Source of the DNA: a virus
Lineage: Duplodnaviria > Caudoviricetes
Virus record (IMG/VR): IMGVR_UViG_3300013947_000027
Coordinates: 1 to 64,000 of that record
Direction: 5' to 3' (one strand)
Length of the DNA: 64,000 nucleotides
A program made the translations under genes and the position numbers. Positions 1 to 64,000 of this stretch are shown in pieces. The number at the start of each line of letters is the position of its first letter. The stretch's first letter is position 1. Below the pieces are notes generated by a model. It ran no database searches. It was not told where the DNA came from and saw only the letters and a program-made list of their open reading frames with translations.

Positions 1-299
1 TTTTCAGTGTTTTCTGCGGTTTCTTCACCATTTTTCATGTAATTCAACCACTTTTCAATCTGTTTTTCGGTTCCTTTGAAGAAGATTCCTTCCAAATCAT
101 ACTCAACGATGAGATTCATTGCACGATTTCGTTCTTCTTCAATCTCTTTTTGTGTCATTTCGGAATCAATGTTTGTAATTCTTGCCAAACGAGAAGAAGT
201 GTTGTGATCTTTCTCACAATCAAACATGTACCAAGAAGAGAAGTCGACGAACGGATTGAAAGGATTGTCAAACGTAGTTAACATGAATTGCTCTTCCAT
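1..299 (-). CDS. Small phage protein directly downstream of the RNA polymerase gene (3' end runs off the window)
   Basis: ATG at 299, 3 nt after the RNAP stop; reads MEEQFMLTTFDNPFNPF... and stays open to position 1; missing from the ORF track. Confidence 0.75.
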   Translation of the reverse strand, partial: MEEQFMLTTFDNPFNPFVDFSSWYMFDCEKDHNTSSRLARITNIDSEMTQKEIEEERNRAMNLIVEYDLEGIFFKGTEKQIEKWLNYMKNGEETAENTE

Positions 300-302
300 T
301 AA

Positions 303-3300
303 TTAGTCAACTCCTTTCAAGTACTTTCTGACTGTTGTAGCAGAGATGCCAAGCTGTTCAGCAATCTCAGCAATAGTGTTACCATTAGCACTCAGGCTCT
401 TAATACGATTAGCTTTAGCAGTGCTGATTGTTTTAGTGTCGCGAGGCGTTGCACGCTGACGAAGTTCATCAATGTCAGCATTAGCGAGGATGCGCTTAAG
501 TTTATTCTCAGTGATGGCACCAGCTTGAATAGCTTCCCATTCTCTATCACTAATCTTGATGTTACGATCACGACGAGAGACGGCGCCAACTTCTTGACGA
601 TACTTGGACATGGCCCTCTGGCTTGCCTTTCTAACGTCGCTCTTTTCCATCTCTCTGCCTTCATCAGCGGCTTTCTGCTTCATAGCAGCGACCTCGGCAT
701 TAGCAAGACGACCAGCTTGTCTCTCACGAACACTATTCTTTTCCGCCTCGTTAAGGCGAACCATAAGGGAGTCTACTTCTTTCTGGTACACTTTAGTGGC
801 AGAGGGATCATGCTTAAGATTACCAGTGGCAAGCATCTCTTTACGAGCCTGATTAGCAAGAGCTTTCATGCTATTAGCATAGTCGGCATAGATTAGCTCC
901 ATCGGATGCTGTGCTGCGGATACAAGTTCACGGGCATCCTTAGCCTCGGCCATATTAGTAGTCCACTGGGTCCTAGTCCTAACATTATAGGAGATATCCC
1001 CCGCCTTGTTCTTATAAGATACGGTCCCATCCTCATTGAATGACCGGACCGGCTTGTACTTTTCAGAAGCCACGGGGTCAGAGGGGTCATAGGTGATCTT
1101 CTTACCCTCGGTAGTCCTAATGGTTACGATACCCGTGTTCTTATCCCTCTTACTGTCCACATAATACAGGTCATCCGCCTTGGCCAATTTATATGACTGT
1201 TCACCAGTTTCAGGATCAATAGTTGCCTGACCTCTACGCCTATCGACCTGGAGCTTACCCTTAGCTCTAGAGATGATTGTGCCTGCCCCTCCCCCCTTCA
1301 GGGTGCCATCAGGTCTAACCGTCACCTGGTACTTATCCTTAAGGGCCTGGATGTTATTCTCTACCTCACTGCGCTTATAGTCCAGCTTATGCTTCTCGGC
1401 ATCGATAACCACCATGCTATGTCTAACAGCGCGTGCGATCTCATCATCAGTAGCTCCGCCAGACAAGGTCATGTCAGTAATAAGATTAGAAATGACCCCC
1501 ATTTGCATCTGAGTATCATGCTTGGTCATGATCTTAACTTTCTCACCGCGAGAATTAACTCTTTCGCCGTCCTTGCCAGGCATGGTTCCATATTCAACTT
1601 TGGCGTCGAATCCTTTAAGCTCTTTAAGATATGGCGAGCGTTCGATCTTGATCTTGCCATAGTCAGTAGGAATGCACATGACAGTATCGCCGTCAAAGTC
1701 TGCGCCAGACAGCTGATCAGCAACACGCTTAGTGATACCAACGGCATCGTTAATATCGGTGCCAATCATTTTCTTAGCGTTAGAATTCTTATTGTTTACA
1801 GTAAGAACAGGGATTTCGAAAATGCCAGCATGAGGATATCGAATAAGAGCAAGCTTAGTACCATTAGGATAATCAGGAGCATAGATCTCTGTATCCTTCA
1901 TAAAATTCATCGGAATAATAGCATGGTACTTCTGTCCAGGAAGGGCTGCTGCTTTGAGGTTTACGGCTGCACCATCGCAGTCGTCAGCAAAAGATTTGAG
2001 GAGGTGCTTCTTAATTGTTGGGTTATTAACTTCACAAATGCGATTGTATTCTTCGTAGCGATCGGCTGCTGCAAGACCAAGCTGACGGCGTGCCAAATCC
2101 TTAGACTGTTTAGAAAGGAACTGAGAAGGAAGGGCATCCGCCCATTCAGACCAGTCGCCTTCAGAAGACTTCTTGTTAATAAGGCCAAGCTTTTCTTCGC
2201 CAGTCTTGGGATCCTTGTACCAATACTGGCCACCTTTATCAGCATCCTTAATAAGAGCGCCGAAAGGATTCTCGGGGTCATCTTTCTTGATAGGTTTAAG
2301 AACTGTATTGTCTTTGGGGCCGATAGCAGGTACACCTTTATGCTTATTGGTGTTAAACATTACATCGACACCCTTGGGAAGGTCATCAGAATATACTGCC
2401 ATACCCTTGAGATAATGGGTTCCATCAACAAGAATACGAACCTGAGCATATTTATCGCCATTCAGATCCAGATCAGTACAGCCTCTACGAATTTCGATCA
2501 GACCATCCTTCTCGTCGCCAGTGATTCCATCAGGGCCTTTCTCATCCGCATAGCGAATTTTAAGTCTCTTAGAATCAAGGCTCGCAGGATATGTAAATTT
2601 CTTCTTGAATGAGTCAGTACCTTCCTGATACTTATAATCTTCGATAGTATGAATCTCGTCGAAGCTATAAATGTCTTTATGCTTGGCTCCAGGAGGGCAC
2701 AGAATCATCTGTGTGGTGTAATTACCACGGTTGGTAGGTTGTTCTACTCGGCCCTGGAAAACGCCGTAGCCCTCAGATTCGAGCGCGTAGAGGGCCTGGT
2801 CAAGCTTAGTTCTACTAATACCAAGTTTCGATTCAGCTCCGTCGCCGACATTAATATACCGCTCGACATCCTTGCCAACATCAATCATGCCTTTCTTAGC
2901 GACCTGCTCTTTCAGGAAATCAGCAGTCTGCTTTGCAGCAAGCATCTTAGCTTCAGATCTAGGATCAAGGAGAGAACGAACTGTAGACTCTCGAAGACCC
3001 ATTTCTCGACCAATAGCGCTGTAGCCAAGACCTTTGTCTTTAAGATTCTTAGCCTTAACAACCTGCTGCTCTCTACGAGTGTACTCAGCCCAGTATTTCT
3101 CATTACGATACTCTTCGAGTTTCATACCGAAATGCTTCTGAACCTCTTCAGCAGTTTCTTTAAATCCCTCTTCTTTCTTCAGTCGGTCAATGCGAGTGAG
3201 AAAGTCGCCGTCATGCTGATAAGGATCTTCGCCTGACCCATACGGCCACCGGCCAGAATGATACTTAGTGCCATAGTGCATGAGATAATCAGTGTCGCCA

Positions 3301-3338
3301 TCAAGCACGGCACGCATTTCATCTACAATAGAACTCAC
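303..3338 (-). CDS. Single-polypeptide two-barrel (DPBB) RNA polymerase, YonO/cellular-RdRP-like, with N- and C-terminal HTH domains
   Basis: Catalytic GADFDGD preceded by LIRYP; QVR..LKG, GVISN and HS..VIDAEK resemble cellular RdRP-family motifs; HTH-like segments GLGYSAIGREMGLRESTVRSLL and GNTIAEIAEQLGISATTVRKYL. Confidence 0.85.
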   Translation of the reverse strand: MSSIVDEMRAVLDGDTDYLMHYGTKYHSGRWPYGSGEDPYQHDGDFLTRIDRLKKEEGFKETAEEVQKHFGMKLEEYRNEKYWAEYTRREQQVVKAKNLKDKGLGYSAIGREMGLRESTVRSLLDPRSEAKMLAAKQTADFLKEQVAKKGMIDVGKDVERYINVGDGAESKLGISRTKLDQALYALESEGYGVFQGRVEQPTNRGNYTTQMILCPPGAKHKDIYSFDEIHTIEDYKYQEGTDSFKKKFTYPASLDSKRLKIRYADEKGPDGITGDEKDGLIEIRRGCTDLDLNGDKYAQVRILVDGTHYLKGMAVYSDDLPKGVDVMFNTNKHKGVPAIGPKDNTVLKPIKKDDPENPFGALIKDADKGGQYWYKDPKTGEEKLGLINKKSSEGDWSEWADALPSQFLSKQSKDLARRQLGLAAADRYEEYNRICEVNNPTIKKHLLKSFADDCDGAAVNLKAAALPGQKYHAIIPMNFMKDTEIYAPDYPNGTKLALIRYPHAGIFEIPVLTVNNKNSNAKKMIGTDINDAVGITKRVADQLSGADFDGDTVMCIPTDYGKIKIERSPYLKELKGFDAKVEYGTMPGKDGERVNSRGEKVKIMTKHDTQMQMGVISNLITDMTLSGGATDDEIARAVRHSMVVIDAEKHKLDYKRSEVENNIQALKDKYQVTVRPDGTLKGGGAGTIISRAKGKLQVDRRRGQATIDPETGEQSYKLAKADDLYYVDSKRDKNTGIVTIRTTEGKKITYDPSDPVASEKYKPVRSFNEDGTVSYKNKAGDISYNVRTRTQWTTNMAEAKDARELVSAAQHPMELIYADYANSMKALANQARKEMLATGNLKHDPSATKVYQKEVDSLMVRLNEAEKNSVRERQAGRLANAEVAAMKQKAADEGREMEKSDVRKASQRAMSKYRQEVGAVSRRDRNIKISDREWEAIQAGAITENKLKRILANADIDELRQRATPRDTKTISTAKANRIKSLSANGNTIAEIAEQLGISATTVRKYLKGVD

Positions 3339-3341
3339 ACA

Positions 3342-3908
3342 TTACTCCTCCTCACGATCTAATTTTTCAAGCAACTTATTAAGATGCACGATCTTATCCA
3401 TAATTGGAACAATATCTTCCGCAGTAGGATTCCAGACAACGACTTCATCGCACTTGTAAACTCGCAATTCAATCTTAATGTCCGAAGGTTTAACCTTATA
3501 CTCCAAGCAGAATAAAGCAGTATATACTTCCAGCTGCTCCATATGAGATTCGATCTTTCCTACTTTTCCAGTCTTAAGATCATGAATTCTGAGCATGCCG
3601 TTTTTAAAACAAATAGCATCTGCAGTGCCAAAGAAACGATCGGAATAATATAGCACCACTTCGGTGTCCATGTTGTAGCCAATCGCATCGTTGACATATG
3701 CGCAAATAGTTCTCTTAGATTTAGGCTGCTTCAAGCCTAACTGAATAGTCTCCGCTGCCCACGCATGAAGCCGCGTTCCCATTTCAGCAGCTTTCTTATT
3801 GTTGTAGACTTCAATAACTTTTTCGTCGTCATATCTAAGCCAGCTAGATTGGGATGCAGTGAACGGGGCATGGAGGCCAGATAAATTTTTATGATCGTAG
3901 AATTTCAT
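3342..3908 (-). CDS. PD-(D/E)XK (Cas4/RecB-like) exonuclease
   Basis: GTRLH, FGTADAI, IHDLKTG, QLEVY motifs. Confidence 0.75.
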   Translation of the reverse strand: MKFYDHKNLSGLHAPFTASQSSWLRYDDEKVIEVYNNKKAAEMGTRLHAWAAETIQLGLKQPKSKRTICAYVNDAIGYNMDTEVVLYYSDRFFGTADAICFKNGMLRIHDLKTGKVGKIESHMEQLEVYTALFCLEYKVKPSDIKIELRVYKCDEVVVWNPTAEDIVPIMDKIVHLNKLLEKLDREEE

Positions 3909-4216
3909 TAGCGCCTCCGTTTACGTTTAAAAAATATGTCCAAATCTTCAAATACTTCATCACGATTCTCAGGAAATACAAACCGAGAGAACGACATCTT
4001 ATTAAGCTTATCGACGTAGTATTCTTGATTAGGTTGCTTGTGAGCGCCTCGTTCTTTTTTCATTTCAAGGATGGCCCACTTATCTTCATAGAGTAGAGTC
4101 CAGTCTGGAAAACCCTGAATATATGAGCTATCATTCTTCAAGGCAATGCATCCAGGATATCGTTCTTTCACTTCATCGATGAAATCTTTCTGAAACTTAC
4201 TTTCGAGCTTCGACAA
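3908..4216 (-). CDS. VRR-NUC-type endonuclease / resolvase
   Basis: ESKFQ..GFPD..LEMK..QPNQ pattern. Confidence 0.75.
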   Translation of the reverse strand: MSKLESKFQKDFIDEVKERYPGCIALKNDSSYIQGFPDWTLLYEDKWAILEMKKERGAHKQPNQEYYVDKLNKMSFSRFVFPENRDEVFEDLDIFFKRKRRR

Positions 4217-4250
4217 TAGTGAGCCCTCCTTTCTTTCAAATATCAGGTAA

Positions 4251-4294
4251 AAATAGAAGAGAAAGTGCTAAAAAGGCACATTCTCTTTCTCCCC
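4251..4294 (-). terminator. Hairpin plus U-rich tract immediately after a motif copy (empty cassette or attenuator)
   Basis: AGAAAGAGAATGTGC-CTTTTTA-GCACTTTCTCTTCT-ATTTTT. Confidence 0.6.
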
Positions 4295-4357
4295 TATAAA
4301 AGGGAGTGATTATACCGCGAAAACGCGCTCCCTTTATTGATAGCAAATATATGTAGT

Positions 4358-4840
4358 TTATGCGTACTCAAAGTGGTACCCTTTGACACTAGATCGATTT
4401 CCTGCAAAATATCCAGAAATGTCATTTTGACAGCAGTCAATGGCTCTTGCACAGGATCTGATGGAAGGATATGATTCACCAGTCTCAACCACTCTGATAG
4501 CAATCTGTCTCGGAGGAACTCTTGTACCTCTATCGAACGCCGCTAAAATAGTTTCGCTTCGAGTACGCCATTCGAGATTATCAACACAGCAATCCGAACG
4601 GTCACCATTTTTGTAACTGATATCCAGTCCAGGACATTCACCTAGAAATGTTTCGGCAATAACCTTAGCAACTTTGACTGTGTATTGTTTTCCGTTCTTC
4701 CTAAGGCATACGAGCTTATAACCATGTTCATTGGTGAAAGTTTTGAGAACCCGCTGCGTCTTAATATTCATGATTCGCCCATCAGTACTACCGTCATAGC
4801 TGGGGAAGTTTCTTAGAGGTTTCCAAGTCTCCATATACAA
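4358..4840 (-). CDS. NUMOD4-HNH-NUMOD1 homing endonuclease-like protein with a degenerate active site
   Basis: WKPL..FPSY..STDGRI N-terminus; ISYKNGDRSDCCVDNLEW in place of VNHIDGNKLNNRADNLEW. Confidence 0.75.
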   Translation of the reverse strand: MYMETWKPLRNFPSYDGSTDGRIMNIKTQRVLKTFTNEHGYKLVCLRKNGKQYTVKVAKVIAETFLGECPGLDISYKNGDRSDCCVDNLEWRTRSETILAAFDRGTRVPPRQIAIRVVETGESYPSIRSCARAIDCCQNDISGYFAGNRSSVKGYHFEYA

Positions 4841-4950
4841 TCTGCTCCTTTCGAATATGTAATGCTAAAACATAATGCTGTCGAGTGAGTGCTGAACTTA
4901 CCGAGAAGTCAAAAAGAAGAGTCAGCGTTTAAGCTAACCCTTCTTTTAAG

Positions 4951-5157
4951 TCAATCAGTAAATGCGCTAATAATACCTTTAGCAATAATCACCGGCCACG
5001 ATATAATACTAAGTACTGCTCCAACGCAACATCCGAACACCCAAGCGAAATTGTCATATTCATTAAACGCCGCTGGGAGATCGGGATTATGTTTCGCAAT
5101 CATAAGCATCATAGCACAACCGATAAGAATATAAATTGCCAAGATAGTTAAAAACAT
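4951..5157 (-). CDS. Small membrane protein (cassette payload)
   Basis: Two hydrophobic segments; motif and RBS upstream, terminator at 4911-4947. Confidence 0.7.
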   Translation of the reverse strand: MFLTILAIYILIGCAMMLMIAKHNPDLPAAFNEYDNFAWVFGCCVGAVLSIISWPVIIAKGIISAFTD

Positions 5158-5192
5158 TTAAATCACTCTCCTCATAAAACAGAGTGTTTTTA

Positions 5193-5237
5193 TCGCGAAT
5201 AAAAAAGAAGAGCCAGCGTTTAAGTCAGCCCTTCTTT
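5193..5237 (-). repeat. 45-bp terminator/promoter junction, identical to 10487-10531 and similar to 4911-4947
   Basis: tcgcgaataaaaaagaagagccagcgtttaagtcagcccttcttt is present at both places. Confidence 0.9.
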
Positions 5238-5247
5238 CGATTAATAT

Positions 5248-5388
5248 TCACTTCCTGAGAGTAATTCTGAATAATGCATGGACCATCTGAAAGAAATTTC
5301 CATGGCAAGCAAGATTGCTAGAAATAGTTTTACCTCTGCAACTGTTGATATGCCAGTCTCTCTTCTCAAATAAACGTCCGATCTTCAT
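5248..5388 (-). CDS. 46-aa microprotein (cassette payload)
   Basis: AAAGGAG RBS; MKIGRLFEKRDWHINSCRGK...; lies between motif 5439 and a terminator. Confidence 0.65.
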   Translation of the reverse strand: MKIGRLFEKRDWHINSCRGKTISSNLACHGNFFQMVHALFRITLRK

Positions 5389-5495
5389 AAATTAGATCTC
5401 CTTTCGATTTAGTTTCTCATATAAGAAAGTGTTTTTGACGCGAAACAAAATATAAAAGAAAGAGGCTCTGTTTCCAGAACCCCTAACTTTTAGAA

Positions 5496-5738
5496 TTACT
5501 TCCAACCAAGGAAAAATTGCTTTTCATTCCACTTTCGCTTAAACCGCAAATAATTAAAGAACGATGTCTTAAATCTAAGTGCATATGCAGAACCTTTAAT
5601 TTCATCAGTAAGTTTATCCATGATCTTGACATCATCAAGACGCACAAGATATACTCCCTCGCCAAATTTTTTTCCAGCATAGCGCTTAAAGAAATCCTCG
5701 CTCTCTTTAGTGTGCTTAAACAACCAAGTGAATTTCAT
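5496..5738 (-). CDS. Hypothetical protein (cassette payload)
   Basis: Motif 5788, AAGGAG RBS, terminator at about 5455-5490. Confidence 0.7.
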   Translation of the reverse strand: MKFTWLFKHTKESEDFFKRYAGKKFGEGVYLVRLDDVKIMDKLTDEIKGSAYALRFKTSFFNYLRFKRKWNEKQFFLGWK

Positions 5739-5814
5739 AATTTGTTCTCCTTTTCATAAAGTTTTCCATAAAACAGAGTGTTTTTATCGCGAGACTGAGA
5801 TCACTTTAAAAATA

Positions 5815-6276
5815 TCAATAACCGAGGAGATCACTTGGTGTACAGTCGAGGGCATCGCAAATTTGAAGGAATGCATCAGTACTTGGGAACCTACGATTTC
5901 TAATGCATCGTCTAAACTCAGCATCCATACCATATTCATTGAATTGAAAATTATCCAATTCAAAACCACGTTTCGACAACTCACGCATAAAATAATCAAC
6001 AACACGTTTGGTATCGATGCCTTGATTAAACAGTTCAGTCCTTGGCTCAACATCGACAAATTTGTAACCAAGTAGCTCGTTCACAGTACACTGGAACAGT
6101 TCTGCAATCAAGATAAGACTATCAAGTCTTGGCAGTTTCTTCAGTTTCAAACAAGACCTGAGAAACGCTTCTGAAGTATCTGCATAATATGCAACATACC
6201 AGAGCCGCAAATCATGTTCATCTGCGCCCTGCTTTAAACGTTCAGCAAAATATTCTCTAATCTCATATTTAATCAT
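5815..6276 (-). CDS. Tandem XRE-like HTH DNA-binding protein
   Basis: Two internal repeats ending IAELFQCTVNELLG and ICDALDCTPSDLLG. Confidence 0.7.
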   Translation of the reverse strand: MIKYEIREYFAERLKQGADEHDLRLWYVAYYADTSEAFLRSCLKLKKLPRLDSLILIAELFQCTVNELLGYKFVDVEPRTELFNQGIDTKRVVDYFMRELSKRGFELDNFQFNEYGMDAEFRRCIRNRRFPSTDAFLQICDALDCTPSDLLGY

Positions 6277-6298
6277 TTAGTCTTCTCCTTTCTAAATA

Positions 6299-6712
6299 TT
6301 AACCAATTAAATCCATTACGGTACAGTCAAACGCACGCGAAAGCTTCGTTAATGCATAACCCGATGGTGTGGTGTTACCTTTTAGGTAATTATTAATCGC
6401 GCCTTTGCTTAAACCGGTATACTCAGCCAAGGCTTGCTGAGTAATACGTTTTGTGTTCATGTATTCTGCTAATCGATCAGCGAATATCTCACGCCATTCT
6501 TTTTCGCTAAAAGAATCGTCGTGATGCATAGGACGAGTTTCGACATTTCGAACAGTTTTACTCATGCTATGAAAATCATAGAGTTTTCCGTCATTCGTTT
6601 CTACTCGAATTCCCATGTCGCCTTTGGGCCGCCAATCTTTTATTCCATTTGCCAAGTATGGGTGATACTCTTTGAATTGCTCTAAAATTTCTTCGTAATG
6701 TTTTACGTTCAT
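6299..6712 (-). CDS. XRE-family HTH regulator
   Basis: ITQQALAEYTGLSKGAINNYLKG..TPS. Confidence 0.8.
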   Translation of the reverse strand: MNVKHYEEILEQFKEYHPYLANGIKDWRPKGDMGIRVETNDGKLYDFHSMSKTVRNVETRPMHHDDSFSEKEWREIFADRLAEYMNTKRITQQALAEYTGLSKGAINNYLKGNTTPSGYALTKLSRAFDCTVMDLIG

Positions 6713-6741
6713 ATATAGTCTCCTTTTTGTTAAAAATTCGC

Positions 6742-6883
6742 TGTGGCCAAAAGTGTGGCCATTTTGTGTGTAAAGTTATTTAATTTCTTCGGTCATAATA
6801 CTGAACATTTATAATATTCTAATTCATTATTATGACCACACTTTTAAAATAAATAAGGGGTAAAAAAGTGGGCTTTTGGCCAC
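6742..6883. repeat. Nested inverted repeats in an AT-rich non-coding region (probable replication origin)
   Basis: tgtggccaaaag (6742-6753) pairs with cttttggccaca (6872-6883); inner ggtcataata (6791) pairs with tattatgacc (6828). Confidence 0.6.
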
Positions 6884-6932
6884 AAAACACTTAAAATAGC
6901 TCAAAATAGCTCCAAAAACCGCAAAATAACCT

Positions 6933-7220
6933 ATTTAATGTATTACAATAATTCATCAAGCCCCTAAAATCCAAATCCTTTCAGTTCATTATTCTGAACC
7001 AGAATTCGCGATTTTGCCTCCGAATTATCGTATTACAATAATTAAAAACGGGCATTTAATGTATTACATTAATTCAAAATAGCCAAAAATCGATTTAATG
7101 TAATACAATAAATAGGCTAAAATGATTTAATGTAATACAATAAATAGGCTAAAATGAATTAATGTAATACAATAAATCACCTAGAAAACACTAAAAATGA
7201 ATTAATGTAATACAATAAAT
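6933..7220. repeat. Seven copies of a near-palindromic 21-mer ATTTAATGTA(A/T)TACAATAAAT (iteron/operator array)
   Basis: Copies at about 6933, 7024, 7054, 7093, 7125, 7157, 7200; 32-bp period between 7093 and 7157. Confidence 0.85.
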
Positions 7221-7228
7221 CGACTATT

Positions 7229-7444
7229 TTATAGCTTTCTGAACTTGAAGTTGTAGAACATTCTCACCGCTTTTCGAATAATATCCGAAATATTGATGTC
7301 CATTTCCACCTCAATATGTCGAATCATCGCCTCCTCTTCTTCATCAAATCTTATCGTGTGTGTACTTTTACGTGTGTTATTGAGAGGTGGTCTCCCTCTC
7401 CCACGTTTCATTCTATCCTCCAAACCAGTCACCTCCGTAACCAA
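7229..7444 (-). CDS. AT-hook plus ribbon-helix-helix (CopG-like) DNA-binding protein
   Basis: KRGRGRP followed by HTIRF..ISDIIRKAV. Confidence 0.7.
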   Translation of the reverse strand: MVTEVTGLEDRMKRGRGRPPLNNTRKSTHTIRFDEEEEAMIRHIEVEMDINISDIIRKAVRMFYNFKFRKL

Positions 7445-7629
7445 GTATGAACATTATACATATTATCCAAAGCTTCTCTCATAATATCATTCCTACTCAT
7501 GCCAATCTTCTTAGTAAGAAAGTCCAATTTATCCGCCTGTTCCTGTGTAAGATTCACCTTCACCGGCTGGTCATACTTAGGAGTTTCCTTCTTAGGTCTG
7601 CCTCTCCCACGTTTGATTTCAGTGCTCAT
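7429..7629 (-). CDS. AT-hook plus ribbon-helix-helix (CopG-like) DNA-binding protein
   Basis: KRGRGRP followed by VKVNLT..LDFLT..SRNDIMREAL. Confidence 0.75.
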   Translation of the reverse strand: MSTEIKRGRGRPKKETPKYDQPVKVNLTQEQADKLDFLTKKIGMSRNDIMREALDNMYNVHTWLRR

Positions 7630-7661
7630 TCAATCTCATCCTTTCAAAAAAAAATAAAAAA

Positions 7662-7754
7662 ATAAAAGAAGAAATGTTAGTCTTCTAGATATACATCTAG
7701 ATCTCCTTGCTAGTTTCCTAGGAACGGAATCGAACCGTTTCTTCATTTCTTCTC
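7662..7754 (-). ncRNA. Structured small RNA A (four-way junction with a tRNA T-arm)
   Basis: 10-bp closing stem AGAAGAAATG/CATTTCTTCT; AACGG-TTCGATT-CCGTT; CTAG-GAAA-CTAG; TCTAGAT-GTAT-ATCTAGA; U-tract; starts at motif 7775. Confidence 0.7.
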
Positions 7755-7838
7755 ATAATAGGCAATGTAATTTTCGCGAACCTAAAATATCAAAAAGAAA
7801 GAGGCTCTGAAAACAGAACCTCTAACTTCGTCGAGTTG

Positions 7839-8027
7839 TTAAAGATCGAACATGCTCTTTGTGTCTTGGACACCTGCTACATAAGCCTTATCTTTAAGAA
7901 TTATACATCCAATACTAGCTACAGCACCGATGATAGCACCGGCGGTAACAGTCAGGATATCTTTCTTTGAGATATACTTGCTGCCAAACTGGGTCCCGTC
8001 CTTGAACACAATTACAGATTTCTTCAT
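7839..8027 (-). CDS. Small membrane protein (cassette payload)
   Basis: One TM segment; motif 8062; GGAGG RBS. Confidence 0.7.
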   Translation of the reverse strand: MKKSVIVFKDGTQFGSKYISKKDILTVTAGAIIGAVASIGCIILKDKAYVAGVQDTKSMFDL

Positions 8028-8104
8028 AATTCAACACCTCCATAAAAGCAAGTGTTATTATCGCGAACTAATGGCATCAAAAAGAAGCGCCCTTGTCATA
8101 GGAC

Positions 8105-8338
8105 TCAACTCAAATCATCAAGTAAGTCATCATCAAACTCCGCCTTAACACACGGCGAATCAAAAACCTTCACCCAAAATCTCTTCCAATATGCAACCAT
8201 AACCTCTTCAACAGCAATCTTACGTGACAATTTTTTAACCTGTGTCACATCACATAAATATCTCGCAGCCTCGTTGCGATCCATGCCATAACTCATAAGT
8301 TTCTTAATTGTAGTCTTACGTGTCATTTTTATTCTCAA
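8105..8338 (-). CDS. Hypothetical protein
   Basis: ORF followed by a terminator-like hairpin. Confidence 0.55.
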   Translation of the reverse strand: MRIKMTRKTTIKKLMSYGMDRNEAARYLCDVTQVKKLSRKIAVEEVMVAYWKRFWVKVFDSPCVKAEFDDDLLDDLS

Positions 8339-8416
8339 AACCCCTTTCAGAATATAGTTTCGTCTTGACCAACGGCTTTTCGTCTATGATCAAATCTAAA
8401 AAGAGAAGAGTCCTTG

Positions 8417-8659
8417 TTAGGACCCCTCTCCAACATCAAAGTTTATGAAATCTACAACATCTTCAAATTTTACCATATCAGGATTCCAATCTTTGACCCA
8501 CTGCGGCTTATCTGCATTTAGTAATTCATCAGCATACAGATAACCCTCAGTTTTAAATTTACTAACTAGATCATCTCTTCCAAAAAATTCCAAAAACGCA
8601 ATAAGCTTCTCAGTAGTATCAAGCTGATAAATCCATTTTGGTAATACATGATAATGCAT
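8417..8659 (-). CDS. Hypothetical protein (cassette payload)
   Basis: Motif 8696; start moved to the ATG after AAGGAG. Confidence 0.65.
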   Translation of the reverse strand: MHYHVLPKWIYQLDTTEKLIAFLEFFGRDDLVSKFKTEGYLYADELLNADKPQWVKDWNPDMVKFEDVVDFINFDVGEGS

Positions 8660-8741
8660 AAATATCATCTCCTTCATATAAGAGAATGTTTTCTACGCGA
8701 AAATTAGGAACCCCTGTTATAGGGCTCCTAAGTCTTGAGGG

Positions 8742-8933
8742 TCAACATACCTCACAAGTTTCAAAAATATAATCTGCCTCGTAATCGCTTACTCCGAAGA
8801 TTTGTCCGCTGGCGAGATCCTTAAAGTAGTTAAGCTTCCCACGCCAAGCCTTACAAGCTCCATCGTCGCCAACTCTGTCAATAAGATCCCCAATACAGTC
8901 CATTTCTCCGAGATATACTAATACGTCGCGCAT
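8742..8933 (-). CDS. Hypothetical protein (cassette payload)
   Basis: Variant motif 8994; AAGGAG then MRDVLV. Confidence 0.65.
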   Translation of the reverse strand: MRDVLVYLGEMDCIGDLIDRVGDDGACKAWRGKLNYFKDLASGQIFGVSDYEADYIFETCEVC

Positions 8934-9079
8934 AATAAATACTCCTTCCAAAATATAAAGGTTTAATCTCCTCATAATAGAGCGTGTAAAATTAGCGAGT
9001 TTCAATGCATTCAACGATTTCTTATTGTGTTCAAAACCAAAAAAAAGAAGACCCAGTGTTTCCACCAGGTCTATCTTCG

Positions 9080-9253
9080 TCAGCGGATCTTCTTAATCGT
9101 GATTTCTTCCGTAGTTTCTGTGGGGAAGGTAAACGGTTCCTCATCATCTCTGTGAATCTTAATCCGGCTTCTTCCAACCTTCATACGAGTCACATCGGTG
9201 AAAATATCAACATTTCCTTCTTCGTCAACAATTCGTACTTCAAAGTCATTCAT
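9080..9253 (-). CDS. Hypothetical protein (cassette payload)
   Basis: Motif 9287; GGAGG then MNDFEV. Confidence 0.65.
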   Translation of the reverse strand: MNDFEVRIVDEEGNVDIFTDVTRMKVGRSRIKIHRDDEEPFTFPTETTEEITIKKIR

Positions 9254-9349
9254 AATAATCGCCTCCATAATATAGAATGTTTTTCTCGCGAGTGCATCAT
9301 AAGTGTAACGTAACAATACATATCCAAAACAAAGAGGAAAGGGTATGTT

Positions 9350-9688
9350 TCAACCCTTCCTTTTGTTGCCCACAAATGCCATACATCCGATAGTACGGCC
9401 ATTAATTTTAACCTGCTGAGCGGGCGCAACAAGGTCAGTACGATCTTTGCAACTTTCCAGAACAACATTTGATACAATATACAGAAACCCCTCTCTCGGA
9501 GCAGGCAGATCGACAATCTCGTCGTTCTTTCTACCCAGAAGAGGTATTCCCTGAATATAACCAATGTTTTCATAGTTATTACAAACTCGCGCAACCTTGC
9601 CACTAGCTCTGTAAGTCTTAACAATGCGTCCGTAGCTATCGCAAATATCTACATCATGCGGTGTCAAATTTACAAGATATGTATTCAT
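9350..9688 (-). CDS. Conserved phage protein with an N-terminal NLTPH motif (cassette payload)
   Basis: MNTYLVNLTPH...LPAPREG..YIVS..DRTDLVAP; motif 9752. Confidence 0.7.
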   Translation of the reverse strand: MNTYLVNLTPHDVDICDSYGRIVKTYRASGKVARVCNNYENIGYIQGIPLLGRKNDEIVDLPAPREGFLYIVSNVVLESCKDRTDLVAPAQQVKINGRTIGCMAFVGNKRKG

Positions 9689-9811
9689 AATTCTTTCCTC
9701 TTTTAAATAAAATATTGAGAGTATTCCTCTCATAAGAGGAAGTGTTTTTATCGCGAGATCTAATCTGACCAAAAAGAAAGACCCAGTGTTTCCACCAGGT
9801 CTCCTTTCGGA

Positions 9812-10000
9812 TTAATCCCATCTCATAGATTCCTTGTAATCTCGATACGAATCGAAAATCCTGTCCAAGTTCGTGCGAGGCATGTAGTCGCAGTACTTCC
9901 GAGCATAATACTCGTCATCACTGACAAGCTTCTCTACTCGATAGTAGTGCTTCGTACCGTCTTCATCAACCCAAAACTCTTCTGTAGTAATCCGTTTCAT
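9812..10000 (-). CDS. Hypothetical protein (cassette payload)
   Basis: Motif 10059, GGAGG RBS, terminator at 9771-9802. Confidence 0.65.
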   Translation of the reverse strand: MKRITTEEFWVDEDGTKHYYRVEKLVSDDEYYARKYCDYMPRTNLDRIFDSYRDYKESMRWD

Positions 10001-10126
10001 ATGTATTGTACCTCCATAAAATAATTGGGTATTATTCCATAAAAGGAAGTGTTTTTATCGCGAGTCTTATTGATCAAAAACAAAAAGGAGTGCCAATGCC
10101 ACGTATTAAAAGACTAGGAGACCCTG

Positions 10127-10324
10127 TTACAGATCTCCGATAGTCTTAGTAAGTTTTCTCCTTAAATCCGATAAAGCAATACGCTTCTCCAAATACTCCT
10201 CAGATTTCTCGAGCATCTGTTCATCATACTTGCTTAACGCAACAGTCTGTCTGAACATCCGATCATAGAAATCAATCTCGTCGTCGAGTACCTTTAAAGC
10301 TTTCTTGTATTTCTTATCAAACAT
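10127..10324 (-). CDS. Hypothetical helical protein (cassette payload)
   Basis: Motif 10368, AAAGGAG RBS. Confidence 0.65.
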   Translation of the reverse strand: MFDKKYKKALKVLDDEIDFYDRMFRQTVALSKYDEQMLEKSEEYLEKRIALSDLRRKLTKTIGDL

Positions 10325-10380
10325 AAGTCAACACTCCTTTCTTCTCATATAAGAGAGTGTTTTTTCTCGCGAACCAAAAA

Positions 10381-10467
10381 TAAAAGAGAACGGCTAGATT
10401 AGGCTCACTAGCAATCTATATTTCTATAGATCAGTTTAATTCCTTCGGGCTTAGCCCTCGCTCTCTC
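10381..10467 (-). ncRNA. Structured small RNA B (closing stem plus three hairpins)
   Basis: AGAGAGCG/CGTTCTCT closing stem; GGGC-TAA-GCCC; ATCTATA-GAAA-TATAGAT; GCTAG-N10-CTAGC; U-tract; motif 10488. Confidence 0.7.
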
Positions 10468-10513
10468 ATAATAGAGAGTGTTATTTTCGCGAATAAAAAA
10501 GAAGAGCCAGCGT

Positions 10514-10771
10514 TTAAGTCAGCCCTTCTTTAATAAGGAACAAGTAACCTCCATAGTGATTAAAGTTAAGCCTCAGAAGTCCCAATACGCTAGGCATTGG
10601 CTCGAACAAACAATATAAATATACTTTACCGTCTTCCGAACGAATTAAGTATGGCGGAAATAAATCCGCTAAAGCCTCCAATTCTCTCTGAAATAAAGTT
10701 CCGTATTCGCCATTCATCATAAGTTCATCCCCAATAAGATAACGCACCTTGCACATATCAATAGTTAACAT
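10514..10771 (-). CDS. Hypothetical protein (cassette payload)
   Basis: Motif 10818, RBS. Confidence 0.6.
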   Translation of the reverse strand: MLTIDMCKVRYLIGDELMMNGEYGTLFQRELEALADLFPPYLIRSEDGKVYLYCLFEPMPSVLGLLRLNFNHYGGYLFLIKEGLT

Positions 10772-10862
10772 TTAATAACAACTCCTTTCTGTTCCTCATA
10801 TAAGAGAGTGTTCTTCACGCGAAAATTAGGAGACCCTGTTTAGAGCCTCCTAAAATAAAAAC

Positions 10863-11165
10863 TTAATTCATAACGTCATACTCTCTGATGGAAAAGTAGG
10901 GCAAACCATTGTTTCCTCTATATGGGACCGAATATCTCCTGGATTCAATCTTATCCATCTCTTCTTCGATTTCGCTAGTAATACAGTCCGGATCGCTAGT
11001 GATCTTAACCAGCTCGTTCCAACGTTCTTCGTCATGGCGAATCTGCTTACGAGCATTAGCGATGCACTGTTCGGCTGCTTCTCTCGAACTGCAAATGGCC
11101 CAGATATCCTGGCAATTGTCCTCATAGCTTTCACCATTGCTTGCCCAAACAACCCAAACTTTCAT
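10863..11165 (-). CDS. Hypothetical protein (cassette payload)
   Basis: Motif 11218, AGGAGG RBS. Confidence 0.65.
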   Translation of the reverse strand: MKVWVVWASNGESYEDNCQDIWAICSSREAAEQCIANARKQIRHDEERWNELVKITSDPDCITSEIEEEMDKIESRRYSVPYRGNNGLPYFSIREYDVMN

Positions 11166-11266
11166 AGTATAAACCTCCTATAAAATATAAGTTTTCCATA
11201 AAAGGCACTGTTTTCTACGCGAAAAAAGAAGAGGCCCTGTTTCCAGAGCCCCTAACTTTTAACCTA

Positions 11267-11620
11267 TTATGATTCCGACTTTACTTCATGGCCGAATGCA
11301 ATGATGTTTTCGACACAAAGAATGCCTCCGTCGTCACACTTAATGCACGGATCAATCAGTTTTCCGTCCTTGTCAAACATAGCCCAGATTGCCTTAGGAC
11401 TGGTTTCAGTGTAATATGGGGACTGCCTGCCAATACGATCTGCCGTTTCCAAAAAATCCAAAAAATTCGGATCTAATGAATCGGTAAAATCGGTCAGCTT
11501 AGGCTTACTCCATTTTACGCCAATAACCGCCAAAGCAGCTGCGCCAGCGATTCCAATCGTTCCGCCAATGATCGCGCCTTTGTGTTCCTTCACAAACTTC
11601 TTAATCTTCTCCATACTCAT
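11267..11620 (-). CDS. Membrane-anchored protein (cassette payload)
   Basis: KIKKFVKEHK followed by a TM helix; motif 11685. Confidence 0.65.
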   Translation of the reverse strand: MSMEKIKKFVKEHKGAIIGGTIGIAGAAALAVIGVKWSKPKLTDFTDSLDPNFLDFLETADRIGRQSPYYTETSPKAIWAMFDKDGKLIDPCIKCDDGGILCVENIIAFGHEVKSES

Positions 11621-11694
11621 GTTTCATGTCTCCAAAAATATAAAGTAGTAACCTTGTAGGTTCCATAATAGGCACTGTTTTTACCGCGAACCAC

Positions 11695-11976
11695 TCATCC
11701 CTTACTTCCCATCTCAGTCCGCCGCTTAACATTAATCGCAGAATTCCTGGCTGAAATATCAATTTCTTTAAGAATCTGTCGACGAGCTACGCCATATACG
11801 AAATCCAACTTATCCGCGCAATTCTGACAAAGATGCGGGAACAGCTTCTTAGTATCCCAAGTTTTAGTTCGGCACAACTCTGTAGTTACAATGAAATCCT
11901 CAGGATTAAACTCGTCTTCTACAAGCTTAGTCGGCATCGTCCGATTGCAGAAATCACAAACAGCAACTCTAGTCAT
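11695..11976 (-). CDS. Zn-finger-like hypothetical protein
   Basis: CDFC...HLCQNC. Confidence 0.55.
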   Translation of the reverse strand: MTRVAVCDFCNRTMPTKLVEDEFNPEDFIVTTELCRTKTWDTKKLFPHLCQNCADKLDFVYGVARRQILKEIDISARNSAINVKRRTEMGSKG

Positions 11977-11992
11977 AAAATATCAATCCCCT

Positions 11993-12340
11993 TTACCCTC
12001 TAATCTCCAGTTGCCCAAGCGTGCAATTACAATTCCCACTTCCACCATTCTTAGGGTTGTTTTGGCAAGTCCAGCAAGGAGAATTCGCAAATGCAGGCTC
12101 GCAATACCTTGTCACGTTAAATGTCGTCTGATCACTGAGAATCGGATCGAAATAAGATTCTTCAATGCCAAATTCGTACATATCATCCTTAGACATAAAT
12201 GGAACTCTAGTAATCTCTTCAGGTTCGCCAGTCCAGCTCCAACCGCAGTAAGGGCAGTATTTCTTAGGAACCGGAGGATAGCAAGTCAACACAAAACTGA
12301 CCAAATTATGCTCGCATCTCGGGCAAGTCTCAACAATCAT
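11993..12340 (-). CDS. Cys-rich Zn-ribbon protein
   Basis: CPRC, CPYC, CWTC..CNC. Confidence 0.6.
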   Translation of the reverse strand: MIVETCPRCEHNLVSFVLTCYPPVPKKYCPYCGWSWTGEPEEITRVPFMSKDDMYEFGIEESYFDPILSDQTTFNVTRYCEPAFANSPCWTCQNNPKNGGSGNCNCTLGQLEIRG

Positions 12341-12342
12341 AT

Positions 12343-12717
12343 TTAACCCTCCTCAGCGGCCCCTACTTCGTCCCAGGCCTTATAAATTGCAGACCCCATC
12401 TTCGCGATCCAGTCGACCATTTCCTCATTCAGAGCCCAGCAGTCGCTCTCATGGGCGCATTCATTAAGACCCGATTCAGACAGAAACGCATGCACAATCT
12501 CATGTCTGAGAACCTTCCGCATATACGCATCCATATCGCCAAGGTTGCCATCAATGTCCTTCCGAATCACAATCGTCCTTACCGACCAATCACAATATCC
12601 AGCATTCTCAGCAAGAATAGTATTCTCGGCAGCAGTCTGCTCCTCAATCGCCCACTCGTAACCGAGAATATGTACAATCTTATCCTTAGTCGTAGTCTTC
12701 TTAGTAGCCATAATCAT
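12343..12717 (-). CDS. HExxH metallopeptidase-like phage protein
   Basis: LRHEIVHAFLSESGL..NEEMVDW. Confidence 0.65.
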   Translation of the reverse strand: MIMATKKTTTKDKIVHILGYEWAIEEQTAAENTILAENAGYCDWSVRTIVIRKDIDGNLGDMDAYMRKVLRHEIVHAFLSESGLNECAHESDCWALNEEMVDWIAKMGSAIYKAWDEVGAAEEG

Positions 12718-12745
12718 TTCTCCCTTCTATTAGTAGAGCTCGTCG

Positions 12746-13108
12746 TTAACCGTTCTTGTCTTCTAATACCCAAATTTCTCCGCGCTGTTCAATCACATCA
12801 TACTCTTCCAAAATATCAGTGAAAGATGCATCATCGTCAATCGTACATTCGTATCGATAACAACCAGTAGGAACGTCTTCTTTATGCACAATACCGTAAA
12901 CCACATAACACCATACGAGGTCTGCTAATATAACACAGCACATAATTACGGCTAGCGCTACCGGATGCGACGTTTTATTAGAGATAGCGATCATATATAC
13001 GACACTTACGACAAGAATTATAGCTACTATATACCACCAAATCGGAGTCACATTTTCAAGGATTTCGTATTGATTAAGAATCGTCATTAGCTTCCTCCTT
13101 ATCTTCAC
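12746..13108 (-). CDS. Two-TM membrane protein
   Basis: Two hydrophobic helices. Confidence 0.6.
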   Translation of the reverse strand: MKIRRKLMTILNQYEILENVTPIWWYIVAIILVVSVVYMIAISNKTSHPVALAVIMCCVILADLVWCYVVYGIVHKEDVPTGCYRYECTIDDDASFTDILEEYDVIEQRGEIWVLEDKNG

Positions 13109-13307
13109 TATTAAATATAATGAAATCTCGTAAGGCTTTTCTCATGACAGCCCCACGAGATGTTTCATTAAGCTCGGCTAATCTGTCAAGTTCATCAGAT
13201 TCTTCCTTTGTAAGTCTAACGTCACACTTTGTGTCAAAGACTCCAGACCATCTTGGACGTCCGACTCGCTTTTTATGCTTATTATCGTCCTTCCACAAGC
13301 CATTCAC
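13074..13307 (-). CDS. GRP (AT-hook-like) plus RHH DNA-binding protein
   Basis: RVGRPR..DVRLT..LDRLA..SRGAVMRKAL; resembles the proteins at 7229 and 7429. Confidence 0.65.
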   Translation of the reverse strand: MNGLWKDDNKHKKRVGRPRWSGVFDTKCDVRLTKEESDELDRLAELNETSRGAVMRKALRDFIIFNSEDKEEANDDS

Positions 13308-13308
13308 C

Positions 13309-13809
13309 TCATTTCCAATCTCCTTGAAGTCTTACTGCATACCCAATTTCCAAACTCTTTTTCACATCAATTACACGCTGATTAAACGATCCTCTATAGA
13401 AGAGACTCAAGTTCTTGAGAGACTCGACAAAAGGTCCATCAACCAGCACATCAATATATTGCATCACCGGAAGGTCTTTGTAATCCTCAAAATACCCGCC
13501 AGTCCAGACCCAAATATCTTTGTCAGGGTACAACGATTTAGCAGCCTTACAGAGTTTGTAAACCTCGTCCCTGTTCTCAGGCTCAAAAGGTTCGCCACCA
13601 AGAACACTCAATCCAGCAATATGTTCATCAGAAAGCATGCTGAGAAGCTCTCTACGCGTCTCTGCGGTCCATTCAGTTCCATAGTCAAATGCCTGGGCCT
13701 CTGCGTTGAAGCATCCCTTACAATGCCGCCTACAGCCTGAGACAAAGAGAGAAACACGGCAACCAGGACCATTAGCAATATCGAAATTCTTAATTGCTGC
13801 GTAATTCAA
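13309..13809 (-). CDS. nrdG: Anaerobic ribonucleotide reductase activating enzyme (radical SAM)
   Basis: DIANGPG.RVSLFVSGCRRHCKGCFN; LGGEPF; DVLVDG.F; RGS.NQR. Confidence 0.95.
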   Translation of the reverse strand: MNYAAIKNFDIANGPGCRVSLFVSGCRRHCKGCFNAEAQAFDYGTEWTAETRRELLSMLSDEHIAGLSVLGGEPFEPENRDEVYKLCKAAKSLYPDKDIWVWTGGYFEDYKDLPVMQYIDVLVDGPFVESLKNLSLFYRGSFNQRVIDVKKSLEIGYAVRLQGDWK

Positions 13810-14036
13810 AGCTGCTCTTCCTCCTCATCCCAAAGTTTTTCATTGTCTAGACAATCTTCGCATTGGCATTTCGGCTCTTCAAAATCCTTTCCGCGCTTTT
13901 TATATTCAGAACATTTGGTCGGCTGTGGAATCCCGTATGAGCTAAGCCGAATTTCCTTCTTAAAACAGCGATATTCCGCCCAAGTCGGACACCAACAACT
14001 GTGAATGCATGTAGGGCATAATCCAGTAGTAGCCAT
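13806..14036 (-). CDS. Cys-rich hypothetical protein
   Basis: Multiple CxxC motifs. Confidence 0.55.
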   Translation of the reverse strand: MATTGLCPTCIHSCWCPTWAEYRCFKKEIRLSSYGIPQPTKCSEYKKRGKDFEEPKCQCEDCLDNEKLWDEEEEQL

Positions 14037-14042
14037 AAAATA

Positions 14043-14324
14043 TCAATCCTCCTCAATTCTACGACCATGACGCGAAACATAAAGCTTCTTAATATCGTCA
14101 GGTAATTTCTTAAACTCTTCATCAGTCAATGCTTCATTAATGTTGTATGCTATAACTTTACAGTCCATAGCCTGCCGTTGTTTCTTTGTCAAACTATCAG
14201 AAGGAAATTTAACTCCTCCGCTCTTACCGCAATGAGTTCTCTTATTCCGGCTTCCACGGGCAGTTCGTTTCTTATCTTTGCAATCGGCTATAAAATCCCG
14301 CTGCTCGTCAGTTAGTCGTGGCAT
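14043..14324 (-). CDS. Basic hypothetical protein
   Basis: ORF coupled to its neighbours. Confidence 0.55.
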   Translation of the reverse strand: MPRLTDEQRDFIADCKDKKRTARGSRNKRTHCGKSGGVKFPSDSLTKKQRQAMDCKVIAYNINEALTDEEFKKLPDDIKKLYVSRHGRRIEED

Positions 14325-14884
14325 TAATCTCCATTCCTTTCTCTTAATTTCGGATACTTGTGAATAAGTTTTTCAGGGTAAAAGCCACCAGACTTGTCTC
14401 TATCCCAAAGGAGGTAATCCCACCAAGGATACTCACAGTCGCATGAAGGCGTATTACATTCATACATTCCTGTATAAGCATTAACATTTGAGATAATAAT
14501 CTCCTTATTATTGCAACTTTTACATCCTGAAAGTCTGATTAGAATATCATCGACATATAGTCGTTTAGCCAGACGATTAAGAAAATTATTCAACTCGTGC
14601 AAAGTTTCATTAAACACGCGGTCTCTGAGCGTGCCTTCAAGAATGAGATAATAGCAATCTTGAGTTTCAAAATCGCCTCGACGTACTGGCTCAAGAAATT
14701 CATTAAAGTTAGACGATCCAGAATAACCTTCCTTTTGAACAACATGAACAAACATGTCTTTTTCTGAACCTGTTACTTTTGGAAGGTGCGCCAAAACAGT
14801 TTCAAGAATATAACGCTTTTCTGGCTGAGTGTATCCTGCAGGCAACACCTCGATAAAACCATTAACATAAGTCCACCAGCTCAT
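14324..14884 (-). CDS. Conserved phage hypothetical protein
   Basis: MSWWTYV.G...LP.VTGSE...G.LRDR; AAAGGAG RBS. Confidence 0.65.
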   Translation of the reverse strand: MSWWTYVNGFIEVLPAGYTQPEKRYILETVLAHLPKVTGSEKDMFVHVVQKEGYSGSSNFNEFLEPVRRGDFETQDCYYLILEGTLRDRVFNETLHELNNFLNRLAKRLYVDDILIRLSGCKSCNNKEIIISNVNAYTGMYECNTPSCDCEYPWWDYLLWDRDKSGGFYPEKLIHKYPKLRERNGD

Positions 14885-14964
14885 ATAGATCTCCTTTCAC
14901 AATGTTCAAAGTTAAAAAAATAAGAGAAGGCCTTGCTAAGACCCTCTCTTATCGAGTTAAGTAA

Positions 14965-15096
14965 TTAGATTCGAATTCCCATGTTCTTACGCTCTTCTTC
15001 CGTACAACTCTTGGTGTACATCACGATGCCGGTGGCAGCCATCAGAACCGCAATAGTACTCGAAATGAGTGCCGAAACAATGATAGTAGTAAACAT
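14965..15096 (-). CDS. 43-aa single-TM micropeptide (cassette payload)
   Basis: MFTTIIVSALISSTIAVLMAATGIVMYTK...; motif 15147, AAGGAG RBS, terminator at about 14915-14950. Confidence 0.7.
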   Translation of the reverse strand: MFTTIIVSALISSTIAVLMAATGIVMYTKSCTEEERKNMGIRI

Positions 15097-15139
15097 AGTA
15101 AAGTCTCCTTTTTATTTTAGTTTCTCATAAAAAGGAGTG

Positions 15140-15328
15140 TTATTTTCGCGAATTATGAATAGGTTCGACCCAACCAAATGAAACGTCTGGGTATGCAGTC
15201 TTAAAAATATCTTCGGCTTCAGTCTCGTCATTAGCTTCAATGACAGCAACCCTACGTTTTTCACCTTGAGAACTATAAAAATCGCCTACAAAATAGTAGA
15301 CTTTATATCTATGTAGTCCATTCTTCAT
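15140..15328 (-). CDS. Hypothetical protein
   Basis: ORF overlapping the upstream stop codon. Confidence 0.55.
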   Translation of the reverse strand: MKNGLHRYKVYYFVGDFYSSQGEKRRVAVIEANDETEAEDIFKTAYPDVSFGWVEPIHNSRK

Positions 15329-15534
15329 AAGATTTTACCCTGCTGCGCTTGCCGCTCCAAATATCGTTTGATAGATTCACAGCGTTTAGAGTTCTTGCAA
15401 CGGACAATTGTATCGGTTTGAATGTTCGTTACAGTGTTAATGGCAGTACGGTGTAATTGTCGTTCTGGTTTAATTACATCCGGATCAAAGTCGCAACACT
15501 CTGAACAGTATTCCGAAATATCAAGACGAATCAT
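15325..15534 (-). CDS. Hypothetical Cys-containing protein
   Basis: GGAGG RBS. Confidence 0.55.
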   Translation of the reverse strand: MIRLDISEYCSECCDFDPDVIKPERQLHRTAINTVTNIQTDTIVRCKNSKRCESIKRYLERQAQQGKIL

Positions 15535-15538
15535 TGAG

Positions 15539-15724
15539 TTAATCCTCCTCCTCTTCGGCAGTTGTAAACAGATTAGCCATCATGATTTCCATAAAAGCTG
15601 CTGTATGTGCAAGTGCGTCTTCCTTACTCATGCCCTGGGCGATGAAATTGTTGTTCACAATGCACCAGAGTTCAGTAATAACTCCCATGCCCCGCACAAT
15701 CTTCTCAACATTTTCGTTATTCAT
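15539..15724 (-). CDS. Hypothetical protein
   Basis: AAGGAGG RBS before MNNENV. Confidence 0.55.
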   Translation of the reverse strand: MNNENVEKIVRGMGVITELWCIVNNNFIAQGMSKEDALAHTAAFMEIMMANLFTTAEEEED

Positions 15725-16271
15725 TAGTAGAATCCTCCTTGTTTTCGTCTTCATTGAAAATATCAGGCTCTTCGTCGAGCTTCTCTTTGATCTGACCGAG
15801 AATCTCTTCGACAAGCTCTCTAGTATTATCGCTGAGAATCATATGGGCCTTGTGTGCGTCGTACCAGTCGAAAATTTCATAAAGGTTGCCATTTCTCCAG
15901 CTGAAAGACCACCAGTCGCAGATCATCTCTACAACATACTTGTGCGGAATATCAAGCGCAACAGTGCCTTCTTCCGGATCGTCATTGACCAGAACCCAAT
16001 ATTGCCAATGATGCGGGTTGCTATGAATATGATGCAGCCAGGCGTAGTTGAAAGCGTCCTTAACTTCCTTAGTCCTGATGCCATAAAAGTATTCATCGTA
16101 AGCCTCATACTCTTCGTAATCGTACCTAGAATCGTCGTGGGACCCGATAGCTAATAGAGTAGTGAAGCCTTCATCATTAGTCACTTCGGGCAGGTTTCTT
16201 CTGAGCCAGCTGTAAGCTCGATTTACATCCATAATATGGTTAGTTAAATATTCATTGTATTCAGCGCTCAT
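15717..16271 (-). CDS. HD-like metal-dependent phosphohydrolase (DUF5662-like)
   Basis: H..., HDDS, AWLHHIHSNPHHWQYW, EMICDW. Confidence 0.65.
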   Translation of the reverse strand: MSAEYNEYLTNHIMDVNRAYSWLRRNLPEVTNDEGFTTLLAIGSHDDSRYDYEEYEAYDEYFYGIRTKEVKDAFNYAWLHHIHSNPHHWQYWVLVNDDPEEGTVALDIPHKYVVEMICDWWSFSWRNGNLYEIFDWYDAHKAHMILSDNTRELVEEILGQIKEKLDEEPDIFNEDENKEDSTNE

Positions 16272-16285
16272 ATGTGTTTCTCCTT

Positions 16286-16471
16286 TCATTCATCAAGCAT
16301 AGCAAGTGTTTTAAGCATCATTGAAATTACTTTAGCTACACAAAAAGCAGCAAAGCAAATCCAGTAAACTACTCCTCCATGAATAGCTGCCCCAATAAGA
16401 GCAAATAATGCAATGGCTGTCACGTAACAGGACCTCCTCATAAAAAGAGTGTTTTTAGAGTTGTCAGACAA
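16286..16471 (-). CDS. Small membrane protein behind a degenerate motif copy
   Basis: Two TM segments; cataaaaagagtgtttt at about 16439 lacks the CGCG element. Confidence 0.45.
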   Translation of the reverse strand: MSDNSKNTLFMRRSCYVTAIALFALIGAAIHGGVVYWICFAAFCVAKVISMMLKTLAMLDE

Positions 16472-16523
16472 ATTTTAGAATAAAATGAAGAGACCCAGGT
16501 TACCCCAGGTCTCTTTGGACGGA

Positions 16524-18761
16524 TTATGTTTCTGATAGTTTTTCGAACTTAGCATGTTTTACTCGCATTTCAACTTCTTGTTGCTTACCTTTATTGAAGG
16601 CAGTAGTGTAGTTGCCCGTTAAATATCCTGTCACGCGACGGAGTCTTTGGATTTCTGTTCCTCCACACATCGGACACTCGTCATCGAGTTGGTCAGTATA
16701 TCCACACTTCATGCATGTATCGTTAGGAACATTAATAGCGAAGTATGGAATATCTTTATCCATAGCATAATTGACAATTGTCTCAAGAGCCTCCAGATTA
16801 TACTTACATGCTGCATCAAGTTCAACATATGTAATGCAGCCAGCACTGCTGTAACCGGTCAATTGACTCTCAATATCAATTTTTGTAAACGGATCAACTT
16901 CTACCCAAACAGGAACATGAATCGAGTTGGTGAAGAATTCCTTATCAGAAATATTAGGAATAACACCGTACTTAGCTTTGAACTTTTGCATTGATGTGTA
17001 ACAGAGATTTTCTGCCGGAGTGTAATACACACCGAAATTTAGTTTGTACTGTTCCTTGAATTCAGTGCATCTAGTCTTGAAAAGCTGCTCGATCTTCTTG
17101 GCTAATTTCATACCTTCAGGAGTAGTGTGATCTTTATCAATAAGAATCTTAAGAGTTTCAGCAAGACCAATCTGACCGAGTGCAAGTGTACCATGCTTCA
17201 GAGCAGATCGAATACCTTCTTCCGGAATATAGCCTACCATGGCATTGTTCTCATACATGAACTTGGCTGCATCCGGAGACTGGGAACAGATCCATTCAAA
17301 ACGTTCAATCAGCATGTCTCTGGCTTCATGAATCTTCTGATCGAGAATATCAAGAAAAATGTCCTCTACTCGTTCCTGGCCGTTATACTGTTCTTTAGCT
17401 TCCATAGCTAAAGTTGGCATAATGATTGTAACAGGACAGATATTTCCACGGCCGTCCTTAAGCTGACCGAAGCCATTGATATCAAACCCGTTTGCTGTTC
17501 TGCACCCCATTGTGCTGAAATATGTTCTCGGATCATTCGGATCATACCCAGCATTACCAGACCAATCAACGTTTGCATAGTTGGGATATAGTCTCATTGC
17601 GGTGGATTTGAGTGCGAGTTTGAAAAGATCATAGTTTGGATCTCCAGGTTTACGATTTACTCTTTTCATACACTGGAAGATACCACAGGGGAAAATTGAA
17701 GTTTTGTGAAGTTTACCGACACCCTTGATCGAGGTATCAAGAAGTGCTTTAGTTACCATTCGTCCTTCAGGGAGAGTACAGGTACCGTAATTAATTGAGG
17801 AAAACGGAAGCTGATTCCCGCTGCGGCTTTGAAGTGTATTCAAATTATGATACATTCCTTCCACCGCTTGTTTACACTCAGCCACTGTCAACTCCATAGC
17901 GTAGTCATATACTCTAGAATTGAAGTTGGCGTAACTCTTATCATCAATACTCATCTCCGGAGAAATCCTACCACTGACCACGTATTCGGCAATAGCAGTC
18001 GGATGAGTATTTGCTACGTACTTCAATCCGTCCTTAAAATGCTTGAAGAAGCTTTTCCTCACATAAGGAACCATAGTCCAGTCTAGATGTGTTGCCGACA
18101 CTCCGCCAAACTGCTGAAGAGACTGAATCTGAAATATCACAGCCACCAACTGGAATGCCGTATTGATAGACTGAGCAGGCCTAACATCTGTCTGTCTCGT
18201 GTTAAAGCCCTTAGCGAGAAGATCGTCAAACGGAACCGACAAGCAATTGTGATCACCAACAGCATATGATGCAAGGTCATGAATATAAACTTCATTATTT
18301 TCATGATTAGCTCTTGCCATTGGCGATACGAGATACTCAAGAGCATATCTCTTGGCTACAAGATCTGCCATTTCTCCAATTCTTCCACCAAACGACATCT
18401 CATCAACATTTGCATTCTGGTTCTGGACGTTTTTGGCAGAAAGTTTTTCTTCGACTGACTTCATCAAGTCTTTGTACTGATCTCTAGCTAGGCCGTGAAG
18501 ATATCGATAGTTAGTGTAAGCTTTAGCGACATCCTTATAACGAGTGTTCATAAGCTTTCTCTCTACGATGTCCTGGATTTCCTCAACATGAAGTTCCTTA
18601 TCTTTAGAGAGATTCTCCATATCGTTCGCAATTTTAGTAGCGCAACCCTTCATATATGCATCTACATTTTCATATTGTTCGTGAAAAGCTTTAACAATAG
18701 CAGAAAATATCTTTTGTTTGTCGAAAGGTACTTTGTTACCGTCTCTTTTAATCACCTTCAA
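16524..18761 (-). CDS. nrdD: Class III anaerobic ribonucleoside-triphosphate reductase
   Basis: N-terminal ATP-cone (VIKRDG); HNC; MGCRT; CMKC..CPMC; RRVTGYL glycyl-radical motif. Confidence 0.97.
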   Translation of the reverse strand: MKVIKRDGNKVPFDKQKIFSAIVKAFHEQYENVDAYMKGCATKIANDMENLSKDKELHVEEIQDIVERKLMNTRYKDVAKAYTNYRYLHGLARDQYKDLMKSVEEKLSAKNVQNQNANVDEMSFGGRIGEMADLVAKRYALEYLVSPMARANHENNEVYIHDLASYAVGDHNCLSVPFDDLLAKGFNTRQTDVRPAQSINTAFQLVAVIFQIQSLQQFGGVSATHLDWTMVPYVRKSFFKHFKDGLKYVANTHPTAIAEYVVSGRISPEMSIDDKSYANFNSRVYDYAMELTVAECKQAVEGMYHNLNTLQSRSGNQLPFSSINYGTCTLPEGRMVTKALLDTSIKGVGKLHKTSIFPCGIFQCMKRVNRKPGDPNYDLFKLALKSTAMRLYPNYANVDWSGNAGYDPNDPRTYFSTMGCRTANGFDINGFGQLKDGRGNICPVTIIMPTLAMEAKEQYNGQERVEDIFLDILDQKIHEARDMLIERFEWICSQSPDAAKFMYENNAMVGYIPEEGIRSALKHGTLALGQIGLAETLKILIDKDHTTPEGMKLAKKIEQLFKTRCTEFKEQYKLNFGVYYTPAENLCYTSMQKFKAKYGVIPNISDKEFFTNSIHVPVWVEVDPFTKIDIESQLTGYSSAGCITYVELDAACKYNLEALETIVNYAMDKDIPYFAINVPNDTCMKCGYTDQLDDECPMCGGTEIQRLRRVTGYLTGNYTTAFNKGKQQEVEMRVKHAKFEKLSET

Positions 18762-18776
18762 TACAAACCAACCTCC

Positions 18777-19220
18777 TTATTTTTTACCGCTGCTTCCGAA
18801 TCCGCCACGATCAGGACCATCGAGATAGTCGACCTCTTCAAACTCGAGCTCAGGCTGCTTCTTCTCGATTCTGAACTGGCAGATTCGATCATTCTTATAA
18901 ATCATGGTGTCATGAATAGCAATCGCAGCAAACTTCCAAATATCATTGTCGCCGCAATAACTGTTGTCCACGATACCCATATGATTTGCTTGAATAATAC
19001 CCCAATGCTTGTATGTAGACGATCTCGGGACAATATGAGCCTCATAGCCCTCAGGAAGCTTCATAGAAACCCCGAGCGAAATGAGTCTAAAATCCCCGGC
19101 CTTCATAAAAACATTTTCGGCTGCTCTAAGGTCAATCCAATCGCCATTCTCGTACATGTCAATCGGGAGAATATCATTGTGGTACTTGATCTTAATCGTG
19201 AGCTTTTCATTGTTGGACAT
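18777..19220 (-). CDS. dut: Trimeric dUTPase
   Basis: [30 protein letters not shown]. Confidence 0.93.
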
Positions 19221-19243
19221 TGCTAATTATCCTCCTTAAAATT

Positions 19244-19468
19244 TTAAAGCCAAGATCTAATCTTAGCCTGGATCAACAGTCTGCATAACTGGTCGATTAC
19301 TGCCCTAGGATCTCTATTGGGCTGAGATTCGATTGCCTCTCTGAGTTTTGCTCGCATCTCTGGATCGTTCTTGCTGCAAACACCAAAGTCATCGAGAACC
19401 TTCATCTTTTCGTTGATCATAGCGTTAACCGACTTGCTGAATCGTTCGTTATTTTCCTTAAGCGCCAT
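19244..19468 (-). CDS. Hypothetical protein
   Basis: ORF within the operon. Confidence 0.55.
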   Translation of the reverse strand: MALKENNERFSKSVNAMINEKMKVLDDFGVCSKNDPEMRAKLREAIESQPNRDPRAVIDQLCRLLIQAKIRSWL

Positions 19469-19487
19469 AACACGTCACCCGAATTAC

Positions 19488-20069
19488 TTAGTAAGTGATC
19501 TGAATATCAACGTACTTACTCCAAGGAACATACAGAAGGTCAATCATGTAGCCTTCTTCGTTATATGCAATGAAAGAAGAACCGGGATCTTCCTGGATGT
19601 CCTTGTCAAAGCCACAAGCCTTGCAAGCCTCGACATAACCCTCGTAGTCCTTCAGGGTGGTATAGCCAATCTCGGCCCAGAACATCGTCTCATCGGAAGG
19701 AGAACCATAGAACTGACCTCTATCGGACCAAGTGGGAACAGGAAGATTCGTAGCGATACCATAAGTAGGCCACTCAATTACATCATATTCCTTAGCGTCC
19801 GGAATGAGCAGATCTGCATGACCGAGAGTAGGCGCAGTATTTTCTTCATTTTCGGTAGGTGTTTCAGTAACAGGGTCAGGTTCAGGCTCGGCTTCAGTCT
19901 CAGTCGGATCTTCAGAAGGTTCTTCTGTCTGCTTCATCGATTCGATCTGAGCATTCATAGACTCAATTTGCTTCATAGCTTCTGCATACTCAGTGTTCTT
20001 ATGACTAGAGCAGCCAGCGAACGACACACAAAGAACCAGCGCGATCATGATAGCAACAAACTTTTTCAT
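19488..20069 (-). CDS. Lipoprotein with an acidic Pro/Glu/Thr linker
   Basis: MKK, hydrophobic core and FAGC lipobox. Confidence 0.8.
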   Translation of the reverse strand: MKKFVAIMIALVLCVSFAGCSSHKNTEYAEAMKQIESMNAQIESMKQTEEPSEDPTETEAEPEPDPVTETPTENEENTAPTLGHADLLIPDAKEYDVIEWPTYGIATNLPVPTWSDRGQFYGSPSDETMFWAEIGYTTLKDYEGYVEACKACGFDKDIQEDPGSSFIAYNEEGYMIDLLYVPWSKYVDIQITY

Positions 20070-20101
20070 AATTTCCTCCTTAATAATTTGAAAATATAAA
20101 G

Positions 20102-20842
20102 TTAACCATTTCGAATACTATCTGCATAGTTGAGAACAGACCAGACGTAATTGCTAGTTAGTCCGCTGCTCCACATACTATTAGCATGACCGGGACCACC
20201 GTTATACGCCATGAGAGCCCACTCCATACTACCACTCATATCAACATAGTCAGCAAAGCAATCAATGCCAACTGCAACATTCTGGTAGGGATCAAACAGA
20301 TCATAACACCCGAGTTCATTCATGCGTGCCCCATTATACTCAGGGATGATCTGCATAAGGCCATAAGAGTAACCATAAATTCCGTTATCTCCAACAGCTC
20401 CAGAATTGAAGCCAGACTCTCGGTAAATCATAGCGATGATAATAGCCGGATCGATTCCACGAAGTTCGCAGAGCTCAAAAATATAAGTCTGCAGATCGGT
20501 ACTAAGACCTATGTCATAGTAAACGATCTCAGGTTCAGTGGGTTCCGGCTCGGTTGCTACTTCAGTTGCAGAAGGAATCGTTACATCTGGAAACTCAATA
20601 GCTTCAACCTGTTCCTTCAAAATATCAATCATACTAGTCTTTACAATAGCCGTCTCAGGCTCTGTAGGGCTCTCTGTCACCATTTCCACAACAGGCTGAG
20701 ATTCTACCGTCCTAGGATCGTATGTGTCATAAGCGATAAATAACGAACTAGTAAGTAAGGCGACGCATGCACCAAGTACAAAAATATAAAGGGATGAGAT
20801 GATGCAATCCAAAGTAGCATAAAAGTGATTTTTGTTTTTCAT
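20102..20842 (-). CDS. Membrane-anchored SLT lytic transglycosylase
   Basis: N-terminal TM; AMIYRES, GLMQI, DPYQN, ALMAYNGG. Confidence 0.9.
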   Translation of the reverse strand: MKNKNHFYATLDCIISSLYIFVLGACVALLTSSLFIAYDTYDPRTVESQPVVEMVTESPTEPETAIVKTSMIDILKEQVEAIEFPDVTIPSATEVATEPEPTEPEIVYYDIGLSTDLQTYIFELCELRGIDPAIIIAMIYRESGFNSGAVGDNGIYGYSYGLMQIIPEYNGARMNELGCYDLFDPYQNVAVGIDCFADYVDMSGSMEWALMAYNGGPGHANSMWSSGLTSNYVWSVLNYADSIRNG

Positions 20843-20928
20843 GAGAAATATAGGTTTCCTTTCCTAGCATTGATTATAAGTCGTGCTCGGCAGGCAACAC
20901 CTCCTTTAAGTTATCTTCCTCCAAAACT

Positions 20929-20965
20929 AAAAAAGAGGAGACCTAGTTTTTCACTAAGTCTCCTC
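20929..20965 (-). terminator. Hairpin plus U-tract directly after motif 20986 (empty cassette or attenuator)
   Basis: GAGGAGACTTAG-TGAAAAA-CTAGGTCTCCTC-TTTTTT. Confidence 0.7.
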
Positions 20966-20994
20966 ATAAAAGGGGCTGTTTTTCACGCGAATTA

Positions 20995-21234
20995 TTAAGC
21001 AATGATAAGAAGCCAGATAGAAGCCCCAATAATAAACAAACTTATTGGAAAGAATAGAAATGTACCGTAACCCGCTGCGAGATAATCGAAATAGTCGACG
21101 TTGTGAGGATATGTGTCAAGTTCCTTAGTCATCTTTCTAAATCGACTAACGCTAAAAATAGAAAAGATAAAACTAAGGATCCCAATAATAAGCATAATCC
21201 ACAGCATATGATACCTCCTTAATAAAGCTCGCAA
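20995..21234 (-). CDS. Membrane protein
   Basis: Two TM segments. Confidence 0.6.
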   Translation of the reverse strand: MRALLRRYHMLWIMLIIGILSFIFSIFSVSRFRKMTKELDTYPHNVDYFDYLAAGYGTFLFFPISLFIIGASIWLLIIA

Positions 21235-22179
21235 TGTCTATTAATAATAGACGGCTTATCTTCATGATATCTACAAGATAACTTAATAGCGAAATTTGAA
21301 TTGTCTACCTGCTCAGGGAGCTTCGATAGCAAATCGAGATATTCATTCTTGATGCCGCATACTTCTCTATGTACGCAATGCGCGCACTCAGTTTCCTTTA
21401 CACTGCTCATTATTACTCTCCCTTTCTTCATACTCTGTACTTAAACAGGGAGCTCATGCGTTCACACTGATAGCAAGAGTAATCGGCTTCGTCAAGCGCA
21501 GAGTTTTCATACCAAATATCAGGCGAGTCCTCGATGGGAGTCAGAGGATCGCCATTAATTAGGCTATTAAGAATGCGCCTGGTGATACTAAGACTAAGGC
21601 CGCTGTAATTATCATCCATAAGACTCTTAAAAGCTTTGTATGCACTTTCATAGCATGCAACTCTGTAATCCCAATCGTCTTCTTTTTCGCTAAGTCTGCG
21701 TTCTCGCTCACACGCAATTTCAATTTCTCGCCTAGCCCATTCAGTCATGTTCATTAATATTTCCTCCTGTCTGTTCGATAAGAAAATTGCATTCGTGCGT
21801 GTTACTATCAGATGTGACTTCGTACTTGCCCCAGAATCTAGGACACTCGCCTAGGGCCTTGCTCACCACGCACAACTCATGAAACGGACAATATTCTTCA
21901 TAATATGGCAGACTATCAACTAAGAATTTCATATATACTCCTTTCACTGTTTAAAATTAAATATCAATCGTGCTTAAACTTTCCACAGGAATGTCTCTCT
22001 AATGCTGAGAAACTACCAAGTAAGTCGCAGTTGAAAATGTTCGGACCGTCTTTATAACTCCAGTTATATGATTTGCAGTTCTTACAAAACATACAACAGC
22101 GAGTGACTGAGGTCTCCCCATTTCTTCTTAAGATGCAAATATCATAGTTTTCGCAGGAAGGACAAAGATCTTTAGTCAT
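21219..22179 (-). other. Run of four small Cys-rich or hypothetical CDS (21219-21431, 21428-21754, 21741-21947, 21964-22179)
   Basis: Overlapping start/stop codons and RBSs. Confidence 0.55.
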
Positions 22180-22727
22180 TCTTTTCTACGATACTCTTCT
22201 AGTTCTTTCTGAAACGCTTCGGTTTTATCATAACCGCATCCGAACATCTCAGGACAGAAACCGCGGTAAATACACTCTCGCACCATGCAACTAGCTAATT
22301 CGGGTTCAGTTTTAGATACCTCATCCTTAACTTTCTGCCAAGCAGCTCGAGTTTCAGAAGATGCGCATGAGCACAAACGTTTTCGACTAATATTAATTAA
22401 TGTTTGAGCGTTTGCCTCACAAGCATGATTGACAAGAGCTCCCTGAGGAATATCATTTCTATCAATTCCAGTTCGATCAGTTCGCTGAGTGGTTACCCAG
22501 TGCTCAATACCAATCTTATGGCGAACAAAATGGACGCTAACCCAAGACTTAATGTCTTTCCAGCGCCAATAAAATTTAATCCTTCGAATGGGGGAATGTT
22601 CGGAAAGAAGGAGTTTCTTTTTCCAAACAGAATCGGGGTATGTACCAGTGGTTTTACCGATGGTATTCATCGTGGAATCCTTTACATCTTGCCAATTGTC
22701 TTCGTGTTTGAAAATATCAATATTCAT
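22176..22727 (-). CDS. thyX: ThyX-like flavin-dependent thymidylate synthase (short phage form)
   Basis: EHSPIR, SVHFVRH, QRTDR, RKRLC..AS.ETR. Confidence 0.65.
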   Translation of the reverse strand: MNIDIFKHEDNWQDVKDSTMNTIGKTTGTYPDSVWKKKLLLSEHSPIRRIKFYWRWKDIKSWVSVHFVRHKIGIEHWVTTQRTDRTGIDRNDIPQGALVNHACEANAQTLINISRKRLCSCASSETRAAWQKVKDEVSKTEPELASCMVRECIYRGFCPEMFGCGYDKTEAFQKELEEYRRKE

Positions 22728-22738
22728 TTAATACCTCT

Positions 22739-23228
22739 TTAATCAACGTATCTCCATTTCATTCCTCCGCATGTGGACCTTCTGCCATTACAGCAAGCCA
22801 CGATGTTTGAATGATGAAGACCTAACTCATCAACAGCTTCTTTTATTGAGCTATAGAATTTTCCGGTTGTAATGCATTGAATTTTTTTAAACTTTGCAAT
22901 ACTTGCTTTATCTATAACTTTACTATGGTTCAAGTTATTTAATGGAGTAGACCATCTTAGATTTTCAGCTCTGTTGTCTGTTTTTATTTCATTTTTATGG
23001 TCCACTTGTGGGAGATTATCCGGATTAGGTATGAACGCTTCGGCGACTAATCTATGAATGGAGAATCGCTTATGCTTTGTTGTTTCATTTGATAGGCTTA
23101 CTCTAAGGTATCCATTGCGTGTTTTATCCGGCTTTAATTTCAGTCCTTTTTTTGTTAAATACGTCGCCATCGGAAGTTACCTCATATCTTGGAAAATCCG
23201 GCACTTTCTTTGATTCACTATTCGTTAT
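22739..23228 (-). pseudogene. NUMOD4-HNH-NUMOD1 homing endonuclease, frameshifted at an A7 run
   Basis: The NUMOD4 N-terminus (KKVPDFPRYEVTSDGDVFNKK) is in a different frame from GLKLKP..HRLVAEAF..VDHKN..NRAENL; T7 run at 23147-23153; ATA at the start position after GGAGG. Confidence 0.7.
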
Positions 23229-23284
23229 TTTAACCTCCTATTCTAAATCTTTAGTCATCAATAATACTAGACATTAGTTTTCAC

Positions 23285-23626
23285 CTAGCTCACTTTCCCA
23301 AAGAATTCTTTCATATCAAACCATCTGTTCTCGATGATATTGCCAATCTTAGTTATGTCAGAGCCACAACCGTTATCTTCAAAACGAATATACTTGCCAG
23401 GAAGGTCTTCCCACTTACTAACACCAACCACATCCAAAAGCTCAGATATTGACTCCATGGATTCTGATCTAAAGACTCTAGTTTTAGTTTCCTTATCATA
23501 TTCATCCAGACAATATCCACCGACACCACAAACAAAACTAGCAGTTTTGATATAGATCATCCAGGTCATAATTTCATGGTCTTCTCGTCCAAGCATCGTC
23601 GAAGTGATTATAGCATTACTGATCAT
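23285..23626 (-). CDS. Conserved phage hypothetical protein
   Basis: MISNA..LGREDH..GGY.LD..KWEDLPGKYIR; start revised to follow the RBS. Confidence 0.6.
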   Translation of the reverse strand: MISNAIITSTMLGREDHEIMTWMIYIKTASFVCGVGGYCLDEYDKETKTRVFRSESMESISELLDVVGVSKWEDLPGKYIRFEDNGCGSDITKIGNIIENRWFDMKEFFGKVS

Positions 23627-24538
23627 TATCATCATCCTCCATCTTGATAAACAGACCGTACTCACCACCAACATCACCACCAAGAATTTTACCAGCCAAA
23701 AGGGCTTCAATGTCTTCTCTCATAATGAGAAAATATGAATTACCCCATGCTGTTCGTAACTTGTCAGCTTCCTCCCTAGTATCACAAATTGTAAAGATAT
23801 TCATACCAAATCCTCCACAATTCGAACTCTTGGATCGTTCTTAATATTGCATAGTTCGAACAAGCACTGTCCATAGAACTCCCGCATGTCATAGTCATTC
23901 ATATAACCTAACTCACAGTGTCCTTCAATGCCACACTCGTTATGACACTGATAACGGGTTGTATAAAACATGGGGCATTCATTGCACTTTGTTGGGTACT
24001 TTTCAAGCTCGAGAGCGATTAATTTCTTATACTTAATCATGCATTTTCTCCTTCACATGACGTAAGAATATATTCCACCCGATCTACAAGATCCCAGTAT
24101 TCCATCCCATATAGACAAGCACAATTGCCGTCGTCATGCCTCTCAGCTTCTTCATCCGGGTCAGAACAAGGCACCTCAATACCTTTCTTTGCAAGAAGAT
24201 CATCGAACAAATCAACAATATCTGTTGCTAAATTATGTTTTGTATACATTATTTCAAACCTCCATTAATTCGGATTCATTCATATAGCAAGGAAGTTCCG
24301 CATATGCAAGAACCTCAATTTTTCGTCCTTCATTCCAGTCGATTTCAGTGTCCCAGAAGTTACCAAGATAACTACCATTTGGAGTAGCAATATCAACGTG
24401 ATACCACCATGAGTCATAGTAATCACACATGTTTTCCCTAAATAAAATTAGACACCGCGTTTCTCCATACATGCAGACAGGAATATCAGGAGGATTATCC
24501 TTATCGAATGGGATCCAATTAATCTCTGGAATCTTCAT
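23616..24538 (-). other. Run of four small hypothetical CDS (23616-23804, 23801-24040, 24037-24249, 24254-24538)
   Basis: Translationally coupled ORFs with RBSs. Confidence 0.55.
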
Positions 24539-24836
24539 TTTTCTTCACTTTCTCCTTCTTCTCGACCATGACCAAAACCTTCTCAAGATCATGCTTAAGA
24601 GCGCTGTTTGTGCCATGAACCTTCTTTGCCAGAGCAGCACAATAACCGAGATAGGCATTGTGCGGATCACCTTCAGCTGCTCGAACAATAGTCTTGGTAC
24701 CGTCCATCCAGACGACTACAGTAACACCAGCAGCCTCATCGTAGTAGACATGCTTAGGCTTTCCCGGATGTATGGTAAGCTGCATACCATACATGGAACT
24801 AAGACCGACCTTATAGAGAGCATCGTGAATAGGCAT
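24519..24836 (-). CDS. Conserved phage hypothetical protein
   Basis: TVVVWMDGTKTIVR motif; AGGAGG RBS. Confidence 0.6.
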   Translation of the reverse strand: MPIHDALYKVGLSSMYGMQLTIHPGKPKHVYYDEAAGVTVVVWMDGTKTIVRAAEGDPHNAYLGYCAALAKKVHGTNSALKHDLEKVLVMVEKKEKVKKNEDSRD

Positions 24837-24953
24837 TTAATTGTCCTCCTTATTTTTAAATGAATTACAATAAGAAAATAAACGGTAGAATCAAGGGCAA
24901 AAGACCTAGAATTAGCGGCAGTACAAAAATACAATAGAGAAAATCAGCCATGG

Positions 24954-25523
24954 TTATTCCTCCTCTTCTTCGATACCAAATGGACGCTGCTCTACATCAC
25001 CGCCAGCAACTGTATAGCTCTCCATAACACAGCCTCGCTCCTCATCCCAGTAAAGACTATCCAGGATCCAATCAATCTCTTCCTGAATCTCCGGTTCAGT
25101 CATCTGCATAGTTTCATATTCCTGAAGCCCAACAGTGCTGCGGAGCTTATCCAAAATATCAAATGTCCATAGCTGGAACTTGCGAGCCTCGAGTTTGCGA
25201 CTGGCAAAGAGAGCTTGATAGATACCATGCTGATTAACAGCAAGCATCCAAATTGTATTCTTAACTTTTGCGATGCCGTTTGAACCGGTTTCGCAATTTT
25301 TCTTGTAATGAGTTGGTCTATTCTGTTCAGTTTCTACTGGAACCCGTTCTAACATACTAGGATCAAGTCTCTGCACCACATCATTCGTTCTCAATTTCAG
25401 CGCATCACAAATATCCTTAAGTACAGCCCACCAATGGCCGTCATCAAGACGCACAAAACGTATAGTGTATCCCCGCCAATGTTCGGTCCGCATATTATTC
25501 ATATAGGTGTCCCTCCTTACCAA
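24954..25523 (-). CDS. BRO-N domain antirepressor-like protein
   Basis: WAVLKDICDAL..VNQHGIYQALFASRKLEARKFQLW. Confidence 0.85.
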   Translation of the reverse strand: MVRRDTYMNNMRTEHWRGYTIRFVRLDDGHWWAVLKDICDALKLRTNDVVQRLDPSMLERVPVETEQNRPTHYKKNCETGSNGIAKVKNTIWMLAVNQHGIYQALFASRKLEARKFQLWTFDILDKLRSTVGLQEYETMQMTEPEIQEEIDWILDSLYWDEERGCVMESYTVAGGDVEQRPFGIEEEEE

Positions 25524-25695
25524 ATGTCAATACAATGGGTGATGACCGCGGTCCAGCTAATAGCAAAGAGTATAAAGTGCCACCAATAGATAGCCTCCCC
25601 ACGGATCATTTTACAAGCGATAATAGAGGTAGACCAGATCCCGACCGCAAGCACCAGGCAAAACAGAATAGTTGCTAACATAGTTATTTCTCCTT

Positions 25696-26085
25696 TCAAA
25701 ATGTAGGTTCAGTTTCAGTGGCAATCTTAACATCCGAATATAACTCTGCACCTTTACTCTCAAACAAGAACACTGTAAAGTCATCTTTGACGTAATGGCG
25801 ATCAATAGTAGCGGCTTGAATATTCATAGCCTCCAATACAATCTGAAGATCATCAATTAAGTATTTCTGGTCGCTATACAAGCCATAGTGTTTTAACCTA
25901 GCGATATATTCTGATGTTGAAATCGGAGCAGGAATTACCAAGTTAAGCTCGTTAGCTTTCCGTTCAATGCAATTCGCCATTGCACGAGTGTGTACTACAA
26001 TAGTAGCTTCTGTTTTAGCAGATTCCTTAACTAGCATTTCAATCTTGCCGGTCCCGCGACTCATGGAATAGAATATAGTTGCCAT
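25696..26085 (-). CDS. Hypothetical protein with a degenerate P-loop
   Basis: SRGTGK..LIDD. Confidence 0.5.
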   Translation of the reverse strand: MATIFYSMSRGTGKIEMLVKESAKTEATIVVHTRAMANCIERKANELNLVIPAPISTSEYIARLKHYGLYSDQKYLIDDLQIVLEAMNIQAATIDRHYVKDDFTVFLFESKGAELYSDVKIATETEPTF

Positions 26086-26448
26086 TTCTCCTCCCTAAAT
26101 ATCAATACGACGATTCTGTATAGATCTCTTCCCAGGTCTTAGTTGAGGTCGTCGAGTTGCATTCCTCTTTGCTGTGCTTCAGACCTTCGAGGAGCCCATC
26201 CTCAAAACCGTCTATGTAACCTTGCTGGTAGTCGTTGCTTTTACTAGCTAGCTTTTTCCAAAATGAAAAGATCATATTTCCCTCCTAAGTTTAGTGTTTC
26301 GGTGTGTTCAAATATCTGAAAACGTCCATAAAGTCGTCTTCGTCATAGACTTCTTTCGGATTCTCTTCGCACCATCGTTTAATTCGCTGCCGATCTTTCT
26401 TGTTGGCATATCCAAGTTCAATGCATTGCCGTAGAAACTCATTAAGTG

Positions 26449-26655
26449 TCATTCCTCTGTCTCCTCATAAAGAATCACAATAGAATGGTCGCCATACCGT
26501 ACCCGGTCATATTTAAAATCAATAATGATCGCACGAGGGTGGTCTTCCATCCACTCACCAAAGAGCTGATCCGCACGAGTCCCTCCAGCATTGCCAAAGA
26601 AAATCTTAGCCTTAGGCTTGATATGATTGTCCCGCTGCATCTCATAGAAAGTCAT
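26449..26655 (-). CDS. Hypothetical protein
   Basis: AAAGGAG RBS. Confidence 0.55.
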   Translation of the reverse strand: MTFYEMQRDNHIKPKAKIFFGNAGGTRADQLFGEWMEDHPRAIIIDFKYDRVRYGDHSIVILYEETEE

Positions 26656-26732
26656 AGTTAAATCTCCTTTTCAAAAATAATTATTAAAAATAAAAGAGGA
26701 CCCGATGTTTCAACCGAGTCCTCTTAAAGATA

Positions 26733-26888
26733 AAAAATATACGCTGTGCACCAATAGCCGAATCAACCTCCTATTTCACCAGTGTCTATCCACCACAAAC
26801 TCTGTGCACTTTACGCCGAATCAACCTCCTATTTCACCAGTGTCTATCCACAACAAACGTAACCTTTTAGAATAGTGTATACTCTTTC
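26733..26888 (-). ncRNA. Small RNA C containing two tandem 58-nt repeats
   Basis: Repeats at 26744-26801 and 26802-26859; closing stem GAGTATACACT/AGCGTATATTT; motif 26909 upstream; strong terminator at 26692-26725. Confidence 0.7.
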
Positions 26889-26914
26889 ATAATAGGGTCT
26901 GTATTTTTCGCGAA

Positions 26915-27304
26915 TTAAATGTCTACTACATCTTCAATTTTATAAAGTTTCTGTGCGGCTAAGAACTTGTTTTGTCTTTCTGTGAGAACACTTAATTCAG
27001 AATGAACGCATTCAAGACAATTGCATAAATCTTTTTCGCCCGGATGCGAAAGCAACTGCTTAAGTAGATATCCTTCTCGATCCTTGCGATAGGCAATCTT
27101 TCTTCCAACTGTTGCAAGTGCTTCATCAAACAGACCTTCACTTGCAGCACTCATAAGAGTATTCGTGTCATCAGCAACCCTAACGATCTGGTTATAGCTG
27201 CTAAAATATTTAATTCCAAAATATGCAGCTGCACCAGAGGCAAGAGTTGCAGCAGCGGTAGATGCAACAAGAATGACCTTTTCACGCTTAGTAAGCTTTT
27301 TCAT
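26915..27304 (-). CDS. Membrane-anchored hypothetical protein
   Basis: Basic N-terminus plus a TM helix. Confidence 0.6.
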   Translation of the reverse strand: MKKLTKREKVILVASTAAATLASGAAAYFGIKYFSSYNQIVRVADDTNTLMSAASEGLFDEALATVGRKIAYRKDREGYLLKQLLSHPGEKDLCNCLECVHSELSVLTERQNKFLAAQKLYKIEDVVDI

Positions 27305-27334
27305 ATTTTCTCCTTTCAAAATATAAAAGCACAT

Positions 27335-27829
27335 TTACTTCGTAAAGCTGGGGGAATATTTGTCACCGTTGGCATCGTAATAACGACACCCTTTGCTAGG
27401 AACATAATTACACGGATCGCATTCTTTCGTGCCAAGACATTTACCATCAAAATACGAGGAACAATCGTAGTTGCTGTTAAGCTTGACTGACTCAGAGGTG
27501 CCAGCATTCCCTTGGGCATACTTGCTTCTCTCTTCATTACCGATCAGCCAGATGAAGCGAATATAATTGATGATGTCCTGGCATTTCTCGAGAAGATCAT
27601 CTCTGTCATTGAAATCGTTCTTCTCTACCTTGTCACGTAACGCAACAAGATGTTTAGTCATGTAACCCCATGTGCACTGTGCAGGAGTAGCACCCATGAT
27701 CTCCGCTCCAGCATCAAAGTTATGTAAGCAATCGTCCGGAGAGGCATACTTGGCATTCTTCTGCTTCAGCGTCTCAAGAGAGTTACCGTCCAACTCATCC
27801 AGAAGTTTATTAAAAGTTTCAGAGTTCAT
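27335..27829 (-). CDS. All-alpha NTP-pyrophosphatase-like / nucleotide-modification-associated protein
   Basis: KNAKYA..DCLHNF..KH..EKCQDIINY pattern. Confidence 0.5.
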   Translation of the reverse strand: MNSETFNKLLDELDGNSLETLKQKNAKYASPDDCLHNFDAGAEIMGATPAQCTWGYMTKHLVALRDKVEKNDFNDRDDLLEKCQDIINYIRFIWLIGNEERSKYAQGNAGTSESVKLNSNYDCSSYFDGKCLGTKECDPCNYVPSKGCRYYDANGDKYSPSFTK

Positions 27830-27852
27830 ACAATAGATCCTTTCTTGTAAGT

Positions 27853-28230
27853 TTAAACGTCTACAAAAGCGAACATTCGGTCAGTTTTCCTCATATCTTC
27901 ACGTTCGTCAATCCAGAAGTCAATAACCAGCGAATCGTGGTAAATATAAAAGATCGTCTTACCGAGCTCCTTCGCTTTCTCGACCTCCTGATATACTCCA
28001 GATCCGACAGTGCCATTCAAACTGCTGAAGATCAAAATATCACAGTCTGTAACTGTCTTCAGGCATTCGTCCATAATGATGGCTTCTCCATCCTCTTTAA
28101 TCGATACCAAGTCAGTAGCCGGATTGAAGATGTCAGCATTCGGAAAATATCTTCGAATCAGTTTGAGCTCGTAGTCTTCAGTCTTAGTCCCGTACTTCCA
28201 CTGATGATGAGCATAGTAGATATTCATCAT
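27853..28230 (-). CDS. Nucleoside 2-deoxyribosyltransferase-like protein
   Basis: IYYAH..IFNP..CDILIF..GSGVYQEVEKA..LGK. Confidence 0.55.
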   Translation of the reverse strand: MMNIYYAHHQWKYGTKTEDYELKLIRRYFPNADIFNPATDLVSIKEDGEAIIMDECLKTVTDCDILIFSSLNGTVGSGVYQEVEKAKELGKTIFYIYHDSLVIDFWIDEREDMRKTDRMFAFVDV

Positions 28231-28252
28231 GAGATTCCCTCCAAAATATCAA

Positions 28253-28668
28253 TTAACGCAGAGCAAGTAATTCAGCAAACTTATAACTTTCCTGAATGCC
28301 AGTTTCAAAGAATCGCACAGTGTAGTAGCGATGCGGGTAGTTAACATAAACTACCTTGCAAAGTTCAGGCTCTGCTTTCGGCATGTCACGTTGCTGGACT
28401 GTCATAATTCTTTCTAAAAGAGTTCCAACCCGAGGAGTCCACCGTTCCATTATGTATATCCTCCTTAATTCTTAGATCGAACCGGGACAAGGAAGAAACG
28501 AATTTCCATAAGAATCAGCCAAACGCCGGTGACAATGCTCAGATCAAAAGGTTTTCTAAAACAAAGAGATGCAAGGAAGAGGATACCAGTGCTGAGGGCC
28601 CAAGAGAGGGCAATAACAGTGATGTAAGCCAGAAGCTTGACTCCGAATGAGGTTTCCTTCTTTTTCAT
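28253..28668 (-). other. Two small CDS (28253-28450; 28465-28668, two TM)
   Basis: RBS-led ORFs. Confidence 0.5.
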
Positions 28669-28694
28669 AGTTGTTTCTCCTTTAAAAATATAAA

Positions 28695-29153
28695 TTAAGT
28701 AATGCTGATGAAGACGGGACGGCCTTCTAGCTTCTCAGGAACCTTAAAGAGTGCCTGAATTGCATGGTCAATAACCTCAGGGTGCTCGAGATAACACTCG
28801 AAGGGGACGCTGAGATTCACAGGTTCACGACCATAATCGTACTCGTCATATTCTTCGTGTTCTTTGCATGTGCAGCAATCACATTCGTCTACAGTATCAT
28901 TAAACTGGTCGAACTGAGGCATATACAGTTCATAGCTATATTTGCACTTTTTAATTACTGCATTGTCAAGTGCGTTAAGAGACCAGCCCTTGGCGGTGTC
29001 ATTATAGGTAGAGGTAATCCCACTCAGGTCTTTCAGATCAGCCATTGTCGCCCAGCCATAGTCACTCGCAATTTCATGCATCAAAGACATAACCAGATTT
29101 GCAGCATAGCGATTCGAAAAAGTGCAAATATAAATCATATCGTCATTATTCAT
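28695..29153 (-). CDS. Paralogue of the C-terminal domain of 44692-45336
   Basis: VMSLMHEIASDYGWATMADLKDLSG..DTAKGW versus VLSRMDEMIEQYDAVRVADLYDLVG..DNKYGW. Confidence 0.65.
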   Translation of the reverse strand: MNNDDMIYICTFSNRYAANLVMSLMHEIASDYGWATMADLKDLSGITSTYNDTAKGWSLNALDNAVIKKCKYSYELYMPQFDQFNDTVDECDCCTCKEHEEYDEYDYGREPVNLSVPFECYLEHPEVIDHAIQALFKVPEKLEGRPVFISIT

Positions 29154-29284
29154 AGTTAATTCTCCTTTTAAATTAATTGTAAAGAATTTCAGCAGCTTCA
29201 TTGACTGCCTCAGTATAGCTGTCGGCGGAGCAATAGAATTCCCCGTCAAGATAGACTTCCCAATGGCCACGAACCTGCTTGACC

Positions 29285-29632
29285 TTAATCTTGGGAGTAT
29301 CGTTCTCCATTAAACTCTCCTTTCAGTCGTAATGCCAAGTGAGCATCTCTAGCTACTTGCTGGTACAATTGTCGATTAGCTTTTAAGCGGCTGGTTAAGT
29401 CGAAACCAGTTCCACTTTCAAAGTTATCGAAATACTTACGATATCTGCTTTTGTTGTAAGCTTCAGGTGCTGAGTTTCTTAACTCAAGAAGTTGTCGGGT
29501 GTTTGCGTCGTATTGGAAGTCACTTAAGATGTTTTCATTGAGCTCGTAATATGCGTAGGAATTAACGAGGATACTTCGTTGGAGGAGTTGAATCTTTTGC
29601 TTGTCGGTAAAGTTCTTAGTAGAGAAATCCAT
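29285..29632 (-). CDS. Stand-alone protein resembling NAD-dependent DNA ligase domain Ia
   Basis: NSYAYYELNENILSDFQYD matches the LigA Ia pattern H..YY..D.P.ISD.EYD; no KxDG motif. Confidence 0.6.
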   Translation of the reverse strand: MDFSTKNFTDKQKIQLLQRSILVNSYAYYELNENILSDFQYDANTRQLLELRNSAPEAYNKSRYRKYFDNFESGTGFDLTSRLKANRQLYQQVARDAHLALRLKGEFNGERYSQD

Positions 29633-29637
29633 AGGCT

Positions 29638-30192
29638 TTAGTCAAGTCGAACCACAAAGCCCTTGCTAGAGCTAGAATCCTTTGTGAGCGCTTCTCTGAT
29701 AGAGCCATAGATCTTGGACGTATTGTCAAGATCCTTGTTGAACTTCTCGAGAATATCATCAAGATTGTCGTCGAACTTTTCAAGAGCAGTCTTCTTAGCG
29801 GCTTCCTCAACGTCCTTACGAACCTTAGAAGCATCAATCTTACTAGCAGAGACCGTGATTTCCTTCAGGACAGAATCCTTGATAGAGTCATACTCCTTGT
29901 CGACTTCTCTCTGAACTTTAGTATGAATATCATTCTTAACTTGACCAATAGCTTCTCTCGTGGCAGCCTCCACAGCTCGTCTCGCTTCATTCTTAGCCGC
30001 TTCCTCGACTGCCTTGTCAATCAGCTTCTCGGGAATATCAAATTCCACGTTATCGGCAAGATCATTGATACTTCGATCGAGTCTTTCACTGATTTTAGCC
30101 ATCTTGTTATGAGTTCCGATAGCATAGCCGATACCTACCAGTCCAGCAACGCCGAAGAGAATTCCAAATAGATCGTTCTTAGCCATGTTCAA
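29638..30192 (-). CDS. Membrane-anchored coiled-coil protein
   Basis: N-terminal TM followed by long helical repeats. Confidence 0.65.
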   Translation of the reverse strand: MNMAKNDLFGILFGVAGLVGIGYAIGTHNKMAKISERLDRSINDLADNVEFDIPEKLIDKAVEEAAKNEARRAVEAATREAIGQVKNDIHTKVQREVDKEYDSIKDSVLKEITVSASKIDASKVRKDVEEAAKKTALEKFDDNLDDILEKFNKDLDNTSKIYGSIREALTKDSSSSKGFVVRLD

Positions 30193-30229
30193 TTTCTCCT
30201 TTCATTCGTAAAGATCGAATCCTTTAACT

Positions 30230-30538
30230 TTAGCTGTGTAACATTGTTTCCCATCCTAAACAGTTAACTTCAACGATATGATTTTCCATGTAATCTGTCT
30301 CGAATAGCATCTTTTCAAAAGCTCGCCATTCGTCCATAACATAGATGAACTTCTTTTTGAAGTCCTTCAGAGCTTCTTCTTTTGTTTCGCCATAGCCAGT
30401 AATATCAAAGAAGTTATGACTCCACACGTCATGCTCCATATTATAAAATTCCGGCTCTGTGATACCTACTTCGTGAGATTTACTTTTCTCCTTTCCATCA
30501 TTGTGGTGAGTTAAACTGATCATAGCTGCTCCTTTCAA
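30230..30538 (-). CDS. Hypothetical protein
   Basis: GYGETKEEAL (HicB-like G.T.EEA motif). Confidence 0.5.
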   Translation of the reverse strand: MKGAAMISLTHHNDGKEKSKSHEVGITEPEFYNMEHDVWSHNFFDITGYGETKEEALKDFKKKFIYVMDEWRAFEKMLFETDYMENHIVEVNCLGWETMLHS

Positions 30539-31206
30539 AGTTTGTCGATGTGCATTGCAAGTTTACCTCTATAGCTGATTGGCAGCTCACATTTGATATA
30601 ACCTTCAAAGCCTTCCATGTGTTGGATGAGCTGATTGAAGCCAGATTTATGAATCGGTACATCCGTTTGTGCTTGGCACCCAATACAGATTACCTTGCAG
30701 TTGTCATAGCATCTGGAAAGAATTCGCTTGATGATAGGAATACTCATGTTCTGACATTCGTCAATGATAACAACTTGCCGCTCGAGATTGATGCCTCGCA
30801 TAAAGGTAGCAGAGTGTGCTTCAAGCCAAGCAGTTCCATTCTTATTTGAAATATCGGAAGAGATTGCTTGTGTTGGGATAATGTTGCACTTGACCAAAGC
30901 CTGGTAAAGAGGTCCAAGGTAGTCTGCCTCTTTGTCACTTGTGCTGCCAGGTCTGTAGCCCAGGGACGATTCTTCTATTACCGGAAAGATAAACGTAGCC
31001 GAGTCATATCTATGATCTCGATTGATCAGAAGATTTGCACAAGCAATAGACAGAAGCGTTTTACCAGAACCAGCAGTTGCATCTGCCAGAATGAAATTAT
31101 ACTCATCGCTCATGATCGCATCTACGAATTTCTGCTGATCCTCATTGAGTACAAATCCATAAAAAATATCATCCTTGTTCTTTCTGTTGCCAGCCTTTGC
31201 TGCCAT
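30535..31206 (-). CDS. phoH: PhoH-family ATPase
   Basis: AGSGKT, LGYRPG, FMRGIN, IIDECQN, Q.D. Confidence 0.9.
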   Translation of the reverse strand: MAAKAGNRKNKDDIFYGFVLNEDQQKFVDAIMSDEYNFILADATAGSGKTLLSIACANLLINRDHRYDSATFIFPVIEESSLGYRPGSTSDKEADYLGPLYQALVKCNIIPTQAISSDISNKNGTAWLEAHSATFMRGINLERQVVIIDECQNMSIPIIKRILSRCYDNCKVICIGCQAQTDVPIHKSGFNQLIQHMEGFEGYIKCELPISYRGKLAMHIDKL

Positions 31207-31232
31207 AGTCTTTTCTCCTTTCGTTGTCAGAC

Positions 31233-31272
31233 AAAAATAAAAAGGAAGAGAGACACATAGTATCTCCCCTCC
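31233..31272 (-). terminator. Hairpin plus U-tract directly after motif 31293 (empty cassette or attenuator)
   Basis: GGAGGGGAGATAC-TAT-GTGTCTCTCTTCC-TTTTT. Confidence 0.7.
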
Positions 31273-31445
31273 ATAATATAGCGTGTAAATTTCGCGAATT
31301 ATGCTTCAGATTCTTTTCCCTTTACCGCCAAAGTAATTCTTGCAATGCCACCTGCAATAACTCCGATAACAATTGCCGTTCTGATCGGATGCTCGAGCAG
31401 AGTGTTAATTACTTCTTTCATTTTAGGTCCTCCTTGAAATATAAA

Positions 31446-32672
31446 TTAGGTGATCCATTTATTCAGCCAGCGGCCTTCATTGAATATTTTCTTTTCTTTG
31501 AGAGCTCTGCTAATTGCAATGTCAATGCTGGCTCGTGATTTGAGGTGATAGTAGTAGAGGTCGATGAATTTGGTATTGAGCCTATCCACACGACCTGCCG
31601 CCTGAGTCATAACTTTATAGCTATAATTTTGACTATAAAATATAATTGTGTCTGTAGTTATGCAATTCCAGCCTTCGCAGCCTGAAGTATACTGAGTTAG
31701 ATAGACCCATTTGCTTCCTGTCGGAACAGGCTGATGAGCGTGACCAGACCATTCAGCAATTTTTGTGCCTTCTGCATAGCCAAGGTTTAGAAGAATTTCT
31801 CGTTCATAGTCGAAGTTATAAAATACAATTGCTTTCGGATGGTCTTCCATCAACTCAAGTAGAGCCACTTGCCTAGAATCATCTTCATTGACTATCCTAC
31901 GCAAAACATAGCATAGACTGGATGCTTGCTGAATAGGCTCATCTTTATATGGATTCCAGCGTTTCTTAAAAACATCTTTGTAGAATTGAACATCGTAATT
32001 GCAGTAAACATCTTCATGATGAGGTTTTGTATGACGCTGAACAGTCATGTCGATAAGAATTCTATTACGCAATCGATCAAGGCGCTGTGTCCCGATATAA
32101 CGTTCGATCTGAGGAAATTTTGCAAATCTAGAATATACAACGTGTTCTCTTTGGAATTCTGTTTTGTTTTTGTAGAAACCATTCGCTACAAATACAGCCC
32201 AATAATCCATATAGGTATCACCAGGAGTTGCTGAAAGGATAATCCAATCGTTATTCTTGGCTATTTTGAGAAACGCTTTTACCCAAGCTCCTGAACCTGT
32301 CACACGATCCTCATCTAGGAGAAAGAAAGCCCCTTTGATCTCAGCGTATTTCTTAATATTGTTCCAGCTATCGACAACGACTTTGTTTTTGTAGTAATTT
32401 GTCTCCGGATTAGTGGATAGTCGATAATGTGCTAATTCACCGTCCCATTCGAGAGAATCACGCTTTTTTGCTGTGGTAATGATATAAAGATCTTTTGGAT
32501 TCTTCATAGGAGTATAGTCAGAACCTTCTATCCATCCGCCATTCTCTTTAAAATAGTAGAAGAGTCCGGTACGAGATTTGCCAGATCCGACACTTCCATT
32601 TAATATTGAACCGTTTCTAGCTTTCTTGACCGCTTCCATTTGAAAATCATATAAAAAGGGTTTTGTGCTCAC
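31446..32672 (-). CDS. Superfamily 2 helicase
   Basis: GSGKS, LLDE, LSATPG, QAAGRVDR. Confidence 0.88.
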   Translation of the reverse strand: MSTKPFLYDFQMEAVKKARNGSILNGSVGSGKSRTGLFYYFKENGGWIEGSDYTPMKNPKDLYIITTAKKRDSLEWDGELAHYRLSTNPETNYYKNKVVVDSWNNIKKYAEIKGAFFLLDEDRVTGSGAWVKAFLKIAKNNDWIILSATPGDTYMDYWAVFVANGFYKNKTEFQREHVVYSRFAKFPQIERYIGTQRLDRLRNRILIDMTVQRHTKPHHEDVYCNYDVQFYKDVFKKRWNPYKDEPIQQASSLCYVLRRIVNEDDSRQVALLELMEDHPKAIVFYNFDYEREILLNLGYAEGTKIAEWSGHAHQPVPTGSKWVYLTQYTSGCEGWNCITTDTIIFYSQNYSYKVMTQAAGRVDRLNTKFIDLYYYHLKSRASIDIAISRALKEKKIFNEGRWLNKWIT

Positions 32673-33247
32673 TCATCTTTCACCGGCCATTCATATCCAA
32701 AATCAGTTCTTTTAATTTTACATACTGGTTCGCCATCAAGCCAGAAAACCAGACCCTCCGCTTTATGCTTATTAAGCCAATTAGATACAGATTCAAAAGT
32801 GCGACCTACATCGGCTGTCATTTTACCATGCTGTACAAGCATGTCAGTAAATAAACCATATGGATTGCCTTGGAAATGCGGACCAATCGCCTCATATGTT
32901 CCATCATGGAGACCATACCCAATGGGCATTTCGGTAGTACGCTTCGCTTGCACAAACCATTTATCTGCTGGGTTATTCTCATTAACTTCAACCCAATGCG
33001 GCCAATGACCTGTTACCGGATCTGGATCACAGCAAGGAATCGCTCCTTCAGGTGGTTTCTTTCCTTTCTTAGCATCGTATCTTTTATAGAACCTGCCGTC
33101 GATAATTGCGCAGCAAGCCCCGTCAATCTTTACGGTAGCATCACCTTTCAAAAAAGCTTCTTCGCAGCCTTCCGTGATCACAGGAACAATATCAATAATG
33201 CTATGGTCATAAAAGACACGTTTAAACAATGTAGGAATCTTTTTCAT
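32669..33247 (-). CDS. ATP-dependent RNA ligase-like nucleotidyltransferase (DUF5565-like)
   Basis: ATVKIDG (KxDG), TYEAIG, EGLVF, KIKR. Confidence 0.65.
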   Translation of the reverse strand: MKKIPTLFKRVFYDHSIIDIVPVITEGCEEAFLKGDATVKIDGACCAIIDGRFYKRYDAKKGKKPPEGAIPCCDPDPVTGHWPHWVEVNENNPADKWFVQAKRTTEMPIGYGLHDGTYEAIGPHFQGNPYGLFTDMLVQHGKMTADVGRTFESVSNWLNKHKAEGLVFWLDGEPVCKIKRTDFGYEWPVKDE

Positions 33248-33629
33248 TTTTTATTCTCCTTTTCAAAAATAAAGAGAGGCCGTTAAGCCCCTCACTTTTC
33301 ACGCTGCTCATTTGCAGCATATTTGAGTTTCTTAATATAGTAATCAAGTACATCATTGCAACCTTTTGCATAGCCAGACGTATTAATTTTATACTTTCCT
33401 TCCTCCGCATCCTTGATCCATTCGTCAACATCAATAGTAATTTTTCTCATAGTTGTCCTTCCTTAATAATCAGTTCCTTTAGGAACTTCCAGTATTTTTC
33501 ATATGCGGTTTTAATGTCAATCTCTTGACTATACCCAGCTGTAAAACCAGCGCTATAAATTTCAAATGCCATATGTTTCATACCATTTATTTCATTTGAA
33601 GTTAAATTAGAATACATTTGTAGAACCTC

Positions 33630-35408
33630 CTACATATACAACTTCCCATTATACGGTCGTCGTTCTTCAATCATTTTATACCAGCATGAACTATGAAGAT
33701 ACTGCTTCAGTCCAGTCCTTGTAACGATCATCTCTGCATCGTAATCATCAGGACGAGCCTTGAGAACACCATCAGGAACTTGCTCAACATTTTCTCCACA
33801 TAACGGACATCTAGTTATTACTATCAAGTGTCTTCCCACTTTGAGTCAGCTCCTCGGATTTGTTTACTTGGGCTATTGAATAGCAGCTTGCATCAGTCGT
33901 TACTTCTACATCAAAGTAACTGCCGCCATTTGCAATACAATCATCGATCATTGCTGAAATCTCTTCAAGAAACTTCTCCTTAGTATAGTAAGCGCATCCG
34001 GAACCGTTATCCCAAGTAGACGTAGTTGTGAAAATCATAGGAATCTCCTTTCAGCGATTAAGTCTCTTCTTTACATAAAATCCAGCTGAATCTTCGTATA
34101 AGCAGTAAACATCATAGCCTTCTTCCATGTATTCGTATATTGGATAATCTAGGTTCTGCAGATCACAATTTTCTACATAAATGAAATCTTTCATGGATGG
34201 ATTATTATTACTAGTTGCATATAGAAGTCGCCAGAGTTTGGCTATATTATCCCGCTTAAGAGATTCCAAAAGTTTATTGGAATCGACAGAGCCAATCCAC
34301 AAAATGATTCCCTGATAATTGAGATCCTCACAGAAGTCATTGATATATACTTTACAGCTCATCGTAAATCTCCTTTCAATAATCCAACTGTCTAGCTTCA
34401 AATAAATTACAATAAGACGAGCTATCGGAATAGTCGTCTATGAAGTCTATTGCCGTTTCTTTTGCTATGAACTTCTCCAATCCGATAAGCTCGCCATTAA
34501 TACCTACAAGTTCAACCAAATATAATTGATTGTCCATTAGTCTAGTACAATATATCCAATAGACTCGTCACCATAGGCCATATCGAGTACTGCAGGAATA
34601 GCTTCCTTAGTAGATTTGAATTTCTCTTGGAATAACTCTTTCAACATAATCATGCCACCATCAATTTCAGGAAAGTCTTGCCGAACATTGTAAACTTCAT
34701 AGTAAATATAATCGACGTAGCCTTGATCAATATCATCGTCAGTTAAATTGTCTCTAGATCCCTCATCGATTCTGATAATTTGTTTCCTAGTTTGCACATA
34801 AATGAAAATCGCATCAAATTTATCATTAAACATAGTTCAGTCTCCTTTTTACTTGAATGGATTTGTTTTAACCCATTTAGTTAATTTATTCATTTCCTCA
34901 TCACTAACCATGAAAGAAATATGAACCAAGTCATAAGCCTCACTTGGTTCAAAGTAAATATCATTCTCTTTAAAGTATTGTTTGTAGATCTCAGCAGTTC
35001 GTTTATCTACTTGGCAACCCCAGCGTTTCTTCATTTAGTAACATTCATTTCTACAAGTCTTGTATGAGTTAATTCATAATCCCAACTAGTGCCCCAACGA
35101 CGTACTGCCCAAATATAAATGTCAAGATTCTCGTTATAAAACACTAATTCATCTGTATACTCTTTAAGAAATTTGTAGCCATATTCGGAAACGATGTAAT
35201 CTGACATTACCATTTCGTCAAAATCGCCAGCTACGATTTCCCAATCTGATAAAGTACGATCTCGTAGAGTATTGTTTAAAATGCAATCTTCTATAATGTT
35301 TGCTAGAGCTTTGAAATCTAAATATCCTTTCTCCAGACCGTAATCCGATACTGCTATTCCATAAATCTTTCCTCCATACATTTCAATGCTCTTCTCCATA
35401 ATGTCCAC
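33630..35408 (-). other. Run of small hypothetical CDS (33630-33839, 33811-34038, 34051-34401, 34537-34833, 34849-35034, 35031-35408)
   Basis: Co-oriented RBS-led ORFs. Confidence 0.55.
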
Positions 35409-35427
35409 TCCTTGTGGGTTTAGTTTT

Positions 35428-35553
35428 TGGTGTCAGAGGCAGGACTCGAACCTGCAATATCTTCTATGGCGCCCTCTTCGTTTGAAGTTCGGACCGAAAC
35501 CACGTACGAAGCACCTATTGTCTTAGCGTCTCTACCAATTCGACTACTCTGAC
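35428..35553 (-). ncRNA. 126-nt tRNA-like RNA (Leu-like acceptor, D and T arms, CCA) with the anticodon/variable region replaced by about 70 nt
   Basis: GTCAGAG/CTCTGAC-ACCA; GTC-GAATTGGTAGA-GAC; GCAGG-TTCGAGT-CCTGC. Confidence 0.8.
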
Positions 35554-35572
35554 GGAAATATAAAAATAGATT

Positions 35573-35833
35573 TCAGAGAAGCTTTTGGATTTTGTCGAGA
35601 ATCATTTTTCTACAATTCTCATCCGACAGCTTATCTTCAATAAGTTCTACAATGTACTGTTCGACAATATGAGAATTAATATTAATATCCTTGATCGGAA
35701 CGACCTACATAAGCCTACAATCTTGATCGACGAATGTTCTCGTGAAAATAAAGTGAATAGAATCGTCGAACTTCCAATAACCGAAATGACACCGGATGTC
35801 ACGTTCTTTGCAGAGTTCAAAAATCTTTTCCAT
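35573..35833 (-). pseudogene. 86-codon ORF interrupted by an in-frame TAG at codon 43
   Basis: AAAGGAG RBS; MEKIFELC..CRLM*VVPIKD..KIQKLL; TAG at 35705-35707. Confidence 0.55.
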
Positions 35834-35935
35834 AAAAATCTCCTTTCAATTCCATATAAAATTCGCCATCCTGAAGCTAAGGGAATGTAAATAACGCTAC
35901 CTATACGAACTCACTATGATGGCAAGTTCTAATAA

Positions 35936-36012
35936 TGGTGCCGGATAAGGAATTCGAATCCTTACTGTACGGAGCTTAAATCCGTTGCCTCTTCCGATTG
36001 GGCTAATCCGGC
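35936..36012 (-). tRNA. tRNA-Leu(TAA) with a short variable region
   Basis: GCCGGAT/ATCCGGC-ACCA; anticodon arm ACGGA-TTTAAGC-TCCGT; T-arm AAGGA-TTCGAAT-TCCTT. Confidence 0.85.
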
Positions 36013-36058
36013 AAATATAAAAGCCGCTATTTATATACATAGGGCGGCTAGTCCTATA

Positions 36059-36134
36059 TGGCAGAGATGGCAGGATTTGAACCTACGAATACTAGAGTCA
36101 AAGTCTAGTGCCTTAACCACTTGGCAACATCTCT
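36059..36134 (-). tRNA. tRNA-Gln(TTG)
   Basis: AGAGATG/CATCTCT-GCCA; CTAGA-CTTTGAC-TCTAG. Confidence 0.9.
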
Positions 36135-36137
36135 ATC

Positions 36138-36214
36138 TGGTGGGCCCTCTGGTACTCGAAACCAGAACCGTCCGGTTATGAGCCGGGTGCTCTAACCAAT
36201 TGAGCTAAGGGCCC
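36138..36214 (-). tRNA. tRNA with CAT anticodon (Ile2-like; elongator Met not excluded)
   Basis: GGGCCCT/AGGGCCC-ACCA; CCGG-CTCATAA-CCGG; the 5' half resembles bacterial lysidine tRNA-Ile2. Confidence 0.85.
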
Positions 36215-36220
36215 AAATAT

Positions 36221-36305
36221 AAAAAGAAGAGTATGGGTTGCGGCCCAACGGTGCCGAACTCAACCGATTCGATTTTACTCGAATTCCGTATATCATACTC
36301 TTCTC
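36221..36305 (-). ncRNA. Structured small RNA D at the head of the tRNA cluster
   Basis: 11-bp closing stem AGAAGAGTATG/CATACTCTTCT; ATTCGA-GTAAAA-TCGAAT; CGGT-N10-ACCG; U-tract; motif 36326. Confidence 0.7.
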
Positions 36306-36331
36306 ATAATAGGGACTGTGAATTTCGCGAA

Positions 36332-36374
36332 TGGTCCGAGTGACAGGTCTTGAACCAATCTGAGCTACACCCGG
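36332..36374 (-). pseudogene. Internally deleted tRNA (Pro-like), D-loop fused to T-loop
   Basis: CCGGGTG-TAGCTCAGATTGG|TTCAAGACCTGT-CACTCGG-ACCA (43 nt). Confidence 0.7.
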
Positions 36375-36421
36375 AAATATAAAGAGGACCCGAGCAATTA
36401 AGCCCGAGCCCTCTTACAGGT

Positions 36422-36643
36422 TTACTTCTTCATACGATCCTGAAGATCATACACCATATCTTCAAAAACTGCCTGATCCTTACGGACAAGATCTCTATGA
36501 GTCTTGCAAGCTTCTTTGTCGATATAGCGATTAGTGAGACTGGCTTCCATGTCGTCCAGATTAAGAACCGCACCAAAAGATGCAATTCTATTCTCATCAA
36601 CGATGCTGTCAGCTACAATAGTCATTCTCATACTAGCGAGCAT
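36422..36643 (-). CDS. Hypothetical protein
   Basis: AAGGAGG RBS; terminator downstream. Confidence 0.6.
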   Translation of the reverse strand: MLASMRMTIVADSIVDENRIASFGAVLNLDDMEASLTNRYIDKEACKTHRDLVRKDQAVFEDMVYDLQDRMKK

Positions 36644-36655
36644 TTTTATACCTCC

Positions 36656-37147
36656 TTAGAACGGAACAGTCTCATCCGACATTGCATGACGAGCAGCAAA
36701 GCGGTCGATTCGCTGGACAACTTCCATAGACTGCAGGTATGCCGTACGACCAGTTCGGCCATTGACATCCCAGTCGTAAGGACGAATATCCATATCGACA
36801 GATTCGATCTCGATATTGTCCAGGCAGGCGATACTTTCTTCGTTGAGTTCATTCACACGGTCGCCAGTGCGCAGATACACATTGGGGCCATAGTTGGTAA
36901 ACTTGACCTTGACGGGAAGTCTCATGAAAGGACCTTCATCCTCATCACGACCCTCCTTGATTCTGACATTCCAACCCTCCTTAACCAGAGCGTCGGCAGT
37001 GTCTTCGTTGTCAATTCTCAGAGAGAAGTTACGATCACCTTCGCGGTTAAACTTGTCGCCTCTACCTTCAAAGTTCTTGAAAATAATCTGACGGCCGTCA
37101 ATGTCATCAATCTGAAGAATGCCCTTAGGCGCAAAAGTCACATGCAT
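36656..37147 (-). CDS. Single-stranded DNA-binding protein (phage type)
   Basis: Follows the polymerase; OB-like beta-rich body; acidic C-terminal tail DETVPF. Confidence 0.75.
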   Translation of the reverse strand: MHVTFAPKGILQIDDIDGRQIIFKNFEGRGDKFNREGDRNFSLRIDNEDTADALVKEGWNVRIKEGRDEDEGPFMRLPVKVKFTNYGPNVYLRTGDRVNELNEESIACLDNIEIESVDMDIRPYDWDVNGRTGRTAYLQSMEVVQRIDRFAARHAMSDETVPF

Positions 37148-37201
37148 AGTTAATAATCTCCTTTTAAATAATAAATTTTGTAGGTTAATAGTTTGTTGGG
37201 G

Positions 37202-38497
37202 TTAGCGTTTTCTGAAGGCGTCGTCATGTTCCGACGTCGTTGCTTGAAGTTCTTCATCGGTATACCAAGGAGGATCTTCATCAGGGGGAAAGTCGATTCC
37301 TGCGACGGAGGTGTAAGGTTCGTCTGCTACAAAACGTTCGAAGTCGCCATATTGAGAAATGAAATCGACCGCCTTATCAACAAGAGCTCGATGATAGCTC
37401 TTATCAATATCGTCTTCCTTACCAAGTGTCTTTACTGCTTCAGCTTCAAGCCAGCGATATGGAGTCTTATCAGCTCTAAGAGTACCAGTGACAGAATCAT
37501 ACTTGAGACTTCCATCTTTAGCTTTGCTTTCTCGAACAAGTACCCCACCGCCACAGCCAGGTTTGATTGGGCAGAAGTTACCTACTTTTCCAACAAAGTG
37601 ATAATCATGTTCGCCTTCAGGAAGGTCTTCATTCATGTCAACATAGATAGACGTCTTAACTTCCTTAGCTTCACAGAGATCCTCAAACTCGATTGGTTCT
37701 TTGCTGAACAAAGTCTTGAAGACATATGGAATTTGGAACTGCTTACCAGTCGCAGTCCACATCATGCCTTTCTTTTCAGCCTTGGCATTATCGCTAGGAA
37801 CATATCCATACACGGATTCGCACCATTTTGAGTCTGCGTATTTCGCAATGTAGTCAGCGTCGTTGATCTGACAAATTCGCTCATAGGTGCATTCGTGATC
37901 AAATTTATAAGAATACTTCTCAGCGAATTTCATGCAGAAATCAACGATCTCCTTGTCTGCATTAGCAATTTTGATTGAATCCGTCTTGATCGCTACAATC
38001 TGATAGCCACGACTTTCAACCTCGTCCTGAAGAGTTCGCATAAAGAGAGCCCCCCTCAGGGCTACAATATTATTCTTATTACGAATATCCCTGAACGGAT
38101 TATCAAAGCTTGCAGCAGTAAGACCATAGACGCTGTTGATAGCTATTTTGAGGGCTTGAGCAAGATCCTTCGCAGTAGACTCATCTTCTAGATATGGAGC
38201 AAGTCTACCATTAAGCATCGTACGAGCAGTATCGTAATCACCATGTTTGATTGCTACACGAGCGTCCAGAATATCAGTGAAATTTTTCGTATAGTCGCCA
38301 AAGCAATTCATAGCTCTAATAGAGTTTGGATGAAGTGAGTTTACATCCAACATGGCAACCTTCGTGTAAATACCAGGGAAGGATATAATATAGCCTCCGA
38401 ATCCCATATCTGTTCCGCGATACATATTATGTGACTTTCCATCTTCACCGAATTGCACAAATTCATATCCTGGGAATGCATTAATTACGTCAGCCAT
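37202..38497 (-). CDS. Family B-type DNA polymerase catalytic domain (second piece of the replicase)
   Basis: LDVNSLHP, KIAINSVYG, IKTDS; own RBS (GCGGTGA) and ATG at 38497. Confidence 0.85.
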   Translation of the reverse strand: MADVINAFPGYEFVQFGEDGKSHNMYRGTDMGFGGYIISFPGIYTKVAMLDVNSLHPNSIRAMNCFGDYTKNFTDILDARVAIKHGDYDTARTMLNGRLAPYLEDESTAKDLAQALKIAINSVYGLTAASFDNPFRDIRNKNNIVALRGALFMRTLQDEVESRGYQIVAIKTDSIKIANADKEIVDFCMKFAEKYSYKFDHECTYERICQINDADYIAKYADSKWCESVYGYVPSDNAKAEKKGMMWTATGKQFQIPYVFKTLFSKEPIEFEDLCEAKEVKTSIYVDMNEDLPEGEHDYHFVGKVGNFCPIKPGCGGGVLVRESKAKDGSLKYDSVTGTLRADKTPYRWLEAEAVKTLGKEDDIDKSYHRALVDKAVDFISQYGDFERFVADEPYTSVAGIDFPPDEDPPWYTDEELQATTSEHDDAFRKR

Positions 38498-39008
38498 TAG
38501 CATCACCGCTTTCTACGTATTTGAAATGATAGCCATGATGAGTATGTCTTCTACCGTGCAAGCACTCATGTATATGACCAGGATTTCCATGTATCTTCCT
38601 AGCACAGTCACCGATGCCATCAAATACTTCACCAGTTTCTACTATCATAATCGGCCGCATAGTTTTTTGAATATAATTTGGTGATCTTAGACCCATTTTA
38701 TAGGCGTGCTCCTGATTTTCACTAGAAGTAACCCATTCCAAGTTATCAGCTCGATTGTTCAACTTATTACCATCAATATGATTTACGTATCGTTTATTAA
38801 ATGGATCGGGATTTTCTACAAAAGTTTCTGCGACTAAGCTATGAACACACTGCGAGACATCTTTTTCGGTGCAACCGATCCGCATATATCCTCTCGCATT
38901 CATATATTGATTTAATTCATGCCATTTTCCTCTTTTGCGTCTAAGAATATTTCCTTCATCTGAAATCAAAAAATTATCATGATTTGGATGCTGTTTCCAT
39001 CTACTCAT
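38490..39008 (-). mobile_element. Intact NUMOD4-HNH-NUMOD1 homing endonuclease between the two replicase pieces
   Basis: VHSLVAETF..VNHIDGNKLNNRADNLEW; AAGGAGG RBS. Confidence 0.9.
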
Positions 39009-39027
39009 TTTTAGTCCTCCTTTCTTA

Positions 39028-41796
39028 TTAGTATTGTTCACCTGTAGCAAGATCAGTGTAAACAAGCTTTGGTTTGCGTTCTTTACCAAACACAATTTTA
39101 GTAGTGAGGTTATTTGTAGTATCGTTGACTGTGCCTCCAGCTAAATCTGCAAGAATCTGACGAGCAGTAAAGTCGCCCTTGAGATGATTAAAGACTTTTT
39201 CCGTGGAAATTACATCCCAGTCACAATAAGCAGCTACTTCTTCCCATTTTTCTTCAGGAACGGGTTTGTCCCATGGGAGCCCGAGTTCCTTATGTCCAAT
39301 GTTGAGTTCGATTTCCCATTTTTTAAGAGACATTTTCTTAGCAGCGAAATCGTAAATATCAGTGTAAGAAAGATTATATGCTTCACTGAAGAATGCTTTG
39401 TTGCGATCGCCTTTCTCCGCATTGATGATACTTTGAGACAAATTATATAGCTGTCCGTTGTCATAACCAAGTAGACACGCATACAACATATGATTGTCGT
39501 ATCTTCTGCAATTGTATCCGACTAGCTTAAACTTAAGAAGCTCTTCAATATCCTTAGGTTTCGGATTGATCATTCGAACAACAGGCTTCCCTTCGCCAGC
39601 GACTTTCCAGTTAACCAAGAATAGATTAGAAAATACTTCGCAGTCGAAGAAGACCAACTCATCCTTCTCAGCATCAACTGCCGCCGAAGGTTCTTCTGAC
39701 TTGAACTTCATCTTATTAGCAAGCTTAATGCAGTAATCCGCCTGATTTGTGCTTCCAGCAGCAAAGGCAAAGATCTCATTCTTAAGATCGCTGACATCAT
39801 AGCCAATACCGCTGCTATACGCATCATCAAGTAGTTTCGCAATATAATCTACACTGGGCTTTGTTGCAGCATGATACTCTTTGTTAAGATTTCTCTTAAT
39901 CATTGTGCGCAACATTTTTTCATTTTTAATACCATCCCAATTAATCAAACTCTTATCATCTCCTTTCAACGGCAATCCAGAGCTGATCGTCGCAATAGGA
40001 AGATTGTTACACTTGGTCAACATTCTTCTAAGCGAGCTCTTGCCGGTGAATACTTTGATCTCAATGTCATCATCATAAATGCGACTTAACTTAGTAGGAT
40101 CTCCACTATAAATATAATGGAGATGAATGCCTGCTCCACTCTTGCTCAATTCCGCATATGTAGGAGGCCACTTCTCAGCCGCTTCGAGATTCTTCTGAAA
40201 AGATTTATTGCCAGTTTCATCCCGAATATCAAAGTCAATGACAATATGATTCTCAGGGACCTTAACATAATGCAGTTTCGAAGTGTCCAGTTTAGCAAGA
40301 GTAGACTTTACGTCATCCCATTTCCGAGATGGAGTTTCCTTGGAAGAAGCTTTCTGAGCAAGACAATCAGCGCATTCCTTGTCAAATACGGAAGGCTGAA
40401 CTTCCATTTTGAGCCACTCAGGAATAGGCTTCTCGTCCGTAGCCTCTTTAGTCTCTCCTTCGGATTCCGCAAATTCTTCCGATTTACTCTCACCAGTCTC
40501 AAACTTCTCAGTTCTGAAACCACTGTAATAGCTACGAGCACGCTCACCACTATCGCTAGTAAACCGTTCGTTGAACTCTCGGAAATAGTTCATCAACTCA
40601 GATCTGAAGTGCATCTTCGAGAGCGAATAAGGAACCTTCGCCTCGTCAACGTAGGTCTTATACATCTCCCAAGCAGCCTTCAGTGTCGTTCCGTCATCTC
40701 TCTTGAAAATATGATACGAATCTATCATGAAGTTATAGAAATCGTTGGATGCGCTCATCATCGATGTAGGAATATATTCATCGTACCGGCCGGGATCAGA
40801 CAAATATACTTCCTTACAATGCCAAGCAATCGGACCCAACTCAAACTGAACATGCTTCATGAGCTTGTTATACTCTCGAATAGGAATCTTATTACCAGAC
40901 GGAGTAACATCAATCAGTCGTCTCAAAATACCAGACTTACCATCTGTAATCTTGACAGGCTTATTCGTACCCATAAACAAGAAACAAACGAAACGATTCT
41001 CATACTGAGATTTATGCTTTTCGTTCACGCTCATCCATTCGTGAGAAACCACACTGTTAAGACGAGTATTATCCTCAATCTTAGACAGATCGCCATCATG
41101 CTGAATAGCAACCAGTGGGTTCTTTTTAAATGGTTCAAGCGCAAATTGAGCACTGGCGGAACCAAGAGCCTTAGCATCGAATACTGCATGGTAACCGTCA
41201 AACAGATCCTGAATAATATTCAGAATTGTCGACTTACCTGTACCAGGGCCACCATAGAGAACCAAGAACTTCTGCAGAGTCTTGGAATCTCCAGTAACAA
41301 TGGCGCCGATAGCCCATTCGATCTTATGCCGCTCTTCTTCGGTGTAAAGTGTAGAGATAATTTTCTCATAAGCAGGACAATCGCCAGGCTCAAGAGGGTA
41401 GCTAAGCCTCTTGCTGGAATAATCCTTCTTATTCGTGCCGTCATTAGCAAACAGGAGCTTCTCGTCCAACATATGATAAGAATCTCGAAGCTGCTTCTGA
41501 CAATACTTATGCCAGCCATCAATCACTCCGGTTTCGGCATCTCGCATATAGCAAATCCGTACACTTCCGTCGATTTCGCCCTTATGCTCATCGGCGTACT
41601 TAGTAAGCTCACGGTCTACCAGCTGCACAACGTCCTGCTCGTCCGTAGACCACAAGCCTCGATCTTCGACCCACACAGCATAGAAGTCTCCGCCTCTGAT
41701 CATGAGATCATCCACATGCTTAATTAAGAATTTGGGATAAATTTCTGTATACCCAGGCTTTTTAATGCGAGTCGATACTGTGAAAAAATCGAGCAT
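39028..41796 (-). CDS. SF3 helicase - primase (AEP/prim-pol) - 3'-5' exonuclease fusion
   Basis: GGPGTGKST; VIDFD..SKSGAGIHLHY; FFDCE, GYN..YD, YCDWD. Confidence 0.88.
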   Translation of the reverse strand: MLDFFTVSTRIKKPGYTEIYPKFLIKHVDDLMIRGGDFYAVWVEDRGLWSTDEQDVVQLVDRELTKYADEHKGEIDGSVRICYMRDAETGVIDGWHKYCQKQLRDSYHMLDEKLLFANDGTNKKDYSSKRLSYPLEPGDCPAYEKIISTLYTEEERHKIEWAIGAIVTGDSKTLQKFLVLYGGPGTGKSTILNIIQDLFDGYHAVFDAKALGSASAQFALEPFKKNPLVAIQHDGDLSKIEDNTRLNSVVSHEWMSVNEKHKSQYENRFVCFLFMGTNKPVKITDGKSGILRRLIDVTPSGNKIPIREYNKLMKHVQFELGPIAWHCKEVYLSDPGRYDEYIPTSMMSASNDFYNFMIDSYHIFKRDDGTTLKAAWEMYKTYVDEAKVPYSLSKMHFRSELMNYFREFNERFTSDSGERARSYYSGFRTEKFETGESKSEEFAESEGETKEATDEKPIPEWLKMEVQPSVFDKECADCLAQKASSKETPSRKWDDVKSTLAKLDTSKLHYVKVPENHIVIDFDIRDETGNKSFQKNLEAAEKWPPTYAELSKSGAGIHLHYIYSGDPTKLSRIYDDDIEIKVFTGKSSLRRMLTKCNNLPIATISSGLPLKGDDKSLINWDGIKNEKMLRTMIKRNLNKEYHAATKPSVDYIAKLLDDAYSSGIGYDVSDLKNEIFAFAAGSTNQADYCIKLANKMKFKSEEPSAAVDAEKDELVFFDCEVFSNLFLVNWKVAGEGKPVVRMINPKPKDIEELLKFKLVGYNCRRYDNHMLYACLLGYDNGQLYNLSQSIINAEKGDRNKAFFSEAYNLSYTDIYDFAAKKMSLKKWEIELNIGHKELGLPWDKPVPEEKWEEVAAYCDWDVISTEKVFNHLKGDFTARQILADLAGGTVNDTTNNLTTKIVFGKERKPKLVYTDLATGEQY

Positions 41797-41825
41797 TACA
41801 TTCTGTAGCCTCCTTTCTTATTAGT

Positions 41826-42368
41826 TCACTCTAGACTATTCAAGTACGCCATGAGCTGGTGCCAAATTTCAGCTTCTCTTGCATTGCGTCTCCAACCTCG
41901 AATCGTAAATAACCCGCCTTTACCGTTTCGATCGTACGTACGATTCAACAACCTCCAGATCGCTTCATCGACAGTTCTCTTATTGAAATTGTAATCACTC
42001 ATGGAACTCAGACCTAAACTGCTCACCATATCCCAAAACCATTGAGCAGTTCGATCTCCTTTCTCAGGATTGCACATGATGCGTTCCTCGCATTTAATCG
42101 CTAATGCGACCATCATCTCAAGAACACTGCAGGGCCCATCTAGACAGTATTCCATGCTTTCACAATTATGATAGACGCAATAGCGATATCTGAGTGCAAT
42201 ACCATCTCCTGCTCTGTTCTCATCATATGGAACAAAATAGGTGAACTCAGCATCATGGAGGGATGCAAACAGCTTTCTATACGTGATAGATGGCGCAAAG
42301 CGTCCTCTGCACATAAGCTGATACATCCACTCAAAATAATCAGACTTTATCTGATCTTCAATTCTCAT
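41826..42368 (-). CDS. Conserved phage protein upstream of the replicase
   Basis: DENRA.DG..LR; CSVLEMMVALA; GKGGLF. Confidence 0.7.
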   Translation of the reverse strand: MRIEDQIKSDYFEWMYQLMCRGRFAPSITYRKLFASLHDAEFTYFVPYDENRAGDGIALRYRYCVYHNCESMEYCLDGPCSVLEMMVALAIKCEERIMCNPEKGDRTAQWFWDMVSSLGLSSMSDYNFNKRTVDEAIWRLLNRTYDRNGKGGLFTIRGWRRNAREAEIWHQLMAYLNSLE

Positions 42369-43065
42369 AACGTCCGTAATACGGGTTAGGATTCATCCGA
42401 CGGACTTCCTCATATGTTCGAGGATCTCTTGTGACTTCGTAGTCGATCTCGTTACGCTCGTTTCGAACATAGATGATATCGTCCTGCTCTTCTCCGAAAT
42501 GATCCAGAGCTTCTTCACCGATAGTCTCTTCAATGTCAAGCTGGACGCCCCAACCATCTGCCAACACACCATCGGCGAAATAGTCAAGAGGCTGAGCATT
42601 ATAACCAGGAGGGCTACTGTTGAAATCTTCAGCGGAAATCACATAAGGTCCATCAATGTATGGGAAACCAAGATCGTCCTCATCCCCGTTACCTCCTTCT
42701 TCAGTATTTTCCTCCTTATCATCTGCTTCGTCCTTAGACTCTTCATCTTCAGACTTGCAATACTTGCTCGTAATCTTGTAATACTCAATCATTTCCTTCT
42801 CATGATCGGTAAAGTCACGTTCATCATCGTCAGGATATTCGTCATCTTCCTGTTCAACCTCAGGCTCGTCTTCCTCATCAGCAACGCTGGCCTTGAGCAT
42901 ATCTCTCGTCTTCCTCATCAGGTTCGCATACTCATCCTTAACAGAATCGATCTCTTCCTGAGCAATCTGTTCGTACTTAGTCTTCACGAACTTCCAAGTA
43001 ACTGCGGAGCCAACAGCGGCTCCAACAGCAAACATGAGAATCTTGCATAATGCACTACGATTCAT
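42358..43065 (-). CDS. Membrane-anchored acidic protein
   Basis: N-terminal TM, D/E-rich linker, C-terminal PYVIS..YVRNE domain. Confidence 0.7.
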   Translation of the reverse strand: MNRSALCKILMFAVGAAVGSAVTWKFVKTKYEQIAQEEIDSVKDEYANLMRKTRDMLKASVADEEDEPEVEQEDDEYPDDDERDFTDHEKEMIEYYKITSKYCKSEDEESKDEADDKEENTEEGGNGDEDDLGFPYIDGPYVISAEDFNSSPPGYNAQPLDYFADGVLADGWGVQLDIEETIGEEALDHFGEEQDDIIYVRNERNEIDYEVTRDPRTYEEVRRMNPNPYYGRYEN

Positions 43066-43356
43066 GTTTTCCTCCATTTCATTCAAGATAGATTTGGTCA
43101 TATTCGTCTTTCTCTTCGACTCTAGTTGACAGAACTGTCACCGCTAAGCCTCCTAAAAATATAGAAGTACTTAGCAATATTCCGCCAACTATATGCCTTT
43201 TACTTCTGGTAGCAACTAAATGCTCAATTGTCTGTAACAATCTCTTTGTACGTTCCATTATTAGCTGAGCTCCCTTCGCTTGTTAGAAGGGCCATGCCTG
43301 TAACGAAGCACACGCCCGCTAAAGATGCTAATACACAAGAAACTACAGTTGACTTA

Positions 43357-43602
43357 TTAGTCATATTTATCATCCTTTTTTCGTGGATCACTCGTATTTC
43401 TCAAAAAATATAAGTGATCGCCGATTTTTGTACCACTGAGCATTCCGCACATATACCATGCTCTAATTGTTGCTAAACCAACACCAAACTTAACCGCAGC
43501 CTCTTCTTCATTCATGAGCCAAACAAAAATGCCATCTTTGACGACAATTTCGTTCTCAAGATCATTTTGAAGAATATAGAGTATCAGTTCCTTGCCAGTC
43601 AT
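43357..43602 (-). CDS. Excisionase/MerR-like HTH protein
   Basis: EEAAVKFGVGLATIRAW..G.L. Confidence 0.6.
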   Translation of the reverse strand: MTGKELILYILQNDLENEIVVKDGIFVWLMNEEEAAVKFGVGLATIRAWYMCGMLSGTKIGDHLYFLRNTSDPRKKDDKYD

Positions 43603-43717
43603 CAGATCTCCTCCTTATTTTGACTATCCCGAGGTTTTAAATTGGGAATAACCACGGGAAGTCATACACATCTTGCATCGTGCCTGTTAGACCGAGATTC
43701 GACAGGCGCGGTGAACT

Positions 43718-44656
43718 TCAAATGTAATCGAGGATATTGCCGATGCAGTTGAAGTCAAGAATGATACTCTTCTCACGACCATTGACAAAGTCACATGCCT
43801 TTTCGTTATTCACGTCGAAGATACCGAAGTCGACAAAGTTATCACCGATGGAGTTATCATCAGTGTAAACCCAGCCTGCGATCTGACCATATGCGGTTCT
43901 AGGTGCACCAACCATGTCATAGACTTCATTCAGAGTAAGGATACCGTTCATTTTGAGCTTGTCATTAGCCCAGTTCTGCTGCTGAATCAGGAAGACCTTG
44001 TTCAGTTCAGCGTTTCTAGTCCAACCAGTGTTGCCTTCACAGAACACAATAGAATACATGCTATGTGCTGTATTAGGATCGACTACCTCGACAGTCTTCT
44101 TAACAGTGGTTTCCTTGCCATCTTCGTCAACAACAGTTTCTTCGACTTCCTTAGCCTTAATGCCGAAACGAAGCTCGCGATCAAGATCTTTACCGAATCT
44201 ATCAACTAGGCGACCGCGGTACTCCTTGAAGCTAGTAGCTACATTCGTGAGTGCAGCAGCCAGTGCAATGTTACGCTTACGTAGGATATGGTTGGAGCCA
44301 AGCATACAGCCAATAGAAGCAACACCAAGAGCAACAGACGGACCATAAAGCTTAACGAACTTCAGACCAGTCTGCACATAGGTAATCGTCAGATCCTTCT
44401 TAGCAATTTCCTCAGTATATTCTTCTCCGTCAGAAGTATGGAGACCCTTGCCAACGCTCTCATGGATCTTGTCGATAGTATCCTTGGCTTCATCAACAAT
44501 ATCGTTTACCTTAGTAGTAGCCTTACATGCCATAACTGCACTCGTCACAATACCGACGACGCCAGTAACAGCCAGAATTTCAGGGCTATGCTTCTTGAAC
44601 TTGAAGCCAGCCTTATGGAAAGATCTACTTACCTTGCTAATAAGTTCAGTTTTCAT
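43718..44656 (-). CDS. DUF6353-like membrane-anchored protein, paralogue 1
   Basis: HSPEIL..G.VG..AT.K; LAAA..YR; LNEVY..GW..LDF. Confidence 0.7.
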   Translation of the reverse strand: MKTELISKVSRSFHKAGFKFKKHSPEILAVTGVVGIVTSAVMACKATTKVNDIVDEAKDTIDKIHESVGKGLHTSDGEEYTEEIAKKDLTITYVQTGLKFVKLYGPSVALGVASIGCMLGSNHILRKRNIALAAALTNVATSFKEYRGRLVDRFGKDLDRELRFGIKAKEVEETVVDEDGKETTVKKTVEVVDPNTAHSMYSIVFCEGNTGWTRNAELNKVFLIQQQNWANDKLKMNGILTLNEVYDMVGAPRTAYGQIAGWVYTDDNSIGDNFVDFGIFDVNNEKACDFVNGREKSIILDFNCIGNILDYI

Positions 44657-44691
44657 ATATTTTAATTCTCCTTCTTAATAGATTTAGTTAA

Positions 44692-45336
44692 TCAAAGCGG
44701 CAATGCTCTAGGCATTTCAATCTTGTAGCCATCTCGAGTTCTAACAACTCTTGCATTGCGAATGTTCGTCCAACCATACTTGTTATCTGTGTAGTCACCG
44801 GTGATGCCTACCAGATCGTACAGGTCAGCAACTCGAACTGCGTCATACTGCTCAATCATTTCGTCCATACGAGATAGGACAGACTCTGCTTCTCCACGAG
44901 ATTCAAGAACAATATCATCATAGCTGTAACCAGTTGTAGTTCTGGTATTGCCATAGGACCGTTCGTCTCGTCTACTGATGCTGTTGTAGTCTCTGTAAGA
45001 GACCTTATCAGAAGTGGGGCGCTTACTGCCAGAACCGCCACGACCTCCAAACAGAGTCATATCGAGAGCGCCCACAACAAGGTCGTACAGAGCCTTCTTG
45101 ATGGATGGGACGATCACATCAAATACTACATAATTCTTGACATTAGCTGCGTCTTCCGTGATGAAAACGTCTGTCAGCTTACGTGTATTATTTTTCTTAG
45201 TCTTTACTTTTCCGTGAATGATCTTCTCCGCTCGCTTTCCCTCAGCCAGAGACTGCTTATCGTCACGCTTATTTCGGCTTCCATGGGAGTTGTCAGGCAA
45301 GTTATCATACAGCTTGGTAACATCGGGTTCACCCAT
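44692..45336 (-). CDS. Conserved phage protein
   Basis: C-terminal VADLYDLVG..DNKYGW domain. Confidence 0.7.
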   Translation of the reverse strand: MGEPDVTKLYDNLPDNSHGSRNKRDDKQSLAEGKRAEKIIHGKVKTKKNNTRKLTDVFITEDAANVKNYVVFDVIVPSIKKALYDLVVGALDMTLFGGRGGSGSKRPTSDKVSYRDYNSISRRDERSYGNTRTTTGYSYDDIVLESRGEAESVLSRMDEMIEQYDAVRVADLYDLVGITGDYTDNKYGWTNIRNARVVRTRDGYKIEMPRALPL

Positions 45337-45341
45337 TAAAT

Positions 45342-45539
45342 TTATCCTCCTTCAACAATTTTCAACTTTCCAGGAATAGTAATCTTTGATCTAGGCATTC
45401 TTCCAGTTTCCATTTTGAATTGATATGCCAGATTAGAGCGAGCTTTCTTTTCGGTCGGTGCACGAGTAGAAGCCGACCAACGATCTGCAATGATCCTTTC
45501 AAACTCTAAAACAGGACCATTGTAGTAATATAGGTTCAT
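45342..45539 (-). CDS. Hypothetical protein
   Basis: AGGAG RBS. Confidence 0.6.
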   Translation of the reverse strand: MNLYYYNGPVLEFERIIADRWSASTRAPTEKKARSNLAYQFKMETGRMPRSKITIPGKLKIVEGG

Positions 45540-45666
45540 ATGTCGCTTTCTCCTACAACAAAAAAAGAAAAAGAGGAGAACACCCTGTTACGGATGCTCT
45601 CCACTTGCCGAATTCCAAATAACTTACTGCTCAAAGTAGGTTATCCTTGGAACGCTCTCACGGCTA

Positions 45667-45909
45667 TTACTCGTCAACTACCACGTAGTCTTCTTCCGCC
45701 TCGGCCTTCTGTGCTTCCTTCTTGGCCTTGTACTTGCTGACAAGCTTCTTGCCCAGCTTGATCAGACCGCCAGTAGCGATCGTCAGGCCGGCACCAATCA
45801 GCATTGCCACGCCAGTACTCATGCCAGAGTTCTGCACCTCTTCGACCTCGTCGTTGTTCTCGACTTCCTCGATAGCAGTCTCGTCATAGTTCATGATCTC
45901 GTTTTCCAT
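45667..45909 (-). CDS. Single-TM protein (cassette payload)
   Basis: Motif 45975, RBS, terminator at about 45560-45602. Confidence 0.7.
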   Translation of the reverse strand: MENEIMNYDETAIEEVENNDEVEEVQNSGMSTGVAMLIGAGLTIATGGLIKLGKKLVSKYKAKKEAQKAEAEEDYVVVDE

Positions 45910-45980
45910 AGTTTTTAACTCCTTTTAGAAATAATAATTATTGGTATTTCTGCCATAATAGGGCCTGTAAATTTCGCGAA

Positions 45981-46769
45981 TTATCTACAGCTATTAAATC
46001 CGCGTTTCGGAGCAACCGCATAGTCAATGACAATACAAGGCACACCGTCCGTATCAAGTTGCGCACTAAAATCAAGCTCGATCAATCCACGAGCAACATT
46101 CCAACCAAGATCATCACCAATGCTCACACCATCTAGATCAAGAGCATAGTAGAATTCGTTAAGAGAAATATAATCCTCACCGTTGACCATTTGTCGATTA
46201 AGCTCATTAACATTTCTCTTAATTGTCTCGATGTCAGATACGAATCTTCGCTTAGTGATAGTGTCAAAGCATCGAGTCTTACCGTTCCCACTCACAATAA
46301 TTGTGGAAGGATTTGCAGGTTCTTTCTCGATACGATCCTTAGCAAGCTTCTCACGGATTGTCTGCTCTTTCTTCTCGCCAACAGTCTCAATAACCTTCTG
46401 CTTATACTCTGCAAGCGCAGTTGTGGACAGGTTGTATGCTGTAGCAAGAGCAGCATTGCGCTTAGAATGCACCGAGCTCGCACCAATCAGGCATGCAACA
46501 GAGGTGACACCCGTAATTGCTGCAGGAATGTAGGGTTTCCATGCTGCCTTAACCGTTTCAAGCTTAGTGAGATGATCGTTATGTTCGTTTTCAGCTTTCT
46601 TATCTTCAGCCTCAGCAATAAGATCCAAAGCCTTCGGTGTAGCAGAAACTGCCAGGATTGTTGTGGTGATCATGCCAGCGATACCGAGTCCAGTTAAAAT
46701 CTCTGGACTATGGTTAGATAAAACTGTTTTAACGCTTTTAAACAGTGCTGCCATGTTGGGTTTATTCAT
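45981..46769 (-). CDS. DUF6353-like membrane-anchored protein, paralogue 2
   Basis: HSPEILTGLG..ATPKA..YIP..LNEFY..GW. Confidence 0.7.
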   Translation of the reverse strand: MNKPNMAALFKSVKTVLSNHSPEILTGLGIAGMITTTILAVSATPKALDLIAEAEDKKAENEHNDHLTKLETVKAAWKPYIPAAITGVTSVACLIGASSVHSKRNAALATAYNLSTTALAEYKQKVIETVGEKKEQTIREKLAKDRIEKEPANPSTIIVSGNGKTRCFDTITKRRFVSDIETIKRNVNELNRQMVNGEDYISLNEFYYALDLDGVSIGDDLGWNVARGLIELDFSAQLDTDGVPCIVIDYAVAPKRGFNSCR

Positions 46770-46807
46770 ATACTTTCCTCCTTAAAATTAAAAGTAAAAG
46801 AGCCCGA

Positions 46808-46969
46808 TTAGGACCCTTTTACCTGTTTAGTAGTGACTTCCTTCACTTCTTTAGCGACAGCTTCTTTCATCTCATCGCTAGATATCTTGCTATTGATGAG
46901 GGTAGCAACCCCCGCCAACACAAGTGCTCCAAGCTTAAGACCTGTCTTGATAGCCTTCGTTTTATCCAT
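46808..46969 (-). CDS. 53-aa micropeptide (cassette payload)
   Basis: MDKTKAIKTGLKLGALVLAGVATLINSK...; motif 47010, AAAGGAG RBS. Confidence 0.7.
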   Translation of the reverse strand: MDKTKAIKTGLKLGALVLAGVATLINSKISSDEMKEAVAKEVKEVTTKQVKGS

Positions 46970-47015
46970 GATAGAACACACTCCTTTCCATAATAGTGGC
47001 TGTGAATCTCGCGAA

Positions 47016-47774
47016 CTAGTATTCGAGGTAGCCTATGACTGGTTCCATTGGAAAATGAATAATCGTGCATTCTAATCCTTGACTTTCTTCAGATTCCTCG
47101 TCAATGACTATCTCCTCGTAGTCAAATTCGATCCATGGATGCCAGTACATTTCCTCGATCTGACCGCAAGCCCATCCTACATTTTCATACTCTGGCTTCT
47201 GCTCCAAACCAAGAAGTTCGTAATATTCGTTGAGACAAACAGCGCCATTAACGTACATAGCTCTATTAGCCTCATACTGAGCCCACATGACAGTCTCTTT
47301 GGTTGATTCGAAGTATCTTCCTGAATAGAAATCGTAGAATAGTTCTTTGTTATTGTCAGATAAATCTACGTCACCCGCATACTTGTCTTTAGCGATCTCG
47401 CCACGAATGTTCTTGCCAGCTTCTTCTCCATACAATTCGTCCGTTTTCTTCTTATACTCCTTATAAGAATTGTCAAGTAACGCATACGCACTCATAAGAG
47501 ACGCCTGCTGACGTTTACTAATAACGTTAGATCCGAATATGCACACAATTGTAGCAGCTCCAGTAATTATAGATGGGATGTAAACTGGGCCGGCTATTTT
47601 GATTTTTTCCCATTTGGTTAATTCTTCTCCTTTCTTCTCTTTTGCATCTTCAAGTAACGATAATGCTTTCGGTGTTTCTTTGGCTACCATAACTGCTGTA
47701 GTTACTACTCCAGTTGCACCTATACAAGTTAATATTGTAGATGCGTTACGTTTAATGAATTGTTGTAAATCCAT
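47016..47774 (-). CDS. DUF6353-like membrane-anchored protein, paralogue 3
   Basis: NASTILT..G..TPKA..YIP..LNEYY..GW; start revised to MDLQQF. Confidence 0.7.
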   Translation of the reverse strand: MDLQQFIKRNASTILTCIGATGVVTTAVMVAKETPKALSLLEDAKEKKGEELTKWEKIKIAGPVYIPSIITGAATIVCIFGSNVISKRQQASLMSAYALLDNSYKEYKKKTDELYGEEAGKNIRGEIAKDKYAGDVDLSDNNKELFYDFYSGRYFESTKETVMWAQYEANRAMYVNGAVCLNEYYELLGLEQKPEYENVGWACGQIEEMYWHPWIEFDYEEIVIDEESEESQGLECTIIHFPMEPVIGYLEY

Positions 47775-47812
47775 TTCTTTCCACTCCTCGGGTTTAGGGT
47801 ATGTGTCAAAAA

Positions 47813-48006
47813 TAAAAGAGAGAATCAATCATTCCACTCGAAGGACGCCGATATTTCCCTCAGGCTCATGGTCAATCTTTCGATTGAGCTCATCTTTTCA
47901 GATCTAGCCTCGTTCATAATCTTTCGATTATTATCTCCTTCCCGATGCGGTACCAATGATTGTTGGCCCTCCAACTTCACTGCCCTTTCGAGTGTTATAT
48001 TCTCTC
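47813..48006 (-). ncRNA. About 190-nt highly structured RNA E (three GAAA tetraloops, possible pseudoknot)
   Basis: GAGAGAAT/ATTCTCTC; CACTCGA/TCGAGTG; AGGGC/GTCCT; ATAATC-GAAA-GATTAT; ATCT-GAAA-AGAT; TCAATC-GAAA-GATTGA; AGGCT/AGCCT; motif 48027. Confidence 0.8.
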
Positions 48007-48068
48007 ATATTAGGGCCTGTAAATTTCGCGAACCGTTGATTAGGCGAAAATAAAAAAGAAGGAGCTCA

Positions 48069-48257
48069 TTACTGAGCTTCCTCCTTCTCGTCAGAACTTG
48101 CAATGAGGTTCTCCATCTTCTTACTGTTGTACTTGAACCATGCAACTTCTGCGCCGACGATGGCCGCATTCAACAGGATCGCACCTTTCCAATGCTTCTT
48201 GTAGAATCGGCCAGTCTCCTTACAGAGTTCACCATAGTCCTTCCAAAACTGTTTCAT
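48069..48257 (-). CDS. Small membrane protein (cassette payload)
   Basis: Motif 48305, AAGGAGG RBS. Confidence 0.7.
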   Translation of the reverse strand: MKQFWKDYGELCKETGRFYKKHWKGAILLNAAIVGAEVAWFKYNSKKMENLIASSDEKEEAQ

Positions 48258-48343
48258 TTTGAATTCCTCCTTTAATATTCTTCCATAATAGGAGCTGTAA
48301 ATCTCGCGAAAAAAATAAAGAGAAGGAGTCCCTGTTATAGGAC

Positions 48344-48517
48344 TCACTTCTTCTTTCTAAGTCGCTTGACAATCGTAATGATCAGCCACACGATTAAGCC
48401 GAATACGATAAAGTCGCCAAACACGATGATAAACCAGTTTCCTGCTGCAATAGAAGCAAACAAGCCAACCACCGCAACGGCGATTAACGCAACGAGCAAA
48501 ATAATAAATGTGATCAT
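48344..48517 (-). CDS. 57-aa two-TM micropeptide (cassette payload)
   Basis: MITFIILLVALIAVAVVGLF...KRLRKKK; motif 48556. Confidence 0.75.
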   Translation of the reverse strand: MITFIILLVALIAVAVVGLFASIAAGNWFIIVFGDFIVFGLIVWLIITIVKRLRKKK

Positions 48518-48563
48518 TATTAATCAACTCCTTCCATAATAGGAGCTGTTAATGTCGCGAATT

Positions 48564-48923
48564 TTATATAAGCCGTCTATCAAAAGATGTTTCCCAGCGT
48601 TCTTTTGGCAATGGTTTCATCTTAAGACCCCACATAATTTGCCTAATAGAGACCGTAGGATATAAGTTGTCAATACATTCTCCAGCACGTTCGTTAAAAA
48701 ACTCCTCAAACCTGTTATGTAAATACAAGTCGTCAACTAACCACGGATCTATGTCCGTCCAATACGTCGATTTAGTCTCTTCGTCATATCTTTGCTGGAT
48801 TACTGCAAGACCTTTCTCGTTTATTTTGAATAACGTGCATGTATTATACACAGAATGATCACAAATATATGTGTCGCCATATATAGTTGAATAGATTTCA
48901 GGTTTCTTGTAGTGGTATCTCAC
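48564..48923 (-). CDS. Hypothetical protein
   Basis: AAAGGAG RBS, GTG start. Confidence 0.6.
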   Translation of the reverse strand: MRYHYKKPEIYSTIYGDTYICDHSVYNTCTLFKINEKGLAVIQQRYDEETKSTYWTDIDPWLVDDLYLHNRFEEFFNERAGECIDNLYPTVSIRQIMWGLKMKPLPKERWETSFDRRLI

Positions 48924-48972
48924 ACTAGAGGGCTCCTTTCTGGAAAAATAGAAGGGGCCGAAGCCCCCGCTA

Positions 48973-49038
48973 TTACTTAGAACTCTTGCCGATCAAAAAT
49001 ACTCCGACCAACACTAATGTGATTCCAATCCACAGCAT
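48973..49038 (-). CDS. 21-aa single-TM micropeptide (cassette payload)
   Basis: AAGGAGG RBS; MLWIGITLVLVGVFLIGKSSK; motif 49092; GGGGC-TTCG-GCCCC terminator. Confidence 0.7.
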   Translation of the reverse strand: MLWIGITLVLVGVFLIGKSSK

Positions 49039-49107
49039 TATATCATCCTCCTTGATTCTACATTCCGTTCCATAATAGGGCCTGTGAATCTCGCGAAATG
49101 CAAAATT

Positions 49108-49250
49108 AAAAGAAAGAGAGGCGGCTCACCTGTTAACCATTAAGTCACTCCGTACCTCGATAGCCGTCAGCTAAACCTTCAAGGGTGACACCTTATTTCA
49201 ACGTCGCCGTTTGCACATTTATAACGGTTGTTTCCGTAACGTCTCTTTCT
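49108..49250 (-). ncRNA. About 140-nt small RNA F
   Basis: 9-bp closing stem AGAAAGAGA/TCTCTTTCT plus U-tract; ACGG-AAACAA-CCGT; GTCAC/GTGAC; variant motif 49271; no RBS-led ORF. Confidence 0.6.
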
Positions 49251-49335
49251 ATAATAGGGGCTGCTAATATCGTGAATTGAATGCTCGGAGCAAAAAAGAA
49301 GAGGCCATGTTTCCACAGCCTCTGTCTTTCGTACG

Positions 49336-49695
49336 TCAGTTCCTACTTCTAAAGTTGAATAACTTATCCATGAACTTCCGTCCCACAGTCGTGGTAACCG
49401 TGTTCTCATCCTCGAAGTACAAACTTGCCTTCACGCCCCACAAGGTTACGCCGAGCGGCAGAACAATCGCACCAACGTCGATAAGATTCCTAATCAACCG
49501 AGCCTTGCGTTCCTCTTTCATCTGTTTCTCGTTCTGAGATTCAGACGATTCGAGTTTCTCAATCTCGATTGCTCGATCCATCAACTTAGTGACACTGTTC
49601 ACCACAGCTTCGTATTCCTTACTGGTAGGATCCAGCTCGTTTGCAGCATCAAGTCTTTCCTCGATTTCCATCTGCAGCTTCGTAGTCATACTCAT
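49336..49695 (-). CDS. Coiled-coil plus TM protein (cassette payload)
   Basis: Motif 49756, RBS. Confidence 0.7.
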   Translation of the reverse strand: MSMTTKLQMEIEERLDAANELDPTSKEYEAVVNSVTKLMDRAIEIEKLESSESQNEKQMKEERKARLIRNLIDVGAIVLPLGVTLWGVKASLYFEDENTVTTTVGRKFMDKLFNFRSRN

Positions 49696-49748
49696 ATCGA
49701 TTCACTCCTTTAATTTCGTCGAACTTATACGTCCCATAATAGAGCCTG

Positions 49749-50006
49749 TTAATCGCGCGAAAGATAGTTCTTATCCACAACTTTGAGCATAACAACATTC
49801 TTCTTAGAAATAGAATCAATTGTAGCTCCTTGAAGTTCCAAGAACGGTCTCGGCGGCTCGTCGGGTTCTGAGCGATCAATTCTGAGATAGCCAACTGATT
49901 GTTCCTCGACTGTTTTCCTCATTCGTCCCATGCTAATAAAGATACCGACGAATACTCCGATGATTGCTCCGACCAGCAGAGCGATTCCAATTGCCAAATA
50001 CTCCAT
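49749..50006 (-). CDS. Membrane-anchored small protein
   Basis: N-terminal TM; G.LRID.S. Confidence 0.65.
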   Translation of the reverse strand: MEYLAIGIALLVGAIIGVFVGIFISMGRMRKTVEEQSVGYLRIDRSEPDEPPRPFLELQGATIDSISKKNVVMLKVVDKNYLSRD

Positions 50007-50224
50007 ACTTTCTCCTTTCGAAAATTGAAATGTTTTTCAAAAATTCCTTGGCGGGAAATTTTCGCCTTATAAAAGTAGCATTGTTTTCCGTAACCTACAT
50101 TCGGATTTTCTAAGCTAGAATAAAAGCGTCTAATCTAGGTTAGACGAGCAAAGAGAAGAAAAAACTAAAAGACCTTGATGTAATCTCAATCTTTTAGTCT
50201 ATTTTGTGTTTGCGTGCATTTGCA

Positions 50225-50344
50225 TTAGCCGATATGTACGTCATTAGTTTCATCCTCCATTTTCTTCAGCTCTTCCTTTTTGGTGAGCTTTTCAACGAAA
50301 GATAAACCAACATATATCGTAGCTAAAAAAGCAATATACATCAT
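50225..50344 (-). CDS. 39-aa micropeptide (cassette payload)
   Basis: MMYIAFLATIYVGLSFVEK...; motif 50388. Confidence 0.6.
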   Translation of the reverse strand: MMYIAFLATIYVGLSFVEKLTKKEELKKMEDETNDVHIG

Positions 50345-50466
50345 AGTAAACACACTCCTTTCTTCTCATAATATGGAGTGTTAATTTCGCGAATTGTAAC
50401 TAAAAAAGAAAAGGGAATCTGTTAAGACTCCCTAATCTTTGGTTAGTGGTTGAATTTATGCTAATT

Positions 50467-50547
50467 TTAGAAAATGAATTCGATCGACTGGACACAGCCG
50501 TATTCGTCAACAGTGGTAATCTGTTCCGGATAGCTAATGCTAGTCAT
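50467..50547 (-). CDS. 26-aa micropeptide (cassette payload)
   Basis: GGAGGAG RBS; MTSISYPEQITTVDEYGCVQSIEFIF; motif 50622; terminator at about 50402-50432. Confidence 0.6.
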   Translation of the reverse strand: MTSISYPEQITTVDEYGCVQSIEFIF

Positions 50548-50633
50548 AGTTAACTCCTCCATATGTAAAATTTAGTTTTTAAATTCCAACCATTTCTTCC
50601 CATAATATGGAGTGTTAATTTCGCGAATTCAGC

Positions 50634-50852
50634 TTAATTAATTCTAGGTTTCTTTCTGTCGCAATAGAATACAGATTCTATTTTAGTCTTTCCTACAAAA
50701 TATCTATAATCGAAATCGTACTTAGCAGGATTGAAAGTCCATATTCTTTCACGGCTACCGTCCTCATATATTACGACAATCTCTGCTGTGTCGAATCGTT
50801 TATTATTTATAAAACATTTTGAAACAATGTCATATAATTTAGGATCCATCAA
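50634..50852 (-). CDS. Hypothetical protein
   Basis: Coupled to the upstream gene. Confidence 0.55.
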   Translation of the reverse strand: MMDPKLYDIVSKCFINNKRFDTAEIVVIYEDGSRERIWTFNPAKYDFDYRYFVGKTKIESVFYCDRKKPRIN

Positions 50853-51283
50853 ATATTCCGCTCCCTTGTTTCATTTAGCAGCCAAAAGAACCTTCTGTAT
50901 CTGTCATAGTACATGTCTTTTCCGCAAGGTATTCCCATTGCAGTTCTTAAATAAATGTAAGACCGTTCCTCTGTCACTCCTTTTACAATATAGTCGTGCA
51001 AGTATGGGTCTGCCTCAAGCGCAGTCTTTTCAATTAACTTAATGCGATCTGAATAAAATACTTTCATCATAGCTCTTTGAGCGATTGGATCACTATCGTT
51101 AGGGAAATTATTTGTAGGCGTTGCGTCAACCATTGACAGTGGTGGATTCTCATTGGAAAGATCCGAGTAAATCTTTTTCCATTCGGGGTATTGTAAGCAG
51201 AAGTGCTTTAATTCGTAATATCGGTGCTTGCTGATCCAGTATTTGTTCTTTGGCGAAATTTCAGCTCTTATCACAGTTGCCAT
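50849..51283 (-). CDS. ArpU/RinA-like transcriptional regulator
   Basis: ISKHRYYELKHFCLQY..C-terminal HTH-like YYDRYRRFFWLL. Confidence 0.6.
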   Translation of the reverse strand: MATVIRAEISPKNKYWISKHRYYELKHFCLQYPEWKKIYSDLSNENPPLSMVDATPTNNFPNDSDPIAQRAMMKVFYSDRIKLIEKTALEADPYLHDYIVKGVTEERSYIYLRTAMGIPCGKDMYYDRYRRFFWLLNETRERNI

Positions 51284-51440
51284 TTTGACTTTTCTCCTTC
51301 GTTTTATTCTTTCTACATTTCTCTGCTTTCTTTAAGAAAATAATAGTGGCTTCTTCAATCTTTGTTCGATCAACTTCGCCACGTATTCGAACAATCGCAT
51401 TCTCATATCTGTATTCTTCTATAAATGTCACCCTCTAAAG

Positions 51441-51792
51441 TTGCATTCAACGCAATGGCTAAAATAAGAAAATCTCAAGTGCTTCTTCATCTGTAAGTTC
51501 AAGTACGTCTTTCATCTGAATCGCTTCTCCGATTGTTATCTTTAGTGGAGCTCGGAGCTTACGATATAACGTTGGACCAGTCATCCCAATAATTTCAGCT
51601 AACTGCTCCACATTCATTTCTCGTTCAACGATTTTTGCTTTAAGTTTGTTCATGTTCATTTATGTCACCTCTTTCCGTTGCGTTCCGTGCAACACATACA
51701 AGATAGCATCGTTTTACTTTTTATGTCAATATTTTTTTGCGTAAAATGCAACGTGTTTTATTCTCAGTTTTAAATAATTTGCATACTTGCAA
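51441..51792. promoter_or_regulatory. Immunity switch: TTGC-N7-GCAA operators and divergent sigmaA-type promoters
   Basis: Operators at 51441, 51678, 51737 (N7) and 51779 (N6); minus-strand TTGACA-N18-TATCTT (51729-51700); plus-strand TGnTATACT near 51799-51807. Confidence 0.7.
51459..51659 (-). CDS. Cro-like HTH repressor
   Basis: KLKAKIVE..VEQLAEIIGM..TLYRKL; divergent from cI. Confidence 0.85.
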   Translation of the reverse strand: MNMNKLKAKIVEREMNVEQLAEIIGMTGPTLYRKLRAPLKITIGEAIQMKDVLELTDEEALEIFLF

Positions 51793-51827
51793 TTCTTAGT
51801 GTTATACTATCAACTGAAAGAAAGGAA

Positions 51828-52394
51828 GTGCATGATATGAACATAGGAAATCGAATAAAAGAAAGAAGAAAAGAACTAAATATGTCAGTTGAGGAATTAG
51901 CTAAAAGACTGAATAAAAATCGAACAACCGTTTATCGCTATGAGAAAGGAGATATAGAAAACCTTCCAATCGACATTCTTGATCCACTAGCAAAAGCATT
52001 AGAGACAACTCCGGCGTACTTAATGGGTTGGGATAATAAGCCAAATAAAGACACTGCTACAATTGGCGAGTTGCTTAAGATGATGAGAACTAATCGAAAC
52101 ATGACTATCGAGGAATATTCACGAGAGATAGGTATATCTGCTGAGGATTTACGTATGTATGAATCCGGAGAAAAATACATACCTCTTTCTGTAATCCACA
52201 CAATTGCGGAATACTATCGTCTTTCACTGGAGAGTGTCAGAGTAGGTAACCCTGAGGTTAATAAAGAAGGAAATATTCGCCTCGAACGCTTTAAGACTTG
52301 GGCTGAAAATTTTGGTGACCTGGAACTTACTGATGAGGAGCATGACAAGATTGTTGAGTACACGAAATTCCTAATCTACATAAGAGAAAAATAA
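51828..52394 (+). CDS. CI-like immunity repressor with two XRE HTH domains
   Basis: IGNRIKERRKEL.MS.EELA..YRYEKG; second HTH IGELLK..YESG. Confidence 0.88.
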   Translation: MHDMNIGNRIKERRKELNMSVEELAKRLNKNRTTVYRYEKGDIENLPIDILDPLAKALETTPAYLMGWDNKPNKDTATIGELLKMMRTNRNMTIEEYSREIGISAEDLRMYESGEKYIPLSVIHTIAEYYRLSLESVRVGNPEVNKEGNIRLERFKTWAENFGDLELTDEEHDKIVEYTKFLIYIREK

Positions 52395-52521
52395 AAGAGA
52401 ATGTGTAGTCTTGTACAGTTCATTTCCTGTCCGAGAGTCGCTCGGTCTTATTTCTTATATGACGGCATCTCAGCCGACGGGACTTTCACCCGTAACTCAT
52501 TACTGCTACTTCATTTTCTCC
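52393..52521 (-). ncRNA. Structured small RNA G, antisense in the cI-integrase intergenic region
   Basis: Imperfect closing stem; ACGGG-TGAAAGT-CCCGT; CGGC-TGAGAT-GCCG; CCGAG-N5-CTCGG; ACAG-N8-CTGT; U-tract; motif 52542. Confidence 0.7.
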
Positions 52522-52610
52522 ATAATAGAAGCTGTTATTTACGCGAAGGGAGGTGATGCCTATGTAATCACAGCGCCGCAACGAGAGTAAACTAACAGGA
52601 GGAATAGAAA

Positions 52611-54191
52611 GTGACAATATTCGAAAAGAACGGGATAATCGATAACTCTATGCCTACCCGCATGGATAAATATGTGATTTATTTGCGCAAATCTCGTGCA
52701 GATGTAGAAGCCGAGAAACTAGGCGAAGGAGAAACCTTAGCTCGGCATAAAAAGATACTTACAGAGCTTGCTGCAAGAAAAGGCTTGTATATCGAGAAAA
52801 TATACGAAGAAATTGTCTCTGGGGAAACCATCGAGGCTAGACCTGAGATCCAGAAGATGATCAAAGAATGCTATGAGGGCAAATATAAAGGAATAATTAT
52901 TGTCGAGGTAACTCGTCTGTCTCGTGGTAACCAGGGTGATGCTCAGACTATTCTAGATTGCTTGAAATATTCGAATCGTAATAATGGGGTGTTAGTAATC
53001 ACACCGACTAAAACATACGACGTTGCTCACTCTCAAGAAGATGAAGAATACATGGAGTTTGAATTGTTTATGTCTCGTAGAGAATATAAGATGATTCAGA
53101 AGCGTATGGATCGTGGTCGTAAGCAAGCAGTTGTAGAAGGAAATTTTATGGGAAGCTACAGACCATATGGATATGATATTGTCAAAACTAAAACAAGCAG
53201 AACACTTATACCCAATGAAAATGAAGCACCGATTGTTAAACAAATGTTTGACTGGTCTGCTAATGAAAATTTGACACCATATAAGATTGCTCAGCGATTA
53301 GAGAATATGGGTATTCCTACTTATTATGGAGATGGCGAATGGTCGAAAGATACTGTTAAAACTATTTTGACGAATCCTACGTATATGGGGAAAGTTAAGT
53401 GGAACGATCGTATGCAAATCAAAACTATGGTTGACGGAGAGCTTGTAACATCAAGACCTCGATCGAATCATACTGATCACTACATGGAATATGATGGTAA
53501 ACATAAGAAGTATGCACTAATAGACGAAGAGACTTTTAATAAAGTAAGATCTCGATTCGGAGTTGATAGAACAAAGTCAGGGCTTAAGTTAACAAATATA
53601 TTGGCTGGAATATTCAGGTGCAAAAACTGTGGACGTGCAATGGGCTATCAATCATATAAACAACGTAAAACGCCAACTGCTCCAAGATACTTACATGCCG
53701 AGTCTCAAAAATGTAAAGTGAAATCAGTTGTAGCCGATGATGTTTATAAAGCTCTGATTCATGCTCTTAAAATGTATATAGAAGACTTCGAGGTTAAACT
53801 TGACAATCTTCCAGAGACAAATGAAAATGAAATAGATAAGCAGATAGAGATATTGAATCGAGAGACAGCTAAAATAAAAAGGAAGCTATCTAAACTCTTT
53901 GATTCCTGGGAGGATGAGGCTATTACAGACAACGAATTTGTCGAACGTAAAGCAGTGCATAATAATCGTATTGAGAAAATTAAGCAACAGATTGAAGATT
54001 TGGAATACTCAATTCCAGAAAAAGAAGAATATCAAGAAAAGATCATTCTTCTATCTGAAGCTCTTAAAGCTATCAGAGACGACTCATTGGATGCTGATAT
54101 CAAGAACGAGTATCTTAAGAGAATCATTGATACAATAGAGTTTAGTAGAGAAAATAACTCGGAATTTATACTTGATATAACCCTACACTAA
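52611..54191 (+). CDS. Large serine recombinase (integrase)
   Basis: YLRKS catalytic motif; RLSRG; PYGY; TNPTYMG; Zn-ribbon C..C; coiled coil. Confidence 0.93.
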   Translation: MTIFEKNGIIDNSMPTRMDKYVIYLRKSRADVEAEKLGEGETLARHKKILTELAARKGLYIEKIYEEIVSGETIEARPEIQKMIKECYEGKYKGIIIVEVTRLSRGNQGDAQTILDCLKYSNRNNGVLVITPTKTYDVAHSQEDEEYMEFELFMSRREYKMIQKRMDRGRKQAVVEGNFMGSYRPYGYDIVKTKTSRTLIPNENEAPIVKQMFDWSANENLTPYKIAQRLENMGIPTYYGDGEWSKDTVKTILTNPTYMGKVKWNDRMQIKTMVDGELVTSRPRSNHTDHYMEYDGKHKKYALIDEETFNKVRSRFGVDRTKSGLKLTNILAGIFRCKNCGRAMGYQSYKQRKTPTAPRYLHAESQKCKVKSVVADDVYKALIHALKMYIEDFEVKLDNLPETNENEIDKQIEILNRETAKIKRKLSKLFDSWEDEAITDNEFVERKAVHNNRIEKIKQQIEDLEYSIPEKEEYQEKIILLSEALKAIRDDSLDADIKNEYLKRIIDTIEFSRENNSEFILDITLH

Positions 54192-54216
54192 AATTGTGTG
54201 GGATAATTTTTGCCTG

Positions 54217-54268
54217 TGATGTTCATCATGAGTGTGTTACTTTTATAGCGCACCCTTGATGCACATCA
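54217..54268. other. Candidate attP site
   Basis: 52-bp imperfect inverted repeat tgatgttcatca...tgatgcacatca, 25 bp after the integrase stop. Confidence 0.6.
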
Positions 54269-54292
54269 TGGGGTTAATAGGAGGAAATATAA

Positions 54293-54544
54293 ATGAGAAT
54301 TGTATGGAAAGATAGTTCGCCTCACACTAAACCTTGGATAACCCTACAGTACAGAGACCATGTTGTGAGCCAATACGGAAAAGGATGGATAACGAATGTA
54401 CCAGGAGATGACAACATTTACTTTCCTAGAGAATGCGCTCTAAACGCAATCGACGAAATGCTAGGCGGCAAGACTCGTAAAGCTAATTCAAAGAGACATG
54501 AGCTTGGAATAAAAATAATTGGGAGAAAGGACGATGCGTCATGA
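54293..54544 (+). CDS. Hypothetical protein, tandem paralogue A
   Basis: MRIVWKDS..GW..DDNIY..CA.NAIDE. Confidence 0.7.
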   Translation: MRIVWKDSSPHTKPWITLQYRDHVVSQYGKGWITNVPGDDNIYFPRECALNAIDEMLGGKTRKANSKRHELGIKIIGRKDDAS

Positions 54545-54798
54545 GAATAATTTGGAGAGATAGTTGCACACCTAGAGAATATGAACCAATCAAATACAGA
54601 AATATTTACATTTTTGGATCTCCTGACGGTTGGGAAGTAAATATAAAAGAAGATGATAATCTATATAAAAATCATTATTGCGCTAAAAATGCTATAGATG
54701 AATATTATGGAGATTTCGGTGAGCATGGTGATAAAAAGCGTAAGTCATATGGAATCCAAATCATAGGAGCAAAAGATAGCACGAGGATGAGTTTATGA
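54541..54798 (+). CDS. Hypothetical protein, tandem paralogue B
   Basis: MRIIWRDS..GW..DDNLY..CA.NAIDE. Confidence 0.7.
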   Translation: MRIIWRDSCTPREYEPIKYRNIYIFGSPDGWEVNIKEDDNLYKNHYCAKNAIDEYYGDFGEHGDKKRKSYGIQIIGAKDSTRMSL

Positions 54799-54917
54799 AT
54801 AAGAAACTAGAAAAGCAAATACAAGAATATTTGAAGCAAACGCAGTACTGCAAAACAAAGGAACGAATACTGAGACAAAAAGAAGAGGCCCTGTCGTAAT
54901 TGACAGAGCCTTTTCCT

Positions 54918-55085
54918 TTACTTCTTCGAAAACTTGGCCTCGATATTCTTCTTAGCTTTCTTTGCTGTCGTTACAACCGCATTGCGAGCTTCAGGCACGA
55001 GTGCGACTACCGTAACAATCGGCAGTACAATCTGCGTAAGCCATAAGCGAGCTTCCCGACTAGCTTCAATATGCTTATATATCAT
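54918..55085 (-). CDS. Small membrane protein (cassette payload)
   Basis: Motif 55122, AAGGAGG RBS, terminator at about 54877-54912. Confidence 0.7.
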   Translation of the reverse strand: MIYKHIEASREARLWLTQIVLPIVTVVALVPEARNAVVTTAKKAKKNIEAKFSKK

Positions 55086-55127
55086 AACAATTCCTCCTTC
55101 CATTAAAGGAGGTGTTAAATTCGCGAA

Positions 55128-55562
55128 TTAGAGGAATGAGTTTTCATTCAAGCATTTGGTATATGTAGTTTCAACATTCTTGATCGCAAGTTTTGCAATA
55201 TTGTTCTTGAAGTCCGGGTGCTTTGCACAATACAGCTCGTAATCAGAAATATCAGTTATGATCTGATCGAAGTGCTCTTTGCTATGCCGTTGTTTATGAA
55301 GAATCTCATCGCTGAAACGCAAAATTCTGGTTCTGCAATCATTCATTGCTTTCTCGTCACAAGACTTCTGCAATGTTGTAAGACCTTCCTCGAGTTTTGT
55401 AACTTTTGTAGACAAATCTTCATTCATCATTTTCCCGATTTTCTTAAGAATAGATGACCAAGGATTCCATTTGATCGGGGAAATCTGGATAAGTGACAGC
55501 AGTACAATAAGGATACCACATCCTCCGCCTGCAATAGTGGTTACCATTTCGGACGCACTCAT
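55128..55562 (-). CDS. Lysis-module membrane protein (holin-associated)
   Basis: N-terminal TM, IQISPIKWNPWS..RTRILRF; adjacent to the holin. Confidence 0.6.
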   Translation of the reverse strand: MSASEMVTTIAGGGCGILIVLLSLIQISPIKWNPWSSILKKIGKMMNEDLSTKVTKLEEGLTTLQKSCDEKAMNDCRTRILRFSDEILHKQRHSKEHFDQIITDISDYELYCAKHPDFKNNIAKLAIKNVETTYTKCLNENSFL

Positions 55563-55584
55563 TCAAGTCACCTCCGAAATATGA

Positions 55585-55857
55585 TTACTCTTCTGTATTG
55601 CTGCCCTCTACGAATCTCTTAAAGCCCTGGTGCAGACCTGTGGAAGCCAGACCCATAACGGCCCCGTAGACAAAAGATTCAATAGAGAGACCGCTAACAG
55701 CAAGATTCAGACCTGCGCCAACAACTGCCAGAATGACAGGAATATCATTGTTAGGCAGCCACTTCATAAAACTCGCATGCTTGATAATGTAGCCCAAAAT
55801 CAGGCATGCCACGATTACCACGAGAACAAAATGTTCACTCAATACCGTAAAATCCAT
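55585..55857 (-). CDS. Phage holin
   Basis: Three TM segments; IP.ILAV.G..GLASTGLHQ. Confidence 0.8.
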   Translation of the reverse strand: MDFTVLSEHFVLVVIVACLILGYIIKHASFMKWLPNNDIPVILAVVGAGLNLAVSGLSIESFVYGAVMGLASTGLHQGFKRFVEGSNTEE

Positions 55858-55891
55858 AATAAAATCCTCCTTCGATTAAATAAAATATATT

Positions 55892-56419
55892 TTAGTCATT
55901 GACTACTTCCACATAGATGCCGACAAGCTCACTCAGTGCATTATAAACCGGATTAATGGTGTCACGGGTACACTTATAGAGAATCTCGGTTTCGCTATAG
56001 TACTTCCCGTTCTCCAACGCCATGTTGCCGTTGTATGGAATCGGGTCATACTTCGTACCTTCATGCTCTTCGTCAATGCGGGTGTAGAGGCTTTCCGTGC
56101 CGGTAGCACCAGGGACCCGTGTAGACTGAGAGGTATGGTTTTGCAGGACTTTGTAGAGACTACCAGCAGAGACAAACTTCTCACCAGCTTTATATTCGTG
56201 GTCGACTTCATACTCCGGATAAAATGCAATCATCCGCAGCGCTGTCTGATCATCCACCGTCAGTGCATTGATCTGCTGTTTAATAAGCATTGCGCTCACT
56301 TCTCCAACTGTCAGTGGTCGACGCTTCTCTGCTGCCTCAATACGAAGCTTTGCTTCTTCCAGTTCCGCGATTTCTGATTCAGTCATGTCAACGTATTCGC
56401 CATTCATGTATTTTTTCAT
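55892..56419 (-). CDS. Tail-associated protein with CBM5/12-like carbohydrate-binding modules
   Basis: YKAGEKF..LYKVLQNHTSQ..PG; LYKCTRDT. Confidence 0.65.
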   Translation of the reverse strand: MKKYMNGEYVDMTESEIAELEEAKLRIEAAEKRRPLTVGEVSAMLIKQQINALTVDDQTALRMIAFYPEYEVDHEYKAGEKFVSAGSLYKVLQNHTSQSTRVPGATGTESLYTRIDEEHEGTKYDPIPYNGNMALENGKYYSETEILYKCTRDTINPVYNALSELVGIYVEVVND

Positions 56420-56432
56420 ATTAATCTCCTTA

Positions 56433-57347
56433 TCATGTACGTACTCCATAAACAACAATCCTAATTCCTTCGACACTTGCAGACAGAGTTAGTTCGAATG
56501 TGTTGGACATAGCGCCTGCTTTGAGAGTGTTGTAGTTCACAAACATATTTGTGCTCGTAAATCCAAATATATTCGTATTATTGTAAGCATATGAGATGTC
56601 ATAGAATTTTCCGTCGTGTAAACAGTACGTATTTCTTACGAACGATTCTGCTAATTTCTCGCATATAAATGTGATACTACCAGTAGGATACGCACTACTT
56701 GTTTTGTTTAAAAAAGTTTGGTAGTAACATAAGTCTGCCATATTGTTACCTAAATTAAGATAGGCTTTCTGTACTATAACTTTTGATTCTATTTTAGTGC
56801 CACCTATAGTTATAAAAAACATATTATTGTCGCCTAAATCAAAGTCTACTGCGACATTACTGACCGCTTCCGTCAATTGGACCTCGTACAGTTTTGTTAA
56901 AGCAGAAGACCCTCCCCCTCCACTCGGAATGTTCACAGTAACATTTTCTGTGCCATCATAATATGCGTCGACAGCACCAGTAAAAGTAAGAGGCGCATTG
57001 TTAGGAGTCGCATAAAGCGAATCCACGTACTTCTTATTAGTTGCTTCATAGGGTCGGGTTGGTGTCTCGACATTGAAAATAGTGACTGGTTGATCTGCAT
57101 TAGATCCATAGAGTGAAAGAACAGGTTTGTTAATGCCGTCAGTCTCGGTAGACTCAGAATACATCAAAACGCCATCAATATTCCCAGTCTTGAGTTCTAT
57201 TTGTTCTGTCAAAAGCGTTTTGCCAGGCATATTAATATTACCAGTAACCGTGCCGCCAGTTTTGTCAAGTTTTTTGTTCATCTCAGCTGCCGCTGGGTTA
57301 AATTCGTCATAAGTTTTTCCACCTATAGTTAGACTTTTCATTTCCAT
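56433..57347 (-). CDS. Tail fibre / receptor-binding protein
   Basis: KLDKTGGTVTG, ATNKKYVD, LTFTGAV..YDG fibre motifs. Confidence 0.7.
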   Translation of the reverse strand: MEMKSLTIGGKTYDEFNPAAAEMNKKLDKTGGTVTGNINMPGKTLLTEQIELKTGNIDGVLMYSESTETDGINKPVLSLYGSNADQPVTIFNVETPTRPYEATNKKYVDSLYATPNNAPLTFTGAVDAYYDGTENVTVNIPSGGGGSSALTKLYEVQLTEAVSNVAVDFDLGDNNMFFITIGGTKIESKVIVQKAYLNLGNNMADLCYYQTFLNKTSSAYPTGSITFICEKLAESFVRNTYCLHDGKFYDISYAYNNTNIFGFTSTNMFVNYNTLKAGAMSNTFELTLSASVEGIRIVVYGVRT

Positions 57348-57473
57348 TTTGAACTATCACCTCTTAATCTTTAACTATAGTTGCCGGGAGAACAGCCGTA
57401 CCTAGACTAGATATATAATTAGCATCGTTCCCTAACTCAGAAGTCTTAGTAGGAATGATGAAATTTTCAAAAA

Positions 57474-59579
57474 TTAATATGCAGTGTCGGTTCCGTCTGG
57501 AATATTTCGAATCTGGCTCCATTGGATAGTGAAACCTGCAGGTAAAGGACCAGATCCTTTTCCAGAGAGGTATAGAGCATCGTTTTGCAGTTCAGAAACT
57601 TTGGTAGGAACATCTGCGCTTGTAATATATCCAGAATCATTTGTTAATTGCGAGGTTTTAGTCGGGAGTTCTGTTTTCTTAGCATAGTTGCTAAGAACAT
57701 CGGCAGTAAGTACTTCATTTGCTTTTACATACCCAGCATCATTCTCAAGCTGGGAAACTTTAGTAGGAAGATCTGACTTCTTAGCGTAATCAGTCAAGGA
57801 AGGATCGGTAGAGGCACCAGAGCTGTCGGTTTCAAATGTGCAAACCCAGGCGCTCCATTCGTAAAGGCCAGATGTATCTAATCCTCGGATTCGCTCAAAT
57901 ACTTGAGTTCGAGCTGGAATAAATGTGTTAGTTATTGTCAGCCTCTGTTTTACTTCGTGAGAGCCACTTTTGAATACCTCAATGCAGAAGCCATTGCTAG
58001 CACTTGAACTAATTGGAAAGTTTGAGAAATTAGCTGGCACACCATTTCCATAATAGAAATTCGGAAGCACTACATCGTTAAGATCCGTACCACTCTCAAT
58101 AAGAATAGGAGTAATACCACCGGTGAACTTGGTGCTCATACCAATGTCAAGCGTATCATCAAGCTCAGCAGCTTTGCCAATGCCAAGACCCTTTCCGTTT
58201 GCCTTCCAATGCATAATTGAATAGGCAGTCGCAACTTGGGCTATAGCAGTGGCCGTATTAAATCCATCATAGACAGTCAGTTTGATCTCATAAGAGGTTT
58301 CTGTGTCTGCCTGGAATGTCGCCTCGGCCTTAATACTATCATCTGTAACAAGCGAGTTAGGGAAATACTTTTGGGCTTCGATTGAAAACAGCTCTGTCCA
58401 TGCAGAGTTACCATGCTTTCTGTAATAGGCTTTGGTCATCGCAGGCTTACCATCGTCGTAACCATAATCAGTATTCCAGAAGCCGGACTCATACGCAGGA
58501 TGCACTCGAATATAAGATCCGCGATCATTTGCCGTACCATCACTATCGCATCTCTCGCCGACAAGTTTAGTAATCTTGCACAACGGACATTTAAGAACAC
58601 TAATAGTCTGAGTCACAGTTCCAGTTCGGCCACGCTTGTCAACTACAGTAGCAGTAACTGTGACGTTGCCGTATGAAGTAGGAGCGCTCATAGTTACACT
58701 CTGACCACTATAGCTGGCATTACCCATTTTGACTGTAGACGTTGCAATTGTAGAACCATATGCTCCAGTAAAGGCAACGTTCGCTTTTACCTTTGTAACA
58801 TTCTGGATGTACACGGGATGCTGATTCCACCACGTAGAATCGTAGTAGTTGGTAATCATAGGAACACTTTCAAGGATGATTCTGCAGCTAGGGGCAACAG
58901 TATCAGGAATAGAGTAAAATACTGTCTTAGTCGAGTTTCCAATATTCGTGTCACCAGAATATGTAGTGATAGCGAAAGTCAGAGAAACTACTGTACCTGT
59001 AGTATTCTCACTAGCCAATGTCAGTGGAGGAGTCCAACTAATACTTGTTGAAGAAGACTTCGTAACCACGGTTCCGGTCGTTAATCCGCAAGTATACGTG
59101 ATTGTATGCGTAAAGCTACTGCTCTGTCTTGTAACGGTCAATGTCTGTGCTTTTCCAAGTATGCCATCGCTTGCACTAAGAGTAGAGATACGAGGAATTC
59201 TATCAAGCTGGAATGTACCAGACCCAGTCTTATTAGGTGTCCAGTCATAAATTCCCGCGGTCACAGATACAGAAAACGACTTGTTGCCATCCGAATTATG
59301 CGCAATAGTCAAACTACCGCTGCCGACAACAGTTCCGTTATAAAGCTTAACTTCAGAACTATCTCCTTGCGAGTTAAGCACAGTAACACCATTGATAACT
59401 ACTGTGAAGTTTCTAGCATAACAATATGAGAAAGAAGCCGAACCAGCACCTTTCAGTGTCCAAGAAATTGTCGTAGTGTTATTAGCAATACTCTGAGAAA
59501 CCTGTGACCAGGAGAGGACTAAATGGCGTCCACTATAACCGGTCGTACTTACACTTCCACTAGAAGCCATATTAGCCAC
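57474..59579 (-). CDS. Siphovirus minor tail protein (DUF859-like) with PTKxSxLxND repeats
   Basis: QSIANNTT, I.HNSDG.K, IPR.S, RCD..G, G.GK.AE; three C-terminal repeats. Confidence 0.75.
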   Translation of the reverse strand: MANMASSGSVSTTGYSGRHLVLSWSQVSQSIANNTTTISWTLKGAGSASFSYCYARNFTVVINGVTVLNSQGDSSEVKLYNGTVVGSGSLTIAHNSDGNKSFSVSVTAGIYDWTPNKTGSGTFQLDRIPRISTLSASDGILGKAQTLTVTRQSSSFTHTITYTCGLTTGTVVTKSSSTSISWTPPLTLASENTTGTVVSLTFAITTYSGDTNIGNSTKTVFYSIPDTVAPSCRIILESVPMITNYYDSTWWNQHPVYIQNVTKVKANVAFTGAYGSTIATSTVKMGNASYSGQSVTMSAPTSYGNVTVTATVVDKRGRTGTVTQTISVLKCPLCKITKLVGERCDSDGTANDRGSYIRVHPAYESGFWNTDYGYDDGKPAMTKAYYRKHGNSAWTELFSIEAQKYFPNSLVTDDSIKAEATFQADTETSYEIKLTVYDGFNTATAIAQVATAYSIMHWKANGKGLGIGKAAELDDTLDIGMSTKFTGGITPILIESGTDLNDVVLPNFYYGNGVPANFSNFPISSSASNGFCIEVFKSGSHEVKQRLTITNTFIPARTQVFERIRGLDTSGLYEWSAWVCTFETDSSGASTDPSLTDYAKKSDLPTKVSQLENDAGYVKANEVLTADVLSNYAKKTELPTKTSQLTNDSGYITSADVPTKVSELQNDALYLSGKGSGPLPAGFTIQWSQIRNIPDGTDTAY

Positions 59580-61248
59580 CCACCTTTACAAATGATAGCG
59601 ATCCATCCGAGTTCGGAAGGAAAGCAAAATTACCAAACTGAGCTCTCTCGTTCACGTCGACAACGATATTGCCAGTATGGAAATTGTTGCCATCCCAAGA
59701 TCCAAATGTGACATCATCTTTAGTGAAGAGAATCTGGTCATTGTCAAGAATAAGCTTAATTGAGCTATCAGAAGAGCCAATTGTAATCGCATTTTCACCA
59801 GAAAACGTGATGTACTTATAAAGTTCATTAAACTTCGTCTGCATATCACCATCAACATCAGTTACTTGCTGACTAACGGTGCTGAACGTCATCGTGATAC
59901 GGTCTGCAAGAAGCTCCAACTGAGAACTAACAGTCTGCTTAAACTCGTCATACTCTCCAGATTCAACATAAGTCTTAAGAGCGCTAAGAATAATAGACTT
60001 GCAATCCGAGATGATCTCAGTTTTCTGAGTTGTCATCGATTCACGGATATCAGAAATAGCATTCTCAGTATCTTCAGGAGAAGGAGTAAAGTCCGTTTCC
60101 TGATTTCCTTTTTCTATTTTGAGGTACGAGAAGTTAATTGTAATTCCCTTCTCATTTGCATCCATGCTGCTCATGGCAATCTTAACTGCTACAAGATTGT
60201 TAGTCTTTTCGCTAATGTTCATCGTGCAACTATGACGTTTGCCGTCGATACTACGCTCGTTTTCAGTTGTGAGAATCGTTCCAACCGCATTGTCAGCACC
60301 AACATTATAAGCGCTCACAACGTACGCACCAGTACGAGAAGACAACGACGCGTCATAAGCTGAACTGACAGATACAGTCAAGTCATTAGCATCACCGGAA
60401 TCGACAATAAAATATTTGTAAGTGACGTCGCCAGTAGTTTCGGTCTCGCCGCTCGAACTAGCAATAGCAACTGTGACGTTTCCGTTACCATCATCAGTGA
60501 TCCCCATGCCAGTAGAATCTACAACTGTAACATTGCCACTACCGTCATCAGTAATAGCGCCTTCATTTCGGTTAATAATCGCAATATTACCCTTACCGTC
60601 ATCTGTGTAACTAACTTCATTGCCAGATGTGGAAAGAGTAAAGTCATATTCGCTCACAAGGTTACGTCCACCAATGTCCACGCTGTCAAGAGTACTACTG
60701 ACAGAATAAGACGTGGATGTAGTATCATCGGTGTAAGTAATAACAGTGCGAGTCCAGAGATACGGTTTCTCGGAGGTTGTTTCGGGGATAGATTTCGTCC
60801 ACGTTCCTTCGGGAGGCGTAGTTCCAGACTCGCCAATCTGATAAGTAATTTCTGCAGTTTTTATACCTTTGCCATCCGCTCCATCACTACCTTGGATCGC
60901 CACAGAGAATGTGAACTTTTTAGTGATTGTTATCTCGTCAACCACAATGTGAATAGTCGCTTGAGTCGTCTCTGTGATTGTGTCATTAGTTGTAAAAGTG
61001 ATAACAGGAGAAGATGTGCCATTATTATTTATGATTGCAGAAATGCCGCTCGGGCATTGAACAGCTACAACTCTGACTTCTTCACACTGCTGAGAGCCAC
61101 AGTAAGCTGTTACTTGAGTCGTACAAGTTAGGCCAGAGGGTGCACCCGTCGAATCGCCAACAAAGGTGTACCCTTCACTGGACAAAAGTGCAGAATAGGC
61201 ATCGGTAACATCTACAATCGTAATCTGACCAGATGCTTTAATGCCCAT
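59572..61248 (-). CDS. Minor tail protein
   Basis: IGGRNL, KIEKGN..TD..P.PED, C-terminal FGNFAF.P..DG.L. Confidence 0.75.
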   Translation of the reverse strand: MGIKASGQITIVDVTDAYSALLSSEGYTFVGDSTGAPSGLTCTTQVTAYCGSQQCEEVRVVAVQCPSGISAIINNNGTSSPVITFTTNDTITETTQATIHIVVDEITITKKFTFSVAIQGSDGADGKGIKTAEITYQIGESGTTPPEGTWTKSIPETTSEKPYLWTRTVITYTDDTTSTSYSVSSTLDSVDIGGRNLVSEYDFTLSTSGNEVSYTDDGKGNIAIINRNEGAITDDGSGNVTVVDSTGMGITDDGNGNVTVAIASSSGETETTGDVTYKYFIVDSGDANDLTVSVSSAYDASLSSRTGAYVVSAYNVGADNAVGTILTTENERSIDGKRHSCTMNISEKTNNLVAVKIAMSSMDANEKGITINFSYLKIEKGNQETDFTPSPEDTENAISDIRESMTTQKTEIISDCKSIILSALKTYVESGEYDEFKQTVSSQLELLADRITMTFSTVSQQVTDVDGDMQTKFNELYKYITFSGENAITIGSSDSSIKLILDNDQILFTKDDVTFGSWDGNNFHTGNIVVDVNERAQFGNFAFLPNSDGSLSFVKVGG

Positions 61249-61322
61249 TAATGTTGTAAACCTCTCTTGCCTTCAAAATTGTGTTATGCCACATATATTA
61301 AATCACTCTCCTTTTATCATTT

Positions 61323-63191
61323 TTAAACTCCTATGACATATCTGAGAACAAAGCGATTATTGGTGTATTTGATACCAGTAGTACCAGTTCCGGTAAGAGC
61401 ATTATTCGCATGGCCAGTAAGTTTATCATCACTGATATACAAGTATTTAGTACCTGCGTAGCCAAAATTGCTAGTGAACAAAACAAATGAATGCCCTTTT
61501 CCGGGGTGAGTAGTTACTAGTTTCTTAGAGATGAAAAACGAAATAAATGACTGGTTCTTGGCCTCACTGTCGTAATACTCTGAAAATACTAAGCATATTC
61601 CACTCGGTTGTATACTTACTTTTTCAGAAAACGTTGCAGTTTGGTTAGCATTCATATACCAAGCCCCAGACCAAAGAATGGTACCTGGCATATCGTATAC
61701 GCATTTCCAATCGCCCCATGCCGACGTGTAATAGAACCTTTCCCAAACTCTAGCTTTATTTTTGTCGCAAACTGTTGCGGTTTGTTTTGTCTGTCCGTTA
61801 GGTCCTGCTCCTTCAACTCTAAGAGTAAATGACCCACTAGTGAAAGGAGCATTAGTATACGCGTTATCTGTTATATTTCTTCCACTGTAGACGTTTGGGG
61901 TTAGGATTGTATTCAGGTCCGTGCCTGCTGCTAATATAAGCTGAAGTATTCCACCAGTGAACTTAGCTTGGTAACCAAACTCTGCAAGGTTAGCCGTTTC
62001 AGCCGTCTTGCCGAATGCAACACCAGTACCACCAGATTTAAAATCAATAGGAAATTTAGTGGTGCCAAGAGTTTTTGTTACTGTTGTAGTGCCATTTTTG
62101 GTATCAGTCACTTTAATCGTGTACGCATAAGACTTATCTTGACTGATCGATCCACCAACGATTTTGGATGCCGAACCACTATTTCCAGATGCAGTGACAG
62201 TAACTGTTGAAGATCCTTGGGTTATTGTAATAGTCTTTACAGGATTGGTCCCTGTTATCTGACAACAAGACCAATCAAAAGTGATTTTACAATAAGATCC
62301 GGTCTCTAAAGCAGTTCCATTTTGATCGCAACGAGCTAATTTTATGTTAGTGATTGTCGGCTTAGTGTACGCCAACTCCCAAACAGCATACAAAGCAATA
62401 GCCGCATTGGCTGTATAGTTTGCGCCGGCTACATAAGCAACAGTTCCAGTAGCAGTCTTGGACCAACCTTTAAAATTGTAATTTGTTCTGGTTGGTTTAG
62501 TTGTAGATAGTTTCAGGGTAACTCCGTATTTCTTTGTCTGCTGACCAGGAGCTCCAGAGCCTCCATTTGCATTGTAGGTAACCTTATAAGTCACTGCTGC
62601 CCACACAGCATATAGAGTAACTGCTGCATTTGCTGTATAGCTCGCTCCTGAACCATATGTAACAGAGCCACTTGCGGATGTTGCCCAACCTTTGAAGGTA
62701 TAGCCAGTTCTAGTCGGCTTAGTACTAGACAAAGTTATGTTCGTGCCATGCCACTTTGTCTGTTGAGATGGTGCGCCAGAACCTCCATTTGCGTTGTACG
62801 TGATCTTGTATGACGTCTTTGCCGCAACGGATATAGACCCACTAGCGCTTTTAGTTCCGCCATAAACATTCTTCCAAGTGAAGTTCATGACAAAAGTCAA
62901 AGCTAGCGCAATACTTTTTGTTGAGGTTCCTTTGTTTATTGTAACAGTGCCAGTTGCAATGTTTTGAGTGGTCTTCCCACCTATTGCGAAAGTGCCTGTC
63001 TTTACGGTGTTACCATCTATTTTGACCGTATAATCCTTATTTAAGCTTGAGTTAACGGTGTAGCCATGAGTGACCCATTTCAAGGTCCAAGAAAGAGTTG
63101 AGGTGGTCGCTGTACTGCTACTCTCTGTCACGATTAGTTGTGCTTGTGGACAAGTTGAACTACCAAACTGAGGAGTGCTAATTGTAGCCAC
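61323..63191 (-). CDS. Minor tail protein (DUF859-like) with two Listeria-Bacteroides (InlB B-type) repeats
   Basis: Two copies of Y..TYNANGGSGAP..PTRT.Y.FKGW..LYAVW; RCD..G; GVAFGK.AE. Confidence 0.8.
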   Translation of the reverse strand: MATISTPQFGSSTCPQAQLIVTESSSTATTSTLSWTLKWVTHGYTVNSSLNKDYTVKIDGNTVKTGTFAIGGKTTQNIATGTVTINKGTSTKSIALALTFVMNFTWKNVYGGTKSASGSISVAAKTSYKITYNANGGSGAPSQQTKWHGTNITLSSTKPTRTGYTFKGWATSASGSVTYGSGASYTANAAVTLYAVWAAVTYKVTYNANGGSGAPGQQTKKYGVTLKLSTTKPTRTNYNFKGWSKTATGTVAYVAGANYTANAAIALYAVWELAYTKPTITNIKLARCDQNGTALETGSYCKITFDWSCCQITGTNPVKTITITQGSSTVTVTASGNSGSASKIVGGSISQDKSYAYTIKVTDTKNGTTTVTKTLGTTKFPIDFKSGGTGVAFGKTAETANLAEFGYQAKFTGGILQLILAAGTDLNTILTPNVYSGRNITDNAYTNAPFTSGSFTLRVEGAGPNGQTKQTATVCDKNKARVWERFYYTSAWGDWKCVYDMPGTILWSGAWYMNANQTATFSEKVSIQPSGICLVFSEYYDSEAKNQSFISFFISKKLVTTHPGKGHSFVLFTSNFGYAGTKYLYISDDKLTGHANNALTGTGTTGIKYTNNRFVLRYVIGV

Positions 63192-63196
63192 CGACC

Positions 63197-64000
63197 TCAC
63201 TCTCCTTTCCAAATGAGACCCATGTTGCCATTGGCGCGTTCGGCGAAAGCAAATCCGCCAAACACCAATTCATCTTCAACTTCTGCTCTGCCAATTTTTA
63301 ACGATTGATTAGTTACATATGCCGGGATGCTAGTGCCATCCATAAACTTAATTGCAGTATTCGTGATGATGACTTTGAACGACCCCTCATTGCCAAGTTC
63401 GATCTGAGGTTCTTCTCCGTCAGTGCTAATACGTATATAGCTCGTCAGAGTCTCAAGACTCTTTACGACATTCTGCAAGGCTTCAATATTACCACCAGTT
63501 TCAGCGAGATCACTTTCTAAAGTTTTAAGATCATCTGTGGCTGTCTGTAACTGAGCAAGAGTTTCACCCATTGAAAAGACCCAACCATCGGAGGTCTGTT
63601 TCATCAACGAGCCACCGTTCTCGTCGACTACTAGAGTGGATATGAGTCCTTCTATCGCGCTGATATTCATTTCAGCAGTTTCTAGGCGTGCGCTCATTGC
63701 ATCAGATAATTCATCCATAGCATCGTTTGCTGCATCGAGACCATCTGCTGTATTAGCAGCGACGTCAATGTATTTCTTGGCGGCGATCTCATTAATAACA
63801 TCTTCAGTCATCGTTCTAGGCGTTGGAGCATTCCAGTAATATGTTGGATCATCTGCCGTTCCTCCAGACCACCCAATACGATCACTGTTATAACAGACCA
63901 TCGGAGATGTCCCATTAACTTGAGTCGCCACAAGAGGCTGATCGCTGTAAATATGATACAGTGCTCCCGTATCGCCGCCACCTCGGAGGAAAATATAGAA
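63197..64000 (-). CDS. Tail protein, C-terminal part (5' end outside the window)
   Basis: Frame open to 64000; coiled coil followed by FGGFAF.E..NGNMGL. Confidence 0.7.
   Translation of the reverse strand, partial: FYIFLRGGGDTGALYHIYSDQPLVATQVNGTSPMVCYNSDRIGWSGGTADDPTYYWNAPTPRTMTEDVINEIAAKKYIDVAANTADGLDAANDAMDELSDAMSARLETAEMNISAIEGLISTLVVDENGGSLMKQTSDGWVFSMGETLAQLQTATDDLKTLESDLAETGGNIEALQNVVKSLETLTSYIRISTDGEEPQIELGNEGSFKVIITNTAIKFMDGTSIPAYVTNQSLKIGRAEVEDELVFGGFAFAERANGNMGLIWKGE

Follow-up and report, generated by a model that had tools for sequence, protein, structure and literature searches.

Does a phage gene that keeps both ends of a tRNA, with an oversized insert in place of the anticodon domain, encode a decoding tRNA, the relic of one or a functional RNA of another kind? 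The question is raised by a 126-nt tRNA-like gene on the minus strand (35428-35553) within the tRNA cluster of a virus from IMG/VR. The source record is 102,032 bp long and rated complete; the window, that is, the whole stretch of DNA analyzed, is its first 64 kb. tRNA-like stable RNAs of phage tRNA clusters have been known since the T4/T5 era, and species 1 and 2 of T4 (rnaC, rnaD) are stable RNAs encoded in such a cluster. To our knowledge, no function has ever been assigned to RNAs of this kind.

A tRNA-Leu frame surrounds a 72-nt cargo

An earlier note on this DNA had described an acceptor stem of 7 bp, a D loop of the Leu type, a perfect T arm and an A discriminator followed by CCA, with about 71 nt between the D and T arms. 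We found every part of this frame on the minus strand and measured the intervening segment, termed here the cargo, at 72 nt (RNA 27-98). The features are:

35428..35553, minus strand: whole tRNA-framed RNA gene, 126 nt, encoded CCA included (Rfam RF00005, 41.8 bits; copies 94-96% identical in contigs L008, L009 and L003)
35547..35553, minus strand: 5' strand of the acceptor stem, GUCAGAG, RNA 1-7 (pairs 7/7 with 35432-35438; invariant in four variants)
35528..35544, minus strand: D arm GUC-GAAUUGGUAGA-GAC, RNA 10-26, Leu class II type (D loop as in T5 RNA1 and at least 84 family members)
35456..35527, minus strand: 72-nt cargo in place of the anticodon and variable arms, RNA 27-98 (10 of the 12 variable columns; no Rfam family)
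35439..35455, minus strand: T arm GCAGG-UUCGAGU-CCUGC, RNA 99-115 (one C-C mismatch in L009)
35432..35438, minus strand: 3' strand of the acceptor stem, CUCUGAC, RNA 116-122 (four-variant alignment)
35428..35431, minus strand: discriminator A73 and encoded CCA (sequence reading)
35554..35565, minus strand: leader TTTTATATTTCC, abutting the 5' end of the element (the same motif stands directly before tRNA-Met, the tRNA(UAA) and a tRNA-Pro remnant)
35554-35565, 36012-36022, 36214-36224 and 36374-36384, minus strand: copies of the TTTTATATTT leader (motif search)

After the 5' strand of the acceptor stem come U8 and then A9, and the D arm combines a 3-bp stem with an 11-nt loop, the pattern of class II Leu tRNAs in related phages. 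The Rfam tRNA model (gathering threshold 29 bits) covers the full length of the element with a score of 41.8 bits and, over the window, an E-value of 1.9e-5; model positions 1-71 are all matched, and a 62-nt insertion relative to the model falls at the anticodon-arm site. Because the score exceeds the threshold at this E-value and the sequence is 94-96% conserved in three related contigs, the element is more than a chance resemblance.

Run with default settings, ARAGORN reports only three tRNAs in the cluster, namely UAA (35936-36012), Gln (36059-36134) and Met (36138-36214), and makes no call at the element. Elsewhere in the genome there is a single further tRNA gene, for Thr, and all regular tRNAs of the cluster encode CCA. 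The element itself is placed 19 nt past the stop codon of one ORF and 15 nt ahead of the ribosome-binding site of the next. Each independently placed tRNA or tRNA-like gene of the cluster has the TTTTATATTT motif, with or without CC, immediately before its 5' end; in the window the motif is found in 28 copies on the minus strand and 1 on the plus strand, often just ahead of ribosome-binding sites. The UAA tRNA (minus strand) measures 77 nt and, with its short variable loop, is of class I shape. The Leu(UAA) tRNAs of the related contigs L004, L005 and L008 are class II molecules of 85-89 nt with a related acceptor stem, and this phage and L003 seem to possess a tRNA with a Leu anticodon from which the long variable arm has been lost.

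No second copy of the element was found in the 102-kb genome or in any locus, and an origin as a mobile-element insert was dropped on that ground. When GenBank phages were searched by blastn with the 1-kb region, the three ordinary tRNAs were matched, the element never. Contigs from candidate RNA runs cover only the tRNAs of other organisms; the one apparent joint among them, between 35455 and 36171, arises from foreign tRNAs that cross-match.

The replicase of this phage is closest to that of Faecalibacterium phage FP_oengus (61% identity), with more distant relatives in Enterococcus, Arthrobacter and Gordonia phages, and the host is probably a gut clostridial bacterium. The same relationships ruled out a crAss-like origin. 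The replicase profile (phrog_4210) is split on the minus strand of 37202-41796: 39028-41796 holds profile positions 1-923 and 37202-38506 positions 919-1293, the two parts being separated by an HNH endonuclease gene (38490-39095).

The cargo holds no conserved anticodon arm

The features of a canonical decoding tRNA, a 5-bp anticodon stem closing a loop of 7 nt (U33, purine at 37) and a length of 70-95 nt, are absent from the element. The earlier note had likewise seen no canonical 7-nt anticodon loop, and both the 62-nt model insertion and an enumeration of excisions bear this out. All single excisions between the D and T arms were scored in four variants of the element; none yields a conserved canonical anticodon arm, and the best solutions are neither canonical nor conserved.

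We asked whether the element could nevertheless be the precursor of a decoding tRNA, for example one with the opal-reading anticodon UCA, from which one or more intervening sequences are removed by phage or host activity. ARAGORN, which the earlier note had proposed as a check, does offer with introns allowed a tRNA(UCA) for this copy, with a 34-nt intron at 31/32 and two stem mismatches. Its second model conflicts with the first: a tRNA(AAU) whose intron, of 46 nt, lies at 37/38, and which has C33 and a single mismatch. The anticodon stem is mismatched in both models, however, and the other three variants receive no call (1/4 called). This copy also carries the heptamer CUUCAAA next to a CGAAG that matches a CUUCG upstream, but these segments stand at a distance and a perfect CUUCG/CGAAG arm would require at least two excisions. 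Furthermore, the heptamer is confined to this copy: the other three read CUUCAUA, with A37 changed to U and weaker stems.

Precedent for splicing comes from Lak megaphages, whose oversized tRNA genes are read as bearing 'enigmatic introns' (Devoto et al. 2019, PMC6784885); there, a gene run through prediction in eukaryote mode comes out as a typed tRNA with an anticodon, and alleles that lack the intron are known (their Fig. 4). Like the element, the Lak genes are oversized, belong to gut phages, are left untyped by bacterial tRNA finders and have highly conserved inserts. In contrast to them, the element gives two conflicting models with one variant of four called and has no conserved anticodon arm. 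Searched with exact and with gapped patterns, the viral, metagenome and genome collections yielded no intron-less allele, only the same three relatives and chance coding matches. Matches to the D-arm pattern in Acidimicrobiales and metagenome contigs (L060, L061, L070) proved to be coding sequence rather than tRNA.

Two features of the neighborhood also speak for splicing, suppressor tRNAs (CUA, UUA) in the same cluster of related phages and an RNA-ligase-like gene 2.2 kb away. The former are near-identical tRNAs that differ at the anticodon only, CUA (amber) in L005 (6222-6292) and L039 (7428-7498) and UUA (ochre) in L006 (7343-7413), and represent one suppressor switched by a point change. 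The latter is a 192-aa ORF downstream of the cluster (32669-33247, minus strand; phrog_14301, E 5e-46; Pfam RLIG1, 26 bits). L004 has this gene as well but is devoid of the element, and this counts against splicing.

Known routes of intron removal fit the insert poorly. A group I intron measures about 200 nt or more, possesses a P1-P9 core and is inserted in the anticodon loop. The insert here is 62-72 nt, too short for such an intron as the earlier note had judged, and the cargo matched neither Intron_gpI nor any other Rfam family at E up to 1. In the bulge-helix-bulge motif of archaeal or eukaryal-type introns, exon and intron meet at two bulges of 3 nt each, which are separated by 4 bp and lie on opposite strands. 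The bulges of the element (RNA 56-59 and 64-66) share one strand in the minimum-energy as well as the consensus folds, and thus this geometry is absent.

An opal-suppressor function, the literal meaning of the ARAGORN output tRNA-SeC(tca), was rejected: the stem is mismatched, three relatives are uncalled and the standard code leaves the late genes open, with stop-to-stop ORFs covering 88-100% of the late region. One small ORF near the element (35833..35573) holds an in-frame TAG (35705-35707, minus strand) at a position that is Gln in both L003 and L004, and the half of the ORF downstream of the TAG is still conserved in frame. This TAG could be a nonsense mutation, a read-through site or incipient recoding; being a single case, it was not counted as evidence of genome-wide TAG recoding.

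Since no excision restores a conserved arm, the relatives are uncalled, no Rfam family matches, the bulge-helix-bulge geometry is missing and a group I intron would need a longer insert, a decoding product is unlikely, and we hold a spliced tRNA to be distinctly improbable. Of the two readings put forward in the earlier note, the unusually processed tRNA is accordingly disfavored, whereas the non-decoding tRNA mimic is supported by the missing anticodon arm, the single ARAGORN call among four variants and the class of Leu-framed RNAs described below.

We also weighed whether the element is a small counterpart of tmRNA or carries a ribozyme, its insert containing a tag reading frame or a motif for self-cleavage. 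Like the tRNA-like domain of tmRNA, the element joins the top half of a tRNA to other RNA in place of the anticodon arm. The parallel may extend to the synthetase, as tmRNA is charged by AlaRS, which ignores the anticodon, and the element would possibly be charged by LeuRS. In this copy a frame from RNA 40 ends at UAG (88-90). This stop codon is CAG in L009 and L003, however, and its loss effectively refutes the tmRNA-like reading. Moreover, tmRNA is ~360 nt long and contains a tag ORF, pseudoknots and a G3-U70 pair, none of which is present in the 126-nt element; the tmRNA mode of ARAGORN was negative, as were ribozyme and other Rfam families at E up to 1. We put the chance of such an RNA at next to nothing.

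The element is conserved and under selection

Viral and metagenome collections and 54 syntenic loci were scanned for the element. Only three further variants were found, L008 (= L057, L063), L009 (= L058) and L003 (= L002, L062), which are 94-96% identical to it, with no indels among the four. The earlier note had envisaged that relatives might carry a normal tRNA here and that the insert might be unique to this phage; all three relatives keep the insert. Twelve columns vary over the four variants, 10 of them in the 72-nt cargo and 2 in the 54-nt frame. Between the element and L008, 5 of 126 positions differ, as against 76 of 580 in the adjacent co-linear ORF block (Fisher p 0.0013). Together, the low divergence relative to the flank and the concentration of variable columns in the cargo (10/72 vs 2/54 in the frame) show that the element is real and under selection. 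Taken alone, the cargo diverges less from L008 (5/72) than the coding flank does, a difference that falls short of significance (p 0.09).

In L004, a close relative, the element and the following ORFs are absent, and the element is therefore dispensable. In L006, a normal tRNA-Leu(UAA) fills the slot just upstream of a conserved 125-aa ORF. In L039, another oversized tRNA-like gene, unrelated to the element and 113 nt long (7710-7822; Rfam tRNA, 41.1 bits), sits between tRNA-Leu(UAA) and the homologue of this ORF; its class II D loop is Ser-like, position 73 is G and CCA is missing. The otherwise collinear L005 does not have this gene. L008 and L009 have ~340 nt without a listed gene between tRNA-Leu(UAA) and the element (L008, 7635-7978), where the window has a small ORF. 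Upstream in L008 (7340-7374) there is a weak match to abiF RNA (28 bits, under the gathering threshold).

Could the element be a tRNA-Leu in decay, its anticodon domain destroyed by an insertion or rearrangement, which is now neutral or is kept only as an RNase P signal between ORFs (tRNA punctuation), with a functionless cargo? The cluster is certainly in flux. The minus strand of 36332-36374 holds what an internal deletion has left of a tRNA-Pro: after the acceptor stem and the 5' portion of the D arm, the sequence runs on, at a GG/TT junction, into the T loop, T stem, acceptor and ACCA. L004 keeps the corresponding intact 77-nt tRNA-Pro(UGG), and the comparison indicates that tRNA genes of this cluster decay by illegitimate deletion. 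The absence of the element from L004, the T-stem mismatch in L009, the clustering of substitutions in the cargo and the position between one ORF and the ribosome-binding site of the next are all compatible with decay. On the other side stand the lower divergence of the cargo than of neighboring coding sequence, the lack of indels among four variants and the nature of the changes at paired sites, all of which keep one fold (see below). In addition, at least 84 other phage lineages keep the frame and intact tertiary-core nucleotides around equally large cargos, which is hard to square with repeated neutral decay. We consider a relic unlikely, and favor a functional, non-decoding RNA.

Substitutions in the cargo are compatible with a two-hairpin fold

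The consensus fold of the cargo obtained with RNAalifold consists of two hairpins:

35504..35514, minus strand: hairpin A, RNA 40-43 with 47-50, 3-nt loop (RNAalifold consensus; pair 42-48 changes from G-U to A-U)
35466..35503, minus strand: long hairpin B-C-D, RNA 51-55/84-88, 60-63/80-83 and 67-70/75-78, tetraloop 71-74 (paired in all four variants)

This fold stays 100% paired in the four variants. Every substitution at a paired cargo site preserves pairing: pair 60-83 shows a compensatory change from G-C to A-U, and pairs 42-48, 51-88 and 61-82 alternate between G-U and Watson-Crick. Elsewhere the changes are confined to unpaired sites, with 65, 72 and 74 lying in a bulge or loop. The consensus is the minimum-energy fold of three of the four variants; for L008 and L003 it is obtained unconstrained, and for L009 it lies below the minimum reported by ViennaRNA. 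This copy has two iso-energetic folds (-36.1 vs -36.0 kcal/mol). The long irregular stem that the earlier note had drawn (GGUGC/GCGCC and CUUCGU/ACGAAG in the RNA) is one of them: the complementary segments are indeed there, but substitutions in the relatives break this fold, leaving 6 unpaired cells.

The homologue covariation that the earlier note had proposed to examine thus yielded an alternative fold kept in four variants with one compensatory change, but with a covariation score equalled by 114 of 500 shuffles. Covariation is statistically weak here because there are only four sequence variants, and the consensus is partly self-selected, as RNAalifold picks the structure that best fits the data. 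The fold energy of the whole RNA is no better than that of shuffles (z -0.95). The consensus further contains an alternative D hairpin (16-20/27-31) in which G18 and G19 pair with cargo positions 28-29 and would therefore compete with the tRNA elbow. The two-hairpin fold of the cargo is thus supported but not proven.

The element belongs to a class typified by T5 RNA1

Phage T5 (NC_005859) carries rna1 (30501-30644) and rna2 (32959-33083) in its tRNA cluster, both annotated as 'tRNA-like stable RNA with unknown functions'. Like the element (126 nt), these RNAs of 125-144 nt belong to a phage tRNA cluster and have an acceptor stem and a T arm. Direct reading of T5 RNA1 showed that its D arm is of the Leu type (loop GGAAUUGGUAGA), that it has a T arm and that its middle measures ~85 nt; here too an oversized, hairpin-rich segment replaces the anticodon and variable arms. 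The one stretch outside the tRNA frame that RNA1 has in common with the element is AAUAGGU, which in both follows GGUAGA by exactly 11 nt. Of 33 database matches to the GGUAGA/AAUAGGU pattern, only those in T5-like phages and in the present clade are tRNA-framed.

The T5 RNAs also differ from the element in several respects. Their cargos cannot be aligned with it. T5 RNA1 is missed by the Rfam tRNA model at E 0.01, whereas the element scores 41.8 bits, and it has no encoded ACCA end. The host of T5 is proteobacterial, that of the element likely a clostridial gut bacterium. Finally, stable accumulation is documented in the T5 annotation and is a putative property of the element.

When IMG/VR was scanned for the Leu D loop with a T loop 62-92 nt further on, at least 113 loci were obtained; the pattern demanded a Leu D loop, and the boundaries of the class are not set by it. 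Among the matches listed, 92 of 114 close into an acceptor and T frame, giving at least 84 distinct sequences of 107-137 nt besides the element. These share with it the D loop, U8 (82/84), U48 before the T stem (78/84; background T 27%), mostly A73 (66/84) and the T loop UUCGA(A/G)U. Unlike the element, most have a GCG/CGC D stem, acceptors of the AGUCAGG type and an ACAA or ACUA end in place of ACCA. Default ARAGORN calls none of the at least 84 sequences listed. With introns allowed, it forces 'anticodons' of more than 20 isotypes upon the matches listed, Leu in only 6 of 71. The cargos of the at least 84 sequences listed fall into 70 unrelated clusters, and that of the element resembles none of them above a shuffled null. 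As far as these sequences go, the frame is conserved across the class and the cargo is lineage-specific. Together our data show that the element is a member of a widespread phage RNA class typified by T5 RNA1, and that its kind was already known.

The frame retains sequence determinants of leucyl-tRNA synthetase

Work in E. coli has identified A15-U48 as one determinant of recognition by LeuRS. For bacterial LeuRS, A73 and the core pairs U8-A14, G18-U55 and G19-C56 are also critical, the anticodon arm is dispensable for aminoacylation and it matters how the variable arm is oriented (PMC2377443). The earlier note had argued that LeuRS relies on A73 and tertiary structure rather than on the anticodon, in line with these findings. 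The entire set of nucleotides is found in the element: A73, U8-A14, G18G19 with U55C56, and A15-U48. As all sequence elements critical for the bacterial enzyme are present, leucylation of the RNA is plausible.

Of the roles suggested by the earlier note, that of an EF-Tu or RelA modulator is speculative and that of a T-box modulator is disfavored. Stem I of a T-box requires an anticodon, and the element has none.

We think it probable that the element encodes a functional RNA that does not decode, which is based on a class II tRNA-Leu frame with its core nucleotides, A73 and CCA kept, and carries a lineage-specific 72-nt two-hairpin cargo at the site of the anticodon and variable arms. In this model, the element would be co-transcribed with the phage tRNA cluster, RNase P, whose requirements the frame retains, would cut its 5' end and the 3' end would finish at the encoded CCA. 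The tRNA frame may thereby supply processing, stability and an L-shaped handle. Bearing known LeuRS determinants, the RNA could be leucylated, and the cargo may act as a specificity module that binds a partner.

A broader proposal is that Leu-tRNA frames are widely used by phages as chargeable anticodon-less adaptors, loaded by host LeuRS and with the cargo steering the RNA or its leucine to a target of the phage's choosing, or else that frame and cargo form a decoy trapping a host defense enzyme directed at tRNA. We advance this tentatively and give it a small chance. If it were true, the conserved two-hairpin cargo would be one such specificity module.

Default tRNA finders miss genes of this type. 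With introns allowed they mis-type them, here as 'tRNA-SeC(tca)', which could wrongly imply stop-codon recoding. The present copy extends the T5 RNA1 kind to gut phages related to a Faecalibacterium phage, and adds a small, cleanly aligned set of variants with a structure-compatible change. In its tRNA-Leu frame, precisely those nucleotides are retained on which LeuRS and the tRNA fold depend, and its cargo appears to evolve under structural constraint. Together with the at least 84 other Leu-framed, cargo-bearing sequences, this copy suggests a general phage strategy in which a constant tRNA handle is combined with a variable RNA module.

What the first reader, a model, noticed from the sequence alone, without database searches (positions are those of the whole stretch)
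47813..48006. RNA E: about 190-nt multi-domain RNA with three GAAA tetraloops and a likely pseudoknot
Seen: nested long-range stems, a sub-domain closed by AGGCT/AGCCT holding two GAAA hairpins, and a third GAAA hairpin. An extra perfect 8-bp complement, CAATCATT/AATGATTG (plus-strand 47955-47962 with 47826-47833), crosses the CACTCGA/TCGAGTG stem. I do not recognise it as 6S, SRP, RNase P, tmRNA or a common ribozyme. Inference: the complexity suggests a tertiary-folded, possibly catalytic or scaffold RNA; this is the best single candidate for a new RNA class.
Basis: partly seen in the sequence, partly recalled or inferred. Interest (0 to 1): 0.8.

Follow-up and report, generated by a model that had tools for sequence, protein, structure and literature searches.

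The report
New folded RNA family in gut phages
The stretch is a real gene for a roughly 190-base folded RNA, one member of a previously uncatalogued RNA family carried by gut and rumen phages; its stems and pseudoknot are confirmed by comparison with relatives, but its function is still unknown.

Summary
On the minus strand, window 48006..47808 lies directly behind a phage-specific promoter and ends in a U tract.

I found 21 distinct full-length relatives in IMG/VR and metagenome contigs, plus two cut copies. All sit behind the same promoter type. Six helices show compensatory changes: 92.8% of pair cells are standard pairs, against 73% in shuffles, and 0 of 500 shuffles reach the observed values.

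It recurs with eight different loop/tail sequences. Four of them are unrelated in sequence and 8-10 bp long.

About 50 junction nucleotides are nearly invariant, while every helix varies. Nothing matched in Rfam, GenBank phages, 401 sampled Clostridia genomes or the literature.

Not supported:
- The GAAA loops are replaceable caps (UUCG, GGAA, large inserts), not conserved contacts.
- A T-box-like word occurs in this copy only.
- No reading frame is conserved.

In 13 of 17 contexts the next promoter follows at once, so this is a standalone, probably trans-acting stable RNA. Its invariant junction is the likely binding or catalytic site; that step is inference.

The scan also flagged this same stretch from an overlapping window of the same genome, not on other DNA.

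The parts
48007..48032 (-). Phage-specific promoter TTCGCGAAATTTACAGGCCCTAATAT. Transcription is inferred to start at about 48006.
   Evidence: The 14-nt core occurs 13 times in the window with at most 2 mismatches, always on the minus strand (0.93 expected by chance). Aligned copies sit just before ribosome-binding sites or RNAs. The same motif precedes every full-length family member. The start site is inferred, not measured.
47808..48006 (-). RNA E transcript, about 190-199 nt. It is a member of the new family described by model R1.
   Evidence: The covariance model built from the family scores 194.6 bits, E 2.9e-43, and this is the only hit in the window. There is a single copy in the 102-kb genome.
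47999..48006 (-). P1, 5' strand: GAGAGAAU
   Evidence: Eight Watson-Crick pairs with 47825-47818. Analogous 5'/3' pairing occurs in most members but is not above chance on its own.
47818..47825 (-). P1, 3' strand: AUUCUCUC. It lies directly before the U tract.
47982..47994 (-). P2, 5' strand: CACUCGAA-A-GGGC, with a conserved A bulge
   Evidence: 11 of 12 pairs show changes on both sides; 92.7% of cells are paired.
47835..47846 (-). P2, 3' strand: GUCCUUCGAGUG
   Evidence: The invariant G:U at 24:162 fixes the minus strand as the RNA strand.
47976..47981 (-). Junction strand AGUGAA (RNA 26-31)
   Evidence: All 6 positions are at least 90% conserved.
47944..47975 (-). Hairpin-A domain. The base helix is 32-35 with 60-63; the stem is CCAA/UUGG; the loop is CAAUCA.
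   Evidence: Pair 34:61 appears as UA, CG, GC, AU and UG. The stem pairs covary.
47955..47962 (-). Pseudoknot, 5' strand: CAAUCAUU (the hairpin-A loop plus 2 stem nt)
   Evidence: Complementary to 47833-47826. Eight loop/tail sequence variants keep the complementarity.
47826..47833 (-). Pseudoknot, 3' strand: AAUGAUUG. It lies between the 3' strands of P2 and P1.
   Evidence: It is absent, together with the loop partner, in the minimal variants (L060 type).
47932..47943 (-). Junction strand GGGAAGGAGAUA (RNA 64-75)
   Evidence: 9 of 12 positions are at least 90% conserved. G70 and G72 vary only to A.
47916..47931 (-). Hairpin B: AUAAUC-GAAA-GAUUAU
   Evidence: All 6 pairs show double changes; 95.1% of cells are paired. 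The loop and the length vary.
47904..47915 (-). GAACGA junction, then the P3 5' strand GGCU, then A and G103
   Evidence: Invariant. Pair 103:139 varies as G:U, A:U and A:C.
47892..47903 (-). Hairpin C: AUCU-GAAA-AGAU
   Evidence: 3 of 4 pairs covary. The loop is UUCG, GGAA, AUUA or UAUA in relatives.
47872..47891 (-). GAGC junction (GAAC in most members) and hairpin D: UCAAUC-GAAA-GAUUGA
   Evidence: All 6 pairs covary. The closing U:A becomes G:C in L083 and L080.
47847..47871 (-). 3' core: CCAUG-AGCC-UGAGGGAAAUAUCGGC. It holds the P3 3' strand and a 16-nt junction strand.
   Evidence: 21 of 25 positions are invariant in 21 distinct rows.
47808..47817 (-). U tract UUUUAUUUUU. With P1 it gives a terminator-like end.
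   Evidence: Read from the sequence. Most members end the same way.
48045..48089 (-). Intrinsic terminator of the upstream 62-aa gene. It separates that gene from RNA E.
47016..47789 (-). Downstream DUF6353 membrane-protein gene with its ribosome-binding site. It has no promoter of its own, so it depends on read-through from the RNA E unit.

Best explanation
RNA E is a bona fide non-coding RNA gene on the minus strand. It belongs to an undescribed family of RNAs of 171 to about 267 nt. The family travels as self-contained promoter-RNA-U-tract cassettes in uncultivated gut and rumen Clostridia phages that encode a YonO-like single-chain RNA polymerase.

Shown:
- A phage-specific promoter lies directly upstream.
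- A closing helix (P1/P2) encloses a multi-way junction that carries a hairpin-A domain, hairpin B, and a sub-domain (P3) with hairpins C and D.
- The hairpin-A loop pairs with the 3' tail between P2 and P1, forming a pseudoknot.
- Helices and loop caps vary freely, while about 50 purine-rich junction nucleotides are almost invariant.

Inferred:
- With both ends locked into helices, the RNA is a stable product that acts in trans.
- The invariant junction is the working part: a pocket that binds a partner conserved across hosts, or that catalyses a reaction.

My split for the partner is: a conserved host or phage protein or RNP, about 40%; a small molecule, i.e. an aptamer or sponge, about 25%; ribozyme chemistry, about 15%; something else, the rest.
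For: Promoter and unit:
- The promoter core occurs 13 times, all on the minus strand, against 0.93 expected.
- Aligned promoter copies are shown, and every homologue has the promoter.
- The phage encodes a 1011-aa DFDGD polymerase with a sigma region-4-like HTH domain. It is 44% identical to the putative RNA polymerase of Faecalibacterium phage FP_oengus.

Family:
- Word scans found relatives.
- Model R1 gives 27 credible hits between 44.8 and 209 bits.

Structure:
- 92.8% of cells are paired, against 72.9% in shuffles.
- 32 pairs have double changes, reached by 0 of 500 shuffles.
- Slid controls give 33-42% paired.

Pseudoknot:
- The window, L077, L052, L086, L073, L076, L083 and L097 each match their own tail.
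- The matches are 8-10 bp in five of them, reached by at most 2 of 500 shuffled tails.

Core:
- 35 of 53 junction and P3 3'-strand positions are invariant. None of the 78 outer-helix and loop positions is.

Standalone unit:
- The next promoter follows the U tract in 13 of 17 distinct contexts.
- In L060 and L064 the next cassette is a tRNA gene.

Non-coding:
- The longest open frame falls in all three phases relative to the invariant core.
Against: - There is no expression data, so the start site, the 3' end and the stability are inferred.
- The function is not shown by anything here.
- P1 is not above chance on its own.
- P3 (GGCU/AGCC) and a rival hairpin (GCC.GA/UC.GGC) are both built from invariant bases, so covariation cannot choose between them. 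Only the G:U, A:U, A:C pattern at 103:139 favours P3.
- In the window, L077 and L080, a gene without its own promoter follows, so some cis effect is possible.
- The family is small here (21 distinct full-length sequences) and many of them are close relatives.
Confidence: 0.75

Rival explanations
1. It is a cis-acting leader: a riboswitch or attenuator. The closing helix plus U tract would be a conditional terminator, and the fold or a ligand would set how much transcription reads through into the DUF6353 gene.
For: In the window there is no promoter between the U tract and the DUF6353 ribosome-binding site. L080 and L077 also lack a following promoter. The invariant junction with variable helices is the conservation pattern of riboswitch aptamers.
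Against: - In 13 of 17 contexts the U tract runs straight into the next promoter.
- In relatives the same slot before DUF6353 holds unrelated RNAs, tRNA-like ones included, even at 98% protein identity. The gene therefore does not need this RNA.
- The closing helix has 12-20 bp, which is too stable for a switching P1.
Confidence: 0.1
2. It is a ribozyme, either self-cleaving or processing other cassette RNAs such as the phage's tRNA-like transcripts.
For: A large invariant core with variable peripheral helices and a pseudoknot is typical of small ribozymes. The RNA lies next to tRNA or tRNA-like cassettes in L060 and L064 and in the syntenic slot.
Against: No match to any ribozyme model in Rfam, even at E up to 10. 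The hammerhead-like word reads CUGAGGG, not CUGANGA. Each cassette has its own promoter and terminator, so no processing step is obviously needed.
Confidence: 0.12
3. It is a diverged member of a known RNA family: T-box, 6S, RNase P, phi29 pRNA, tmRNA or a tRNA-like RNA.
For: The window copy contains UGGUACCGC, which resembles the T-box sequence. The weak resemblance of GAGGGAAAUAUCGGC to RNase P CR-I is recalled from memory and was not tested.
Against: - No Rfam hit above E = 1 on the RNA strand, and none in 12 relatives' loci.
- ARAGORN finds nothing.
- The T-box-like word is replaced by GGAAACUAA and other sequences in all other members.
Confidence: 0.03
4. It is a small protein gene (the 51-aa GUG frame at 47980-47825, or a 30-aa frame from AUG 47917), or simply a chance fold in a spacer.
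For: Open frames exist. AAGGAG lies upstream of a conserved RUG.
Against: - Length changes in hairpin C shift the frame while the downstream nucleotides stay identical.
- The open frames fall in all three phases.
- Helices change by paired substitutions.
- G70 and G72 of the 'AAGGAG' become A in three lineages.
Confidence: 0.01

Closest known systems
Orphan 'ornate' phage-associated RNAs (GOLLD, ROOL) and other function-unknown structured RNA classes such as raiA
   Same: Carried by phages or prophages of Firmicutes and found in gut and rumen samples. Often lies beside tRNA genes (L060 and L064 here). Multi-domain fold with a highly conserved core. Function unknown.
   Different: No sequence or structure match to their Rfam models. 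It is three to four times smaller (171 to about 267 nt). It is expressed from its own phage-polymerase promoter as a cassette.
Riboswitch aptamers and the glmS-type ribozyme core (as an architecture, not a family)
   Same: A closing helix around a multi-way junction. The junction nucleotides are near-invariant while the helices covary and tolerate inserts. A pseudoknot is an accessory element.
   Different: Mostly not in a 5' UTR (13 of 17 contexts), and no expression platform. The closing helix is long and stable. No ligand is known, and no Rfam aptamer matches.
phi29-type packaging RNA (pRNA)
   Same: A phage-encoded RNA of similar size, with paired 5'/3' ends, a branched core, and a covarying loop complementarity that could in principle act between molecules.
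   Different: No match to the Rfam pRNA model. Here a loop pairs with the 3' tail, not with another loop. The host phage is about 100 kb and temperate, not a phi29-like podovirus. The RNA is absent from close relatives, so it cannot be an essential packaging part.
SPbeta YonO transcription unit (PMC5467207)
   Same: The same kind of phage polymerase. That paper notes an unannotated non-coding RNA right after the YonO start site.
   Different: The SPbeta RNA was not compared here. The promoter in these gut phages is repeated many times and drives many short cassettes rather than one late operon.

Membership tests
New family defined here (covariance model R1) | Full-length match to the family model, with all the core words: GGGCAGUGAAG, UCGRGAAGGAGAUAA, ACGAGGCUAGA, GARC and CCAYGAGCCKGAGGGAARUAUCGGCGUC | tested here: met
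   194.6 bits, E 2.9e-43, model positions 1-196. The core words are read from the sequence. The window sequence was in the seed alignment, so the score is partly by construction; relatives found independently by word scans share the core.
New family defined here (covariance model R1) | Phage promoter directly upstream and a U-rich end | tested here: met
T-box leader (RF00230) | Conserved T-box sequence in an antiterminator bulge, and a Stem I with a specifier loop; a match to the Rfam model | tested here: not met
   No Rfam hit at E up to 10. UGGUACCGC occurs in the window copy only and not in any other aligned member.
6S RNA (RF00013), RNase P RNA, SRP RNA, tmRNA, tRNA | A match to the family model or to ARAGORN; for 6S, a long rod with a central bubble | tested here: not met
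   The consensus fold is branched, not a rod.
Self-cleaving ribozymes (hammerhead, twister, twister-sister, pistol, hatchet, HDV-like, glmS) | A match to the conserved catalytic core of the Rfam models | tested here: not met
   No hit at E up to 10. Circularly permuted matches could not be searched.
Self-cleaving ribozymes (any, including new classes) | Site-specific self-cleavage | not testable with these tools
   Needs an in-vitro assay.
Riboswitch (as a kind) | Aptamer-like conservation: an invariant junction with covarying helices | tested here: met
Riboswitch (as a kind) | Sits in the 5' UTR of the regulated gene, with an expression platform | tested here: not met
   The next promoter follows in 13 of 17 contexts. 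The slot cargo is interchangeable.
phi29 pRNA (RF00044) | A match to the model; loop-loop complementarity; a phi29-like packaging motor | tested here: not met
   No Rfam hit. The complementarity is loop-to-tail. Whether it acts within or between molecules is not testable here.
GOLLD / ROOL | A match to the Rfam models; length of about 580-800 nt | tested here: not met
   Length here is 171 to about 267 nt.

The most novel reading that the evidence does not exclude
RNA E represents a new class of phage-made functional RNA whose invariant purine-rich junction either binds a small signalling or metabolic molecule and acts in trans (an RNA 'sponge', not a cis riboswitch) or catalyses a reaction (a new ribozyme class). 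Phages would use it to manipulate the host. It would be one item of a swappable library of RNA tools, all expressed from the phage's own polymerase promoter.
Probability: 0.2. Interest if true: 0.9.

Novelty: categorically new. Interest (0 to 1): 0.62.

Why it matters
If the family holds up, it adds a complex-folded RNA class with an unusually large invariant core. That kind of conservation has in the past marked ribozymes, riboswitch aptamers and RNP cores.

It sits in a tractable setting: a short gene with a defined promoter and terminator, a minimal 171-nt natural variant, and natural pseudoknot-plus and pseudoknot-minus forms that are ready for probing and structure work.

It also shows that one genomic slot in these gut phages is filled by unrelated RNAs (tRNA-like RNAs, this family and others). 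That points to a modular 'RNA payload' strategy in phages that carry their own RNA polymerase.

One caution. A 2023 catalogue of about 10,000 unnamed candidate viral RNA structures (PMC10690425) was built from IMG/VR and could already list it.

Tried and rejected
- T-box relative: UGGUACCGC is found in the window copy only and there is no Rfam hit.
- Small ORF: there is no conserved frame.
- Shine-Dalgarno mimic or anti-SD sponge (AAGGAG): G70 and G72 change to A in the L060, L071 and L097 lineages.
- K-turn and 11-nt tetraloop-receptor readings of the junction: the required GA or CCUAAG words are missing (read by eye).
- Junction pairings 62-65 with 156-159 and 72-75 with 154-157: the variants are not compensated (L065, L064, L083, L060).
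- The MFE helix GGCU/AGCU (98-101 with 117-120): position 118 is A in most members.
- Two-hairpin word scan of IMG/VR and the gapped core pattern: chance hits only, beyond the members already known.
- A 20-mer GGUACCGCAUCGGGAAGGAG: no hit.
- BLAST of RNA E against whole records of five close relatives: none.
- GenBank phages: none. A 30-nt match in Listeria P70-like phages fails the model.
- Pattern search in 401 sampled Clostridia genomes: only coding-sequence coincidences, for example in L119.
- L070 (25.9 bits): treated as a false positive pulled in by the search word.
- Conserved neighbouring protein: none at a fixed distance.
- Literature searches by sequence words and by topic: nothing relevant.
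- P1 significance test: not above chance.

Full report
**What is at the coordinates.** Genes in this part of the window run on the minus strand, so I read the stretch on that strand. RNA numbering below is: position i = window 48007-i.

- GAGAGAAU (1-8) pairs with AUUCUCUC (182-189).
- CACUCGAA-A-GGGC (13-25) pairs with GUCC-UUCGAGUG (161-172).
- There are three GAAA-capped hairpins: B at 76-91, C at 104-115, D at 120-135.
- GGCU (98-101) can pair with AGCC (141-144).
- CAAUCAUU (45-52) is the perfect complement of AAUGAUUG (174-181).

The minus strand folds at -59.9 kcal/mol with z = -3.1, and the plus strand at z = -2.5. Single-sequence folding is suggestive but not proof.

**Setting.** The window is part of a 102-kb IMG/VR virus record that holds a single copy of this sequence.
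- A hairpin-plus-U terminator of a 62-aa gene lies directly upstream.
- Next comes TTCGCGAAATTTACAGGCCCTAATAT. Its 14-nt core occurs 13 times in the window with at most 2 mismatches, always on the minus strand, against 0.93 expected by chance.
- When these copies are aligned, the motif ends a few bases before a ribosome-binding site or a structured RNA. Transcription must therefore start at about the G of ...TATG. This is inferred, not measured.
- The RNA ends in UUUUAUUUUU (47817-47808).
- After that come GAGGAG and the ATG of a DUF6353 membrane protein, with no promoter of its own.
- The phage encodes a 1011-aa protein with a DFDGD motif and a C-terminal sigma region-4-like HTH domain. It is 44% identical to the 'putative RNA polymerase' of Faecalibacterium phage FP_oengus. 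This fits a phage-specific promoter and a Clostridia host.

**The slot is an RNA slot with changing cargo.** I examined fifteen loci from related phages (L002-L007, L043-L045, L046-L051). All fourteen that reach upstream show the same layout before the DUF6353 homologue: promoter, RNA, U tract. Only L046, an identical copy of this phage, carries RNA E there.
- The other loci carry at least four unrelated RNAs, most of them tRNA-like.
- One such locus comes from a phage whose DUF6353 protein is 98% identical to this one.
- Model R1 finds nothing in L002-L007 or L043-L045.
- RNA E is therefore movable cargo, and the downstream gene does not need it.

**Relatives of RNA E.** Two early word scans failed. 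Three 17-19-nt words from other parts of the RNA, and then the degenerate word GAGCCNGAGGGAANTATCGG, found relatives in IMG/VR and in metagenome contigs.
- nhmmer confirmed about 25 loci.
- These give 21 distinct full-length sequences of 171 to 267 nt.
- The sources include human-gut assemblies (L073, L085).
- Every full-length copy lies behind the same promoter type.
- In 13 of 17 distinct contexts the U tract runs straight into the next promoter. In L060 and L064 that next cassette is a tRNA gene.
- The exact DUF6353 protein of this phage is recorded in 35 blocks of the assembly collection, so the phage itself is common.

**Structure from comparison.** I aligned 18 sequences (A2). RNAalifold recovered P2 and hairpins B, C and D. 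I then built model R1 with an explicit structure and realigned 28 hits, of which 24 rows are distinct (A3).

| Measure | Observed | Control |
|---|---|---|
| Pair cells that are standard pairs | 92.8% | 72.9% in shuffles; 33-42% with partners slid by 1-3 columns |
| Pairs (of 41) with changes on both sides | 32 | 18.2 in shuffles; 0 of 500 shuffles reach 32 |
| Covariation score | 0.396 | 0.112 in shuffles |

Per helix:
- P2: 11 of 12 pairs covary.
- Hairpin A stem: 4 of 4.
- Hairpin B: 6 of 6.
- Hairpin C: 3 of 4.
- Hairpin D: 6 of 6.
- A short helix at the base of the hairpin-A domain (32-35 with 60-63) is carried by pair 34:61, which appears as UA, CG, GC, AU and UG.

The invariant G:U at 24:162 and the G:U at 103:139 would be C:A on the other strand, so the RNA strand is the minus strand. 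One caveat: A3 was fitted to the model, which favours the structure. However, the MAFFT-only alignment already showed the same covariation.

**The pseudoknot.** The loop of hairpin A is complementary to the tail that follows P2. The sequences differ between lineages:

| Member | Loop | Tail |
|---|---|---|
| window | CAAUCAUU | AAUGAUUG |
| L077 | ACAUCA | UGAUGU |
| L052 | CAUCA | UGAUG |
| L086 | GUAUCA | UGAUAC |
| L073 | AACUAUCAAU | AUUGAUAGUU |
| L076 | UUAUACAUU | AAUGUAUAA |
| L083 | AUAACACG | CGUGUUAU |
| L097 | UAAAGUCU | AGACUUUA |

- For the five long duplexes, at most 2 of 500 shuffled tails reach the observed length.
- The minimal variants (L060 type), and also L071 and L089, lack this pairing. 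Their hairpin A is capped by GAAG or GAGA instead.
- The L060-type variants have also lost the outer part of P2 and the tail itself.
- The arm length of hairpin A is about the length of P2. That geometry suits an intramolecular fold-back. An intermolecular contact cannot be excluded.

**What is conserved.** In 21 distinct full-length rows:
- The junction strands are AGUGAA, GRGAAGGAGAUA, GMACGA, GARC, CCAYG and KGAGGGAARUAUCGGC. Together with the P3 3' strand AGCC they make 53 positions, of which 35 are invariant and 46 are at least 90% conserved.
- In outer P2, the hairpin-A domain and hairpins B, C and D, none of 78 positions is invariant.
- Hairpins B and D accept inserts of 30-66 nt (L071, L089).

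**What does not hold.**
- GAAA loops. They are not conserved: UUCG, GGAA, AUAU, UUU, CAUG and larger loops replace them. They are stable caps, not evidence of tetraloop docking.
- The T-box-like word UGGUACCGC is private to this copy.
- Reading frames are not conserved.
- P1 is consistent across members but is not above chance on its own.
- P3 and a rival hairpin (142-147 with 156-160) are both built from invariant bases. Only the G:U, A:U, A:C pattern at 103:139 favours P3.

**Known families.** None matches:
- No Rfam family reaches its threshold in the window.
- No credible hit appears at E up to 10 in the 900-nt or the 206-nt stretch.
- None is found in 12 relatives' loci apart from tRNAs.
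- ARAGORN finds nothing.
- GenBank phages have no homologue.
- A sample of 401 Clostridia genomes has none.
- Literature searches by sequence word and by topic gave nothing.
- The supplementary files of the IMG/VR-based catalogue of about 10,000 unnamed viral RNA candidates (PMC10690425) are not held, so prior listing there cannot be excluded.

**How it most likely works.**

Shown: this is a separately promoted, separately ended RNA gene with a conserved branched fold and pseudoknot. It occurs in many different neighbourhoods.

Inferred:
- Both ends are buried in helices (P1, the pseudoknot and P2 share one continuous 3' strand), so the RNA should be long-lived.
- It usually has no downstream gene to control, so it should act in trans.
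- Its junction is nearly invariant across phages from different samples while everything else drifts. The junction should therefore contact something equally invariant: a conserved host or phage protein or RNP, a small molecule, or its own reaction centre.
- A fast-evolving defence protein is a less likely partner for so rigid a core.

I put the standalone trans-acting reading at about 0.75, a cis-regulatory role at about 0.1, and ribozyme chemistry at about 0.12 within or beside the main reading.

**Verdict.** This is a real and well-supported member of an uncatalogued structured RNA family in gut and rumen phages. Whether the RNA is catalytic or a scaffold remains open.

Noticed in passing
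L002-L007, L043-L051 (about 200 nt upstream of the DUF6353 homologue in each): The slot before the DUF6353 gene always holds a promoter-RNA-U-tract unit, but the cargo differs. There is a roughly 100-nt RNA with a T-arm (L002-5, L047), another T-arm RNA (L048-51), a GAAA-hairpin RNA (L006/7) and tRNA-like RNAs (L043-45). In L043 the T-arm comes before the D-arm.
   Followed up: partly
window 7662-7778 (-): A cassette in this phage starts GAGAAGAAAUGAAGAAACGGUUCGAUUCCGU. It is the same RNA type that fills the DUF6353 slot in L048-L051, so cargos move between slots and between genomes.
   Followed up: no
window about 31225-31296 (-): Here the promoter is followed at once by a bare hairpin GGAGGGGAGA...UCUCUCUUCC and UUUUUAUUUUU. 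This looks like an 'empty' cassette, with clamp and terminator but no cargo.
   Followed up: no
window 303-3338 (-): A 1011-aa DFDGD protein with a C-terminal sigma-70 region-4-like HTH domain. It is 44-57% identical to putative RNA polymerases of Faecalibacterium phage FP_oengus and of a human-faecal phage, and it has full-length relatives in Gordonia, Arthrobacter and Streptomyces phages, where it is annotated only as an HTH protein.
   Followed up: partly
L060:1495-1569 (-), L064:6861-6942 (-): In two relatives the RNA E homologue is followed directly by a promoter-driven tRNA gene, and then by a DUF6353 gene.
   Followed up: partly
L076:1218-1414 (-), L096:1-181 (-): These two members have the core, P2 and a 9-bp pseudoknot, but no purine/pyrimidine P1 clamp and no U tract. 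How they end is unclear.
   Followed up: no
L082, L119 (coding sequence): A coding sequence in two bacterial contigs (probably gyrB; my reading, not tested) carries CCATGAGCCGGAGGGRATTATCGGCTTC. It matches the RNA's invariant word by chance and is a trap for word-based searches of this family.
   Followed up: yes
PMC5467207 (SPbeta): The YonO paper mentions an unannotated non-coding RNA directly after the YonO transcription start. It may be the Bacillus counterpart of these promoter-proximal RNAs.
   Followed up: no
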